Assembly: GCA_046563655.1 (NCBI GenBank)
Contig: CM102288.1
Coordinates: 992,001-1,056,000, forward strand
Length of the DNA: 64,000 bases
Source of the DNA: Yuukianura sp. NJ FZ-2021
Lineage: Eukaryota
Direction of reading: 5' to 3'
The position numbers were made by a program, and so were the translations under genes. Each line of letters starts with the position of its first letter. Position 1 is the stretch's first letter. Below are positions 1 through 64,000 of this stretch, piece after piece. Under the pieces are notes generated by a model. The model saw only the letters and a program-made list of their open reading frames with translations, did not search any database and was not told the DNA's origin.

Positions 1-47
1 AATTTTCTAAAAACTAAATTTTCAAAATTCGATGTTTTGATATTTAC

Positions 48-2388
48 CTTGTTTCCTATATGCTTTTTTGAAGGAAAGTAAAATGACCCAATAATGGGAT
101 CTTTCTTTTTCAACTCTTTATGAAAAGTGTAAAATTGAGAATAACGTCGGTAAACGTTCCATTCTGTGTCCTTAATTCGTAGAAAGACCTGAGAACACAG
201 AAAAACGTTACTAAAACGTATCCTACGAACTTGAAAACGTTTTCATCTTTACTTGGTAAACATGATGAAGGTCGTTTGTAGCTCCAGTGAGAAATGCCGA
301 CGGAATCCAAGTGTTGATCAAAATGCGTTCGTTAGTGGTCAACTGCCTTTGAAATGGAAAGTGTCTCTGTCCAGATCCAACTTCTGAGAATGGAATGTCA
401 ATGGACGTGTCTTCCCCGTCGTCGTCCATTTCTCCAAGTGGACCTCTTAAATCTTCCAATTCTGCACGCAGGCCTCTCAGAGCTTGATCTTTCCTTTGCA
501 GCACAGCTTGAAGATATGCATTGAATTCCATCAATTCTCCATGCATCTCTGCTACTTGAATTAGTTTCCGTTCATACTCGGCTGCTTCCGTAGATTGCTC
601 TGAAAAGAAAGAAAACGTTTGAAATACGAATGTTTCAAAAAATTTCAAGAAATGAAAATAAACGTTCTAAAAACGTTTACCATCAGCGGCAGAGTTTTCT
701 AGAGCATCAACTTCGTCCTGTTCAATCGAAAGTGAAATTCTTCTGACACCTCCACTTGCTCTTTCTTTGAGTAACTGCACAGCTCCGATGTACTTTTTCA
801 ATTGATGTCTAAGCAATTGATTCTCTTTTGTCAAAGTTTCAACCTTGGTTTCAAGCATTTTCGATTGGTCATTGTGCTGTCTCCGCTCATCTGCAAGTTG
901 TGCTGTAAGTTTGGCCACAATTTCAACTTCATGATCCAATACTAACTTTAACTTTCGTATTCTCTCGTCTGTTTCTGATCCTTGACTTTGGTCTTCCGGA
1001 CTTTCTTTTGGCGCAATCTTAGCCTCGTTAGGAAAAATTATTCCAGTAGTGGATCCACTTGCGGTGCTGATTTTATCATAGTCGTTTGAAAATTCGTCGT
1101 CACCGTTCGTATTGTAACTTGGAACGGGAATTAGTCCTTGGTTTCTTTCAGGATCTCCACTTAGAGAGCTATTGACGTCTTCAGATGAGCCGACGGGTTT
1201 GAGACGATCACAAGGCAAAATTGTCGTCAAACTTACGTTTTCCATGTCCAGTCGATCCGAAGTGTCAGAGTAAATGGACAAGTTATCTGAAGACTTAAGT
1301 GATGTTGAGTAACTGTTAGTGGATTTTTCTAGGCCGGTACTGGCAATTTCTTGAGGCAAGGAAGTTATCACAGCTGGAACTGAAGCAGTAGTATTGACAG
1401 TATTTGAAGTTGAAGTAACCGATTCATGTGGTAAACTCTGTCGATGACTCCTATTGGGAAGGATTGAACCAGGGGCGTGTTTTTCTGTAGGCGATGAGTT
1501 TTCGGCTTCATCAAATGAAACATAATCCGTTGGAACTTTCTTCTTTTTCTTTCCTTTTTTGAACTTGATTCCTAAGTGGTCTGGAATTGAGTCTTTCGAT
1601 AACAACCCCCCTGATTGAGCTTCAACTACACCATGCGTCAATTCTGGAACAGAACTTGCTATGGGATCATCATCCTGAAACACAAAAATAAAACTAGATC
1701 ATTAGAAAAAATCTAAAACTTTATTATTGTATTAGTACCACAGATGCCATTGTTTCGGATTGAATCTTGTCCAGAACGGGATTATCGACTATAAGTGCAA
1801 AAAGTATTGATCCAAGACCGGCAGCAGTTTGGGGCAAAATGGAACTCAGTTCGACGTCCAGCAGAAATGAGGACTGTTCGTAGAAATGACTCAAAGTATC
1901 GAATGACAGTATAACGTGAATGTATCTTTCAAGGGAATGTTCGTTAAGAGCTGCCCGGAGCCAAGCTCGTCCTCGACCTACATCAGTTCGGACGTTGTGC
2001 AGAAGGAGAAATCGTTCAGCTTCATGTTTCGATAGAAGTGATTTGATTAGATGCCAAAAGGAAGAGACTTCGGAGTATCTGAGACCAGGAACCTGAATCC
2101 AATTAGCACAATTAGTTACTGTGTAATGTTTCGATCAATTTGAATAAAGATTTTCCGTACAAGGTTTTCGGTCATTTGCCATAATCCTTTGGAGGTTTGG
2201 GAAGACGGCTTTTTAATTCCATGAAGAAAAACTGCTTCAAATGCAGAGCAAAGTTGGCTAATCAATTTATCATCTTCAGTTGCTAACTCTGTCCGTGATC
2301 CAAATCGAGATTGACAATTCTTGACACTGACCAGAAGTTGTGACAGGAGTTGCTTCTTTTCATCCCCCACGTTCTTATGAGTGCTCAT
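48..2388 (-). CDS. SNX29: Sorting nexin-29 (RUN + coiled coil + PX); multi-exon, 3' end runs off window start
   Basis: N-terminus MSTHKNVGDEKKQLLSQLLVSVKNCQSRFG..ELATEDD, RUN-domain exon (GRGRAWLRAALNEHSLERY), coiled coil YERKLIQVAEMHGELMEFN, PX start HHVYQVFLRIKDTEWNVYRRYSQF..FPSKKHIGNK; GT-AG introns. Confidence 0.92.
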
Positions 2389-3910
2389 AAGGTAAAACTG
2401 AAATGAAAACACAAATTAAAAAACAATTAAAGATTAAGTAGTTACTCCACTTTAGCCTAATGCTAAATTAGGTTATTGCTTGCTTCTCGCTGTCTCGTCA
2501 AACTGGAATAGACCGAATATGATTCATGACATGAATGAAAGCTATTTACTTTGTGGGCGTATTCATAAAATTCTAAACCAAAACAAGAGAACAAAAATAA
2601 CCAAACTGAAAAGTTCACGTGACTGTCAGATCAAGTTAATCTGGATTCTATTATGCTATATTTTTTGCACCTTATTCGTTGCACAATGATTTGCGTTACA
2701 ACAATGTCCAAGTGAACGATCCATATAAAAGGAAACGGCAAACAACTCAAAATGATATTTTCAAAGGAATTTTAAATGTGATATGAATTTTTTCCCGTGA
2801 TTGACATTGACAGACGACAGACATGGTGACATTCCAACTGAAATGAAATTGACAACACCCTTGCGATTGTAATTCGCAAATCAAGGAAATCAGGAAATGT
2901 CAACCCCATTTTGCGAATATGACAGATCATTTCTGATGAAAACATAAAACATTTACCTATTCTGTTTGGAAATGATGAAACACCAAGGTCAAGGCCAAGG
3001 GTGAAAGGGCAGAATCCCCGAATGTACCCTCTCCTCATCAAATGTCAACGAGATTGATCATATGAGACAGCGTTAGTTTAGTGTTGAATTGAACTGTCCG
3101 ATTAACTAACAAATTAAAAACATTCCTCAAATATTTAGCGCTAGCACATCGCAAATTGAACTTAGTATTTAAGTTTAGTTTTAAAGTTATCATTTTAAAG
3201 TTGTCAAATTCCAGTGTAAGTACTAATCAATTACCAAACTCTTGGAAATCGGTGAGTATGACCTGGATAGGAGAAGATCAAAACAATAAACAGCTGGGCT
3301 ATTTGGTGCAGTTATCTAGACCTAAATAGATAAATTACAGTTTACCTTTTCAGAACGGTAAAAACAAACTAAAAACCGTAATTCCAATTACTTTTATCTC
3401 CTCATGTTGTTATCTTATTTTCTTTTTTCTTATGAAAGTGTACGTCATTATTATTTTCATCCACAAATACATGTTCACCCATATCTAATATGGGCATCTC
3501 AAAAACAATTTCAGTACGCAAACGCAAAGTTGGTTGGAATTCCTATTGGTGTTAAACAAACTAAATAACTATGTAAGCTAATTTAAATTACATCATAAGT
3601 TATAAATATATAAATAATTAGCCACATTACATCATCAAGTTAAACCTAAGTTATCAGTACAGTAACTTATACGTGAGTAATTAATAACTTATGCCCAAAG
3701 CTGATGACATTTGATCAGTGAAAAGATAGTGTGTGGGTATTTTTGTGAGACCAACAAACATACCAATAAAAACGTAAAGATTTGAGTAAAAGTTAGAGCA
3801 GAATTTGGCAATAAATTTTTGAGACAGCGGAGAACCAGTGACGGCGCAGAACGCTTTCATCATTTCGACTGCATGGTCGTCAGTCACCATTTCCTATCCA
3901 ATTTCTTTAG

Positions 3911-3918
3911 TCTTTTTC
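3911..3918 (+). promoter_or_regulatory. Polypyrimidine (TCT / 5'TOP-like) start site of RpL10 non-coding exon 1
   Basis: TCTTTTTC upstream of donor GTAAGT at 3946; typical of ribosomal protein genes. Confidence 0.5.
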
Positions 3919-4065
3919 TAATCAGAGAATTTTAGACAAATACAAGTAAGTTGTGGGAGAGGTCACTAATTAAAGTAGTTTTAACACTAATAAATGCAAT
4001 TGAATCAGTATTAAATGTGTTTTACTGTAATCTTTCAGATTTGAGGAACTTATTCACCAGCTACA

Positions 4066-5205
4066 ATGGGTCGTCGACCGGCCAGATGGTAAGATCCGAT
4101 TTGCTTACGTTTTTAGAATGTTGTGGTTTTTTAGCGTAGTGGGGTCATTTGCTAACAAGAAAAACTTTTCCCGCGACCCTTTTAACTCGATGAGAAAAAA
4201 ACGTCCATTTGAAAACTTTTTCTTGTTAGCAAATGACCCCACGGTACAAGTTATGTAGAGCAATAACGTTTTTAGTGTTGATGAACCGATTATGCACTAC
4301 CCTCGGCTCTTAATCCAGATCGTAGATGGATATGAGTCAAAAGCAGTTTGTGCAGAAACTAAAGTTACCTTGTCGCCTTTTACATTGCTTGATCGATGTA
4401 AAAGTGAACTTCAAGTGTCATACACTTGTAAAATAATATAGATTTGGGTGTTCATAAGTTCTTTGTTTCTCTTTTTTATAGTTATCGCTACTGCAAGAAC
4501 AAGCCGTACCCAAAGTCACGGTTTTGTCGTGGTGTTCCGGATCCCAAAATCCGAATTTTTGATTTGGGCAAGAAGAAGGCTGGAGTTGATGACTTTCCTC
4601 TCTGTATCCACTTGGTGTCAGATGAATATGAACAGCTATCATCTGAAGCACTTGAAGCCGGCCGTATTTGTTGCAACAAGTACTTGGTCAAGTTTTGCGG
4701 AAAAGATCAGTTCCACATTCGGATGAGACTCCATCCCTTCCATGTTCTGCGAATCAACAAGATGTTGTCCTGTGCCGGAGCTGATCGGCTCCAAACTGGA
4801 ATGAGAGGTGCCTTCGGTAAGCCGCTCGGAACAGTTGCTCGTGTCAACATTGGGCAGCCAATCATGAGTGTGAGGTCGTTGGACAAACACAAGGCTGCAG
4901 TTATCGAGGCTCTGCGACGTGCCAAGTTCAAGTTCCCTGGTCGTCAGAAGGTAACGAAACCGAAAGTTTTTTGCATAATCGTTTCAGCGTGAATAGTTTT
5001 TAGATAAAGCTTTAACTTAATCTCTGTTTTTCAGATCTTCGTCTCAAAGAAGTGGGGATTCACGAAGTGGGAGCGAGACGACTATGAGCGTATGAAGGCC
5101 GAAGGTTCTCTGCGTAACGATGGATGTAATGTCAAATATCTTCCAAACCATGGTCCACTCTCAGATTGGAAGAAGGTCCAAGAAGAAATTGCAGGATTGG
5201 CTTAG
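4066..5205 (+). CDS. RpL10: 60S ribosomal protein L10 (uL16/QM); coding exons 4066-4088, 4481-4950, 5035-5205
   Basis: [37 protein letters not shown]...[23 protein letters not shown]; splice phases consistent. Confidence 0.98.
4139..4244. mobile_element. Short MITE-like inverted-repeat element in RpL10 intron
   Basis: 32-bp inverted repeats (4139-4170, 4211-4242) with one mismatch; TA at 4137-4138 and 4245-4246. Confidence 0.55.
4293..4427 (+). ncRNA. Candidate intronic box H/ACA snoRNA in RpL10 intron
   Basis: Two hairpins (TGCAC..ATCCA/TGGAT..GTGCA; CTTTTACATTG/CGATGTAAAAG), ANANNA (AAACTA, 4356-4361) between them, ACA at 4422-4424; ~135 nt. Confidence 0.33.
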
Positions 5206-5530
5206 GTTACTGTTTCAGTGTCCGTAACAATTCATTTCCTGTAAATCATAAGTTTTTATTTGTCTATTGCTCATGATTCAGGAAATAAGAAGTATGGTTC
5301 ACTTCCATCTCAATTTGTTTCTCACTTTATTCGTTTTTGGAGTTGAAACTTATTAGTTTCGAAATATGCATTTAGAAATTATGGTCCCGTTAGAACAATC
5401 AGCATAAAGTAAACCGTACAACCTTCTTAGTCACGCAAGAAGAGATTCTCCTGACAAGTAAGTTTGATTTAACTTTTTGTATTGAATCCAAGTGATTTTA
5501 ACGTTGTTCAAACGTTTGATTTTAGATAAT

Positions 5531-5884
5531 ATGAGAAGTCTTCTCGGTGTCCATGTTACTGCTGATGTGCTGAGTGTCTTTAGCCAGCTAACCACTGGAG
5601 AATTTGGGTATCACTTCGTCCCAGTTGCCGCCTTGGGGTCAGTTATCATGTTTTTGCTTGTGCTTGATGGTTTTGCGAAGCGTGGAATCCACTTTGGTCC
5701 GCCTGCCTTTCCAGTCTTTTTCTTACCGATTGGATTACTGCTGCTCACACTGTTCATCCCTATCTTCGCATTGGTACTTCCGTCGCTAGTCGTAGCTGGA
5801 CATCACGGTGTCTATCTGCGCAGAAACGGACGAGCAGCGATACATCGACTCAATGAACCCAAAATCGCTGAAGCGAAGGTATGA
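5531..5884 (+). CDS. Uncharacterised small hydrophobic membrane protein (117 aa)
   Basis: ATG follows a 5'UTR intron (GTAAGT 5458 ... TTTAG 5525); GC-richer open frame with 2-3 hydrophobic segments; convergent with DCXR. Confidence 0.5.
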   Translation: MRSLLGVHVTADVLSVFSQLTTGEFGYHFVPVAALGSVIMFLLVLDGFAKRGIHFGPPAFPVFFLPIGLLLLTLFIPIFALVLPSLVVAGHHGVYLRRNGRAAIHRLNEPKIAEAKV

Positions 5885-6019
5885 AAATGGAGCATTTAAT
5901 ATCACTTGTGGTGTTGCTTTTATTTAATCGGTTAGTTTCAACTTTTAGTTGGTGATACATGGCATGGACATGATCAATGAAAAACTGAAATATGCCAAGG
6001 TTGGGAATTCATGAAGTGT

Positions 6020-7447
<1,428 letters not shown>

Positions 7448-7750
7448 TGTTTCTTTAGTTCGTCTTTTGAAGGGTATGATTTAGGTAAACTTTAATTAAA
7501 GTCCGAACGGAGCCGAATGTTAGAAAGAAATGGAGATGAGACGAGAGCAGGCTGTGTTTATGCATATGAAAATTATCTCTAGCTGTCATGGGTGTGCAGA
7601 AAGTTAAAATGAGTTCAAGGTCACTCGACCCGTAATGCCGCCGCCACAAGAATTAATTTTGGTTTGATGAAGTAGTGTGGGTTTTGTAAAATCATTGCCT
7701 TTTCTGAATTTCAGATTTCATAGATCCTTGCTTGGAATTCAAGAAAAGCG

Positions 7751-8435
7751 ATGTTTCCGTTTCCTTTTGGTATTTGGGCACCGATTTTTCTGCCAGTAGT
7801 ACTGGGAGGTCATCACCGTAAAATCGTTCCCTATGATTTGAATGGACCGTTCAAGTAAGTTTACAAGTTGAACATCAATTCGCAGTTTCAATCATTGACT
7901 TTGAATCTAATTGTTTCGTTTCCTTTGCAGACAGATAATCATGAGCCTATTTCGTCTCGCATGGTCCTCTAAGATTCGGCTGCCATTGCTCATCACAGTT
8001 GCCTTCCTTGCGCTTGACGTCAATCTGCAAGTGGAAATCAATGTCTTCTGGGCTCCAGGAGATCGTGAAGGAGATGGAGGTGGGAGAGATGCTGACGAAG
8101 AAGATGAAGCCGAGGAACGACGACGCAGGCGACAACAAAATGGAAACAGGGCAACATGGCATGCTGCTACAGGAATGTTGCCACCAGTTGCTCCACTAGC
8201 TCAATTTGAAGATTTCGACGATACGGAAGGAGATGATGACGAAAGTGATACCGATTCTGTACTCTCCATTCCTGAAAACTTTCAAATTCCCATTTCTCGG
8301 TACTTTCTTCCGCGAGTTCTCAACCCGGGTCGATTCAATAACAATCCGGAACCAAGTGATGATCAGGATTCAGATTCTCGGTTTTCCGAAACCGAGTTTG
8401 AAGAGGCTATGGCTCGACAATTGGAAATGGAATGA
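7751..8435 (+). CDS. Uncharacterised protein with hydrophobic segment and acidic low-complexity tail; exons 7751-7854, 7931-8435
   Basis: ATG exon ending AA|GTAAGT joins in phase to TTGCAG|ACAG exon; long open frame. Confidence 0.6.
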
Positions 8436-9313
8436 GACCAGCAGTCCATACACATCGCAAATCACAAGTTCCGGCGTTCCCTACTGTACTTTGTACCACC
8501 AGACAAACCGAAGCCAGAATGTCTTCAGATTGAAATCCACACGGAAGTGCCATCTCAAATTGTAAAATGCCCGCCAGTTCACGTAATGATTCAATTACAG
8601 CCAAACTGTAATTCTAAACAGTCGTCTTCATCCAAGATGTATTTTTCCTTCGGAAGAGCTTAACACTTTCACATCTCGTGTCAAGTCATTTTTAGACAAT
8701 AAATGACAGATTTAGCATGTGGAGTGAAATTGAAGGTAATAAATTAAAACAAAGCTTAATTTATACAAAACTTAGTTTAATTTTCAGAAAAAAAATTTTC
8801 AGCAGCCTGAACATCTTGGCGAAATAGTTTGGCCGTACCGATTTCTTCGATTTAAAAACATTTTATGTCACCATTTGCGTTTCAGATTCTCTCGTAGGCG
8901 TTTTTCAACAGAAACGTGATCCATAAGGTTGGATTTCACCTTTAAGTGGATTCAATTTCAAAAAGTTTACTTTCTTTTCAATTTCAAGTGCTTTTCCTTG
9001 AGATGGAAAGTTGAGTTAAAGAATTCGTGTTGCATTGACTTTATAACACAAAAGGAAGTTCTAAATTGAGTTCAGTTTCAGTTCATGGTTAGGTGCGTTT
9101 GTCTCTTGGAAAACAATTGAAAAAACAAATCGGTATTCTTTGAACAGAGTTAGTTCAATTCAACTCAATTGGATTTTTAAATCCCCTTTTCCATTTGTTT
9201 TTGTTACCTTTGTATCCGGAGAGTGTCGTTTTTATTGAAAAAAAAGAGTTGAAAAAACAGGTTTTGAATTCGTAATTTTATGATCGCATCAGAATTTAAA
9301 AGCGTCACTTGCC

Positions 9314-10686
9314 ATGATGAAGTCTCTGCAAACAGTTGTGATTTTAGTGACTCTTCTAGCAAGTACTTCAATTTTTCTTACCTCAGTTTTTGAAGCTACT
9401 GCGGAACATAAAGTTCAACTTTTTCCAAATTTTTCTGATTCTTGTGGATACAGAGAGCGAGATTTTTTGGTTCTTGCGAAAGCTATTGCCAATGGACTCA
9501 ATTTTTTCAATCAAAATGTCCACAATTTGGTCATGGATGCTGGCATTGGAACTAGAATTATCGAACGTAAGAATTTACAACAAAAAAAAGTTTCATAAAG
9601 TCATATTTTTTGAAATTTTAAATTTTGTTTTTACAGGTCAAATCGGGGTCATACTAAAATCGAAATCACTTTCCAATGAAGTGTTTCACATTCTGAGAAA
9701 TTTGATGTCTACAGCTAGTACAATTTCGAACAAACTTGCTGAAAAACAGAAGATGGACGATACTTTAGACGACCTTGAAAAAAGTATTTAAAAAAATCTT
9801 GTTTTAAAAAGCGAAATTTAATAAAATTTGTTTTCCAGAAGCGTCACTCCCTTGGATTACTTCAGAACTGCTTTGGGCAACACCAAATCTTGGATACTGG
9901 AAAAAATTGTACGTGGATCCAGAACTTAAACTTGATTTGAGAACGGAGTATGCTGCTAAGGAAGTATTTGATGAACCAGCATCCGATGCTTGTATTGGAC
10001 AACTTTTCAACGGATGTACAGTTTCAGAGGAATGCAAAACTCTATTTTTAACTAAAGTTCGTTCCATGTACTCCGTAACACATCAGGTCATTTACTACCA
10101 TATTGCTGATCAGGTAAACATAAAAAAATTGGTTTAAAAAAAAAGTAAAGGTTAAACAAAATTTTGATTGATTTTTGTTTAGCTTTGTATTGACAATGAA
10201 GCGTTCCCTTTTGGCCGAAATTCCAAATTTTGGAAAACGTTTTCAGTCGATCTCTGCTCTCGAGTATTTTTGGAATCAAAAGCAATCGAACAAGAAGGGT
10301 TTCCTGCTGGATTCCGAGATATTTTTGCAGAACAAAGTAACAAATCACGCTTGAAAAAAAATCGCCTATGAAAAAACTAAAGAAAAATTTTGTTGTTATG
10401 TTTTTCAGTGATTGTTTGCAGTATGACAGGATTTGAAGATTTTTTGGCCAATACATCCTGGTTGTACGAAATGCTGTTTTGGCAGAATGAGTTGACGGAT
10501 GACATGGCTTGCTTTCCAGATCTATCACAAGATAATCGTCGATCTCATTCTAAAAAGCGTCGACGAACGAAAAGATCCGACAATACAATTGACTACGCCA
10601 AGCACAAATGCTCTGTTCACTTCTCATCCGTGGGAACAGCAGCATTGACGTTGCATCTACGTCACTTACTAGAAACTTGCATTTAA
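9314..10686 (+). CDS. UPF0764 / C16orf89-like (DUF4735) secreted protein, ~5 exons
   Basis: Signal peptide; SDACIGQLFNGCTVSEEC..YSVTHQVIYY; DIFAEQ|IVCSMTGF; LFWQ..ACF; CSVHFSSVGTAAL pattern resembles C16orf89 family. Confidence 0.75.
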
Positions 10687-10815
10687 ATTGTAAAATCAAA
10701 GGTGGTTGTATGTTTAATTTGGTTTTCAAATTCACTTTAAATTATTTACTTTACTTTAACATTTTTTGTGTTTATATTCCTTGTACTCTACTGAAAATGT
10801 ATGGCTAGTGTTATT

Positions 10816-11902
10816 TTATTTAGTCAATCCCAGTGCTACCAAATACAGTTCAGATGAATCTTGTCGACTACTTTTCGGTTTGACCCTATGAACTGTTTTG
10901 TAGTGACCTTTAACTTTCGTTTCTAGTTTTGACAAATCAGATCCTTGATATACTTTGGCAACAAACTTACTTTTGGCTCTGCCTTGCTTCAAAGCAAAGT
11001 CAAGACAAGACTCAACTAACTTACAGAGATTGGCTTGGTCGAAATCTGGAATCCCTGAGGCATTCGGTGCCATGTCGGATAACATGAGGTCAACAATTGG
11101 ATTTGAATTGATAGACTCTGGATCAGAGGTCACGTCACTTACACTTCTTGAAGTGTCAACTAATAGTTCGTTCCGAATTCGTTCCTGGACTTCCGGATTC
11201 GTAAAATCCGAATTTGAAAAAAATGTGGCTCCCGCCAAAGGTTCGATCGGAAGAAGATCTACTCCGATTACTTTACCTTTGGGTGCATCGATTACTGCAG
11301 AACAAACAAAAGTTATGGATACTAATGTAAATTTCAAGTCTAATTACTTTAACAATAATTAACATTTAACTAAAGATTACCCAATCCATCACTGTTGGTT
11401 CTCGATACAACGACTTGTGTCCATGCTCCAGGAGCCGCTCCGCATTCAACCACGACCATTCCTCTCTTGAGCAATTTGAACCGATCGTCAATTTCAATTA
11501 GCTTAAAAGCACTTCTTGCCCTGTTTCAATTTCAAAAGTAATTCAATTATGAAATTGTGTTTTTAAAACACGAAATACTACCTGTAATTAAGTTCTTTTG
11601 CTTTTTTGACAAAGGGATCATTCAAGTGCCGAGTGAGCCACTGTTGAGATGCTGCAGATTTTCCTTTGAGATTCGATGGTATCGTCTTATAATTGGATCC
11701 GGATTGATGGATAAGTCGCACAAGATGGATATGAAGTGAAGGTGGCAGTAGTCTGAAAAAGAACAAGACGAAATTATTTAATTTTTAGAATTTTGTGCAA
11801 GTTTTATGAGTTTTTTTAAATTGCAATTGTTTTTTAAAAAAAGAACGCTTTTTGTTAAGGAGTTCAAAATTGGCACCACCTTTTGAATCGTAGGAGAAAC
11901 AT
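10816..11902 (-). CDS. MRM2: Mitochondrial rRNA methyltransferase 2 (FtsJ/RrmJ family)
   Basis: SQQWLTRHLNDPFVKKAKELNYR|ARSAFKLIEIDDRF, VECGAAPGAWTQV, LSDMAPNASG, KPKSSRQDSSELY; first exon MFLLRFKR (ATG 11902) inferred from phase. Confidence 0.92.
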
Positions 11903-12137
11903 TTATTGCAAGGCGCGAAAATATTTGACTTTGAAAAATTCAAATTTGACACAACAAAACACAAAACTTTCTGGTTGACAAAAATAAGCCAATTGGAATT
12001 CACAATTTTTTTCAACAAAATTTTATGTTGAGGTGAGAGGTCAATTGGGAATTCTGCTATCGTCAATTCAAGAGGTGCCAACTGATTCAATTAATCACAC
12101 TGAAATGGTCTGGAGGAATTAGTCACGGCGAAACTGA

Positions 12138-13053
12138 ATGAGACAACGAATGGAAATCCTAGTGGTAAGATTCTGTTCTATTCGCTACTTTTTCTAAATG
12201 ATGTAAAGTTCGAGTTGGAACAGATTTTTTATCCAGAATTGGGCATAGCGAAATAACGATTATAAGGCACTGCTACTAAAATGTTCATTATTGCAAACAA
12301 TTTTTAAGTTGAATTTAATCATGGACGTTATTTCTAGAACGAGGAATTGCTGCGTGAGAAGCTAGTCCCGTGTCGTGAAGTTTGTCCTGTTCTACTGGAC
12401 GTTTTTACTTGGAAGCAAGATGTTTATCCGCTGATACTCTCGTCAATTGTAACAGCATTCTTTGGGTAAATTCGTACTATAGTTGTTTACGTAAAATCGG
12501 AAATAATAACGTTTTCAAAACGTTTGGTAATAAATTTTGTTTCTTTTCAGGTTTTTGTGGTACTTGGATCCTTCAGTCCTGACAGCAGTTTCTTTCATTG
12601 GACTTATCCTTACCGGAGCCGATTTTCTACTTCCTCTTCTATCCAAATCAGTCACAAATGTAGACAACTGGACACCAGAAAAGGAACGAAAGTTTACCAT
12701 TTTTATTAATCGAATTGCATACTACAGTGTGCAACTGTGGAACTTCAATGTCAGCCTCAACGAGTGGAAGAGAGACAAGCCAAACATTGTAAGTTCTAAA
12801 TAACACCACCAACACCCTCTGCAAATTGTCAGTTTTTGTTTTGATTTGGCAGTACACGTCATGCGTGGTCGTGGCACTTCTGTTCCTTGCCTGGATTGGA
12901 AACGCCGTCAACAACTTGTTTCTAGCCTATTTGGGAATTCTCTTCTTGACACTCGTGCCTGGACTGCTCCATCGTCGCATCCTTCATCGCCACTTCTCCA
13001 AGGCTGTTCTTGTAACGTTCAATGCATTTGGCATCAAACCTAAAAAATCTTAA
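12138..13053 (+). CDS. ARL6IP1: ADP-ribosylation factor-like 6 interacting protein 1 (ER-shaping reticulon-like)
   Basis: FTWKQDVYP..FLWYLDPSVLT..ADFLLP..WT.EKERKF; LAWIGNAVNNLFLAYL..LVPGL; C-terminal KKS ER-retrieval-like end. Confidence 0.88.
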
Positions 13054-13823
13054 AAACATGTTCATTTCAACATGAAATTTTAACTACCACACTAGTATTC
13101 TCAAATGCAAACAACAAAACTTCAAGCGCACAACGTTTAGTCAAAATTCGTAAATGTAAATTGTAAAATCAATTTAGCATTGCTCATTTAACTTTGTTTG
13201 ATGTGTTTCGTTTCCGCGTGTTCTCACAATGTCAACAGTCGCTAACTTGTGTTATCTGTGTAAAAAGTGTGACGTAACTTGTGATTTCCTCGACTTTACA
13301 AGATTTTAACTTCGCAACATTTAATTCATTTCCCATAAGATATTTCGAAAGTTTGAAGTGCATTTTAAAAAGTGCAGTCAGCATTTCTTGGAGTTTGTAA
13401 CTTCTTGTTAGAGTAGCTTTTAACTTTAATCGTTCATGAGCAGCTAATTGAATTAAAGGTTAAATTTAACTACGGAACGGTAATGCGGCAAATAGTTGAA
13501 TGCGGCGAGTTTGGGTAAACTTGTCGGTAAATTCGAGTTTTAACATTCATATTTGTATTTTCATTCACCTCATAACAGTTCCTCGGTCTTTATGAATTTT
13601 GAGTGTTAAAATCCTGGATGTGTCGAAGTTTGATGTCACGTCTTATGAATGCTGGAAATATTCATAAAGTGAATGACCTGAATATGTCAGTGACACGTTT
13701 CCATTGCAGCTATTAGCATTATGATTTCTCAAGTTTTGACGGAGTGACAATTTCAACTAAATCGTTCATATAACTTCTGTTGCAACTTGCAATCGAAAAC
13801 TACTCTAACTACTCGAAAAGAAA

Positions 13824-15338
13824 ATGAGGCTGAGCGACATTTTACGACTTTTGGCCAGCCTCTTTTGGGTCACCGCGGCGGTACAAGCAGAGTTCAAAGA
13901 TTTTGAATCGTGCTTAGTAAGAAATGGACTAAATTCAGCGCAGATTGTACGCAGAAGCGATTCCAGCGCATACGGAGTCCTTAACTACCAATGGCAACTC
14001 AAACTACCTCAAATTACACCGTTGGCCTATTTAGTCGTAGAGTCCGGCGCCGACGTTGTCGCAGCCGTCAAATGTGGGCGGGCAGCTAGAATTCGTGTAG
14101 TGCCAAAAAGTGGCGGGCATAATTTTGAAAAGTATTCGTTCGGCGACTCGGAATCAATCGTTTTGGATCTGCGCAAACTCAGTGCAGTAGAAGTTTCAGA
14201 AGACCGGTCACAAGCCACAGTGGGCGCCGGAATCCTACTAGGTCCATTGGTCTACTCACTCTGGAAAAGTGCCAAAGTGTTTATACCTACCGGATACTGC
14301 CCAGCAGTCGGAGTTTCTGGAGTGGCTCTTGGTGGCGGTTATGGCAACTTTGCGCAAACTTATGGACTGACGACTGACCAAATTCTGAAAATGACTTTGG
14401 TTACAGCCAACGGATCGCTTATTACTGCCAGTTCAACTGAAAACAGCGATGTCTTCTGGGCACTACGCGGAGCCGGAGCGACTTCGTTTGGAATCGTAAC
14501 GCAGTTTACTTTTAGGGTTTTCAAGGCGCCAAAAATTGTGTTCCTGGGGACACTTACTTACAACTTGGCTTTGTTCCCACCAGTTTTTGAAATTTGGCAA
14601 AAATATTTAATAGGAGATTCTAGAAAAGTTACAACTGAAATTGAAATCGTGGCTGAAAATTTCCTCCTTCGATTTGTGGATCCGTCTGGTCTAAATCACG
14701 AATTTGAAAAGTTTAGAAAATCCTGTCCACCTCCTACTAACATCTCTAGAATTTTTGTACCATTTGATGAGTTCTTATTTTATGAAGCCAAGTACTTGTC
14801 ATTTTCGGTTGGCCCGCAAGTACAATTCAACAAGCCAAAAGACCTTGCAAACATTGATAGATTCTCTACAGAACCCCAATTTGTCCAAAGAAAATCATTT
14901 TATGTAACTAAACTAATGGGAAAACTGAAAATTCTTGAGCTTTATAACTTAATTCTTGCGAGACCACCTTCAATGCAAGCTTGGTTTGAACCTTACGGAG
15001 GAGCTATTAATGACTTCAGGTCAACTGAAACCGCGTTTGTGCACAGACAAGGCAGAATTTACTGTGCAGTTGCCAGTTACCGCAATGTGAATCCAACACA
15101 ACTGGAAAACGAAATTGGAATTTCATGGCTCCATACTTTTCATAATTTCTTCGTAAATGTTCTCCATGAAAAAGAAAGTTACCAAAACTATGTGGATTCA
15201 GAGTTAGCGGATTACCTGCAACGCTATTATGGTAAAAATTTAAACAGATTGGTTAAGGTTAAGAGAAAATACGACCCTGAAAACTACTTTAAAAATCCAC
15301 TATCCATACCGACTGTGCTCCCGAAAAAGAAATTTTGA
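13824..15338 (+). CDS. Secreted FAD-linked oxidoreductase, berberine bridge enzyme-like (FAD_binding_4 + BBE); intronless, 504 aa
   Basis: Signal peptide, KSGGHN (His-FAD), TGYCPAVGVSGVALGGGYG (Cys-FAD), DVFWALRGAG, SYQNYVD..YYGKNLNRLVKVKRKYDPENYF. Confidence 0.93.
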   Translation: MRLSDILRLLASLFWVTAAVQAEFKDFESCLVRNGLNSAQIVRRSDSSAYGVLNYQWQLKLPQITPLAYLVVESGADVVAAVKCGRAARIRVVPKSGGHNFEKYSFGDSESIVLDLRKLSAVEVSEDRSQATVGAGILLGPLVYSLWKSAKVFIPTGYCPAVGVSGVALGGGYGNFAQTYGLTTDQILKMTLVTANGSLITASSTENSDVFWALRGAGATSFGIVTQFTFRVFKAPKIVFLGTLTYNLALFPPVFEIWQKYLIGDSRKVTTEIEIVAENFLLRFVDPSGLNHEFEKFRKSCPPPTNISRIFVPFDEFLFYEAKYLSFSVGPQVQFNKPKDLANIDRFSTEPQFVQRKSFYVTKLMGKLKILELYNLILARPPSMQAWFEPYGGAINDFRSTETAFVHRQGRIYCAVASYRNVNPTQLENEIGISWLHTFHNFFVNVLHEKESYQNYVDSELADYLQRYYGKNLNRLVKVKRKYDPENYFKNPLSIPTVLPKKKF

Positions 15339-15746
15339 ACAAGGTTTTTTAATTCTTGTTTTTGAAACAGGTCGTATAATTTCATTTCATCAAATGTATT
15401 TAAATATTCTAACTCAATAAAAACATTTATAACTCTAACTTTTACATTTTTCCAATAAAATAGGCATGGTCAGGGACAAATTTGCAGTTGAGTCACGCAT
15501 GTTGCAAAGTTTTCCAAAATTGACAAGGACAAAAGTGTCGCTCTTTGCACTAATTGCGTCATGTCACCTTGCTGACATCAGTTTTTATTTGTAATACCAT
15601 TTATTCATGAGATAGTTAGATGAGGAGATTAGTAACCTTCAACTTTTAAGCCACTTTAACAGCATATTTTAACACTTTTCAGGGCTGAATTTCACTAAGG
15701 TTTGTCTGTAGTTCAGTTTTTCTTGTTAGTTTTTAAAGTCACAACA

Positions 15747-16754
15747 ATGAAAACGCCTTCTCTATTGTTTTCCGCCTGTTTTTTCGTCACAAGCGTCCTT
15801 CATCTGGCCTCAACTGAACCAATTCTAGTCTCAATTTTTTACGAGACTCTAGTAAGAGCCAACTTAAAATTCATAGTTTTTTCGAAAATTTAGTTTTTAG
15901 TTTTTGAATTTTAAAATTTCAGTGTCCTGATTCCATCCGTTTCATCACACGTCAATTTTACCCTACTTACACCGCATTTGGTGGATTCGGAAATGCATAT
16001 TTGGGAGTTGAATTCGTTCCTTATGGAAAAGCAAGGGTTAGTTAGATTTAGTATGGAGGGATCTTGGTGGCAAAATTATTTGGAATTTTCGAGTGTTAAA
16101 ATACGTTTCGCCAATTAAAATCCATTCGAATGCGAGAAAAGTGTTTTTAATTAGCGAAACGTTTTTTTTAAAAAAAAACCTATTTAAAGCCGAAAATTTA
16201 AAATAATTTTCTCATCAAGATCCCTACGCTCCATGATTTATGTCACAATTCTCCAATTGCAAGATTGCAACTAGTACTAGTAGGTTAGATGATGTGTGAA
16301 TTGATCATCACTCGTATTGTAGACAACTGATCATGGAAATGGAACTTTCGGATTTGAATGTCAGCATGGTCCAAAAGAATGCAGTGGAAACATGATGCAT
16401 GCTTGTGCTCTGGACAAATTTCCAGCCGAATCCATCCCATCTTTTATTGACTGTTCCATGAGTTCCTCAAATCCGCCTACTTCTGGACCGGCATGTTCAA
16501 ATAAGCTGGGATTGGATTTCGGTCCAGTTGAATCTTGCATTGTGACACAAGGACCTAGTCTGTTGGCCACTTTAGGAACAAGGACTCATGCTCTGGAACC
16601 TACGTTAACTTATGTACCATGGCTCCTGTTCAATGGAATTTTTAGTCAGGAGGATTTGGAACAGAGTCGAGTGGATTTTATGGGTGTGGTTTGTGCAAAA
16701 CTGGACAATTCCACACTTCCACCGCCGTGTCTGAGCAGCAATAAAACAGTGTAA
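15747..16754 (+). CDS. GILT-like lysosomal thiol reductase (3 coding exons)
   Basis: Signal peptide, FYETL|CPDSIRFI (CxxS), VPYGKA, FECQHGPKECSGNMMHAC signature, YVPWLLFNG. Confidence 0.92.
16053..16234. mobile_element. Fold-back / MITE-like element in GILT intron 2
   Basis: Outer IR AGGGATCTTGgTGgcAAAATTATTT / AAATAATTTTCTCATCAAGATCCCT and inner IR ACGTTTCGCcAATTAAAA / TTTTAATTAGCGAAACGT. Confidence 0.55.
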
Positions 16755-16894
16755 ATGGTTTAAATGGGATTTAAAATTTAGTTGACTATTCTAACTTAAT
16801 AAAAACGTTAAAAAGCGCTGATAATCAATTTTCACTGTGTGAATTTTTATTTTCGGAAAGTTGAACCAAAAATTTATTCCTGATGCAATAAGGT

Positions 16895-19168
16895 TTAAGC
16901 CTCACCGTTGGGAACCGGAGCTGTCGATTTTTGTAGTTCCTGAAATTGAAACAAAAATTATTGCCGTTTATTTATTGTGAAGGTAATAAAATAGATTTAA
17001 ATATAATTAGTTTTAATGTTTTTACTTTCAATCTTGACTGAATGTAGGGAGCGAGATGACCTTTGTATTTTTCCATAAGTGCTGGTTGCTTATAGTCAGT
17101 CCCCCTGATGACCTTGCGACAACAGGCGGTGTTGCAGGAACATGCAAAGTCAGCCATGTTTTCTGCACAGTACGTCGCATAGTCAATGGCAATATGCTCA
17201 CCTTTTGGAATGTCTCTGGTACAAGATTATGCATAAATTATTAATATAATAATATAAATATAATATATAGTATAATACCTTCTAGCGATTAGGTTAAGGC
17301 CTTTGACCCAGGTATTGGGGTCACAAGAGTGGTTGAGTTGAGTCCACTCCAACGGATCATCACTCCATGTCGCCCAAATTCCGTCCGAAATGGGGTAGGC
17401 GTACTCTCCAAACCATTTTTTCATAAGTTCATCTTTCCATTCTAAAAGAATTTTCAAAAAATTCACAAATTTCAATTTTGTGATTATCAAGGAATTTTTC
17501 AAAATGGAGGAATTTCTGGCTAACCAGTTTCGACGTATTCTTTGGTGACTAGAAAATGCGGTCTTCCTTCGTGTTGATTCACGACCTCTCCCTTTTTGAT
17601 ATCATATCGTGCAAACTACATTGAAATTATTATATTAACTTTATATTAATTATGATTATACTAATCAATACTCCAATATAACCATTCCATATCCAGTTTC
17701 CGGCTTGTATCGAATTTCATAAGGTTTTGTTCTTTTTCTGGCTTGTTTTTGGGCACACGTTATCAAGTGTTCGGTAAATTTGACATGGCCGTTCTGCAAT
17801 ATTTTCAATTATTTTTGTATAATTATTTATAATATATAAATTACAATAAGTTACTTCTTCCTTCAAAAGAATGAAGTCTGCACTTCCAAGGGAGTTTGGA
17901 TTGTCGTCTGGAGCTTTGTAGTAAACTCCACAATTTGGATTCATTTCCAAAAAGTAAACTTGTCCATTCGAATTGACGCGGAAATCTGCTCGTCCGAAAC
18001 CAACTCCACGTAGGGCAATAAACATTTTCTTGCCAAACTCCTAAAACAGAAATTTCAAAATTTTGAAAGTTCAAAAAATTTAGAGGTGCGAGAGTTGGCA
18101 ACCTTTAGTTTCTCTGCCAGAGATTCATCACTACAAGTTTCCCATGAAACGTTATCCAAATCACGGTGCTTCAGATCAAAGTGTTTAAATGTCTCTCCTC
18201 CCTACAAGTTTTGTAAATCAAATTTCAAAAACAAAAAAAAAACTCTATTTTTTCAAATTTCTAAAATTTTGATTCAAAAGTTACCAGAAAAACACATTCG
18301 AGCGGAGTATACGCAATGGGGCTAGCAGCATCTTCCGGGTTTTCAGCCACCAAAACCGTAAATTCTCGTCCTTCGATGAATTCCTCAATAAGAGCTCCTT
18401 AAAAATTTTAAAATTGAACTACCAGCAGAAGTTACATAAAGTTTTTGAGTAAAAATTGAGTAAAATTGCATAAAATGAGTAAGAATCTGTGACCACCACA
18501 CCAAGGGTGTCACTTTACCTCTGAATTGACGGATAGTTGCTCTCGCCATGTCAAAAAGTTGTTGACAATTGTGGACTTTTGACTCCTTGGACATTCCGAC
18601 ACTTGAGTAGCCATTGTAGTGCTTAACAATCATCGGGTACTTGAGCCACTTATGTCCTTCTTCAATGGCCTCTTCATCAAATGCAAAAATGAATGGCGGT
18701 GTTGGGACCCCGTAGTAGTGCGCCATCATCTTTTGCAACTGAAAATAACTTATTGTAAATTTCAATTTTTGTTAATTATTTTCTAATACCTCTTTGGATG
18801 GTTCGTAGAAAGTAGAATTGGCTCCAGTGAAAACTTGGTTGTACTTTTCCAGAAGTTGGACAACTTCCATCCCAGCTCTGTCCTCATCAGACGCTCCATC
18901 ACACAAATTCAAAAATACATCATGACCTTCACACACTAACTCTCGAATTTGTTGGGCAGCAGTGGCTTTTTCTAAAAAAAATGAAATTCGAAAAATGAAT
19001 TCCAAAACGTCGATTTTTTGAAAAGTACTAAAATTTACCAATAAGAACTCTCTTGAACGTGTAATCCCCGTGACCTTTCATGTAATGTTCTGCATCACGG
19101 TAGGGGTCAACTCCGCTCATAGGAGAATTCGAGTTTTCATAAGATGACTCCAAAATACAAATTTTCAT
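16895..19168 (-). CDS. D-alanine--D-alanine ligase-like ATP-grasp enzyme fused to SET + post-SET domain (~11 exons)
   Basis: DVFLNLCDG, FTGA..FYEPSKE, YPMIVKHYNGYSSVGM, LIEEFIEGREFTVLV, GFGRADFRV..VYFLEMNPNCG; then GYGM|FARYDIKKGEVV, LNHSCDPN, DIPKGEHIAIDY, FACSCNTACCR. Confidence 0.88.
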
Positions 19169-19923
19169 TCTAGAATGTAGGAAAACATGTGAGAATTTCA
19201 GAAATTTACAAATTATGGACACTCATTTTCCAGTACAATTTCTATTTTTTAAAAATTAGTGAAGAATTAATCTCACTTTTTTGATTTTTTTTACTTTTTC
19301 CAATAAACCAAAACGTGACAATTAAGCTTCACTCCTGCTTTTGAACCAAGCCAATTTTGAAATGAGCAGAATCCAACACAAAATCTGTCTTCGTCTGCAA
19401 TTCATTTGGAATTTAGACGAATTTGAGTCTGCTAAATTGTCCCACATGTCTATAAGGCACAAATGTTTTCTAAGACGCTCCATAATCCCTAAATTTACTT
19501 TTTAGATTAAACTGTGCTATTCAATATTTCAATGCTCGTCTACTACCGTTATGAACTCAAACTTGACCTTACAAGTTCAACTTTGGAAAAACTTTGACAA
19601 TTATTTTTTGTAAGGAACGCAATTTTTTCAGCTTTCTATTGACAATCATACGCACATTTGCTGTTATTTCACACAATGCAAGCCTTCCTTTGCATTGAAC
19701 CACCCCAAAAACCTGTTTTTTTGAGAACTTAACTGGTTTTTGCTAATTTCACTTTTCACTTTCACTTGTGAACTACGATTTCTCAATGCAGCGTAACGCT
19801 AATGTAAGAACGTGCAGGTTGATTGAGACATTGGCATTAGTAGAAATCAGTAACTTCTTGACAGTTCCGTTTCATTTTTAGTGGTCACTTCTATCACAAG
19901 TGAAGTGGTTAAAAATTAAGAAA

Positions 19924-20439
19924 ATGAATCGATTAATTTTAATTTTGGTGGTCGTTTCGAGTAGTTTGAGGACCGAAGCTGGAAGTATTGCAACTGAGTA
20001 CATAACTATTGCTGAAGATCCGCCAGGTCAAGAGGTCATTGACCCCGAACCGAATCATATCGTGATTGAGCAGTTTGAGGATGACCCCTACGATGACGGA
20101 GGTCACGAAGAAGTAATTGAAGTTCAAGGTCAAGGAATAAGTAATGATCCTGACACGAAACCAAGAGAACCACGGTGGTACGAGTTGCTTAAAAAGTCAA
20201 TCATCCCGCTAATTTTCGTGCCAATTTTTGGAATTGCAATTCCTGTGCTTCTTTTCAACGAATCACAAGAGCGTGAGAGAAAAGCTCGGTTCGGACCGAA
20301 CGCAGGAGCAAGCAGTGGCGCAAGTGATGTCGCAACGGTTAGGAACTTTGATGGAAGTAATTCCGAATTTTGGCTTAGATTTGGAACGAGGCTGAGGAGA
20401 ATCGAAGACCTGGCGGCCAGAGTCCTTCCGCATATTTGA
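19924..20439 (+). CDS. Uncharacterised single-exon protein: signal peptide, acidic ectodomain, one TM segment
   Basis: MNRLILILVVVSSSLRTEA signal; SIIPLIFVPIFGIAIPVLLF TM; GC-richer 171-aa ORF. Confidence 0.65.
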   Translation: MNRLILILVVVSSSLRTEAGSIATEYITIAEDPPGQEVIDPEPNHIVIEQFEDDPYDDGGHEEVIEVQGQGISNDPDTKPREPRWYELLKKSIIPLIFVPIFGIAIPVLLFNESQERERKARFGPNAGASSGASDVATVRNFDGSNSEFWLRFGTRLRRIEDLAARVLPHI

Positions 20440-23400
20440 GTTAACCTTTGACCTTTTGTTCCAAAATTGTTGCATAATTTATACATTAAAAGTAAATCAT
20501 GAAACTGCTAAACCAATTGAAATGAAAATTTTATTTATTATTTTTTTGAAAAAGCACTTTTTCGGACTACTTTACAGACATGTAAACTGTGAATTTCTGT
20601 ACAACCAATTTCTTGTGATGCACGTTTAAAATAACATCAAAAATGGGTTGTGAACTGTTAAAAAGTTCTGAGTTTGACCTACTTTTCTATAAGGAGTTTT
20701 TTTTATAAGTTTTCCTTGTTAATACAAGTCTAATAAGGATAGTTGATTAACTCACATGCTTTTGGTAGTATCTTCTTACCCACTTTTGCCATGTCGACAT
20801 CAATTTGCGTTAGAAAGATCTCCAGATGTATCTAAACTTTTTTTCCGCAGGTTTTCCTTGTCTTCTGAGATTGGAATCAGTTTAATTGAAGTTCTAAATT
20901 GAATTTCCCGTTGATCGATGCGAAAAAAGATACCAAACTTAAATAATGTTTCCAACAAATTGCAATTTTTTTTGTCAGAATTTTGTTGGTCGCGTGTTTT
21001 TTTTTTTTACTTCCAGGAGCATCATATTTCCTATTTCTGACCTATTTACTAATTGTAAATTTTGAGACAAAGTAAAAAATGATTTTTTTTTAAATTTATT
21101 TTTTTTTAAATAAGCGTTGCTACCGACCCAAGTGAAAACAAATGGAACGGTGTCTGTTGCAGACAAAGCAGAAAGTTTTGAAGCGTTGATCTTTTTTCCA
21201 TTGTTTTGTGGAAAATGAAAAGTGAGTTGGAGGGTAGAACGAATCGAATCAAAGAGATGGCTTTGTCTTTATGGCTTTTTGAATATGAACCATCAAATTT
21301 ACATTTATTTTTACCGCATTTAGCTCTTTTCCTTTTCAAATTCAAGAATTTGTACCAAAAAATGAAAAAAGTACAGTTTGATTAAATTTTTCTTTCAGTA
21401 AAATTTGTCACTGCGTTCATGCAGGAAGTGGCTAAGCTCAAACATGAAACTTTATCTAAAACATTTTTTTTTGCATTGAAGTGTATAAACGTTTGAATTT
21501 TTGGGGTTATAAAATTTTGATCTAAAACGGCAAAAAATTTAGCACGTTTTTTGGGCGGTACTAGTGGCATCATAATTCTGAGCGGAGAAAATGTGCTTTT
21601 ACCGACTTTAACTTGTGAGGCAGAGACACACGGAACTTTGTTCCTTTCTTTCCTTTCTCCTTCCATTGACAGTCTGACCTCCATTGGAGAAAGTTCAACT
21701 TCAAAAGCCTCGTCCAGCACAACATAACCTTACACGCCAACAAAAGCAAAACCTAACAAATAAAAATCCCATTTCAAAAAAGAGTAAAAAAGTTAATCCT
21801 ATTTTGAAAAGAGAAAGTTATTGAAACTTGAGAGCATAAATCAACTTAATCGGAAACTTCAATTTCGGTAAGAGCTTTCACTTTCCGCTAAATCATTCTG
21901 CTTCACTAATTTTTCGATTATGAACACAAATTGGTTTAATTTTTCCAAAAACAGAAATTCTTATGAAACACATTACATTTCAGTTCAACTGCTTTCAGTA
22001 TTTTTGATGCTACTATTTTTGAACAAAGTGCAGAAAAAACACAACAATTTTTACTTTTTTTTTCTGGAACCGACTAGAAATGTAAAGTTTTGTTGGCGAA
22101 CTTTGTTGTTTTTGTTCAAGATTGCACAACTCTCTGTAGATTTTGCTCAAAAGTGTTTTTCTCATTTTCTGTTTTAGATTTTGTTTAGATTCTGCTCCAT
22201 ATCAGCCTACTTTCCTTTATTGTTCTCCATTTTGTTTCGCTCTGTTTTTGACTTAATGCAAAGTATGGAATTTGCTTTCTACATTTTCAAGTTCCTTCTG
22301 TAAAACGGAATTTCAAAAAAGTTTTTGTACGCTCCTGGAGGTTCTTTTCAAGAAACAAACTTTTTTTTTACTCTCAAAGATAAGAAACGCCCTTAAACCA
22401 AACAGACTTATTCAGTGCAGAAACAATTGGAAAATGCGATGGAATTTTTTTTAGATCCCAAAACTTTTTTTTGAAAGTTCGCTTATCTGTACTTGACAAA
22501 TAAAAAAAAAACAGAAAAATTTGGGTTTTATGAATGTTTGTACAAGAAGCCTAGCATTGGACATTTTTGACAAGGAAAATAATGCTTACGTTTCATCAAT
22601 TTTTTGTTTCGAAAACCCTAACATGAAAAAGTGAAAGTCGACATGAACTTTCTCTTTTTCCTTTGACTTCCAAAGGTAGAAATGAAATTTAATGATAATG
22701 AAATGTTAAGTTTAGTGTAATAATGTCTGTTTTTGAATGAACTGAAACTGTTTGACTCTATGTTTTAAATTAGACAGTTGCGGTAACGTCGGAAGTCAGT
22801 AAAGAAGATTAATTCCTTCCTCAAGTGCTGTCTTCCGCTTTTAGTTTTTACTGCACTTCTTCCATACAGTAGTTACTCCCTCCTGTTGACAATGAAAAGT
22901 GAATTCGTACTACACCAAAAGCTAAGTTCCTCTCCACAAAAGTGTTAAAAAGTGTTCTTTTGAACTTCGTTTGTTGAAAAGAATAGCTTTAACACAGGAA
23001 GAAACGATTCAAGTAAATCTAAAAATTCAAATTCAAATCGTGAGAACAAGACCATAAAAATTCAAAAAGCGTTCGTTGTTGTAAAGTTACCACAAAATGG
23101 AGAAAGTACAATGCACTGAACTGTTCCAAAAGTTACTTTGTAAGTGCGTAAAAGGGTTTATGGAAAATAATAAGTTTATGACGCGCTCAAAACTTTCTCT
23201 TTCTTTTTTTTTAAAGTGCAGTTTGTAACATTAGATTCAAAAAATAATTTGGTTTTAATTTTGAATTGCTAATTTGGAAGAGAAGCACTTACAAATATTT
23301 TAAACTGTTGGAAGGAAAGCATTAAAAATTATGCGGTAGTCTTTAGAATTTTAACAGTGCAAAAGTTAAAAATTTTAAAAATAAACGTAAAGTTGTCCTC

Positions 23401-25893
23401 TTCCTTCAAAACATTTCATGTTTTAAAATTTTTGAAGTACTCTAGGAAGCTCGTTGAAGGAAAAGCATTAACCAAATTCTTTGGAAATTAAGCATAACCG
23501 TAAAGTTCAAAGAAGTTCATAATTTTGTAGAGAACAAAGTGCTTAAGGCTTCCCTGTAATTTGATTTGATGCTGGTGAGAGCAGCGGGGTTATAAGAAAA
23601 AACCGGAAATTTTGAAAGTTTAGAAAAAGTGAAGACGAAAATTTATGAACTCTTTACTTCTGTTTTTTATTTTTTGTTGTTTCCATTTCCTTCAGAATTT
23701 ATTTTGAAACTGTCGCTTTTATCTTCTTCTTACTTTCACTTGCATGAAATTCTCTTGAAATCTGTCTAAAATCAAAATTTTAAATGAACCACTTTTTGGA
23801 TTTTAAATTTTTAGGTGAAACTTTTTTCTAAAATGAGAATTGAAAGGGAGATGGATGAAGCTTTTAGAATTGATTCAATAAATCCATTCGTTTCGTTCAA
23901 CCTGTTCAATTTTCCATTGAATAAATTTCATAGAAGAAGAGCAACAGGCTGGCAATTTTTTTTTCAACTTTCTCTTTTTTGGATTTCGAAAAAAAAAAGT
24001 TTGGAAAACTATAAATTGCCTCTGTAAAACATACAAGAAGCTCTTAATTTTTTTCTCGGAAAGAAATCAACTTCAACTTGATGGGATGAGACCTCTCGAC
24101 ACAATTTCAAAATTCTCAAATTTTCCAAAAATTTTCAAAATTCAAAAGAAACTTCCGCCTGCTTGTTGTCCATATAGGGAAGTGCAATAACATTTTTTCT
24201 TCAAAGTTGTATACTTTAGTAATATGATCTCAATGTTTTCCATAGTTTACATTTCCACAAGGACATTTTTCACGTTTTTCTGAAAATTCACATTTTGTTT
24301 GTGTTTGTTCCAGAAATGAAATGTAAGCTTCTTCACCTCAACCTAAAGGGATCCCATTTCAGTTTTTAATGTAAAATTCTATTCTGTAATTTGGAAGAAA
24401 CAAATTGGAATTTGAGCTGCACGAATACGTTATTAGGATCATCTCACGCTTAAAGATGCAAACTAAGCATTACTTTCCAGAAAGTGCTGTGGTTTCATGC
24501 GGGTTGCATTTTTCGTCTGAAAACTTTATTCTGATTTTGATTAAAAGAGAAAAGTGGGTTCTGTCTAGTGATTTGAAAAGCATTTATTCAAATCCCACTT
24601 TTTCAGCTTCATTTCTAGCACGAACGAAAACCCAGAAATCGTTCGTTTCTTTTTTCATGGGCAATAACTCTACCCGGGTTTATTCAAAATTGGAATGTCT
24701 TTTCCATCTGCTTCAATCTCTACTATATCACGTTCCGCTCAACAAAATCCATTTTCTCGTTAAAACTACAATTTGCGATTCCATTATTTCAAAATCACTA
24801 TAACATATTTTTTGAAATTTCAATCCCAACGGATAGTAGTTTACAAATTCTGTCAAAAAACACCGGATTTCCAAATTTTATTTCAAACAAAAAGGATTCC
24901 AATCCAAGAAAGCCCCTCAGATTCCAAGCAATCATGAGTAAATTTATAACTTTCTTTTTGAATTTTTTTTGTTTTCGAAATTTTATTTTTTCAAAATTTT
25001 GATTTTCAATGGTGGATTTTGATGTGAAGTTTGAAGGAGTGTGGAAAGCACTTAAAAGTGGAATTTAGCGAGTGATGAGATGATGACAGAAAGTTGAATT
25101 CGTGAAAAAGAGAAAGTCGGAGTTAGAATTTGCGGGTGGGGAGGAGGGTTAGACACTTTTAGTTTTCCATTCTTTGCTTTTGAAGAGCATTTAGATGAAA
25201 GTGGGGGCGGGGTAGGTGTGTTGAGTGAAGATTAGATGATGAGGGAATCCGTTATAGTAGGACGATGGGGAGGGATTATAACTTTGTCTGAAGAAGATGA
25301 AGAAGTGAGAGTGTTGCGGCTTAAATCGACGCCTCTCAACTTTTACTTTTTGTTGATTTTGGCTTTCTTGAGTACACACAATTCACATGGTTCAATAGCC
25401 TCTTCAAAAACGCTCGTTTCCAACGGAACTTTCACTCTCGTCCATTCAAAAATCTAGCATGGCAGAAACACTAGAAGAGCTAAACCTAAGTTTAGTTCAT
25501 TAGAAAAGCGTTACGTGAGTGAAGGCTAAAAGTGACGCTATTTTGCGGTCCCTAATTCCCGTAATCTTTCTTCAAAATAACGACAAGACGATCCAGGCAA
25601 AAGAAAAGTAAAATGTCAGGAAGAATTTGGAGAAAGTGCCTCGCTTCCGGAACAGGCACGACCCAATCCCCGGGGATTTTCCAAATCCCCGCTAAACCGA
25701 GCTTGAATTGTGTAACCCTTCGTGGGTATTTTGAGGTAGGGCATGACTAACCTTGACGTTTGACGTAATTCAACAAGAAGAAGAGGTCATGTGTGGTGTG
25801 TGGTTACGGCAAACAGCCTAACCTTAACCGCTAACTCCTCAAACAAGCTTTTATCTGTCACCTTCACCTCAAGGGCAGCAAAGTTTAATTTAA

Positions 25894-25958
25894 CTATGTT
25901 ATAGATTAAGGGGGGGTACTTTCATAAGTACAAAGTACCCCCTTAATCTATAGCATAG
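25894..25958. repeat. Near-perfect palindrome/hairpin
   Basis: CTATGtTATAGATTAAGGGGGGGTACTTT-loop-AAAGTACCCCCTTAATCTATAGCATAG. Confidence 0.8.
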
Positions 25959-28900
25959 CCAAAATTCTTTGAAGTTCGCTTGATTTTGAAATTCAGTTAG
26001 TGCAAGTTTGTTCCGGGAAAAGTTTCATCTGATACTCCTGTTTTCTGCTTTGTGTTTCAAGATTTCCATATTGAACACAAGTTCCAATTCAAATCTAACA
26101 TCCTCTCACTTACCTTCCGTACAAAACAGTAAGAAAGGAGTCGTTCATGAATAAACTTTCACTAAATCCTAAATAACATCAACATTCCCCGCGTTTTGGT
26201 TTACGAAAGATCAAACATGAATCATAACACTGAGCCTTATGGGAGCTACTCTTCCAGAATCCGAAATAACCTAAAGTCTAATGTAGCATCGTAAGCAGGG
26301 TTTCTAGAAACTGAGAATCGATGAAAACGGCCTAACGTTGTAGAACATAATCTGACAAGGTGAAAGCACAAAAGTTAGGTGAAACTGTAAATCAGTCTCT
26401 ACGTTCTCCAGATATCCAACTGCTACTGAAAGTTTGTACCAAAACTAAAGAATTTATGGAATCGTATCTTTCTCCGATGGGAACTTTCCCAAATCGGAAT
26501 TGTTTTCACTGAACAAAGTTTTTTTTAGTGTGCTTGCAAGTACTACTTAGTACTGGCTTTGAAAACCGCGTGACGCATCCCTGGAGGACTAAAAAAAAGT
26601 TTTCTGGGAAGGTTGCACAGTTTTTGTGGGGGTTATAAACCAAAACCAAGGTTTTTGGCGCTCGAAAACTAAAAACAAAAATTAGGAGTGAAAATTTTCT
26701 GGGTTTTGTCCAATTTGGAAGTTTTAATTTTGCACTAACTTTTAAGTTTTACTTTCCTTTCAAAAATTACTTTGAAGATGAACACTTTAAAGGAAAAGTT
26801 AGTTATAATCTTCCTCTAATCTTCCCAGTGAAAGCAAAGCACGAGTTTCACATTTCAAGTTCTTGATTTCTTAATTTAATTTTAACTTTTGATGGAAAAG
26901 GCAACAGCATGGTCTTTTTTGTTAACACTTTCACAGAAACTAAGCCTAACTCACTTTCAACCAAAACTTTTTTTTGAAATTCGAGAAAATTTGGACAACA
27001 ACTTTTTATGTTCCACTTTCTCCAAAAACTGTAATTTGAGCGTCGGGGTTTCCTTTAGTTTTTGTTTGATAAAAATTAAACCGAATAGGGTTGAAGAAAC
27101 GACTATTTTTTGCCAAAAAATTCGTTCTGGAGCGTTTTTTACAATTAACTTTCATCCCGCGGAGACTAAAACTATTTCTTCTTTTCATTGCCAATTTGGT
27201 TCGCAGTTGACACCAAAACAGGCCCAGCGTGACCTATAGTTGAAACGATGAAGCGATTCTGCAACATTTTGAAGTGCCAATTTCGTTTTTTCCGTTTTTT
27301 GAAAATGTCGTGTTTTTCTTTTTGTCTGAAGATGTCCTCTTAAGTCCAATAGGAATTACGGTGCATAGGACGGAATAAGTTGAAGTTTTCAGCGATTTGA
27401 GTTAAGTTTTAGCACGGATACGACTCTGTTGTCCCAGTGGACCACTAAGGAATCATGGTTGTAGTCATGCAGTCTCCTAAGACTAGGTTATACTTGAACT
27501 AACTGCACTGCACCACATCGCATGTTACTCCGGATCTGCACTCAAAGTGACTTTCCATTCTCAAATGATTTCCCTCGTGAGCATTTCAGGTTTTGTTCTT
27601 CCACTTGGCTGTTCTCTGGCCTAACCTAAGTAATACAATGGAAGTGGGGACTTAAGGAAGTGGAAATGATGAGAAATGATCATGAGCCAATATGATCCAA
27701 TGATCATTACAACTTCTACGAAACCCATTAATTAGTACTTCACCAGCCATCAACAGAAGCATTAGTCATGTGTTGAACACAAAGAAAGTTCAAATGTCGA
27801 GGGAAACCAAGAAACAAGGTCCAAGGAGCCAAAAATGTCAAAAACTTGGACCGATTTTTCATAGATTTTTTTATTTTTGTGCACAATGAAAAATTGACTA
27901 CAACTACAACAGAAAGAGAAAAATCAAAAGGTTTTCGACTAACAATAAGTTCCAAACAAATGAAAAGTGAAGAAAAACGAAAAGGAAAAGTTTTAAACAA
28001 AGCTTCAGTTTTGTTCTGAACCTTAGAAAAAACGAGAAAAAGCTTGTTTCAGAAAGAAAAAAGTTCAAAAAAGCTCCTACAGTGTAATTTTTCTTTGAAA
28101 ACTAGCAGGAATTCGAATTAAAAAGAAAGCCTTTGACATGTCACAGAGGCTTTAAGTTCGATTGAAAAACTTAAACAGAACTTCAAATTTTAAGAAAAAG
28201 AAAACTCTAAGAAGCGGAAACTATTCCATTGTTCAGTTTTCTCTCATCAGTTTCAGTTTTAAAACTTTTTCAAAATCAATTAGTTTTGGAAGTGATCTTG
28301 TTTACAACACTTTTTTTTTCGTAAAAATTTTCTTTTTCTTGTAAATTTCAGTTTCACGTCAAAGTTTTAATGCAACGTTAAACTTGTAAAGTTAGTCATG
28401 ACGAATTGGTTTGAGTTATGGTACGCTTGGAATGAGAAGTAAAGAATTTTTAATTGAGCAAGGCAATAAAACTTAAGACTAAAAAGCAGTTAGTACTTTT
28501 TCAGCCAATTTAAATTTAATTGATCCTAATTCACTCTTATTCTTTTTTCCATTCAACTCAACTCTACTCTTGCTTCATTTGATTCCACTTCACTTGAGTT
28601 CATCTCTTCCATCTTCATCTACATCAACTTCAAAAGACTTCAGAAAAAAGTGAGAAGAAAATGAAGTGAAAAGTCAAATTGAATCGAAGTGAAAGGATTC
28701 AAGTGCTCCATTGTTTTCTCCTAATTTAATCTTCGTCTCAAACAAAAGATACAGAATCAGTCCATTCAATATTACTTTCTCCAGTGAAAAGCAAAGACAG
28801 AGGCTACTTTTGATTAAACAAAGGCCACAAAACCCAATCAAAGTTGATTCACACTTCACTTCATTGCAACTAAGAACCAACAGTCTAAAGGTCAAGGTCG

Positions 28901-29975
28901 AGGTCTTTCGAAAGGTCAATGACCTCATCTCTCCTGGGTTCTAACTTCAAAAGACCTAAAAGTTCGAAAAAAAAAAGCTGAATATTGTCGAATTCTAAAA
29001 TTCTAAACGGTTGAAAAGTCAATGTGAAACGTTCATTTTTTTTTATTCTTTTCATTTTTTTACATTTCACCACTCACTATTTATAATTTATAAAATTTGA
29101 CCTTTGACCTTTGAGTCTAAGTACGCTTAAAGGTTGCATGAATTAGTAAAACTAAGTGAGTGGTCATTCTCATTACGGAGTTAATTGGATTGGGAGTGAA
29201 GAGTACGCTTGCATGTCAGATTAAAAGTGAATCATTTCAGAAGAAAGGCTTAAAACTAAGTGTTAAATTTTTAATTTAGTTTGCCAAGTGATTTCTTTAG
29301 TCAAAGGAGACATGGACATATTGACATTGACATGCTAGAATTTGAACATGTTTTGAGCCCGTCTCTCTCCACTTCAACTCATTTCATGTCAAATTCGACG
29401 TGTAGAAGGAATTCTACTTTCTCCGATCACTTTCACTTCAACATCTTCAAAATGTTCTCTTTTTTTCATTTGATGAATGAAAGTGAGGGTCTATAAAAAC
29501 TTTCGCAAAAAATGAAAAGAAGAATTTTTTTCATAGCTTTTCATTGAAGATGATTCCAGCTAGAAAGAATCCCACGAGAATTTTTTTTATGAGAAAGTGG
29601 TCATGTGGTGAAAGCCAAAAATAGACTTGGTAAAAAATATTTTTTAAAAGAAAAAACTTTCAAGATGTCGCTCCATTTTGAGTATCATTAGCCGTATGTC
29701 CAATTATTTCCAAGAAAGACACAGAAAAATCCATCACTTGTGAAAAACGAGTCCATTATGGAGATTTTTAGTGTTTTTTGGCACTCTGTCACTCGAGGGT
29801 GAAAAAAATGGTGGCTTTTACTCTAAAAAGCAAAAAGAAAGCAACTTTCGCCTTCAGTTGCGCCACTTTCGACGCAATTTATTGTCCCACTCTAAAATAG
29901 TCTCTTTTTTCTAATTTCTAGGAGAAAAGTACTAGCGAAGGCAGCAGAGCGTGGGGGCGTGTAACAGTGAAAGTG

Positions 29976-32900
29976 ATGGAGAGTTCAGCTTGGCCGAATC
30001 TTCAGCCCACGGACATAGTTAGCACAAACTTAACAAATGAATCTGCTCTTAACTGGACCGTTGGATACACGAATGACACTTTCGAAGAGGACAGTGCTTA
30101 TGTTTTTAGTCCGTTGCCATGGTGGCGCCAAATTCTCTGGTCATTCCTGTTTGGATCCATGGCGACTGTGGCCACCGTGGGAAATTTGGTTGTGATTTGG
30201 ATCGTTTTGGCCCATAAGCGCATGCGCACTGTGACGAACTACCTTCTGGTGAACCTGTCCATTGCAGATACGATGGTGTCAACAATTAATGTCATTCCCA
30301 ATTACATCTACATGTCCACTCAACATTGGCCCTTTGGAACCATCTACTGCAAATTAGTCCAATTCGTTGCAGCTTTGTCCATTTCAGCATCAACTTTCAC
30401 TCTCATGGCCATTTCATTTGATAGGTAAATTTAAAAAAAATTGTTACAATTCTTAAGTATTTTTTTATATTGAAAGATTTGTTTCATCAGAAAGAAAGTT
30501 TTACAAAAATTCATCAACATTTTTCATCACCTAAACTGTTTTTTTTTCTTCGTAAACAGTTCCGATTTTCTCCTAATTGAAAGAAATCACGTTTGCGACA
30601 TTTACGACGTTTGGCGACTGTCCAAAAGCTGCATATCGACGTGTCCTTTGTTTTGCGCGTTTTCCACTTCATAACTTGATAACTTTATGCAAACTATGGC
30701 ACTTGTTTTACTTTTAATGAATTGAAAGTGAACTTTTGCACTCCATTGTTTGTCCAACAGTCTCATTATACTTCCAAATACTTGGTCTAACTTTTGGTTC
30801 TACACTATTTAGTCATTGGCAACAACTTTTTAGCCTAATCCTAACATAACTTGAACTATGTTCACTTGAGGAGAGTTTATCAGTTTGGAGGAGGTATGTT
30901 TTGGGAAATGGTGTGGAGAAAGTTTGGTGATTGAGGTTAATGTTGCGTGACATCCGAGTGGAAAGAGGCAAACGACAACCAACTCCTCACAGATCTTGTT
31001 CAAACTAGTTCAAACTGCTCAAAAACTTTTGTTCTTGAGTAGCGTTCAAACTTTGGACTGATTGTCCGACACATGAACCGGCAGAAATGACCTGTCCGGA
31101 ATGTGCCACAAATCATTGAAAACGGTTCAAAAGTTTTCCTAAAACTTTGTGTGGGTTCTCTTCAATTCTTCAAAGTCAAGTTTGGTTAAAGTAATTGGAT
31201 TTCAAAGACAATGATTGAGTTTCAAAACTTCAAAAACCAAGATCATATTTTTTTGAAAAAGTTTGCAAAAATAGTGTTCAACAGAGGGTCCGAATAGGGC
31301 AAAGGTTACAAAAACACGATTTTACGACTTTCACCGGGGGTGGTTTCACCGGAAACTAAATTGTTGGAAATTTTTGAAAAATTGAAAAACATTTTTTTTC
31401 AGTTTTTGAATCTATATTTTTTTTTACTTTAGGTATACTGCAATTATGAACCCCCTGAAACCCCGTATGGGGCGACGTTTGACCTTGGGCATCGCCGGAG
31501 GCATTTGGGTTGGCGGAATTATTTTGTCTCTGCCCAACCTCATCTTCTTTACGACATTTGAGCATGAAAATGGCGTAGTCACTTGCTATGGAGAATGGCC
31601 GGATGGAGCCACAACTAACTCCTTCCATGAGTACTTGTAAGCACTTACTACTTTTAATTACTCATCACTTTTTACACCTCCAAAAAGAAAATTGGATTGT
31701 GTCATTTCAAAATTTCAAAGGCTTTGAGCAGAGAAAGTAAACGTAAAAATTCGTGGTTTGGGAGCTTGAGCACGTTTTAGTTTTCAATCAGCAAAGGTGC
31801 TACGTGACATCGAAATTTGAGCTACCTCAAAAAGTAGTGCTATCTCTCATGATTGGTCTCAAAACTTAAATTGAACTCGTGTTGGTTCTTGAGCATCCAA
31901 GGAGAAAGTTGACCCAACACCTTCTTTTTCTCTCAAAGAAAAAAATGCTCTTTTTTCGCTCTTCACTTTTTCACTATTTTTTTCTTGAAAATCTTCTCTT
32001 TGAGACACGCCTCTTGTAATACTAGATTTTGTCCACTTTGTATGAATCCAGTGGAGGAAATGGAAGGAAAGAGCCATGGTTGATCTAATTTTTCATTTTT
32101 AAGAGAGAACATGACGGTGTAACCATTATTTTCAATTAGGCTAAAAGCTCTCATGTTACGTTACACTGAGAGAAAGTAAAGTGAAAGTATAATATGGTTT
32201 TGGACAGGAGTGTGTCCTCCTTCTTTCATGTGATTAACGCCAACAAAATCGAAACATAATGTAATTCTCACGTTAACTCAAATTTTACGTTGTACAGGTA
32301 CAGGACAGAGAGTTGGTGGGCGGGGCCACAAAGTTATTAGATTCAAAATTCAAGCGATAAAATCAGGACCTGACATTATTTTAAACCCAACGTTGAATGG
32401 AAGTTTCACTTTTGATCTATCTAGGTGAACTACCATGGTGTTTCTATCTAACTTTGTTACCAAATTCAGGCTTTTTTTAAGAATTTTTTGCCAGTTATGT
32501 TTTGAATCAGATTATCTTATGTTACAAATTAGAATTTTGTGATATTTATATAAGTATGGAATTTGGTTAGGCTATTTACATAAAGTATGGAATGAGGTTA
32601 TGCAACCAGAACTATGTTTGAGTTGCTGAGGTTAGGATTAGATTGGGTTACCACGTTTTCCGACCAGTTTACTTGAAAGATTCAATTTGGAAATGAAACG
32701 TGCTTTGCACTTCAGATTAGCTTGAACTAGATGATGAAAGAGAAGCTTAATTGAATGTGGTTCATGAGTAGTGCATTTCACATGGAAAGTCTGCTCATGA
32801 CTTTCACTTTCACTCCTGTAGAAACTATGATTCCTAGTTTCGTATCTAGGAAATGGGCAGCAGTTCTCCAACCTACGTAGCATGTTAGATAATTTCAGAA

Positions 32901-35900
32901 CAAATATTTTTCCAGCAGAATTTCTACTATTCTTTCTCATAATCCATAGAATTGCAGAGAGAGCATTCGGACTAAGGATTGATGGGAATTTATTATCGGA
33001 GAGAACACGAGAAAAGGACCGAAATAGGATTCAGCGGAAGTGAGGCCAAAGTCCACTGCTCTTCTGACCATTACTTTCAATAAGTTCTAATCAAAATGGC
33101 CTTTGGAAATGAAAACGGATTCATAACATTCCAAATGGACGCTATTGTGGAGTCGGGCGTCTTTTGTACCAACTTTTATCTAAACCGAGGCAGGCCTAAG
33201 CGAAACCCGAGGACTCATGAGCACCTAAGCTAATGAAAAAATATACTGACAGTTTTCATCACTTCTTTCCATAAGGCCAAAATTTAGTTCAAAATTTTAG
33301 CCAAGTTCAAAATTTAGTTCAAAGTTTTGGATCAGTAAAGTTCATATGTCGGCATTACGAGACTTTCTCATCGGCTCATTCATTTTTGTCATAATTTTCT
33401 GCAGCAGCAGAAACATTTTAAGATTTTTTTTTAAATTTGACGCCTACTTTACTTCTTCGTTTTCAGAATTGCAAAATTGTTTCAAAATGTCAACCTATTC
33501 AGAAGAGTAGGAAAGTTACACAAAACTTTTAAAAGTGAAAGTGCATTTATTATTTTGGAGAAAAGAGCAAAATTAAGTTTTGAAAGTTTAAAAATTTACT
33601 GAAATAGGAATTATAATGCTAGTATTTTGAGTATTAAAAAAGGAAGGAAGTTTTAGGTCTACGCTTGGGAATTCGTTCATATTTTTTCTGTTTTCTCCTC
33701 ACGGAGGAAAATTTGCTAAAACTTTCACGTTTTTCAAAATTTGAGTTTTGTCATCTTTTTCTCTTATATTTTTCCGTCCGAGAAAATACAAAGAGAAACA
33801 ACACCTTGTGGACTTGTCGTGTAGAGGGATTTGTATTTGCCGAACTTACTTGGAATTTTAAAAACTGAAGAAAAAAGTAAAAGTTGGCGGAGTTTGTGAA
33901 TTTTTTTTTGTGGGGAGAAAGTGTCAGAAACCGAGGAAAGGAAAAACGGCTACGCTTTACCTTGGAAATTTATGTCGTGTTTCCGTTCTAAGATTTTAAC
34001 AGTCCATAACTTTCAACTTTCTTTACTTTTTTTAACAATCTTTTTTATACCTTTCCCCCAAAATCCAACATAATCCTCATGCACCCTGCAGCGCTTTCTA
34101 AATTTTTTTTTCTAAAACCCAGGTTTACCTTCTATTTTTTTAAAAAGTAAAATAGGAAAGAACAGAATGAAAAAATGAAATGATGGAGATGAATTGAGCC
34201 TCACAAGCATTTTTCATGTCATCTCCTGTTCCTCAACGTTCCAAAAGAACTTCATTTCCTGTGTGTTTCAAATATTGACATCCGAAACGAAGCGGGAGGG
34301 AAAGTTTTTGTTTAATTTCTTATAAAAACTAAGTTAATATTCAACAATGCGCTGCGCCTTACATGTCGAGGAGTGTGAAAAAACAACTTTTCAAAATTGA
34401 GGAAGGAAAAAAAAATTATTTGGATAATCAGGCAAAAAAATTGCTGAAGTGTTTTAACCTTTGACATTCGGAAGTCTCTATTTCGATTATTTTTCAGCTT
34501 AAAATTCAATTTTTTGAAGCCATGACCTAAATAGTACTTGCTAAAAAAACTGCACAAGTTTGAGTAAACTCTTAAAATAACAAAGTTAGAAACTTTGAAG
34601 CATAACAAGACAAGTTTGCCTGAAAATTTCATAACACACGTTCTGCATACATACGACATGGGCTGTTTAGGCGTAACGTGATTCAAATCGCAAGTAAGAA
34701 ATAGAAATCCCAAAATCTTTTATCTTCGCATTCGATCTTTTGCCAATTTCTGCACGTACGAAAAACCAGCTGTTTCTATAAATCAAACACCGAAAAATTG
34801 AAAAAAAAATTCAACTTGTAACAACTTACTCAAAGAACTTTCACAAAACCAAACTTTTTTCCCTTCAGAACAAAAGTTTTACTTCTTTTTTGCTCTGCTC
34901 TTACTTTCAGACGAAAACTAAACAATTTTTTGAGGAAATTTAAAGTTTCAAACAAAATTTATAACCAATACTCTATTAAATACGATAGGAAATGTATTCG
35001 TTTGGCAGTTTTTGGCAGTGGAGGAGTGCACCTTGTCAGACTTAATAGAGACGAATGCATCTTCAGTTTTGTATTTGTAGTGGGATTAGATTCAAAAGCC
35101 TAACTTAAAAAATAGAACTTTTAGACTCTGCTTTTGGAAGCCTAAAGGCATTTTAGACTCAAAGTTCAATTGATACGATTTGATTTCCTGCCTCATCCTT
35201 CATCTTCTTCCGGCGGGGCAGCAGGCGGTGCATGTATGGTGGCGGGAAAGTTTCAATTTCAATTTTGGTGGATTGATTTCTCCTCTCTTTTAAACTTTCC
35301 TTTTAGGTTAGCGTTAGGATCAAAGTTAGATTTACTTTTTGAGGTTCCGGTGGGACTACTGCCACATTTATTCACTTCAAAACTTCATGTTTTTCAGCTT
35401 TTCCTCCTGAGGCTATGTAGTCTGGATCGCATTTCAGTTTTTCCTAGTTTTCAAAAAAATAACCCAAACACTTCCATTTCCTACAAATTTAGATTCGAAT
35501 CTGACGAAAATGGAGTGCCTGTCAAATGGAGCTTTAAATTTTTATCGAACGGAGAAAGTCGTTGGGTTACACTTTCTCTTGCTTAGATTTTTTTTAGTTT
35601 GATACATTTTACTTTTAGTTTAATTTTGACCTTGCACTTTTTTTACAACTCGAGGCAAAGGAAATTAGTGTTCACTGGAACTTGAAATTGTGAAATTAGG
35701 AAAATAAATTGAATTGGAGACGTGTGAAGGAATGACGAGCTCTTACGTCGTGACACTCACTTTCTTTAGAATGAAACTTTTTAGTCTAATTGGGATTTCG
35801 TAAGGGGCTGAGCACGTCCAAAATTCACTTTTCTCCATCCGTTTCACAAGAGTTTCAATTTCAATTCAAATCAACTTTTTTCGACATGACTTTGTATGGA

Positions 35901-38900
35901 ACGGGTTCCAAATTTTGTATTTTACTTTCAATCACTCCAGCGAAAAAATAAGTTGCACCAAATCACTAGTTTGATGAAAAAATTCATGATGAAAAGAAAT
36001 TCCAGTGAAAGTGAAAGTGGATAACTGAATAATAACTGGCAATCAGTTGTAACTCAATGGTTATATTTCGTGCTCCAAGTACATTCAATAGCACTTTTTA
36101 GTTTTTTTTTTCTAAAAAGTGGCCCACTTGTGACCTTTGACTCAACCCACCACTTTCTCTTTTCTTCAAACACAAAAAAATGCTTTCTTTGCATAAAAAT
36201 TCCACAGGAGACTCCCACTCTCTCCACACTCAAATTTCATAGACTCAAAAGAAACGCTTTTATGTAAATTCTTTGACTAGTAGAAGCACACTTCACATTG
36301 GATTCTGGAAATTGAATTATTGACCTCTGTTGACCTTTCATTTTTTCTTCTTTCTTTATGTTATGTTGTAGAACTGAACTTTCTTCTTCTCCTTGCAGGT
36401 ACAACGTGTTCTTCATGATCTTTACTTACTTTGTGCCAATCGTTGTCATGGGCTACACCTACACACGCGTTGGCATTGAGCTTTGGGGCTCGCAGTCTAT
36501 TGGAGAAGCCACGCAAAGACAGCTCGAGAACATCAAATCCAAAAGACGCGTAAGGTTACACCTACTTTTTTTCAAACCTTTTTAAAATTCTATGAAAGTG
36601 GAAAAAATTTATTCGAAAAATCCAAAAAGAGAAGACTAGGACGGTGTGCATTGAATTCAGGATATGGATGAAACCATGATCCGAAAAACGACTATATTTC
36701 CGTTCAGAATTTTAATAGACAAAGCGTGCTTCAATTTAACTTTCTCCTTTCTCCATAGTCTATGCTCCATTGTCATTAATCATCGCCTTACGCCTAGTAC
36801 CTGTCACTTTTTGATTAAAAAGCGGTAGGAATTTGATGTTTTCTCCCGAGAGAAAGAAATTTGATGTTTCTGTCGACTGTAATTTGGACAGTTCGGCAGA
36901 AACAAAACTCCTCTTGACGTCACCGTGGGAAATCCATTGTGATTCATTAAGTCTTCTGTTCGAGGATCAGCAAATGACATTCCCGTGGCAGTGGATGCTA
37001 TTTTAGCACCTTTACCACACTAATCCATTACTTTTTTTTTTTATCATTTTCCCTAAGGTGGTGAAAATGATGATGGTGCTGGTGTCCAGTTTTGGGATTT
37101 GCTGGTTTCCATTTCAACTGTACTTTATCCTCGTGTCCATGGTTCCAGCCATTACGGCTCATCCCTCCATCCAGGAGATCTTTCTGGGAGTGTACTGGCT
37201 GGCCATGTCCAATTCCATGTACAATCCCATCATCTACTGCTGGCTCAATGCCAGGTAAGCCAACGTATCATCATCAACTACCAAGGTTCCTGTAGCGACG
37301 AAATAGTTTTTCTTTAACAGGTTAGGCGACGAGTCCCATTTACCAAAAATATCGCTGCAAACACTTTTTCCCCCCAATTTTTTGAAATTTCGAGGAGGAA
37401 AACAAAAAAAGTGACCTATTGCCTAACCCGGTAAAGAAAAAACTATCTTCTTGTTCACAAACCTTGATCAACTACCGTGTCAACCAAAACGTCCACCTTT
37501 TTGAAAAAAAAAACGTTCTCTTCTTACTTTTTGAAAAAAACTTCTATTCTCTCGAATTTCTTTGTGCTTAGGAACCGCCACGCGCCGCACTTGAAGTTTT
37601 AAATTTTGGTTTTTGTTTGAAAAACCTAAAAGAGAAAGTTGTTGAAAGAATCATTACACCCACTGGGTGAATAACCATTTCCATTCATTTCTTTTGAATT
37701 TTTTTCATTTTTTAAAAAAAGTTTAGAAAAGGTTTCATGCCACTTTGTCCATAATGTAAAGAATACCTTGGAAAAGTTATGCATAGTTTGACAAAACTGT
37801 GTTCAGAAAGGAACACTTTCACTTTCAACTGAACAAAAGTAACAAATGAACGGAAGGAAAAAAAGAAAGTGGTGACGGAAAAGTGAGATCGATAGTGTGG
37901 GTGTTAAAGTGCTACTTTTTAATACAAAAATAAGACTTCCTTAGGAATCGCTTTACTGACAGGCTTTTTCCTGCCTTTTAGTTGCCAAAAATAGGAGGAA
38001 AAAGAAACCTCGAATTTGAAATGACATTTTTTGAGAAGTTATTGAAGCGTTTAAAAGTGAAAGCAGAATGTGCAGTAATTTGTTGTTTGTGTGGAAGTGA
38101 CAGTTGTTATGAATTGAAGTGAAAGTCATTCGGTGTAATCACATGACACCTTTGGACTTGGCTCAACTTGGCAACATTAAAAAGAGAAAGTGTCACCGTT
38201 CATCCTTTCAAAATTTTGAAAACAGACATTTTGGCGCTGTTCAAGACCTCGTCACCTTAGAACTGAGGTCACCAAATGACATGATTGAAGTTGATGCATT
38301 TTTTGTGCAAGGTTAGGCTACGTGGGTGAAACTTGCACTTTGGGGATTTGGTCACAAATGCTCAACTTTCTTTTATTTGTAAGAAATGGATATACAAAAA
38401 TACAATTGCTAAGTCAATGGTCAGTAAACTTCTCGGAAAGAAAAACGAAGAAAAGCGATTTTTTTTGTTTTTTGCTTTTAGGTGGATTGAGACCATTTGT
38501 GTCTCAGCAGGTCTCAGAAGTATAAACTTTTTAGTGACCTTGTCGTACACTTTAACTAACAAGAATTACAAATGAATAGGAACTTTCTTTTTTGAAGAGA
38601 ATGGCAAAGTGAAACTAAAATTTTATTGGGAGGTGAAAATGTTCCTGAAAAGAAAGTTAAAAGTTAGATAAATTCACAACAGACAGACAGACAGACGGAC
38701 AAAACGATTGTATACATAAGCTACTATTCTACTGTGCTAACTTTTTATTTCTTTTATGTTTTGTAGATTTCGGAGAGGATTTCAACAAGTATTTTCGTGG
38801 TGTCCATGCATTAATTACACAACATTTGAAGGCGGAGGACCAAGTCGCACAATTTGCGAAGTACGAAGAAGCGGTGGAGTAGCTGCTGAGGGCGTAACAA

Positions 38901-39952
38901 ATTACTCCGTTACAGGCTCACCCGAAATCCACATGAGACTCACAACACGAAATGGTAAAAACAACAACGAATTTTAACCAAAATTTTGTTTTGAAAAGTC
39001 GTTTTTGAAAACATTTCCTACATTTGCTGTCTAAATATTTCTTGAAAAACAAATAAGTTCTTGGAAATACAAGAACAACTTAGAAGCTTTGACAGCTAAA
39101 GCCAGCAGCAACTGTCTGCTGATTTGTTTCAAAAACGATGTGCGAGGAAAACAAAACAGAATTCGGAGAAAAACAAATAAAATTCAAAGTTTCGACAAAG
39201 TTGAAGTTTGTGACGGAGAAAGTAGCAGATGCTAAAAAGCTAAACATGGCTCGAAGATGGACATGAGCACTTTCCCTTTTCAGCCGCCGTCTTAAATTGT
39301 CAGCCATCAACCACCAACACAAAGGCGTAAATTACACCTCGTTTCTCTCAGGTTCCAAAGTGAGAAAAATATGACACCATTTGTAACAAAAGACGCGAAG
39401 CAAGAAAGGAAAGCTGCTAAAGCCGACTGCTGATGCTGTTTCAGCAACTTTTGAGGCGTCAGCTTCCCTTGCAAAAAGTTTGCGAAATGGACCAAAATAG
39501 ATTTGGCACTAAAAAACAAAGTCCCACCTTGTCTCATACCTTCAGCATCTCCAACTGCCGTCCAGTCGGAATTCTCTAAAAGTTGGGAGAAAGTTTTTTA
39601 GCAAACTTTCACCACCAAAATATACGGGCTCGTCAAAAATGATTTTTGCCACGTTGTAGTTCGTTGTCTAAAAACTTGAAATTAGCAATTTTTGTGAAAA
39701 TATTAAAAAATTTTCTGTAAAAATGATTTTCAAAAAAATTATTTTTTGATTGTTGTAGGAGGTGGAGGTGGAGGAAATCTGCATATTCCACTTCATGTTT
39801 TGACTTCATCGCATCATCAACATCACAAGTTCGGCAGTGGCAATCATCTTACCGTTGGCATGGCAACGAACAATGGCCAAGATACATCCTCCCTCTGTGT
39901 TAACAAACATCATCAACACAACTCCAACTCAACCAGCAGACTTCGAACATGA
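29976..39952 (+). CDS. TkR99D: Tachykinin-like peptides receptor (TkR99D/DTKR type GPCR); coding exons ~29976-30424, 31433-31636, 36399-36549, 37058-37254, 38767-38953, 39759-39952
   Basis: PWWRQILWS, KRMRTVTNY, DR|Y, CYGEWPDG, RVGIELWGS..KSKRR|VVKMM, YWLAMSNSMYNPIIYCW; phases consistent. Confidence 0.9.
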
Positions 39953-41124
39953 AAAGAAAATTGACAGTGCGGTGCCCAACGTCTTAAAATTTGCCAAATT
40001 ATGCAGATTTGATTTCAATTTGAAAAAATTTTCTCTATTAAACATATTGATCCTGGAAGACATATTTTTTCTAGAAAAAAAAATCATAGTTTTAAGAAAC
40101 ACGACAAAAATGTCGAGTTGTGAACGCAAATTCGGATTTTGAAATTTGTTGAAATTCCTCTTTTTGTATTCCAAAAGTGTTGTCCATAATTTAAAAAAAC
40201 TGAACCAAACGTATGAATTGTTTATAAAAAGTTTAGTTTTTAACCTGTTTTTTAACCAGTAACCTTTTAGCCTAACTAGTTTCAATTTTTGAGAAAAGAG
40301 AAAGTGACGGGATAAAGTAAAAGTTCCTATTGTGTCCCTTGAGGAAATGAATGAGTGATTAATTATTAAATTTGTTCAGAATGTACTGACTCTTATCCCA
40401 CCTTGGAGCCATCTTACCGCAAAAACCGACCAAATAAATGTATGAAGTGGAACAAACAACAAAGGAACGTGGAGCTTATGCTTAGACTTTCTTTTGTTCC
40501 TTCTCATTTCTCTCTGTCGCTTATGATTATTTTGAGTACTCAAATGTTTTAAGTTAATTGACTTTGCCATAAGCGTCTCCACCAAAATACGTACTTTTTA
40601 AATTTCTATTTCATTTTTAATGTAATTTGTACTTGAGTACCTGATACAGCGAGTGTAATGTTAAGTTTCGTTCGTAAGTAATTTAATAAAAGTTTGAGTT
40701 TCGAAGGAGGACTTAGCTTAACTGTTTTTTTTTAAAACAAAAATTGTGTCAAAAATTAATTAAAAAATTCGTACCCGACATCTTCTGATACTCGTTTACA
40801 TACGTTTACATAATGCTTTACCACTTGAAGCGAAACAGAAAAGTCAATTAAACTTAAATATTTCAGTTTTTGGGAAACAAAATCAATAGCGAAGAACTCT
40901 GTAATAGCTGGATTGATTTTATTTAACCTTCAATTTCAAATTTCCACGAAAAGTTCCCCGAAACTGTCTGTTTTTGACAAACTTCATTCAATCTTCTGTC
41001 AACCTCAGCGTAGAAAATTGAAAAATCTTGGAGCATTTTGGAAATTTTTAAAGCAAAATTCAGTTTCATTTTTAGTTTTCAGAAGCTGAATTAAGAATCA
41101 CAAGAATTTCCAACTGGGACAAAA

Positions 41125-41870
41125 ATGGCAACTGACAAAATTAAAAACAACCAAGTTACGGACGTCATTTCGAAAGATGTAAGGTTTGCAACTTTTTTAA
41201 ATAAAAAAAAGTGCTAAAATTTTTGTCATAATTGTTGATTCTTTTTGTAGAAAGTCAAAATGGGAACATTTTGGGCCGAAAGCGGTGCGGTGATTGTCTT
41301 TTTACGAAAGTTTGCATGAATGTACTGTCAGCAATGGGCTACACAGCTAACCACTCTGTTACCATTGCTTACTAAAAATAATTACCGGCTCATTGGAATC
41401 GGATTTTCCGATTACAAATTGGATTTCTTTCAAGAAAAAAATTTCTTTGGTGGTGACTTATATTTGGATGACAATTACGGTACCTACAAGGCTCTTGAGT
41501 TCAAGCGATTCAATATTTTGAGTCTTACTACAAATCTCCTCAGCAAGCAAGTTCGACAAGTTACTAAGCAGGTTTCTAAAAACTATCAAATTTTTTATAT
41601 TTTTTAGAATTTTCATATTTTCAAAAAAATTACAATGTTGAAAACTAGGCGTTCAAGAATGGGCTGAAACTGGACATGGGGGGAGACTCATTTCAAAATG
41701 GCGGAATTCTCCTCGTTGAAAAAGGCGGCAACGTTGTTTTAAACTACCGACAAAAAACGCCTGCCGATCACCTCGAAAATGGCGCCATTCTGAAAGCTCT
41801 CAACATTTCTGAAGAGATGGAACCAGATAAAACCAGTCGTCCGTTCGAAGTTCAAGAAATTTCAATTTAG
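41125..41870 (+). CDS. PRXL2B: Selenocysteine-containing PRXL2B/FAM213B (prostamide/PGF synthase; AhpC-TSA_2, SelenoU family); exons 41125-41178, 41251-41571, 41649-41870; TGA 41317-41319 read as Sec; 198 aa
   Basis: FWAESGAVIVFLRKFA-TGA-MYC aligns with PRXL2B LW..CVV..LRRFGCxxC; RLIGIG, FFGGDLYLD, GDSFQNGGILLVEKGG, RQKTPADH; SECIS downstream. Confidence 0.9.
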
Positions 41871-41932
41871 ACATCATACTAATTGAAAATTGTACACCAA
41901 ATTCAATTTTTTTTTTCAAAATTTGAAGGAAA

Positions 41933-42048
41933 CTAGAATCTTGGAATTCTGATTTCAATCTTTATGACTCCACTTGAACTAAATTGTTGAAAAACAACGT
42001 TGAAGTGAATGATTTTCACTCGCTTGAATCAGAATTCTAATGTTCTAG
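41933..42048 (+). promoter_or_regulatory. Type II SECIS element in PRXL2B 3'UTR
   Basis: ATGA 41964-41967; 11-bp helix II with two mismatches; AAA 41981-41983; apical mini-stem TTGTT-GAAA-AACAA; TGAT 42010-42013; long helix I GAATTCTGATT/AATCAGAATTC. Confidence 0.88.
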
Positions 42049-42207
42049 TGTAAATTTGTCAGGTTACAGCTTTTTCTTTTGTCAGGTTTGTCAGGCTAAA
42101 GCTTCAAAGATTAAGTAAATCTGAATCACCCGAATTTTAGGTTGAAACGTTGAACGTAAGTTTTAAAATGTTTATTTGAAAACATTGAAATTTTTAATTC
42201 TTCAAGG

Positions 42208-43550
42208 TCAAGGCAACGTTTCCCCAATCTCACGTTCAATCCAATCTCTGAATTTAGCTGTACTAGCGTATAGCCCTGGAGTTCCAATGACTCCGCATGA
42301 AAATGGCATCGAAACTGAAAAATTGACAAAAAAAATTGTCATTCTTCAAATTTTAAATATCTGAGAATTGGAAATTCAGTTCTCACCAATTCCACATTGA
42401 ACTTGAACGTTATTATCTGTACAAAACAGGGGTCCACCACCATCTCCAGTACAAACATCCATATCAGCAACCTAATTCCAACCCAAAAAATGTTAATGTC
42501 AACATTTCCATGAAATTTTTCAAAAATTCGAACCAAAAATGTTTCCGATTTAGGAAAACTTTTATTGTAGAATAGAAAACTCACCGAACCGCCTGCACAG
42601 AACATAGTACCATCAGCTGCTTCTGGATGAGCAGCGACACAATTGGCGTCGCCGTCCGGGATTACTGGAATTGCGACCTTCTTAGGTTCGGTCGACATGT
42701 CACCAGGTTGGCTTGTTTTACCCCATCCAACAGCAATTCCTTCTCCTGTTCACAAATTGTACAAAGTTTTACAAAAAATCAACAGTTGTAATCGCCATAC
42801 GTAAGTAGCGAAAGGAAATTGAGGTAAACAGCCCGGAAGTTGTGCACGTCCAGTTAAAACGGAAACCGATTAGTCACCCCTGGACCTGTGAAGTGCATCC
42901 GCGAAGACAGATTGAAAATTGGTCCACTGGTTCCAGTCTAGCAGACAGATCAAGAGACAGACAGACAGATTTACACACAGACAGACGGACAGACAGACTC
43001 GGGAAAAAATATAAAGTAGCTCATACTTTCGCTACTTAATCATTCTTCTTTTTGTGCTTTTGCCCTTACCGGACGGTACGTATCCCAGAGCCGGAATTTT
43101 GACAAGTTCGATGATTCCAGTGGTTAGGTCAAACGGTTCTGCTAGTTCCAGGAGTGCAATGTTGCTTGAGTAGCGTGCCGTATTTGAATAGTCAGGATGT
43201 ACGACATTCCGCTTGACAGGGACAGTTACGCTAATGCTATCCACATCTCCCAAGACATGGTCGCCTGCAACGACTTGGTAAAATGGAATGCAGTCCGCAG
43301 CCGTTAACGCCCATTTTGGGTGGATCAGCGTCGCTCCACAGGAGTGCGTTCCTTCATTTAGTAATGAAGGAAACTCGTGCGATGTCACAACTGAACCACC
43401 GACGATACTCTCAACTTGCCTAGCTACAGTAAACAGCCTAAGTTTTCAAATTGCTTTCATTTTTGAAAATTTTAGAATTTCAAAATCTTGTTTTTGAAAC
43501 TTACCTGCGCATGCAACCAATGCTAAAATTAAAACTGCTGAAACCTTCAT
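42208..43550 (-). CDS. Serine protease homolog (catalytically inactive trypsin-like), multi-exon
   Basis: Signal peptide, IVGG, TAADC (His>Asp), SSNIALL (Asp>Asn), GDGGGP (Ser>Gly); open frame across GT-AG introns. Confidence 0.85.
42803..43037 (-). mobile_element. DINE-1/HINE-like non-autonomous Helentron in SPH intron
   Basis: 12-bp inverted repeats AAGTAGCGAAAG (42803-42814) / CTTTCGCTACTT (43026-43037), adjacent partial IR AAGTAGC (43014-43020), internal (GTCY)n microsatellite. Confidence 0.6.
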
Positions 43551-43957
43551 GATTCTAAACGATTAAAGAACTAATGTGCTGGAATTCGGAGTTCGATTGG
43601 CCTCTGATGCCTACAACTTTTTTAAATCTCAAAAACACTTGAGCTATCAGCACTTTCAGTAGTACTTTAATTGATAAGTGAAAAACTAAAGTTCAAAGTA
43701 TTATAGTTTACGATAAAAATGGAAATCCTTCAGAGATTTAAAAAAACAGCAATTCTTTTGAAATTTAGCCACATGGGTGATTGATGATAAGGTCAACAAT
43801 AATTGACCTCGCATAGGAGATTACTTTGTAATTGGCCAATAGGAGATTATAGATTCCAAGGAATTAGCACTTGACAATTTGAGCAGAAATGATCAGATTT
43901 TATTGTTCCAATTTTGTTGAAAAATTTTTATGAAATTTTGTGTCCAAAGTCCAAAAT

Positions 43958-45078
43958 TTATGGAAGTGACTCTCCAATGGTTTCTTCGATCCATGATCGG
44001 AAGTAGGAAGTGCGTCCGTAGACTCCCGGGAATCCAGGCAGTCCGCATCCACGTCCCCATGAAACTACAAATTCAAAATTTTGTGAACCGAAATTCATAA
44101 TTTGAAATAAAAATTTTAGAAAGCGTAATTTACCAATTCCGCAGTGGACTTGCTTTCCACCGTCCTGGCAGTACATTGGGCCACCAGAATCTCCTTGACA
44201 ACTGTCCTTATCGGCAATTCCGGCACAGAGCATGGAATCGTCAATTTCACCCGGGTAGGATCTGGCACAAGCTTCATTGTCCACCAATGGCACATCGACT
44301 TTCTTCAACACATTGGACAGGCTACCAGTCTCAGTAGTTCCCCAACCAGCGACGGTAGATTCTCCTAAAAATCAAAGGTCAAAGGTTAAAAACCATTTTT
44401 CACACAGCTTATTTTGCTGATTTTTTCACAAATCTTAGCTTATTTTGCCGATTTTTTGACAAATCTTAGGTTATTTTGCCAATTCTTTGACAAATCTTAG
44501 CTTATTTTGACCAGTTTTTGACACATTTAAGCTTATTTTGACTCACCGGATGGATTGAAGCCTTCGGGAGCAATGCTGGCAAGTTGAACGTACTCGTTGA
44601 GGATGATTTCTCCGTCCAATTCCAGAAGAGCGGCGTCATTTGAGTAGGTGTTGGGAGATCCATAAGATGGATGCTGAATAGTTCTGAGTACTCCCATTTT
44701 GACCTCAGTGCCCTCAGACGTTCTGATGTTGTGGTCACCAGCGACGACTTGGAAGAATCTTCCGCAGTGAGCAGCAGTCAGAGCCCACTTTCGGTGGATC
44801 AAAGTGGCTCCACAGGAGTGGCTTCCCTCGTTCAAAATTGAAGGGAACTCATGCGGCGTGGCTTCCTCTCCACCAACAATTCGGTGATCTCGGCCATCCA
44901 GAGGGTCAACAATTTGCCGACCTGCAGCAGTCAAACAAATTTTTTGAGCAAAAATTGTTAGGGTTTTTGAGCATATTGAGTCAAAATTCTTAAGAGAATT
45001 CAAAATATTTAGAAAAGTATACTACAAACCTGATGCAACGGCGACTACCACCAGAAGAAAAGCAATTGAAGCTTTCAT
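43958..45078 (-). CDS. Trypsin (active serine protease), multi-exon
   Basis: Signal peptide, R|IVGG, TAAHC, NDAALL, KDSCQGDSGGP (Asp189 trypsin specificity), VSWGRGC. Confidence 0.95.
44405..44540. repeat. 31-bp minisatellite (~4 copies) in trypsin intron
   Basis: Unit CTTAGCTTATTTTGCCGATTTTTTGACAAAT repeated with variants. Confidence 0.85.
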
Positions 45079-46106
45079 TTTGTTCTGTACCAGATTTTCA
45101 ACAAAACTGGAAATTATTAATGGAAAGTTGTGCCGAAACTGGATTTTGGAAAAGTATTTATAGGGTAGTTGGCTATCAATAACCTTAAACGTATAGTACG
45201 ACGTAGATTTAATTAGACTAAGGTTGATTTAAGGTTAACTCTAATCTTGTTATTCACTAGATAAACATTCTGACGCTTTTTAGGAATTTTCAGATGCTAA
45301 CAAAGAGTTTTCAGGGATTTTTAGTTTTTTTGATTTAACTCGAGTGGACAATTGGTATTTTTATTCAGAATTGAAGCAATTTTGAAGTGGACTGTTAGTG
45401 TAGAGGAAAAACCGATTTTATCACAACTTTTAACCCATGTTCAAACAAACGATGGAATTCAGATGTTCTTTTTTTTTTTAATTTCGAAAATTATTCATGA
45501 AAAACTAAAGTACAGAAATAGTGTTCTTGAAAAAAGTTAGTAAAAGTTTTATTTAAACATAAACATCAGTAGGTGATAAAAATGGAATCTAAAAGCACAA
45601 ACAATCTGCATTGTTTCTGTTTCAAATCCCTTGATTTCAACTTCATCCTTCCCTTTTCCAATGACAAATTGGAATTTTTTATGAACAAAGTCAAATCAAA
45701 ATTTCCCAAATTCGCCATAGCTTCTATAATATTAACGATTTTTTCAATGACAAAATGTACGTCAATGTAAAAACATATAAATTGAAAACATTATTCTTGT
45801 CGTTGTTTATGTAGTTCTATGCGTTTTGTCCATTTTGTCCGTACTATACTATTGGACACCCTGTGCTTTTACTTATTATTTGTTAATATAATTTAAAGAA
45901 TTGATTAATTTAATTTATGTATTGTATTAGTTTATTTATGTTTATAACAATTCAGTCATTCTTTTATAAGATTAAGATTGCAAAAATTGATCGAGTAAAA
46001 CGTATAAACTGGAACCGTGCAATCCTTAAATTCCAATAATTTTATATTATAATGAAATTGATAAATTGGTAATGTTGTGCAATTTTTAATTTTAAGTTAA
46101 CTAAAG

Positions 46107-48280
46107 TTATTGGTGACCTGGTGAAGTTCTGGACTTGTGATTTAGCGTTTGGTGGTGATGGTGACCTCTGGAATCTTCTATTCTTTCGAGCATGAAATCA
46201 CAGGGAAGTCTTGGCATGCAAGTAGAAAGTCCAGGAAGTTTTCTGGTTCTTCTGTACTCTCTCCAGTCAGTCCACAGCTTAATTAACACAATTGTAATTA
46301 ACAAACTCTCAACACCTACGATGATCCACCAGTGCAGTTCTCCCATGTCTTTTCCTTCAATGTGACACGCCTCCTCCAATTTGAGGTCATGCAACTACAA
46401 AACCAAGAAAAATTCAATTTTTTTTTCAAAACTTTTTTAAATTTGAAAAAGAAATTTCGAGTCTTACTGTAACGTTTGGCGACTTGCATCGAATCGTTTT
46501 CCAGTCTTTGATTACGGACTCATGCGATACTAGCGTTGGCTAAAAACCGAAAATTATTCGTGACTTAACACAATTTTTTTTTATACCGGACCAGCAAACC
46601 GGTACCCGGTTTCGGTATTACCGAACTCTTTTTCCGGTAATGCTGTACTAATAACATAGTTAAACATACCTTAAGGTACTTGAAACTGTTGCAATCACAG
46701 TGAATTGTATTGTCCCCGAGTAGAATCCGCTCAATTCGTGTTGCTCTGCTTCCCTTTTCAAAAATGGAATTGATTGTAGTATGCTGAATCTGAAATAATT
46801 GAAACACAAATTGAAATTCAAACTATACTTTTACTTAATTACTTGTAATATATGTTATTCAATTACTCTGGATATTGAATTACTCTTCATTTCAAATACT
46901 TGGACACGTTCAAAAAAGAGCGTCTCTGTGGCTGCTTCCAAACTCTCTACTAGATTTTGATTCAGTTTAATCGAATTGAGGTTCACGTAGTCATCGTCGC
47001 TGTTCAGTCGAGACAAATCTCTAATTTTATTATTATCCACATTCTGAAATTCAAAATTTTGGAAAATTTAACTTCAAATATTAAACGTTTCTAAAAGAAA
47101 AGTCTCACCAGTACAAACACAAGGGGAGAAATTTGTGGAAGATCAGTGAGGCCTAGATTGGAACAGTCAACTTCCAGCGTCATGTACACCATTCCGTACT
47201 TATTTTTATGAATTGGACGGATATGTTTGAATACTGAAGCGTCTTCGCCGGGTTCAATGACCTTGGTGGTGTAAATGTCACAGTCGCAGTCGTGCCTCTT
47301 CATTGGAGCACACTCTTCTAGGGCAACCTAAAGCAAAAGGTCAAAGGTCAAAGGTCAAGGTCAAAGGTCAACTTTTGTGTGGTCAATCACCGTTCGGACT
47401 TTGATGCCACTCTCAATGGTCATTCTGGAAAATACTTGTGTATCGGAAAGACAAAACGAATCATCAATATTTTGAATCACGCCTTCATTACTTATTGCCC
47501 ATGCGTAGAACTCTGGTCGTGTCACCCAGTTGCATTTGATCTCATTACCTGCAAAACCAAGAAATTTCAAAATTTTGAACATTTTTGAACATTACAAAAA
47601 ATGGAAATACCCGCGATGTAAAGGTGAGTCAAGTTGAGTTTCATGGTTGAATTTGGCAATTGGTCTAACTTGTTATAAGAAAGATCCAAAATTTCCATTT
47701 CCGAGTATTGACTGAATAAATTTGAACTAAAATTTTGACTTCTCAGAGCGTTTCCGGAAAGATTGAAAAATTTGACACTATTTGGAAGTGTTCCCCAAAT
47801 TGTAGAAACGCTGGAGTCAACTACGGAGAGTTTCCGTAAAGATCGAAATGGATAAAACTGGTTCAAATTTAAAAGTGGAATGAAACTTCCATCGACGTAA
47901 ATTTCTTCTACGTCAGGAATCTGCAAATTCAAAATGAAGTAAACTTTCAAAATATCGGAAACTCAAATTTTGTTGTAATTTTTGAATATTGGGCTTACAA
48001 GGGCAGAAATTCCTCCAACATTTCTTAACAAGGATTTCATAAAATTTGGTTCTTTTGTACTGTTGCTTCCAGAGCATTTCATTGTTTTTGTCACAGGTTG
48101 CCACCTACAGCCTGGTATGAGTCTTAATGTTGGTGGGGCTGGAACTCCTTCAGAACATGTGACCAGGAGTGATGACGTCACAAGCACGGCGGCAAAATAA
48201 AAATATCTTTTGGATTTCGAAAAAATGTCTTCTGGTGCTCCCAACTTTTTCGGAATTTTCTTTGTAGCTTCCATTTTCAT
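46107..48280 (-). CDS. swi2: Singed wings 2 / halfway-like LRR transmembrane protein, multi-exon
   Basis: LRR repeats (LNLSGN-like, LDLSYNKL, MDNNKI), CDC..VDCSNLGLTDLP, LGDNTIHCDC, TM, C-terminal MPRLPCDF.LE motif resembling swi2 family. Confidence 0.7.
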
Positions 48281-51200
48281 TGAAATTTTGAACAAAATCA
48301 GAGGACATTTGAATCAAAATTTGAACTTGGCTTCACTTTCCACTAGCGCGCTTCTTCTTTTCAAAATTTTCCATCTTCCATCTGTAGCCGTCTTGTCCGA
48401 ACGTAAACCGTGTCATCCTATTATTTAAAAAATTCAAACACAATTTTAGTTAAAAATTTTCGTTTTGAAATTCGATAAAGAGAATTACAGGCACATCCAG
48501 ATTTAAAAAAAATGCTTGTACAAAAATGTGGAAAAAAGTTTAACGTTGTTTCTCCAAATATGAGAGAAAGCAGAGAAAGCTCAAGCTAAAAATAGTTTCA
48601 AACTTACTTTTTTTTTTCAATTAAAACTTTATTTACTAAAAGAGACGGAAATGTTATTTGTTTTTTGAAATTCTAAAATTACATTTTTAAGTCTACGCCT
48701 TCCGTAAACGACAAAAGTTGAAAATTAGTTTGTAATTTTGTTTCTGATTCAAAACAACCTTGTTTTCACCCACAGACTTTCTCTTTTCAAGACTCTCTCT
48801 CTGGTTATTGCGCCTTGCACATGGAAGCCCAACGTGAAAATTCAATTAAGCATTTTTACTGAAACGGAGGTTTTCAAACTGGAAGAAAAGCAGAATTTTG
48901 CAATAACAAAACTGTTTCTGAAGAGTAATGCTGCCACGGCCAAACCTGAACTAACCATTACGTTGTTAGAACACGTTGTTGTTTTTTCTAAACGTAGATT
49001 ACGGGCCACGTTCCACAAAAGTTGAATCTTGTTTTTCAGCCTCAAGCGATACTACAGCGAACAATACTTACACAAAATGTAGAACAAGAAATTTTGGTAC
49101 AACGACACAAGATTTTGAAAGAAAATTCTTAAAGTTTATGACTTTTGAAAACGCTGAAAATCCTTTCTAACTTTCACTCTGCATACTATGCTTAAAAATG
49201 CCTTATGTGTTGTTTATGACTCACTAAATCCTTAGATACGGCAATACAGGTTGTGACAGTAGCTGCTACAATACTAAGCTGGTAAAACATTAGTTGTTTG
49301 TTTTTTCCTTGAACTAATTGCCAAAAATTCCCCATTAAACCTCAACCTCCGGATGTGGTCAACTTTTTAACAGGAAAAACGTAACAAAAAAGTATTTTTC
49401 CCTGGTTAATTCTTTTGAAAAAAAGTTGAAAAAAAAGCAAGGTAAAGCAATTCTTCAATATGAACCTACAAAAAAAAAACTAAGAAAACGATATGATAAT
49501 GAGAAAAAAACGAAAAAAAAAAAATTAAAAAAAAGTTAATAATTTCAAAATCAAAAACTCAACAAATTCGCGCTAACAGAATGGACACCTTGCTGAAAAC
49601 GTAGAAATTTAAAACCAAATTCTTTGCATTTTATCGCACGGACGCCAAGTTTGCTAGTTTTAGGACAAGAAAAAAATCATAATTCATAATCCAGCCTTAT
49701 ATAAGAAGCATCTGCATCTGAAACGAGGGATTTATGGCACATAACCAATCTGCGATCTTTTTTCATATACATTTGTACAAAAAATAATAAAAAGCCTGGT
49801 TATGCTATATACTAAAATCTGGAAAAGAAGTAGAGCTTATTTCCTTCTTCAAGAGAATTCAAAAGGCTTGTGCTCATTCACCCTCACTCTATTTCCTCAT
49901 CATCACCATTTCAACAAGTTCCAAAAGAAGCGACAATTTGACTTGGAAATTCAATTTCAAAAAGTTTCTCATCAGAATTCCTTTGGTCTCACTTTTCCAA
50001 GTACAAGTTGGAAATCCAAGATAGTGATGGCAAAAACCAATGTTATTTCAACACCCAGAAGATAGACTTTGTGCACCTATTTTTCTGAAGGCTAGAAATA
50101 ACATTTTTGGAGAAAGTGCAGAATGTGGGCGTGTCCAATGCCATCGCCGCCCAAGCTCCAATTGTGTTAACTTCACAAATTGTGTTGTTTTAAAAGAGAA
50201 ATTTTTTAAATTACATAAGAGTGGCCAAATCAAGGTCAGAGCTTGAGTAATTGAGTGCTCAATTTAAGTCTAACTAGAAGGGAGTGGCATGACATGTCTC
50301 AAAGTTATTAGGTTTAATTTTCCCGCTGAAAAGATATAAAGAAGGTCGAAGGTCAAAGGTCAGACTATTGGAAGAAACAAGATTGAACTACTATAGTAGA
50401 CAACTGTATTGAACTTCATCTATTTTTATGGCTATCAATTTCCGCTTGGATAAAAATCAAAATGAAGTTCATAAGCTCCTTTCTCCACTTTCTCCAGCAA
50501 AATCTAGCCAAATGTGATCATCTACTAGTAACATCACGTTCATGGCACCAAATGTGAAATGTCTATAAGCCAATACACGAAATTTGGAAAAATGGCACGC
50601 TTTCTCCACTTTCTCTGATGAACGTAAGTCAACTGCCAAAGGAAGACGTGACTGGCTCTGGTACTAAAAGTTTTGTATTTCTCAAAGTCAGAACAACTTC
50701 TTCTGAGAACTGAAAAGCTCACTTCTCACTTTCGCTTTTCCGGAAAACTTCAATTCATGAAGTTCTGGAAAGTGTGCATTGTTGTTTGAAAAAGAAGCTG
50801 TCGGTGGAGCTGTTGAGTGACGAGAAGCAGAAGAGGGATGGATGGATGATGACGATTCTCAAGAAATCCAATTTTGTTTGAATTACCTTCCGACAAGCTG
50901 GCGGACATTTTAACATGTAAAGTAAAACCAGACTTCAAACAGGAAGCTTGAGAAGAGCAAAAGTTAATTTCAATTTCAAAAAAGTTCTTTTTCTTTGTGT
51001 CTCAAGAGACCTTAACCAAAGCCTCTCCTTACCAATAACACAAACTTCAACTTCCAAAAGTTTTATATCAATGTCAAAGCGGCAAATTTTCCAAAAAAAG
51101 AAGTGTCAGTTTTTTTTTGTCAAAACTTCAGCAATACGAAGCAACTAAAAATGTTTTGGCACAAATCGGCTTCTCAAGATGTTTCAAGTTCTTCCAAAAT

Positions 51201-53481
51201 TATTCTTGGCTTAAACAATTCTTTTTTACTGTCAATTGTTTAGATAACCTTGAATGAGTAGACGGCAGAGTGAAAACAACATGATCTTAATGTGTTAGCC
51301 TCTCACAAAAAAAATCTTTGGGAATTGCATTTCATGTTTTTATCCACATATGCATACAAATTGATGTTTAGCTTACATTTACATCTATTCCATTTTGCCC
51401 AAAAATGTGCATAAAAATCCGATTTTATGGTCTACACCTTCCTACACTCACGTCAGAAGAGGTCAGCTAAACTTTAGTTGCATAACGCTTCTGCATTCTC
51501 TTCAAAATTTGTGTAAGCTTACGGAATTTTGTATGAAAAAGTTATAAAAATATTTTCCAAGAAGGATTCTTGATAAAATTCGTGTTGAATTGAGTTGGAA
51601 ATTTTGAAATTGAAAGTGAAAGTTAGTCTGGACATGAAACGCGCCAATTGGATTATCCACTTTGCTTTACACTTTTACTCTTGATTGAATTCGACATTCG
51701 CGTGGCCATTTTCACTTGAACTAGAGTTTCATAGAATACTGTTGAAAATCAAACAGGAAATATCAAATATTAAAATTTTTAATCATTCATTAAATCATTT
51801 ATTTCGCAATTCGTTGAAATAATAAAAGAAAATAGAGAATCTACTGATGTGTGCAACTGTAAGTGTAACTTGATACTGTTTTGCAAGAAAAACAAAGACG
51901 GAAGACGCATGAGGAAACACATGAACGCATCAAAATGTGTTATTTGCACATGAAATGTGTATTTGCACAAGAGATGCGGTTGGTTTGTATTTGATGTTGA
52001 TGGGAACGGAAGGACACAAGATCATCTTCCGTAGTATGAGATTTATTTCTGGGAAACCGGAAAATATGGATTCGGAGAGAAGGTGATTGGTTGCCAAGAT
52101 TCCAAATCCAGAGGAAATAATCTATACGGGAAGTTTACCTTCAAAAGCCGGAGATGAATAGAAAAAACTTTGAGCCCAATATCATAAAAATGAGCAATGC
52201 AAAATCTCCTCGTTATGATTTTCTAGAATTTTCAAAATTTTGTAAATCCGGAAACACATTGAAAGGGGGCTTCTGACTTTGTAAAATGAGAGATTAAGAT
52301 GAAGTTTAGAGCGGAAGCTTGAAAATTATACATGTTCTGACATGTGACAAAGTGTGATGTTTCTAGTAGAGTTACTCTGCTATGAACAAGTCCATTAGGA
52401 CTTCAAATTGCTTTTCCTATTAGCACCACCACACAATCAAAAATGTAATTCTTGGCATGACGCAAAACGACATGAGATGACTTTTCCTGCCAAACAACTT
52501 TTGGCAACATAATGACCCGACATATCATAAAGCCAACTTAGTATATGACGCTTTTCCTATTATTATTTGAAAACAAACCAAAATTACACTTTTCAAACAA
52601 ACAAAATCTGAAAATTTGAACAAGTTTGTGAGTGAGACCTATTAAGTTTTCTCTTCACTAAACCTTCACTAAAGGAATTTAGATTTAGATGTAAGATAAC
52701 TTTTGTAGCTTTATTATATTAAAACTTGTAATCAATTCAAAATTGATTGACGTAAAAGTAAGTCCAAAACAAACACAGATTTCAAATAAATCGTGCAAAC
52801 ATTTTTTCGAAACTTACCATTTGCAATAATTTCCAATTCCAACTTCGTACATCAATTTCACTTTTCAGCCCAATTCGCAGGTTTTTCTATTCGAAATTCG
52901 AATAAACACCTAATTTTGTGCTTTGAATATTCACTTAACAAAAAAATATCCCCAAAATTTGTGAGGCTTTGAAGCAATTGCGTTAGTGGCGTATTCACAA
53001 CAGAAGCAGTTTTTGGATTTTACTTTTAGTGGTTGACTTTAGCTGTGACTTTAACTTTAACTTGAGTTTGTTTGTTTTAAGTGTTTATAACAGTTCCAGT
53101 GGAAGATGGAGGGAAGCCACCAGTTGAATGAAGATCCAACTTCAAAGTGACTCCTGATTTCCCATTCCCCCGGATTCTGGCTCATTCTATCTTATCACAG
53201 CCTATTGTAAAACTTGGAAAGAGACTTTACCACTTACTCAACACGCATATACACTCACATCATCACAACAAAAATTCACACAAAAAAATGTGACTTTCAA
53301 TTTTTTGAAAAGCCAAATCCAGCCAGAAAGACAAGAGCATCAATTAAAATTTTAATTTTTGTCAATTGTGTCTTTATTGACAAAAATTGACCAAGCTTTG
53401 AAAAATGTCTACTCATTTGTGTTTTAAAAAAATATACAAAATATATATTTTGAACTTAACTTTGTTTAGTTTTAGTTTAAT

Positions 53482-56400
53482 TTAAAATGGACATGGAGTC
53501 TGTAGTCCAAAATCATTTGAATTATATGCTGCCCAGTTACACATGGCTCCGATGGGGTCAAAGGTCAATGACCTCGGACATTCATAAATCCAAGCTTTAA
53601 GTCCACTGCCGTCTTCATTCTCCACGCAACGAATGTAACTGCGTCCACAGGATTTGGGATGGGCATAAATTCCACTGTCTCGGCATGTCACCGATCCATC
53701 TTCCAAAATCCGGATTTTGTCCGATAGGGGAACAATCGTTTGAGGAAAAGCATCTTTGACCTCTGGAGTGACCTTGAATGAAATCTTGACCTCTGGAGTG
53801 ACCTTGAGTGAACTCTTGACCTCTGGAATGACCTTGACGTCTAAACTTCTTCTGGAGAATGTGGAAGATGCAGCAGACTGTGACTGAGATTTGTCTAGAA
53901 GATCATCTTCATCTTCGTATACATAGTAGTAGTAGTCTGACGAATCAGGAATTGGCACAATATGGCTGACCTTGGGGTCAGTTGATTTGGAGACAGTAGT
54001 TGTAGTGGGTGGGGTTGTTGACGTTGTTGTTGTTGACGTTGTTGACGTCGACGTTGTTGACGTTGAAGGAGTGGCCATGGTCAGGGGTTTACGCGTTCTG
54101 CGCCGAATCACTGCAGACTGAAAAGCACTCGGTAGTGGACCGAGTGTGGAAGAAGCTGACGCAGATTTGTCGCGCAGGAAATTGTCGTAAGTGTCGCTGA
54201 CGTCTGCGTTTGTGCTGGCAGTTGTAACTGATGCTGGACGGAATCTCGAGCGATACCGAGTTTGTGTCTCGGGAGTTGTCGAAGTTGGTCTGGTGCGACG
54301 TCCGGAGTTTCTAAACCGATTTGTATCAGTTACTGCAACTCCGGAAGATCCAGAAGGACTGAGATTTTGAAAAAGTTTTAGAAAGTTTAGAAATTTGTGA
54401 ATCAAAATCAATTTTTGGCAAAGGTTAGTAAGGAGCAGTTAAGCGTGAATTTTTTATTCAGGTTGTTAACTGTGATTAGTCAAGTGGTTAGCACTTTCTA
54501 ATTAGAAAAATTAGCTTTTTAGCTTTCCTTGTTCAAATTCACCTCTCTTTTTCTTCAACCTCGGAAACTTCTGGAGCTATCGTCGAAGTTGAGCTGGAAG
54601 CGACACGTCGACGGTCTAAAAATGTGTTTCGCCGGTTCGACGGACTGAAATTATTGACTGGTCTGTATGTAACTTTGAATGTCGTCGGAGGAGGTTCGGA
54701 TGTCGTAGATGTCGTAATAGGTCTCAGCGATGGTCGCTTTCTGTTTGGTAAGCGAAGTCTTTGCGCTTGCGTTGGTTTGACCGTCGTAGCGACAGTTGTT
54801 GTAGTCGTAGAAGTCGAAGAAGTTGACGAAACAATGGCGGGTTCATCTGCAGCGTAGTCATCTTCAGCAGTGCTTTCGTATTCTTCGTCCTGAAATATTT
54901 AGAAACCCAAAAATTGTTTGAAAAAAAATAAATCGGATTTTTTGAAAAAACTTTTGAAGTTTTTGCCTTGACCTGTTCAGCCACTGGTGCGTCACTCTGT
55001 TCCTCAATAGTGGAGCTTGGCGGAACTGTTGTGGATGTCGTACTAAAACTGAATTTTGGTCTAGAGAAAGTTGCGTATCTAAAATAAAAATAATTTTTCA
55101 AATTTTTTGAAACTCTTGTATTTTGACTATGTAAAACTCAGGTAAAGTTGAGGAGAGGACTTAGCAAGATTTCATCAAGTAAAAATTTTTAGATATTGGT
55201 GGGACTTAGCAAGATTTTCAAGACAATTTTCTTACTTTGGTTTCGGCTTCTCTTCAGATGCTGCTGTTTCTTCATCGGCTGACCCTGTCGTGACCTTGGA
55301 ATACGGTACACTTGTAACGTAGGTCAAAGGTTTGGGAGTAGCCGTTGTACTTTCATCGAGCAATTTCTCTTCATCACTAAATCGAACCACGATTGATGTC
55401 TGTGTGCTGGAACTGGGCTTGTCACTTTTTGTCGTTCCAGAAGTAGTGCCCTTGTCACGACTCAGAGTGACATACTTCGGGCGACCAGTCGCTTTGAAGT
55501 TACTACTTGTCGTTATCGGTGCCACTGAACTTTGATCTGTTTTAGTGACACGGTCACGCTGAATACTTGTGTAAGGTCGAGGACTTCCTGGACTAAATTT
55601 CTTCGAAGCTTGAAGCGAACTGAATCGGTTTTTATTTGAATTCGGAACAGCTTTAGGTTTTTCTGTTGTAGTTGAAGGCTTGGCTTCTTCCTAAAACATC
55701 CAAAAATTTAAAATTCAAAACAATTTTTCAAAATTCAAACTAATTTTTCAAAATGTAAAACTGATTTTGGAAAAATCTACCTCAACGTCTTCGTCTTGAT
55801 ACTCTTCAACTTGATCAGCAACATCCGGATTGTCCTCCAAATATTTTTCCAACTCCTCAACTCCTCCCAACTTCCGAATTATTTTCAGCAAATTTCGGAT
55901 ATCTTGAATTTCTTGTGCTGATTTTGTGGAAGACGAAGATTGACCTTTGACCTTCGATTGACCTTTGACCTTGACCTGAACTTTTCTTGGTTCTTCTTCT
56001 TCCTCTTCCTCATCTTCATCATTTACTTCTGGTTCTTCTTCTTCTTCATCATAATATTCGTCCTGCTCTTCAGGAGCCGGTGTCGTAGTAGTTGTCGTAG
56101 TGGCGACAGTTGTCGTAGTTGTTGTCGTACCACCGGGTTTGCAAGGAACGTTTCTTGAATAGTCGCATGAATCAGTGTTTTTGTTAAAGAAAAGTCCTGC
56201 TGGACATGTAAAATGATGAGCAACAATTCCTAGTCCAGGAGCATCCAGACACCAGAAATACTTTTTGCAATCTTTGGGATGAGGAAAGAATCCATCATCT
56301 TTGCACTCAAAATCAACGCTAGTTTCGGGAGTAGTCGGAGGAGGCGGAGTTCTTAACGGATCGTGTGTGACTGGCGGCGGTGTCGTCGTTGTCGTAGTGC

Positions 56401-58865
56401 GAGCAGTGGTGGTCGTCTTGGGTTTTGCCTTCTTGCGCCTTGGGCGCGGAGTTTTTGGTTTTTTGCGACTACTAGATTTTGTCGCAACGGTTGTCGTAGA
56501 AGGTGGTTTAGGCGTTGTTGTTGTCGTAGGTCGTTTTGAACCAATAGCAAATCTTGAATTTCCTGGTCTTGAACTTTTTTTAGTTTCTGGACTTTCACCA
56601 GTGTAGTAAGCAACTTTGGCAGCTTCGATCAACGGGAAAGCTTTTCCGTCACAAAATCCACGAAAGTCGTCGTTGTCAATTGACCAAAACATGATTCCAC
56701 CTAGTTTCTGTTCACGTACCCACTTGGCCTAAAAATAAAGGTCAAAGGTCAGATTTCTTGATAAAAAGTATAATGTAATAAGTTATGTAATTAGTTTAAT
56801 TTGTGTTAAATAGAGTTAAATGGGGCTACAATTACCTTGATAGCCATAATTCGAGTGTCGTCATATCCCACCCACTGGTCATCCTTCACAGCATGTGGAC
56901 CTTGAGTTTCACTCAAGTCATTCTCTACTCGCCATTCACCAGCCTTTATGCCTTCGCAAATCTGTACAAAAAATTATCAATTACTAATTAACAAAGAAAG
57001 TTAATGAATTTTTTAATTTTTTGTCACATTTTTTGAAATCAGTTCGTGACATGTTTGTGGCTAGCCTTCAACGCCGTATAAAAAAACATATAACTTTTTT
57101 TGTTACTTTACTTCTGCTTTTGCATAAAAGGTAAGGTGTCGTAATCTCAATACTAAAACTTGTAAGGAAAACTTTTTCTACAATAATTATATTTTTTTCC
57201 CTGTTTTTTTTTTCAAAATTTCATTTTGCTTTTTAAGCTTTCATTTTTGGCGAAAGAAGAGAAATTTACTTACTTCGTAGTAGGCCAAATACCCGGGTTC
57301 TTTTGTGTACTTGCCCTTCGTGCCTGGACCGGAAGCTGAAGCTCCAACATCATAACTGTCCGGATTGAACAAAGTGTATGACCTGTGAAAATTTAAATGT
57401 CAAGGTCATTGACCTTAAAATTTCAAAAACTGAAAAATGAAATTTTGAAGTTTTTTACCTTCCGTAAGTAGGAAGTCCAACGACAAGCTTGTGAGCATCA
57501 GCCCCCTCATCCAAGTAGTAGTTGATTGCATACTCCTAAAAAGTAAAAGTAGAGTTCCTTTAATTAAAATCAGTGATTAATTGTAGTGTAGGTGTAAGTT
57601 AATTAGGAAATGAATAGCTTCACTCACGATATTCAGTTGGCTCTTGTAGTCATAATCTGAGAAACCATCTTTGGGTTTGAGTGGAGCGTGATGATTGGCT
57701 GCTGGCTCAGTGGAAGCGTGGAAATCGTACGTCAATAGATTGAAAAAATCAACATTTCTATAAAATGAAATCAAAATAGATTAAATTATAATAAATAATA
57801 AAATAAGTAAATAAAAATTAAAAAATTTACACCGCAGGTCCAACTCATTTATGTATAACGATTCATATGGCGAACTTTGGCAAAGTTTCTAAAATTTAAA
57901 ATTTATAATGGAGAAAATAGAGCGGAATTTAAACGTTGCGGCATACTTTTTGATAATTTTTTCTATACTAATTATATGTATTGTAAATAATATAAATAAT
58001 TATTATTTATTATATTTTAGCAACGTACCTGTTTATACTTGGAATGTCAAAGCCTTTCTGGATCCATTCAATTCCTGCTGGTACTGCAATTGTAAGTAGA
58101 AGTCTCGTCCGTCCCGTTCCTTTACTTTCTTCATCAAAAGCTTCACGCAGTTCCTAATTATATTTTATATAAATTAAAATTAATTTAATTATATCTTTAT
58201 TACTTAATTATATTTCTACCTTGATGAAAAGTGCATAGTTCTTTTTGTCCGCCGGTTGTCCACCTTCCCGTGAAGCAGGATACTCCCAATCCAAATCCAG
58301 TCCATCAAAGTTATGTTGACGCAGAAATCGCACGCTATTTTTGACGAACGTTTTGCGACTTTCTGCGTCCGCGACAAGACGTGAAAATCGTCCTGATCCT
58401 TCGTTCCATCCGCCAATTGCAATCAGCGTCTTGAGCCCTTTATTGTACGTTTTGAGTCCATTGAACTTTGTATACCCTCCTAAAAATCAAAAATTCCAAA
58501 TTCTTCAATTTTTTCCAGTTTCCTGGAGAAAGTTCAAAAAGTGTTTTCATTTGTGCTAGTTTAAAACAGTGACCTTTGTCAATGTCTTGGTACTTGTCGA
58601 ATGGTTTGAGTCCAGCATCAGACGTGAGTCCTCCGAAGGCGTAGATGAGATGTGTACAGAGGTAGGGGTTGATGTTGTCTGGCAGAAATTTGGCAGGACC
58701 TTGACGATACGCTGACCAATTCGTGTAGTAACAGACGACACGTGACTCTGATTTTGTAACTGCAGACGTAGGAAATTGGAACAACAGAGCACTCAACAGT
58801 GACTGCAAGACTAGAAATTTCGAATGACCAACAACGGATGAACCAAATTTTGAAAACTGCATCAT
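53482..58865 (-). CDS. Cht6: Group VI (Cht6-like) GH18 chitinase with two CBM14 chitin-binding domains and mucin-like S/T-rich linkers
   Basis: VVCYYTNWSAYR..NINPYLCTHLIYAFGG..PFDKYQDI; FDGLDLDWEYP intact; MFWSIDNDDF; CKDDGFFPHPKDCKKYFWC; C-terminal CRDSGIYAHPKSC..C. Confidence 0.9.
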
Positions 58866-61722
58866 TTCTGATATAAAAAGTAAAAATCCATTTCATTTTA
58901 TTAACAAAAATTGTTCAAAGTTTGCATTAAACTCTAAAAAGTTTGCTGGAAAATTGAGATGCACAATGTGGACTGTGTCTTGAGTCGACCTTTACACACG
59001 TTAGAATTTCAATTTTAGTTTACTACAAAGAGAAAGTTTTCAAAACAAAACTCAGGAAATGAAATGACCTTGTTTTGAACAAACATATTTTTAGAAAAGT
59101 TGTTTTTGTTTACTTTTATTTTGTTCAAAAGATGAACAATCATTTTCGACCTTGAAAATTCGGAAATTCTCACCAACAAAATAATGCCTACGTGAGCAGA
59201 GCATGTCGGTGAAAGTTGCTTAATTTCAAAAATGGTTATTATAGGTTTTCCAAATAAAATTTTGAAAAACTTCTTTGAAAATGTCATTTGGTTCATTTTG
59301 GCATTATCAGAGGGTCATAGAAAGTTGAAACTTTTGATTAGTTCATAATCGTAATAATTTGATATCTTTGATGATGAATTGATGAATGATCTCTCTCCCA
59401 TTTCTATTGTTATTTCGATACTAATTGAGAAGCCTCCCTTTTGATCTTTGTTCTATCTCTAGTAATAGTCTCATTCTCTATTTATAGTCTTTTAGTCTTT
59501 AGTCTTCCAAATAATACACAATAACAATTGATTGATCATTAACCTATGCCATAACTTAAACTAAATAATTGACATTTTGACTGGTACTAATAGGATATGT
59601 GGTGAAATGGACAGAAAAGCAATCGAATTCATGAATTAGCATAACAGGTTGTGTACTAAATGTTGCATGTTAAGCTTTATAGTCTCCCAGTTCCCTATTG
59701 TGTAACAAACAATAAAGTTTGTCTTTGTTACACATTTTTTCAAATAACAAGAGCATGACATTCTTCATTAGGGCGTGGTTACGTACTTTTTAAACAACGA
59801 TTTTACAAAATTAATAAGTTGAGTTACATAATTTTTAGGATTTCCTAAACCTCCTTCTGCATACATTTCCGGAGCCCAATTTTTTAGTGTAAGAAATTGA
59901 AAATTAGATGAAGCAACACTGGGCCTTTTGTACTACAAAATGTGTATCTTGGGGCATGAAATTTAATAACTCATTGGATTTAATTACTTTCATTCATTTG
60001 CACAATACAAAAGTATTAGGTAGGCGGTTCCTTTTGTTGTGAGAGTGAATTTTCATAATAAATTAGACTAATACTGCAATAAAAGCAATCGAGACCGAGA
60101 TTAAAAATTAACCCAATAACTACTAAATAAACGTAAATTCAATGCCAAAATTCGAAAAAATTAAATGAAAATTCAAAATTGAAAAAAAAAACTCAGAATT
60201 TGAAAGACTAAAAACTCGAAGTCGAGAACTTTAGCCAACTTTTTTTTTTCGAAAACTTATGGAAAATACGATTCGATGATACCTTTACTTCAACTTTATA
60301 ATTTTCTTGAATTTGAAAGCAAATGTACATGGCGTTTAACTTACTTTTTTTGAAAAACAGAAAAATTGGCGGAAGTTTTTCGAAAATTAATTGTGCGTGA
60401 TGATGATGAAGCTTTTTTTTTGAAAATGACACTTCCTCAATAAACTTTTAAACTTTTCAGTCACTGCTCCACTGAAATTGGTTCTTTAAAATTTGCGTTT
60501 TTACAATTCCTCCTTGCAGTGATAGTAGTGGGCCAACCATTTTCCTTTTTTGCACACACCAAACGTTAATTTTTGCGAATCTGTAAATTACAATTCACAA
60601 AAAGACCGTCACAAATTGAAATTAGCAGCAGAAAGCACTTCTCTAACTCTCACTTTTCACCACTCACACACGCACTTCCAAACGAAACTGAAGAAGTCCT
60701 TCCTCTTTGTAGTTCCTCAAAACTTTGACGGACGCCGTCATTTTTACTTTACTTAAAAAAAACACAAATTGCAATTTGTAAACTTCCTCCTCAGGCTTAA
60801 CCTGGCAGCCCTTTCCAAATTTTTGTAAGATTAGTAAGTTTCACAAATTTGTACACTTTTACATCCAAAAACTGTGTGAAAAACTAAATTCTGAAGTTAC
60901 TTGGAAGTTCTTTGAGTCGTGAAACGCAACTGAATGGTTCGTTTCGTTGCAAATCTCCTTTTTGACCGAGTTTTTCACTCTCTTCTGACGTTATTGTTCA
61001 AAATGCTTCCACTCAACCCTCAAAAACTAAAAGAATTGTATTGTTGTGCATAGTGAGCTGCTCTTAAGGCGATTGTTGATCTCCCCAACAATTTAGCAGG
61101 GGGATGATATTGGAGGGGGTGAATTTGGGGGTGGTTTGTGTAGTATCTAATAAGTACCTCTGTTGTAGGGTGCCAGTGATACACCCTAGAAATTGGTAAT
61201 CATCGCTAAAAATCAAGCCCTCAATGCATCATCACTTTTGATCTCTGTTTTCTTGTGCGCATGAGCGTCTCTCTACTTTTCCTTTCGTGTGTCCCTGTTT
61301 GTTAACACTTTTTAGTAATTAATATTCTGTAAACTCCTTTGTTTGTAGTAGACTTGTCCACCACGTCCTTACTGTCAACATGTCAAGGTTGATCCCACAT
61401 TGTGTCAAATCACAAACAATTAAGCACTTTTTCTCATGCTCAGAGACTCAAGTGCGTAGCTCATGAGAAATGTTAGGGTTGAACATTAGTCTAACCTATG
61501 AATTAGCAAGAAACAATAGCAAAAGTTAAACTTAAAAGTAAGAGTTAGTAATGCTAAGAAACAGGAAGGCAGAGGGCAAAGGTCACTGACCTCAGAAAAA
61601 CTTGAAGCGAAAGGAATTCTTTTTAGTACTTTGAGTAGCAAGTTTAGTAAAGCGTTTATAACATTGAATTTAGTGGAAGCGTGATAAATTAAGTAATTTT
61701 TGGAATGTTGTAAGTGTATTGC

Positions 61723-62246
61723 TCAAGGGAAGGAACAGCAGCCATCGTTGTCAACGTATTCGTATGGAGTGAAGGTGCAGAGACGTCGCTTGGCGAACGT
61801 GGTGGTCGTCGGGAGGTTTCGGCCGTGGATGAACTGCTCTCCAGGAATGTGTCCAGCGTAGGAAATGCAAAGATGTTCACCGTTTCGGTAAATCCGAGTG
61901 TCGATGCAGGGTTTCAAAAAGTTACACTGTGGCCAACGTTTCTCACGGTACGCCTTGCGACTGGAAATCAAAATTTTGAAATTGAAAAAAAAAGATTTTC
62001 AGAATTTTCTAAAAAGTGAAAGTGTTGTTACCCCTTCCAGCACGCCGAGTTGGACACCGGACAGCACCCACAGTTACCAAATCCCATTGGAGGGCAACAT
62101 CCTGCAAAAACAAACAAAAGTTCAATGACCTTGGGTTACTTTTTTAGAAAAAGTGACAAAAACTTTCAGAAAAAGTGTAATTTTTGGACAAAAACTGTAC
62201 CTGGAGGTGGGACGATGGGACAACAGCAAGCATCCTTGTCACACAT
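61723..62246 (-). CDS. Small Cys-rich protein with FAM166/CIMIP2-like YAGHIPG motif; exons 62246-62201, 62101-62032, 61960-61723 (117 aa)
   Basis: Three exons join in phase: MCDKDACCCPIVPPP|GCCPPMGFGNCGCCPVSNSACWK|GRKAYREK..SYAGHIPGEQFIHGRNLPTTT..GCCSFP*. Confidence 0.7.
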
Positions 62247-62606
62247 GATGGAAACTGTCTTTGGTTAAGTTCTGGAGGAACAAGAAATTTTAGATTTTGA
62301 AAAACTGAAAATTTTGAAGTCGCAGCTCCGACACAAGCGACCGTTCTCGACGAGAGCTGAAACAAGACTGAGCAAATCGCTGCTGCTGTCCTTGGCTGCT
62401 CAATTTTTGGAATTGTTTGGGAAAAGTAAACAACCGAAAGAATTTGGTGCCAAGGCAACTGAAAACGACAAATGAAAAGTTAAGGTCAATCACCTTGTGC
62501 AAAAGAAAAGTCAATAGTGATTTTCTTTTAATTATTTTTAAATCTTTGGTTTCGTTTCAATATTGCTACATAAAATCATTCGACACTTGGAATTGTTTTC
62601 TGCTGT

Positions 62607-64000
62607 TCAGTTATCGAAGATAGTTGCCAAATCTTCCATGTTCTTTGCTTGTGTTTCCGTTTTGCCTCTGTGCACAAAAACAACAACTTCATCCTGTCTG
62701 GCATTCTTGATCTTGTCGGATACTGCAGGAATCAGTCGCTGGATTTCGGTCAAGTCTTTCTCCAAATCCAGCGACAAAATGATTGTTCCGAGAGGGAAAA
62801 ATTTCGTTTTCAAAAATTTCAGCTGAGGACTCTGCTCAAGCTTTTTTCCCAAAAGCAGAATTGATCCATAACCTTCTTGATGTGACGCAAACGAGGCTGT
62901 CATGAGTGGAAGACTGATCGGCACTTTTGTCATGCGATCTTCAAACTAAAATTCAAAAAAATACAGTGCACATTTCTAAAAATTTTCGAAGTTTTTATGT
63001 GAACTAATACTTACTTGGTGGAAGATTTTTTCAACTTTTGCTTCATAATCTCCGTGAAACAGTGAATTGAGACGCATGAGGTTTATGAGGCTGGTAGAAT
63101 TTGAAGAAGGTTCGGCCCCATCATCATCTGAGAAGTTTAATTTAAAAAACAAGTTTTTTTTTTAAAAAAAGAGTGATTTTTTCAACAAACAAAAATTTTT
63201 TTTTCTACAAAACTTACCATCTTTGAGTCGTAAAATGGCTGACTTGTCATTGGCTCGACTTACAAAGTATCCTCCGCCATTCTCGTCCCAAAACAATTCA
63301 TCTTGTTTGTGCTGGAGCTGAAATTGAAGAAAAATCATCAATTTTAGAATGTAGAAGAAGAATTAGAATTTTCAGAAAATCAAAAATGCCAACCTGCAAC
63401 GCTAGTTCCAGATACTTTCCTTTTCCAGTCGCTTGAAAAACGTCTAGTAATGCACCAATAACATTTGCAAAGTCATCGACACAACCAGGTATTGGTTTGG
63501 CCAAATTCACAATTTGTCCATCCTTGTTAGAGTAACAAGTTCGCAGCAAATCTCCATCCACCATAAAATTCTGTTCCATAAAGCCAATTGATTTCTCCGC
63601 AATTTCTATGTAACGTTCATTGGAAAACAGAAATCCCGCTTGGGCAAAACCGGACGTCATGAGTCCTAAAATGGTAAAAAGTTCCAAAAGTGGTAAAATG
63701 TATAAAATCTGACATTTTTTGCACTGAGATGAATGTAGATCGTACCGTTCCAAGATGCGATGAATTTGTTGTCAAGATGTGGTCTTGGGCGATTTGCATT
63801 TCTCCAGTTAAAGAGTTTACCTCGAATGTTTTCCAGTTCCGTTACAACTTCGTCGTTTGAAATTTCAAAGTCGGTTGCCAGTTGTGATACTTCCTTGTCC
63901 ACAAATAATACATTTTGATTCTTCAATTCATCATGTGGATCCTGGTAAGGATCCACGTTTCCATTCGGCTTGATTCCGAATCTGGCACAGGCAAGGTCAC
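62607..64000 (-). CDS. SPATA20: Spermatogenesis-associated protein 20 (YyaL-like), 3' part; 5' exons off window
   Basis: GNVDPYQDPHDELKNQNVL, RPRPHLDNKFIASWN|GLMTSGFA, DDFANVIGALLD, DELFWDENGGGYF, RLKD|DDDGAEPSSNS. Confidence 0.92.

Follow-up and report, generated by a model that had tools for sequence, protein, structure and literature searches.

An in-frame TGA at the catalytic position of a PRXL2B/SELENOU3-type gene: a probable selenoprotein gene in an arthropod, most likely a springtail

Introduction

A gene of the PRXL2B/SelU type, i.e. of the prostamide/prostaglandin F (PGF) synthase kind, is interrupted by a single in-frame TGA at the codon where cysteine homologues carry the first cysteine of their CxxC redox motif. 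The question that this locus raises is whether the TGA is read as selenocysteine (Sec), or whether it marks a dying gene, a true stop, read-through with a standard amino acid or an error in the assembly. The locus lies on the + strand of a stretch of DNA of 64,000 nt, termed here the window (128 kb with both strands counted), and all gene and hairpin coordinates below refer to the + strand. An earlier, sequence-only reading of the window proposed a genuine Sec-coding gene and set it against the reduced selenoproteomes of insects. The gene model, the protein family, the state of the TGA codon in reads and in relatives, the 3′ untranslated region (UTR) and the probable host are described in turn, and the competing explanations are then weighed.

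Gene structure and reading frame

The gene consists of three exons. Exon 1 (41125–41178) opens with an ATG start, comprises 18 codons and is followed by a GT donor from position 41179. Its translation is MATDKIKNNQVTDVISKD and its N-terminal length is as in relatives: the start Met is separated from a conserved Trp by 26 residues here and by 29 residues in L001, one of the related metagenome loci described below. Intron 1 (41179–41250) is 72 nt long and runs from GTAAGG to TAG. Exon 2 (41251–41571) has 107 codons and carries the thioredoxin-fold core with the redox motif, reading ..VFLRKFA-TGA-MYCQQW.. across the codon in question. Intron 2 (41572–41648), of 77 nt, runs from GTTTCT to TAG. Exon 3 (41649–41870) contributes 73 codons and the TAG stop (41868–41870), and its GD..QNGG and PADH stretches line up with relatives. 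Both introns are of the GT..AG type and show a G+C content of 19% (introns together) vs 40% in the exons.

The joined exons give 597 nt, i.e. 198 codons and a stop. The sole internal stop in these 198 codons is the TGA at 41317–41319, which is codon 41. The frame is otherwise intact, with no further stop or frameshift; the splice sites are intact and exon 1 joins in frame. Translation and joining of the coordinates thus bear out the three exons and the 198-codon frame with the TGA as its only interruption that had been proposed from the sequence, and the structure of a PRXL2B/SelU-type gene with an in-frame TGA is confirmed.

Selenoprotein genes are routinely mis-annotated, with the UGA taken as a stop. 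The list of stop-to-stop open reading frames shows this effect: it contains a 95 aa open reading frame at 41320–41607, with an ATG start directly 3′ of the TGA. Because the UGA is read as a stop, the call begins right after the catalytic residue, which is the shortening of the gene that the earlier reading expected of gene callers. Downstream of the gene, no AATAAA or ATTAAA is found from the stop codon to position 42260.

Protein family and redox motif

The Pfam family AhpC-TSA_2 (PF13911) matches exon 2 at model positions 1–75 with an E-value = 1.6e-09. Model positions 82–113 match exon 3 with an E-value = 9.2e-04, which taken alone is below the curated cut-off. With exons 2 and 3 together, the AhpC-TSA_2 thioredoxin-like domain covers the whole length of the protein. 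Two prostamide/prostaglandin F synthase entries, 9us9_A (match to exon 2, E-value = 7.9e-19) and 9usa_A (E-value = 4.3e-16), are the only genuine matches among proteins of solved structure. Residues 2–105 of exon 2 align with residues 23–126 of the solved chain, and in this alignment the TGA codon faces the Cys that opens the CxxC in 9us9_A (..RRFGCVVCRW..), the position that it had been assigned before. The 9usa entry has Ser at both Cys positions. On this alignment the TGA at 41317–41319 is proposed as selenocysteine codon 41, and the putative UxxC redox motif, U-M-Y-C (41317–41328), faces C-V-V-C of 9us9_A.

A HMMER search against 1.84 billion representatives yields 222 matches at E ≤ 0.001, and the closest database representative has at most 44–46% identity (44% over the whole match). 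Thirty of the matches were looked up in their clusters. All functional names among them are prostamide/prostaglandin F synthase, with the exception of one signal peptidase I. The other entries carry no functional name (hypothetical, unnamed or uncharacterised), and none of the 30 is named PRXL2A or PRXL2C. Species named in these look-ups are Papilio, Neocloeon, Anabrus, Loxostege, Lingula, Haplochromis, Ovis/Bos, Ciona and Trichuris. Since the best matches and the functional names are PGF synthase, the gene probably belongs to the SELENOU3/PRXL2B branch of the SelU family, a placement made by best matches. Word-indexed protein searches with exon 2, in the "longer" and "near" length classes, gave no matches.

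The predicted protein resembles the SELENOU3/PRXL2B (FAM213B) PGF synthases (9us9, 9usa) in the AhpC-TSA_2 fold, in the place of the redox motif and in its length of 198, and differs from them in that their first redox residue is a Cys, not a TGA. The immediate context of the motif is also off the family consensus, FLRKFA-U-MYCQ compared with F.RRFGC..CR: A stands in for the conserved G before the site, and Gln follows the second Cys where Arg is near-invariant.

Conservation upstream of the TGA and selection

The 22 residues that precede the TGA, searched alone, find 43 of 150 homologues at E < 0.01 with a best score of 28.5 bits. Fifty shuffles of the same 22 residues give at most one match each and at most 10.4 bits, and by this comparison the conservation of the upstream segment is greater than chance. 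In the alignment to the solved structure these residues make up the fold's first strand and its FLR.F lead-in. Similarity to PRXL2B on both sides of the TGA, as first claimed from the sequence, is therefore present upstream in the 22 aa search and downstream in 9us9_A and the homologues.

Variation at the locus was taken from read contigs. Among the variants listed (40 of 89) 16 are coding, and these comprise 12 synonymous changes and four conservative replacements (K>R, L>M, D>E and V>I). Three of the 16 lie upstream of the TGA, two synonymous and the K>R replacement. The pN/pS ratio for these 16 coding variants is 0.09 (binomial P = 6e-06), a value that comes from a subset, as 49 more variants stand outside it. 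The variant contigs range from <90% to >99% likeness and may mix haplotypes or close relatives. The pattern among the variants listed indicates purifying selection.

Read support for the TGA codon

The runs found to cover parts of the locus are four, all of DNA and none of RNA; three come from one sample and the fourth from another study. Among the variants listed, none falls at 41317–41319 in the three one-sample runs at a 10% threshold. The X1 contig (41257–41397), with a depth of 212 and 0 differences, spans the codon, as does the X3 contig (41114–41714) with a depth of 89, and X2 also has depth at the TGA codon. The run from the other study has no cover at 41287–41573, which includes the TGA codon. 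Since the three runs represent one sample, probably the assembly's own source, they do not constitute independent support for the TGA. The reads had been put forward as the place where TGT or TGC might appear in the codon: no alternative base is listed in three DNA runs, and this part of the check speaks for the TGA, within one sample only.

Contig joints from 41629 to approximately 41902/41907 were considered as a form of the gene that lacks exon 3. They are not read as a loss of exon 3 because both flanks are A/T-rich low-complexity sequence.

The TGA codon in related sequences

A BLASTP comparison of homologues with exon 2 shows C at the TGA column in most. Several homologues display W in the same column, and several start one to a few residues later. 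The W residues and the shortened starts read as traces of a TGA in these homologues, an interpretation that was verified directly in a subset. A scan of metagenomes with a six-sequence alignment of one homologue group produced 10 loci, and in eight of these the homologous codon is a TGA (..RRFG-TGA-.FCRQ..). The remaining loci are L009, which has Cys at the codon, and L010, where the match is of low complexity and spurious. When exon 2 alone served as the metagenome query, 263 patterns matched, with no relative among them.

Five of the loci, L001–L005, are intronless, mRNA-like contigs of 1.0–1.3 kb from uncultured eukaryotes. Their SelU3-like frame is open from an upstream ATG via the TGA to a normal end; thus they share with the gene in the window both the TGA at the same codon and the reading through it from an upstream ATG. 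They differ from it in protein sequence, with 35% identity to exon 2 for one representative of the group (P0082).

A SECIS-like hairpin in the 3′ UTR: structure

A SECIS-like element of form 2 is predicted at 41941–42040 (whole hairpin) by a constrained fold, a pattern scan and two covariance models, R1 and R2. It begins approximately 70 nt 3′ of the stop codon and about 570 nt of mRNA beyond the UGA. When the core is constrained to stay unpaired, the fold has −24.1 kcal/mol overall and −10.1 kcal/mol for the upper part. In the constrained fold the 5′ strand of helix I (41941–41958) pairs with the 3′ strand (42024–42040) to form 17 pairs with one bulge at 41955, and an internal loop separates helix I from the core. 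The 5′ side of the core, a predicted non-Watson-Crick quartet, is ATGA at 41964–41967, which aligns with the invariant ATGA of the model built from relatives. The 3′ side is TGAT at 42010–42013, with its GA at 42011–42012, as placed by the scan and by the R1 alignment.

Helix II is formed by 41968–41979 pairing with 41999–42010, with nine of 12 positions as standard pairs. Of the three non-standard positions, C41970 lies opposite A42008 near the core, and the position adjoining the core is a C opposite a U, an arrangement also found in L002 and L003. Above helix II on the 5′ side there is an unpaired AAA (41981–41983) in the R1 alignment and in the fold, followed by an apical mini-stem of five pairs with a GAAA loop (41984–41997), which is a feature of form 2 and is taken from the constrained fold. 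The stability of the unconstrained fold is unremarkable (z = −1.14). One variant among those listed, 41950 T>C, would break one pair of helix I, and an indel polymorphism (42044–42101) begins just past the hairpin. The hairpin was also considered as a repeated element; this is rejected within the window, where only the T-rich segment 41895–41927 recurs.

A SECIS-like hairpin in the 3′ UTR: searches and significance

The pattern used in the scan follows the SECISearch layout: ATGA, a helix II of 10–13 positions with ≤3 non-pairs, an unpaired AA, a 3′ GA and, beyond an internal loop, helix I. Taken alone, the pattern of core and helix II gives 11 sites in 128 kb (both strands), compared with 11.3 in dinucleotide shuffles. 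Helix I distinguishes the sites: the site at 41964 has 17 helix I pairs vs ≤8 at the other 10 sites, and in 100 dinucleotide-shuffled windows helix I never exceeds 13 pairs.

A wider scan, with GTGA, CC and helices of 9–14 positions also allowed, finds one 3′ UTR hairpin in each of L001–L005 and none in the available flanks of L006–L008. The L001–L005 hairpins show compensatory changes at eight of 14 predicted pairs. They share the layout of the hairpin in the window: a 3′ UTR location, ATGA (GTGA in one), an unpaired AA(AA) and TGA.

The Rfam SECIS models give no match at E ≤ 10 in 40500–43000, and none when 41930–42050 (121 nt) is searched. As a control, Rfam calls a SECIS in none of the five loci L001–L005. 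The Rfam silence at the window gene weighs little because Rfam also misses the hairpins of all five relatives.

Only the cores of the five relatives' hairpins (L001–L005) went into the covariance model R1. Over the window it gives a single match at E ≤ 10, at 41959–42018 on the + strand, with 18.7 bits. With filters off the same site ranks first, and the runner-up, at 14.4 bits, has ATTA instead of ATGA. The model R2, which adds L007 to the R1 sequences (six sequences), gives no match in the window with default filters, and with filters off it again places this site first, with 15.3 bits. The window-wide E-values of the site, 0.19 with R1 and 0.74 with R2, are not significant alone and their calibration is rough. 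The L001–L005 hairpins score 55–64 bits on their own model vs 18.7 bits for the hairpin in the window. Applied out of sample, R1 scores 15.3 bits at a site 3′ of the gene with the TGA in L007, and a score of roughly 15–19 bits is therefore that of an out-of-sample member.

The approximately 340 nt that lie between the stop codon and a convergent trypsin gene contain the top-ranked site, on the correct strand. The case for a SECIS rests on this position: the site that two unrelated methods rank top in 128 kb is situated at the right place. By these predictions the 3′ UTR contains a SECIS-like element with the ATGA, unpaired AA and GA core and its helices.

Host lineage and neighbourhood

Genes found in the window encode RPL10, an FtsJ methyltransferase, a short-chain dehydrogenase (SDR), GILT, a rhodopsin-type receptor, two trypsins, two peritrophin-A proteins and a GH18 chitinase. 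The gene set is arthropod-like by these sequence matches. In a tree of RPL10 with 32 rows the window sequence groups with Folsomia candida, Orchesella cincta and unnamed environmental sequences with a support of 95/95, and this clade stands apart from Diptera, Lepidoptera, Hymenoptera, crustaceans, myriapods and chelicerates. The host is likely to be a springtail, an assignment that comes from one very conserved protein. ARAGORN finds no tRNA in the window.

A variant nuclear code, with TGA = Trp or otherwise, was considered and rejected. TGA is an ordinary stop in the window, where it ends a BBE-like open reading frame and one CBM_14 open reading frame, and a variant code is excluded because of these terminations.

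Comparison with known selenoproteins

In the accessible text of Jiang et al. 2012 (PMC3473315), SelU3 is the prostamide/PGF synthase, and eight SelU3 proteins are given from seven species. Three of them are Cys forms and all three of these are from deuterostomes; thus, as far as that text goes, the Sec form is known in non-deuterostome marine invertebrates. The gene described here is like these Sec-containing SelU3 proteins in subfamily and in having the proposed Sec at the catalytic position. The hosts differ: in the same text (PMC3473315) they are aquatic sponges, placozoans, cnidarians, molluscs and annelids, and here the host appears to be a terrestrial arthropod. The named arthropod relatives in which the motif is readable, i.e. 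Papilio, Neocloeon, Anabrus and Ixodes, all have Cys.

For arthropods, the accessible part of PMC4244043 includes SelU among 20 selenoproteins of the centipede Strigamia maritima, together with full Sec machinery and SECIS elements, and so offers an arthropod selenoprotein of the SelU family to set beside the present gene. In the portion seen of a 2026 survey (PMC13134290) SELENOU3 is named PRXL2B, and the Sec-encoding SELENOU genes of the dataset, Strigamia included, are all SELENOU1. Because all Sec-encoding SELENOU genes are put in SELENOU1 there, the centipede SelU is probably a different paralogue from the PRXL2B-type gene in the window. The selenoproteins given for Paraneoptera in the accessible text of PMC7376646 are MSRB1, TR, SPS2, GPx and SelenoK, a list that does not contain SelU. 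A springtail genome is described in PMC5644144 with six tRNA-SeC and four SECIS predictions, an indirect hint at Sec machinery in springtails, and the part of that paper seen names no selenoprotein. In the literature covered on springtail selenoproteins and on arthropod SelU the present gene is unreported; the chapter "Selenocysteine Extinctions in Insects" stands outside that coverage.

The gene is in line with the larger selenoproteomes that non-insect arthropods are known to keep. The surprise expressed by framing it against the reduced selenoproteomes of insects was overstated, because the window groups with Collembola, which the RPL10 tree places outside the insects, and because Sec SelU3 and the centipede SelU had already been reported.

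Discussion

The locus is best explained as a selenoprotein gene that is functional and belongs to the SELENOU3/PRXL2B branch, in an arthropod that is most likely a springtail; we estimate the probability of the selenoprotein reading at roughly 0.8. The earlier proposal of a real Sec-coding PRXL2B/SelU-type gene is supported by the hairpin, by selection among the variants listed, and by the TGA codons and hairpins of relatives. In the proposed scheme the spliced mRNA would yield a thioredoxin-fold protein of 198 residues. The form-2 SECIS hairpin at 41941–42040 would recruit the Sec insertion machinery, and the UGA at codon 41 would be read as selenocysteine, so that U-M-Y-C takes the place of the CxxC of cysteine homologues. 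The selenolate would then attack the substrate, be it an endoperoxide, a peroxide or a disulfide. Resolution of the intermediate would fall to the downstream Cys and would give a selenenylsulfide, to be reduced in turn by a thioredoxin-type reductant. Sec insertion, the reductant and the substrate are parts of this explanation that we infer.

A pseudogene or null allele, in which a Cys codon (TGT or TGC) changed to TGA and left the gene dead or dying, is improbable, and it is the alternative that survives best. The change would take a single base; the motif context is atypical, with A for G before the site and Q for R beyond the second Cys; only one sample confirms the TGA; and Rfam reports no SECIS. 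Degeneration was also the objection raised beside the original claim. The gene does not have the appearance of a degenerate one: 198 codons are free of any other stop or frameshift, the splice sites are intact, and pN/pS is 0.09 over the 16 coding changes among the variants listed. No alternative base is listed at the codon in three runs at the 10% threshold. In addition, the best SECIS-like hairpin of 128 kb is situated exactly where a selenoprotein gene needs one, and the same TGA occurs in eight of 10 related loci.

If the UGA were a true stop, the product would be either a 40-residue peptide or an N-terminally shortened protein from the ATG at 41320. That ATG follows the TGA directly and opens the frame 41320–41607 in the stop-to-stop list, and several database relatives are annotated from just after the TGA position. 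However, the 22 upstream residues are conserved as protein and form part of the fold, and exon 1 splices in frame. The shortened starts of relatives are explained by the same TGA, which is seen directly in L001–L008, and a shortened product would be without the attacking residue of the redox pair. A true stop is therefore very unlikely on these points.

Another explanation, to be given a similarly small chance, is SECIS-independent read-through of the UGA with a standard amino acid, as in the SEPHS1-rt genes of selenoprotein-less insects. There is precedent in SEPHS1 of Paraneoptera, where, by the accessible text of PMC7376646, a UGA at a position that once held Sec is read through with another residue. 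Such read-through is less likely here because a hairpin is present, and this hairpin has the ATGA, AA and GA SECIS layout of relatives; moreover the catalytic Cys-or-TGA position is the usual place of Sec.

An assembly or sequencing error at the codon can be set aside as scarcely credible: the contigs come from one sample only and the run of the other study has no cover at 41287–41573, but the X1 (depth 212) and X3 (depth 89) contigs span the codon with no difference listed, and X2 has depth there too.

The selenoprotein reading involves neither a new mechanism nor a new family, the Sec form of SelU3/PGF synthase being known from other invertebrates. There is about an even chance, on present sequence comparisons, that this is the first Sec-containing PRXL2B/SELENOU3 in Hexapoda, with springtails keeping working Sec machinery. 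If so, the Sec form would have been kept in springtails, with Cys in the named insect relatives (mayfly, orthopteran and butterfly), and the Sec-to-Cys switch of this enzyme, together with part of the "insect" selenoproteome collapse, would postdate the split between Collembola and insects. The gene would thus help to place the shrinkage of the arthropod selenoproteome in time and in lineage, and would help to date the switch within Hexapoda. At least one springtail lineage would still be selenium-dependent, and a selenium-dependent prostaglandin-F-type reductase would act in a soil arthropod. Springtail and insect orthologues would then form a natural Sec/Cys pair with which to ask what selenium contributes to a reductase of the PGF-synthase type.

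SelU3-like genes and SECIS-like hairpins

The metagenome loci L001–L008 form a group of SelU3-like genes of uncultured eukaryotes, in which the catalytic codon, homologous to that of the Yuukianura SelU gene (41125–41870, + strand), is TGA. The database proteins of this group are either truncated by annotation or display a W at the Sec site. All five of the mRNA-like contigs (L001–L005) carry a SECIS-like hairpin in the 3′ UTR, and these five hairpins were not detected by Rfam at E ≤ 10.

When the window was searched with the two SECIS covariance models (R1, built from the hairpins of five relatives, and R2, from six sequences), both models placed the same sequence, 51777–51828 (− strand), at rank 2, with 14.4 and 13.6 bits. 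This sequence shows ATTA in place of the ATGA required in the core and has a G+C content of 19%, thus it is taken to be a chance match.

Polymorphism around the SelU gene

Contigs from the DNA sequencing runs show from <90% to >99% likeness to window positions 41000–42200, and 89 differences were counted across this 1.2 kb, 40 of which were listed. The source sample is thus very polymorphic over the region, which suggests that it consists of pooled individuals or carries deeply divergent haplotypes. An indel polymorphism is also found in these runs at 42044–42101, where alternative contigs have 15–17 other letters instead of 46–49 nt; it begins a few bases past the point where the SECIS-like hairpin (41941–42040, + strand) ends on its 3′ side.

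Neighboring genes

Two trypsin-like serine protease genes (42200–45021, − strand) are convergent to the SelU gene. The window sequence gives a TGA stop at ~42213 for the closer of the two, thus its 3′ UTR and that of the SelU gene share only ~340 nt of intergenic space. Further along, a chitin-related gene neighborhood (53482–56728 and 58440–58892, − strand) comprises two genes of the peritrophin-A (CBM_14) type and a fragment of a GH18 chitinase.

Positions 13824–15338 (+ strand) carry an intronless open reading frame of 504 codons with FAD_binding_4 and BBE domains and a TGA stop codon. Among the Atlas clusters closest to it, Ascomycota predominate, with Nucleocytoviricota predominating in one cluster. 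This open reading frame is a candidate for a berberine-bridge-like oxidase gained by an arthropod genome through horizontal transfer.

Two adjoining open reading frame pieces at 17717–18771 (− strand) weakly match D-Ala-D-Ala ligase in its C-terminal domain (E-value = 1.4e-05 and 8e-05, the second under the curated cut-off). D-Ala-D-Ala ligase is a bacterial-type enzyme that is not expected in an animal. The pieces may represent a further foreign-derived gene or the remnant of one.

Follow-up and report, generated by a model that had tools for sequence, protein, structure and literature searches.

The hairpin on the + strand of positions 41932-42049 of the window (the whole stretch of 64,000 nucleotides that was analyzed) is very probably a genuine type II SECIS element that serves a SelU3/PRXL2B selenoprotein gene. 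This reading draws on several direct observations, namely, the structure of the hairpin, its position and strand, the homology on either side of an in-frame TGA in the gene upstream, the recurrence of that TGA among homologues, and the resemblance of the hairpin to the SECIS elements that those homologues carry. SBP2 binding and selenocysteine (Sec) insertion would follow by analogy with the eukaryotic system, in which SBP2 binds a kink-turn of sheared G.A/A.G pairs and recruits eEFSec with Sec-tRNA(Sec). On this analogy, we propose that the AUGA/UGAU core of the hairpin would form such a sheared G.A/A.G kink-turn and be bound by SBP2, that SBP2 would recruit eEFSec carrying Sec-tRNA(Sec), and that the ribosome would then read the UGA at 41317-41319 as Sec. 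The product would be a thioredoxin-fold protein of the prostamide/prostaglandin F synthase-like kind, in which a U-x-x-C active site replaces the C-x-x-C of the Cys forms.

An in-frame TGA at the redox Cys of a PRXL2B-like gene

The gene upstream of the hairpin lies on the + strand and consists of three exons of 18, 107, and 73 codons (198 altogether), which are separated by introns with GT/AG borders and followed by a TAG stop (41868-41870). Its second exon matches the Pfam domain AhpC-TSA_2 (PF13911) with 38.6 bits against a cut-off of 27, and the third exon continues the same profile (positions 82-113 of 114). The best PDB match is human PRXL2B (9us9_A, 198 residues), with an E-value of 7.9e-19 over residues 2-105, and no protein other than PRXL2B gives a significant PDB match. 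In the alignment with 9us9_A, the TGA (41317-41319) stands opposite the first Cys of the CxxC motif (GCVVC, in the context RRFGCVVCR). It is situated in the middle of an exon, such that homology is seen on both sides of it within that one exon, and the reading frame is intact on either side.

An exhaustive profile-free protein search recovered 222 relatives at E <=0.001. The best named homologues are insect proteins described as “prostamide/prostaglandin F synthase” from Papilio machaon, Anabrus simplex, and Neocloeon triangulifer, with 36-42% identity, and these have a Cys at the position of the TGA. A search for longer homologous proteins found none. The probable subfamily is U3/PRXL2B, an assignment made by best hits only. 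PRXL2B is given as SELENOU3 in PMC13134290; the copy in the window has in common with SELENOU3/PRXL2B the AhpC-TSA_2 fold and a U/C-x-x-C motif at the same position, whereas it differs from the named insect homologues, with their Cys, in having a TGA (predicted Sec).

The same codon was also examined in homologues and in a second contig. In an alignment of the query with 27 homologues (A1), the TGA falls in a nearly invariant Cys column. Two of the 27 show a Trp in that column, and three (P0041, P0081, and P0082) begin 1-2 residues after it; both are what a gene caller would be expected to produce from a TGA at this point. A metagenome scan with the single protein returned no relative, and a scan with a close sub-alignment returned four homologous loci, three of which have TGA at the same codon, with the fourth being a Cys form (Table 1). 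Further, a 613-nt contig from the organism's own reads (run X3) spans 41114-41714 with 10 differences, none of which falls on 41317-41319. The two short introns account for seven of these, and by our own codon reading the three coding changes are K>R, a synonymous change of Ile, and D>E. The original prediction held that the hairpin supports recoding of the TGA at 41317, and this is borne out by the alignment of the TGA with the first Cys of the CxxC motif, by its presence in three of the four loci, and by the match of the hairpin to a covariance model of homologous elements (model R2, below).

Two of the metagenome loci, L001 and L002, are themselves predicted to have Sec-type PRXL2B/SelU3 genes, which are unannotated. 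In the L001 cluster, the database proteins (P0082 and its fellow members) start just after the TGA; these are truncated predictions.

Anatomy of the hairpin

A base-by-base reading of the + strand places AUGA at 41964-41967, followed by C41968, such that the 5' side of the quartet is UGAC (41965-41968), with UGAU (42010-42013) as the 3' core. Helix II is formed by 41969-41979 (TCCACTTGAAC) and 41999-42009 (GTTGAAGTGAA); 9 of its 11 positions are standard pairs, the two mismatches being C41970/A42008, which is the second pair after the core, and G41976/G42002. The apical region has T41980 and AAA (41981-41983) as unpaired letters, followed by a mini-stem of 5 bp (41984-41988/41993-41997) closed by a GAAA loop (41989-41992), which is also present in the unconstrained minimum-free-energy (MFE) fold. 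Below the core lies a basal helix (helix I) of 25 pairs in three blocks (41932-41939/42042-42049, 41941-41954/42027-42040, and 41956-41958/42024-42026), whose arms were found by a repeat search as 23 nt with 87% complementarity. The motif can be read as a SECIS in one orientation only, that of the + strand, on which the gene also lies. All the elements named in the original prediction (AUGA at 41964, the quartet UGAC/UGAU, a helix II with two mismatches, the AAA at 41981-41983, the mini-helix with its GAAA loop, and an extended helix I) could thus be read in the sequence.

Table 1. Positions of the gene, its TGA, and the parts of the predicted SECIS hairpin in the window, with the corresponding features of the homologous metagenome loci (numbered within each locus)
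Feature	Positions	Strand	Evidence
Exon 1, ATG 41125 (start inferred), 18 codons, GT donor at 41179	41125..41178	+	Sequence, ORF frames
Exon 2, 107 codons, U-x-x-C redox motif	41251..41571	+	Translation, Pfam, PDB match
In-frame TGA read as Sec (predicted)	41317..41319	+	Alignment to Cys of 9us9_A; TGA in L001-L003
Exon 3, 73 codons and TAG 41868-41870; AG acceptor 41647-41648	41649..41870	+	Translation, Pfam profile continued
Whole SECIS hairpin, type II (predicted)	41932..42049	+	Sequence, fold, patterns, covariance model
Helix I, 5' arm (25 pairs in all; 1x1 loop 41940/42041; bulged T41955)	41932..41958	+	Fold, pair list
5' core, AUGA and C (UGAN side of quartet)	41964..41968	+	Sequence; fits UGAN/KGAW (PMC3753652)
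Helix II, 5' strand	41969..41979	+	Sequence, pair list
Unpaired AAA	41981..41983	+	Sequence, fold; 12 nt after core, spacing as in L001 and L002
Helix III mini-stem, 5 bp, GAAA loop	41984..41997	+	Sequence, fold
Helix II, 3' strand	41999..42009	+	Sequence, pair list
3' core, UGAU (KGAW side of quartet)	42010..42013	+	Sequence
Helix I, 3' arm	42024..42049	+	Fold, pair list
AGTAAA, only poly(A)-signal-like hexamer after the SECIS (candidate)	42114..42119	+	Hexamer scan
L001, codon context F-G-TGA-V-F-C-R
L002, codon context F-G-TGA-L-F-C-R
L003, codon context F-G-TGA-P-L-C-R
L004, TGT, Cys form
Strict-pattern type II SECIS of L001 (predicted), AUGA at 888	885-935	Coding strand of L001	Pattern search
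Strict-pattern type II SECIS of L002 (predicted), AUGA at 3226	3223-3278	Coding strand of L002	Pattern search

Three further observations concern the DNA of the hairpin and its immediate surroundings. First, the contigs of runs X2 and X3 show a population variant, T41950C, that would turn T41950-A42031 in helix I from a pair into C/A and that counts against the SECIS reading; no change at 42031 is found among the differences listed for the DNA contigs of the runs, four sets of contigs that cover the hairpin in fragments only. Second, directly 3' of the hairpin, TTTGTCAGG is present three times (42052-42095), and in the diverged contigs of runs X1-X3, 15 other letters take the place of what lies between 42044 and 42091; this junction looks like a difference in the copy number of TTTGTCAGG that starts right after the last pair of the SECIS. 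Third, in an Rfam search of 301 nt, the 3' part of the U4 snRNA matched weakly at 41879-41958 (23.5 bits against a gathering score of 46; E 0.0016); this match overlaps the 5' arm of helix I as well as a poly-T stretch and is probably driven by composition.

Published SECIS criteria

The SECIS core has been defined as UGAN/KGAW, with tandem G.A/A.G pairs (Mariotti et al. 2013; PMC3753652). For comparison with such elements, the PatScan patterns of SECISearch were taken from Supplement S1 of that paper and re-implemented, and the filter values, against which we set measurements of our own, were taken from its Supplement S4. The core of the hairpin, UGAC/UGAU, fits this definition, with GA on both its sides, and all four patterns (strict, default, loose, and loose+) in our re-implementation match at 41964. 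The AAA, in the place of the conserved unpaired As (or Cs) of the apical region, lies 12 nt after the N of the core, where the pattern allows 11-13 nt. Turning to the SECISearch3 filter, helix II has 11 positions (allowed, 7-15) with 19 nt between its strands (allowed, 8-30), the bending is 0 (allowed, <=2), and the RNAeval energy of -32.0 kcal/mol is to be compared with a limit of -4. The grading code awards points for the bending, for fewer than three bad pairs, and for the AA, and deducts 0.4 for the A41964-U42014 match before the core. The sum is 2.6 without the Covels term, for which the SECISearch3 grade would be A or B.

The hairpin thus resembles eukaryotic type II SECIS elements, as described in PMC3753652, in its core, in the 11 positions of helix II, in the placement of the As 12 nt further on, and in the additional helix III. 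The placement is also alike, in that the upstream gene has an in-frame UGA where a redox Cys would be and its stop precedes the hairpin by only a short distance. No structural difference from these elements was seen, the hairpin having two mismatches in its helix II. With helix III following the As and the published patterns and filter values all matched, the type II architecture originally proposed for it is upheld.

Folding strength and background in the window

The unconstrained MFE of the hairpin is -37.0 kcal/mol (z = -5.17), whereas 200 dinucleotide shuffles average -20.6 (sd 3.2) and none of them folds as well. Helices I and II and the mini-stem are all present in the MFE fold. The basal helix contributes most of the energy; when evaluated with RNAeval, the upper part of the element by itself accounts for -7.7 kcal/mol.

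The published patterns are unspecific in this AT-rich DNA, with the strict one alone matching 11 sites in the whole window. Specificity was assessed with a looser descriptor of our own, combined with constrained folding. Taken alone, the descriptor finds four sites in the window against 3.1 expected per shuffle; neither it nor the published patterns by themselves exceed chance frequency in the window, and they are informative only once combined with energy or with a position behind a gene. In combination with constrained folding, the site reaches -33.2 kcal/mol, much of it from helix I. None of the 348 descriptor-matching sites in 150 dinucleotide-shuffled windows attains this value, the lowest among them being -28.8 kcal/mol.

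Covariance models and the SECIS elements of homologous loci

Rfam contains SECIS families. A search of the whole window with Rfam release 15 at gathering thresholds gave no match to a SECIS family, nor did a SECIS match emerge at E-values of up to 10 on stretches of 301 and 81 nt around the hairpin. As a control, the elements of L001 and L002 were searched in the same way, both as whole loci and as stretches of 91 and 96 nt, and Rfam missed these too. We consider the Rfam blank uninformative because the elements of the two homologous loci are equally missed, and a practical warning follows, that a SECIS may be present even where Rfam matches none.

The two comparison elements were found by pattern search; in either locus, a single match to the strict SECIS pattern lies on the coding strand, ~126 nt after the stop in L001 and ~200 nt after it in L002. 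From the cores of these two elements only, we built a covariance model (R2) of 56 positions and 10 pairs, which was searched with filters off. Its training set consists of two predicted, unvalidated elements, and its E-values are rough. This model matches 41961-42016 over its full length with 28.0 bits (E 0.0011), which is the single strong match in the window; the next best score in 128 kb, i.e., both strands of the window, is 13.3 bits. In the four metagenome loci, the background beyond the two training elements does not exceed 14.4 bits. Another model (R1), in which helix I was included, was set aside as non-discriminating; its local alignments skip the core, and the site ranks only fourth, with 15.6 bits and an E-value of 1.3. 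On scoring with SECIS covariance models, a check originally suggested for the hairpin, Rfam gives no match, and the two-core model places it at the top of the window.

An alignment of the three elements with MAFFT places the AUGA, the AA 12 nt later, and the UGAU in the same columns, and the flanks UUUAUGA and UGAU(U/A)UU are common to all. The 11 column pairs of helix II are standard in 84.8% of the 33 cells, a share that drops to 30-49% if the partner columns are shifted by 1-3 positions, and 6 of the 11 pairs are changed on both sides among the three elements. This comparison points to a shared architecture and is not a statistical covariation. The elements of L001 and L002 are like the hairpin in that a mini-stem follows the As, the basal helix has at least 20 pairs, and helix II falls in the same columns, but differ from it in that the helix sequences are unrelated and the mini-stems, of 5, 4, and 6 bp in the set, are in differing register. 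The basal helix had initially been singled out as unusually long, a view that does not survive this comparison; a long basal helix is typical of the three-element set.

These results bear on a competing explanation, according to which the hairpin is an unrelated inverted repeat (foldback or MITE-like, or a chance palindrome) that happens to contain SECIS-like letters; the TGA would then genuinely terminate a decaying gene or stem from a sequencing error. The dominance of the basal helix in the folding energy is what a foldback would show, and the patterns that the hairpin matches are, as noted above, unspecific. Summed over the contigs, the depth at 41815-41997 is also slightly elevated, and a number of contigs end around 41924-41938; however, these breaks coincide with a low-complexity poly-T stretch just upstream of the hairpin. 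A 16-nt arm of the repeat has four matches in the window at <=3 mismatches, one of which is itself, where 2.41 are expected, and model R2, which ignores the basal helix, still singles out the site. Decay or error at the TGA is likewise difficult to reconcile with a frame that is intact on both sides of it, with canonical GT/AG introns, and with the retention of the TGA in a second, diverged contig and in three of the four homologous loci. Hence, we regard this explanation as highly unlikely and favor a type II SECIS.

Predicted placement in the transcript and the convergent gene

On the strand of the gene, the predicted SECIS occupies the stretch 61-179 nt past the TAG, and its AUGA follows that stop by 93 nt. 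In the spliced mRNA of the gene model, 567 nt separate the UGA at 41317 from the AUGA further downstream. Neither AATAAA nor ATTAAA is found on the + strand in 41871-42340, and hence none lies between the stop and the element; the candidate AGTAAA further downstream is listed in Table 1. On the basis of the gene model, the element would be included in the mRNA.

Beyond it lies a convergent gene of the trypsin family on the minus strand (42208-43445), with a Pfam Trypsin match (E 2.4e-16) in the exon at 43032-43445. Its stop is at 42208-42210, and both AATAAA (42171-42176, minus strand) and ATTAAA are seen just past it. The stops of these tail-to-tail genes are ~340 nt apart, and their predicted 3' ends are within ~60 nt of each other. 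Both placements in the original prediction, namely, ~60 nt after the PRXL2B stop and in the short gap before a convergent protease-homolog gene, agree with what was found, the former distance being 61 nt when measured to the base of the helix and the latter gene being recognizable by its Trypsin match and a G-D-G-G-G-P stretch.

In this neighboring gene, it is the active-site stretch that reads G-D-G-G-G-P. The usual serine-protease motif has Ser at the third position, and the gene accordingly looks, from its predicted protein, like a non-catalytic serine-protease homologue.

The tail-to-tail arrangement raises another possibility, that the hairpin is a structured RNA of a different type, such as a microRNA precursor or a regulatory stem common to the two convergent 3' UTRs. 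In addition to the location of the element between two genes with closely spaced stops, the only Rfam matches to the hairpin, MIR6140, MIR7504, and MIR8562 (15-16 bits), could be cited in its favor. However, the E-values of these matches are 1.5-5.9, and their scores are far below the gathering scores of 83-211 bits; they reflect the long stem only. A microRNA leaves unexplained the AUGA, AAA, and UGAU letters at SECIS spacing, and a structured RNA of this type accounts neither for the match to the SECIS cores of homologues nor for the TGA at the catalytic Cys. We consider this possibility extremely remote in comparison with a SECIS serving the upstream gene. No tRNA was found in the window with ARAGORN.

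Implications for annotation and for selenoprotein loss in hexapods

Standard gene callers would end the protein at codon 41 or have it begin downstream of the TGA, which has apparently happened to several of the database homologues, and recognition of the SECIS yields the full selenoenzyme of 198 residues that we predict. The gene also provides one data point for the history of selenoprotein loss in hexapods.

SelU3 is the most abundant SelU group of invertebrates in the account of Jiang et al. 2012 (PMC3473315), which has eight such proteins, with the three Cys forms all from deuterostomes, and SelU is listed among the 20 selenoproteins of the centipede Strigamia maritima (PMC4244043, Table S26). 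A Sec SelU3 gene with its SECIS in an arthropod is expected biology, because Sec forms of SelU3 in invertebrates and a centipede SelU have already been described. The centipede genome paper (PMC4244043) places the main loss of selenoproteins at the base of the insects. Our literature search found no description of a springtail selenoproteome; among the papers that it listed, Sec is mentioned only in the Holacanthella genome paper, which reports 4 SECIS matches and 6 tRNA-SeC predictions.

The loss of selenoproteins in insects, which PMC4244043 describes as repeated, suggests one more explanation, namely, that the element is a relic of a once Sec-encoding gene whose lineage no longer decodes Sec or is on its way to losing that ability, such that the TGA now terminates translation. 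That all the named insect homologues found carry Cys is in keeping with this. Against it, gene and element are both intact, and the differences in the contig from run X3 are mostly intronic (7 of 10), with the three coding ones being synonymous or conservative. A relic thus appears exceedingly improbable, and a functional SECIS remains the explanation that we prefer.

We tentatively propose, with slightly more doubt than confidence, that the genome might be that of a springtail-like, non-insect hexapod which still makes a Sec form of SelU3/PRXL2B where the named insect homologues have Cys, that Sec might have given way to Cys along the insect stem, once springtails had split off, and that the SelU3 SECIS might keep a family-specific form across distant animals, i.e., UUUAUGA, 12 nt, AA, and UGAUUUU on a very long basal helix.

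Other features of the window

Elsewhere in the window, an exon of the ribosomal protein uL16 was found in a + strand frame (4432-4992), which over 4483-4965 shows identities, among named matches, of 94% to Folsomia candida, 93% to Drosophila immigrans, and 92% to Orchesella cincta. Together with the insect origin of the best named homologues of the SelU3 gene, these indecisive values point to a hexapod, or at the least a pancrustacean, as the source, and a springtail is plausible. An open frame of 509 codons is also present on the + strand (13809-15338). Finally, a low-complexity frame rich in Thr and Pro on the minus strand (55748-56728) looks, by eye, chitin binding or chitinase-like.
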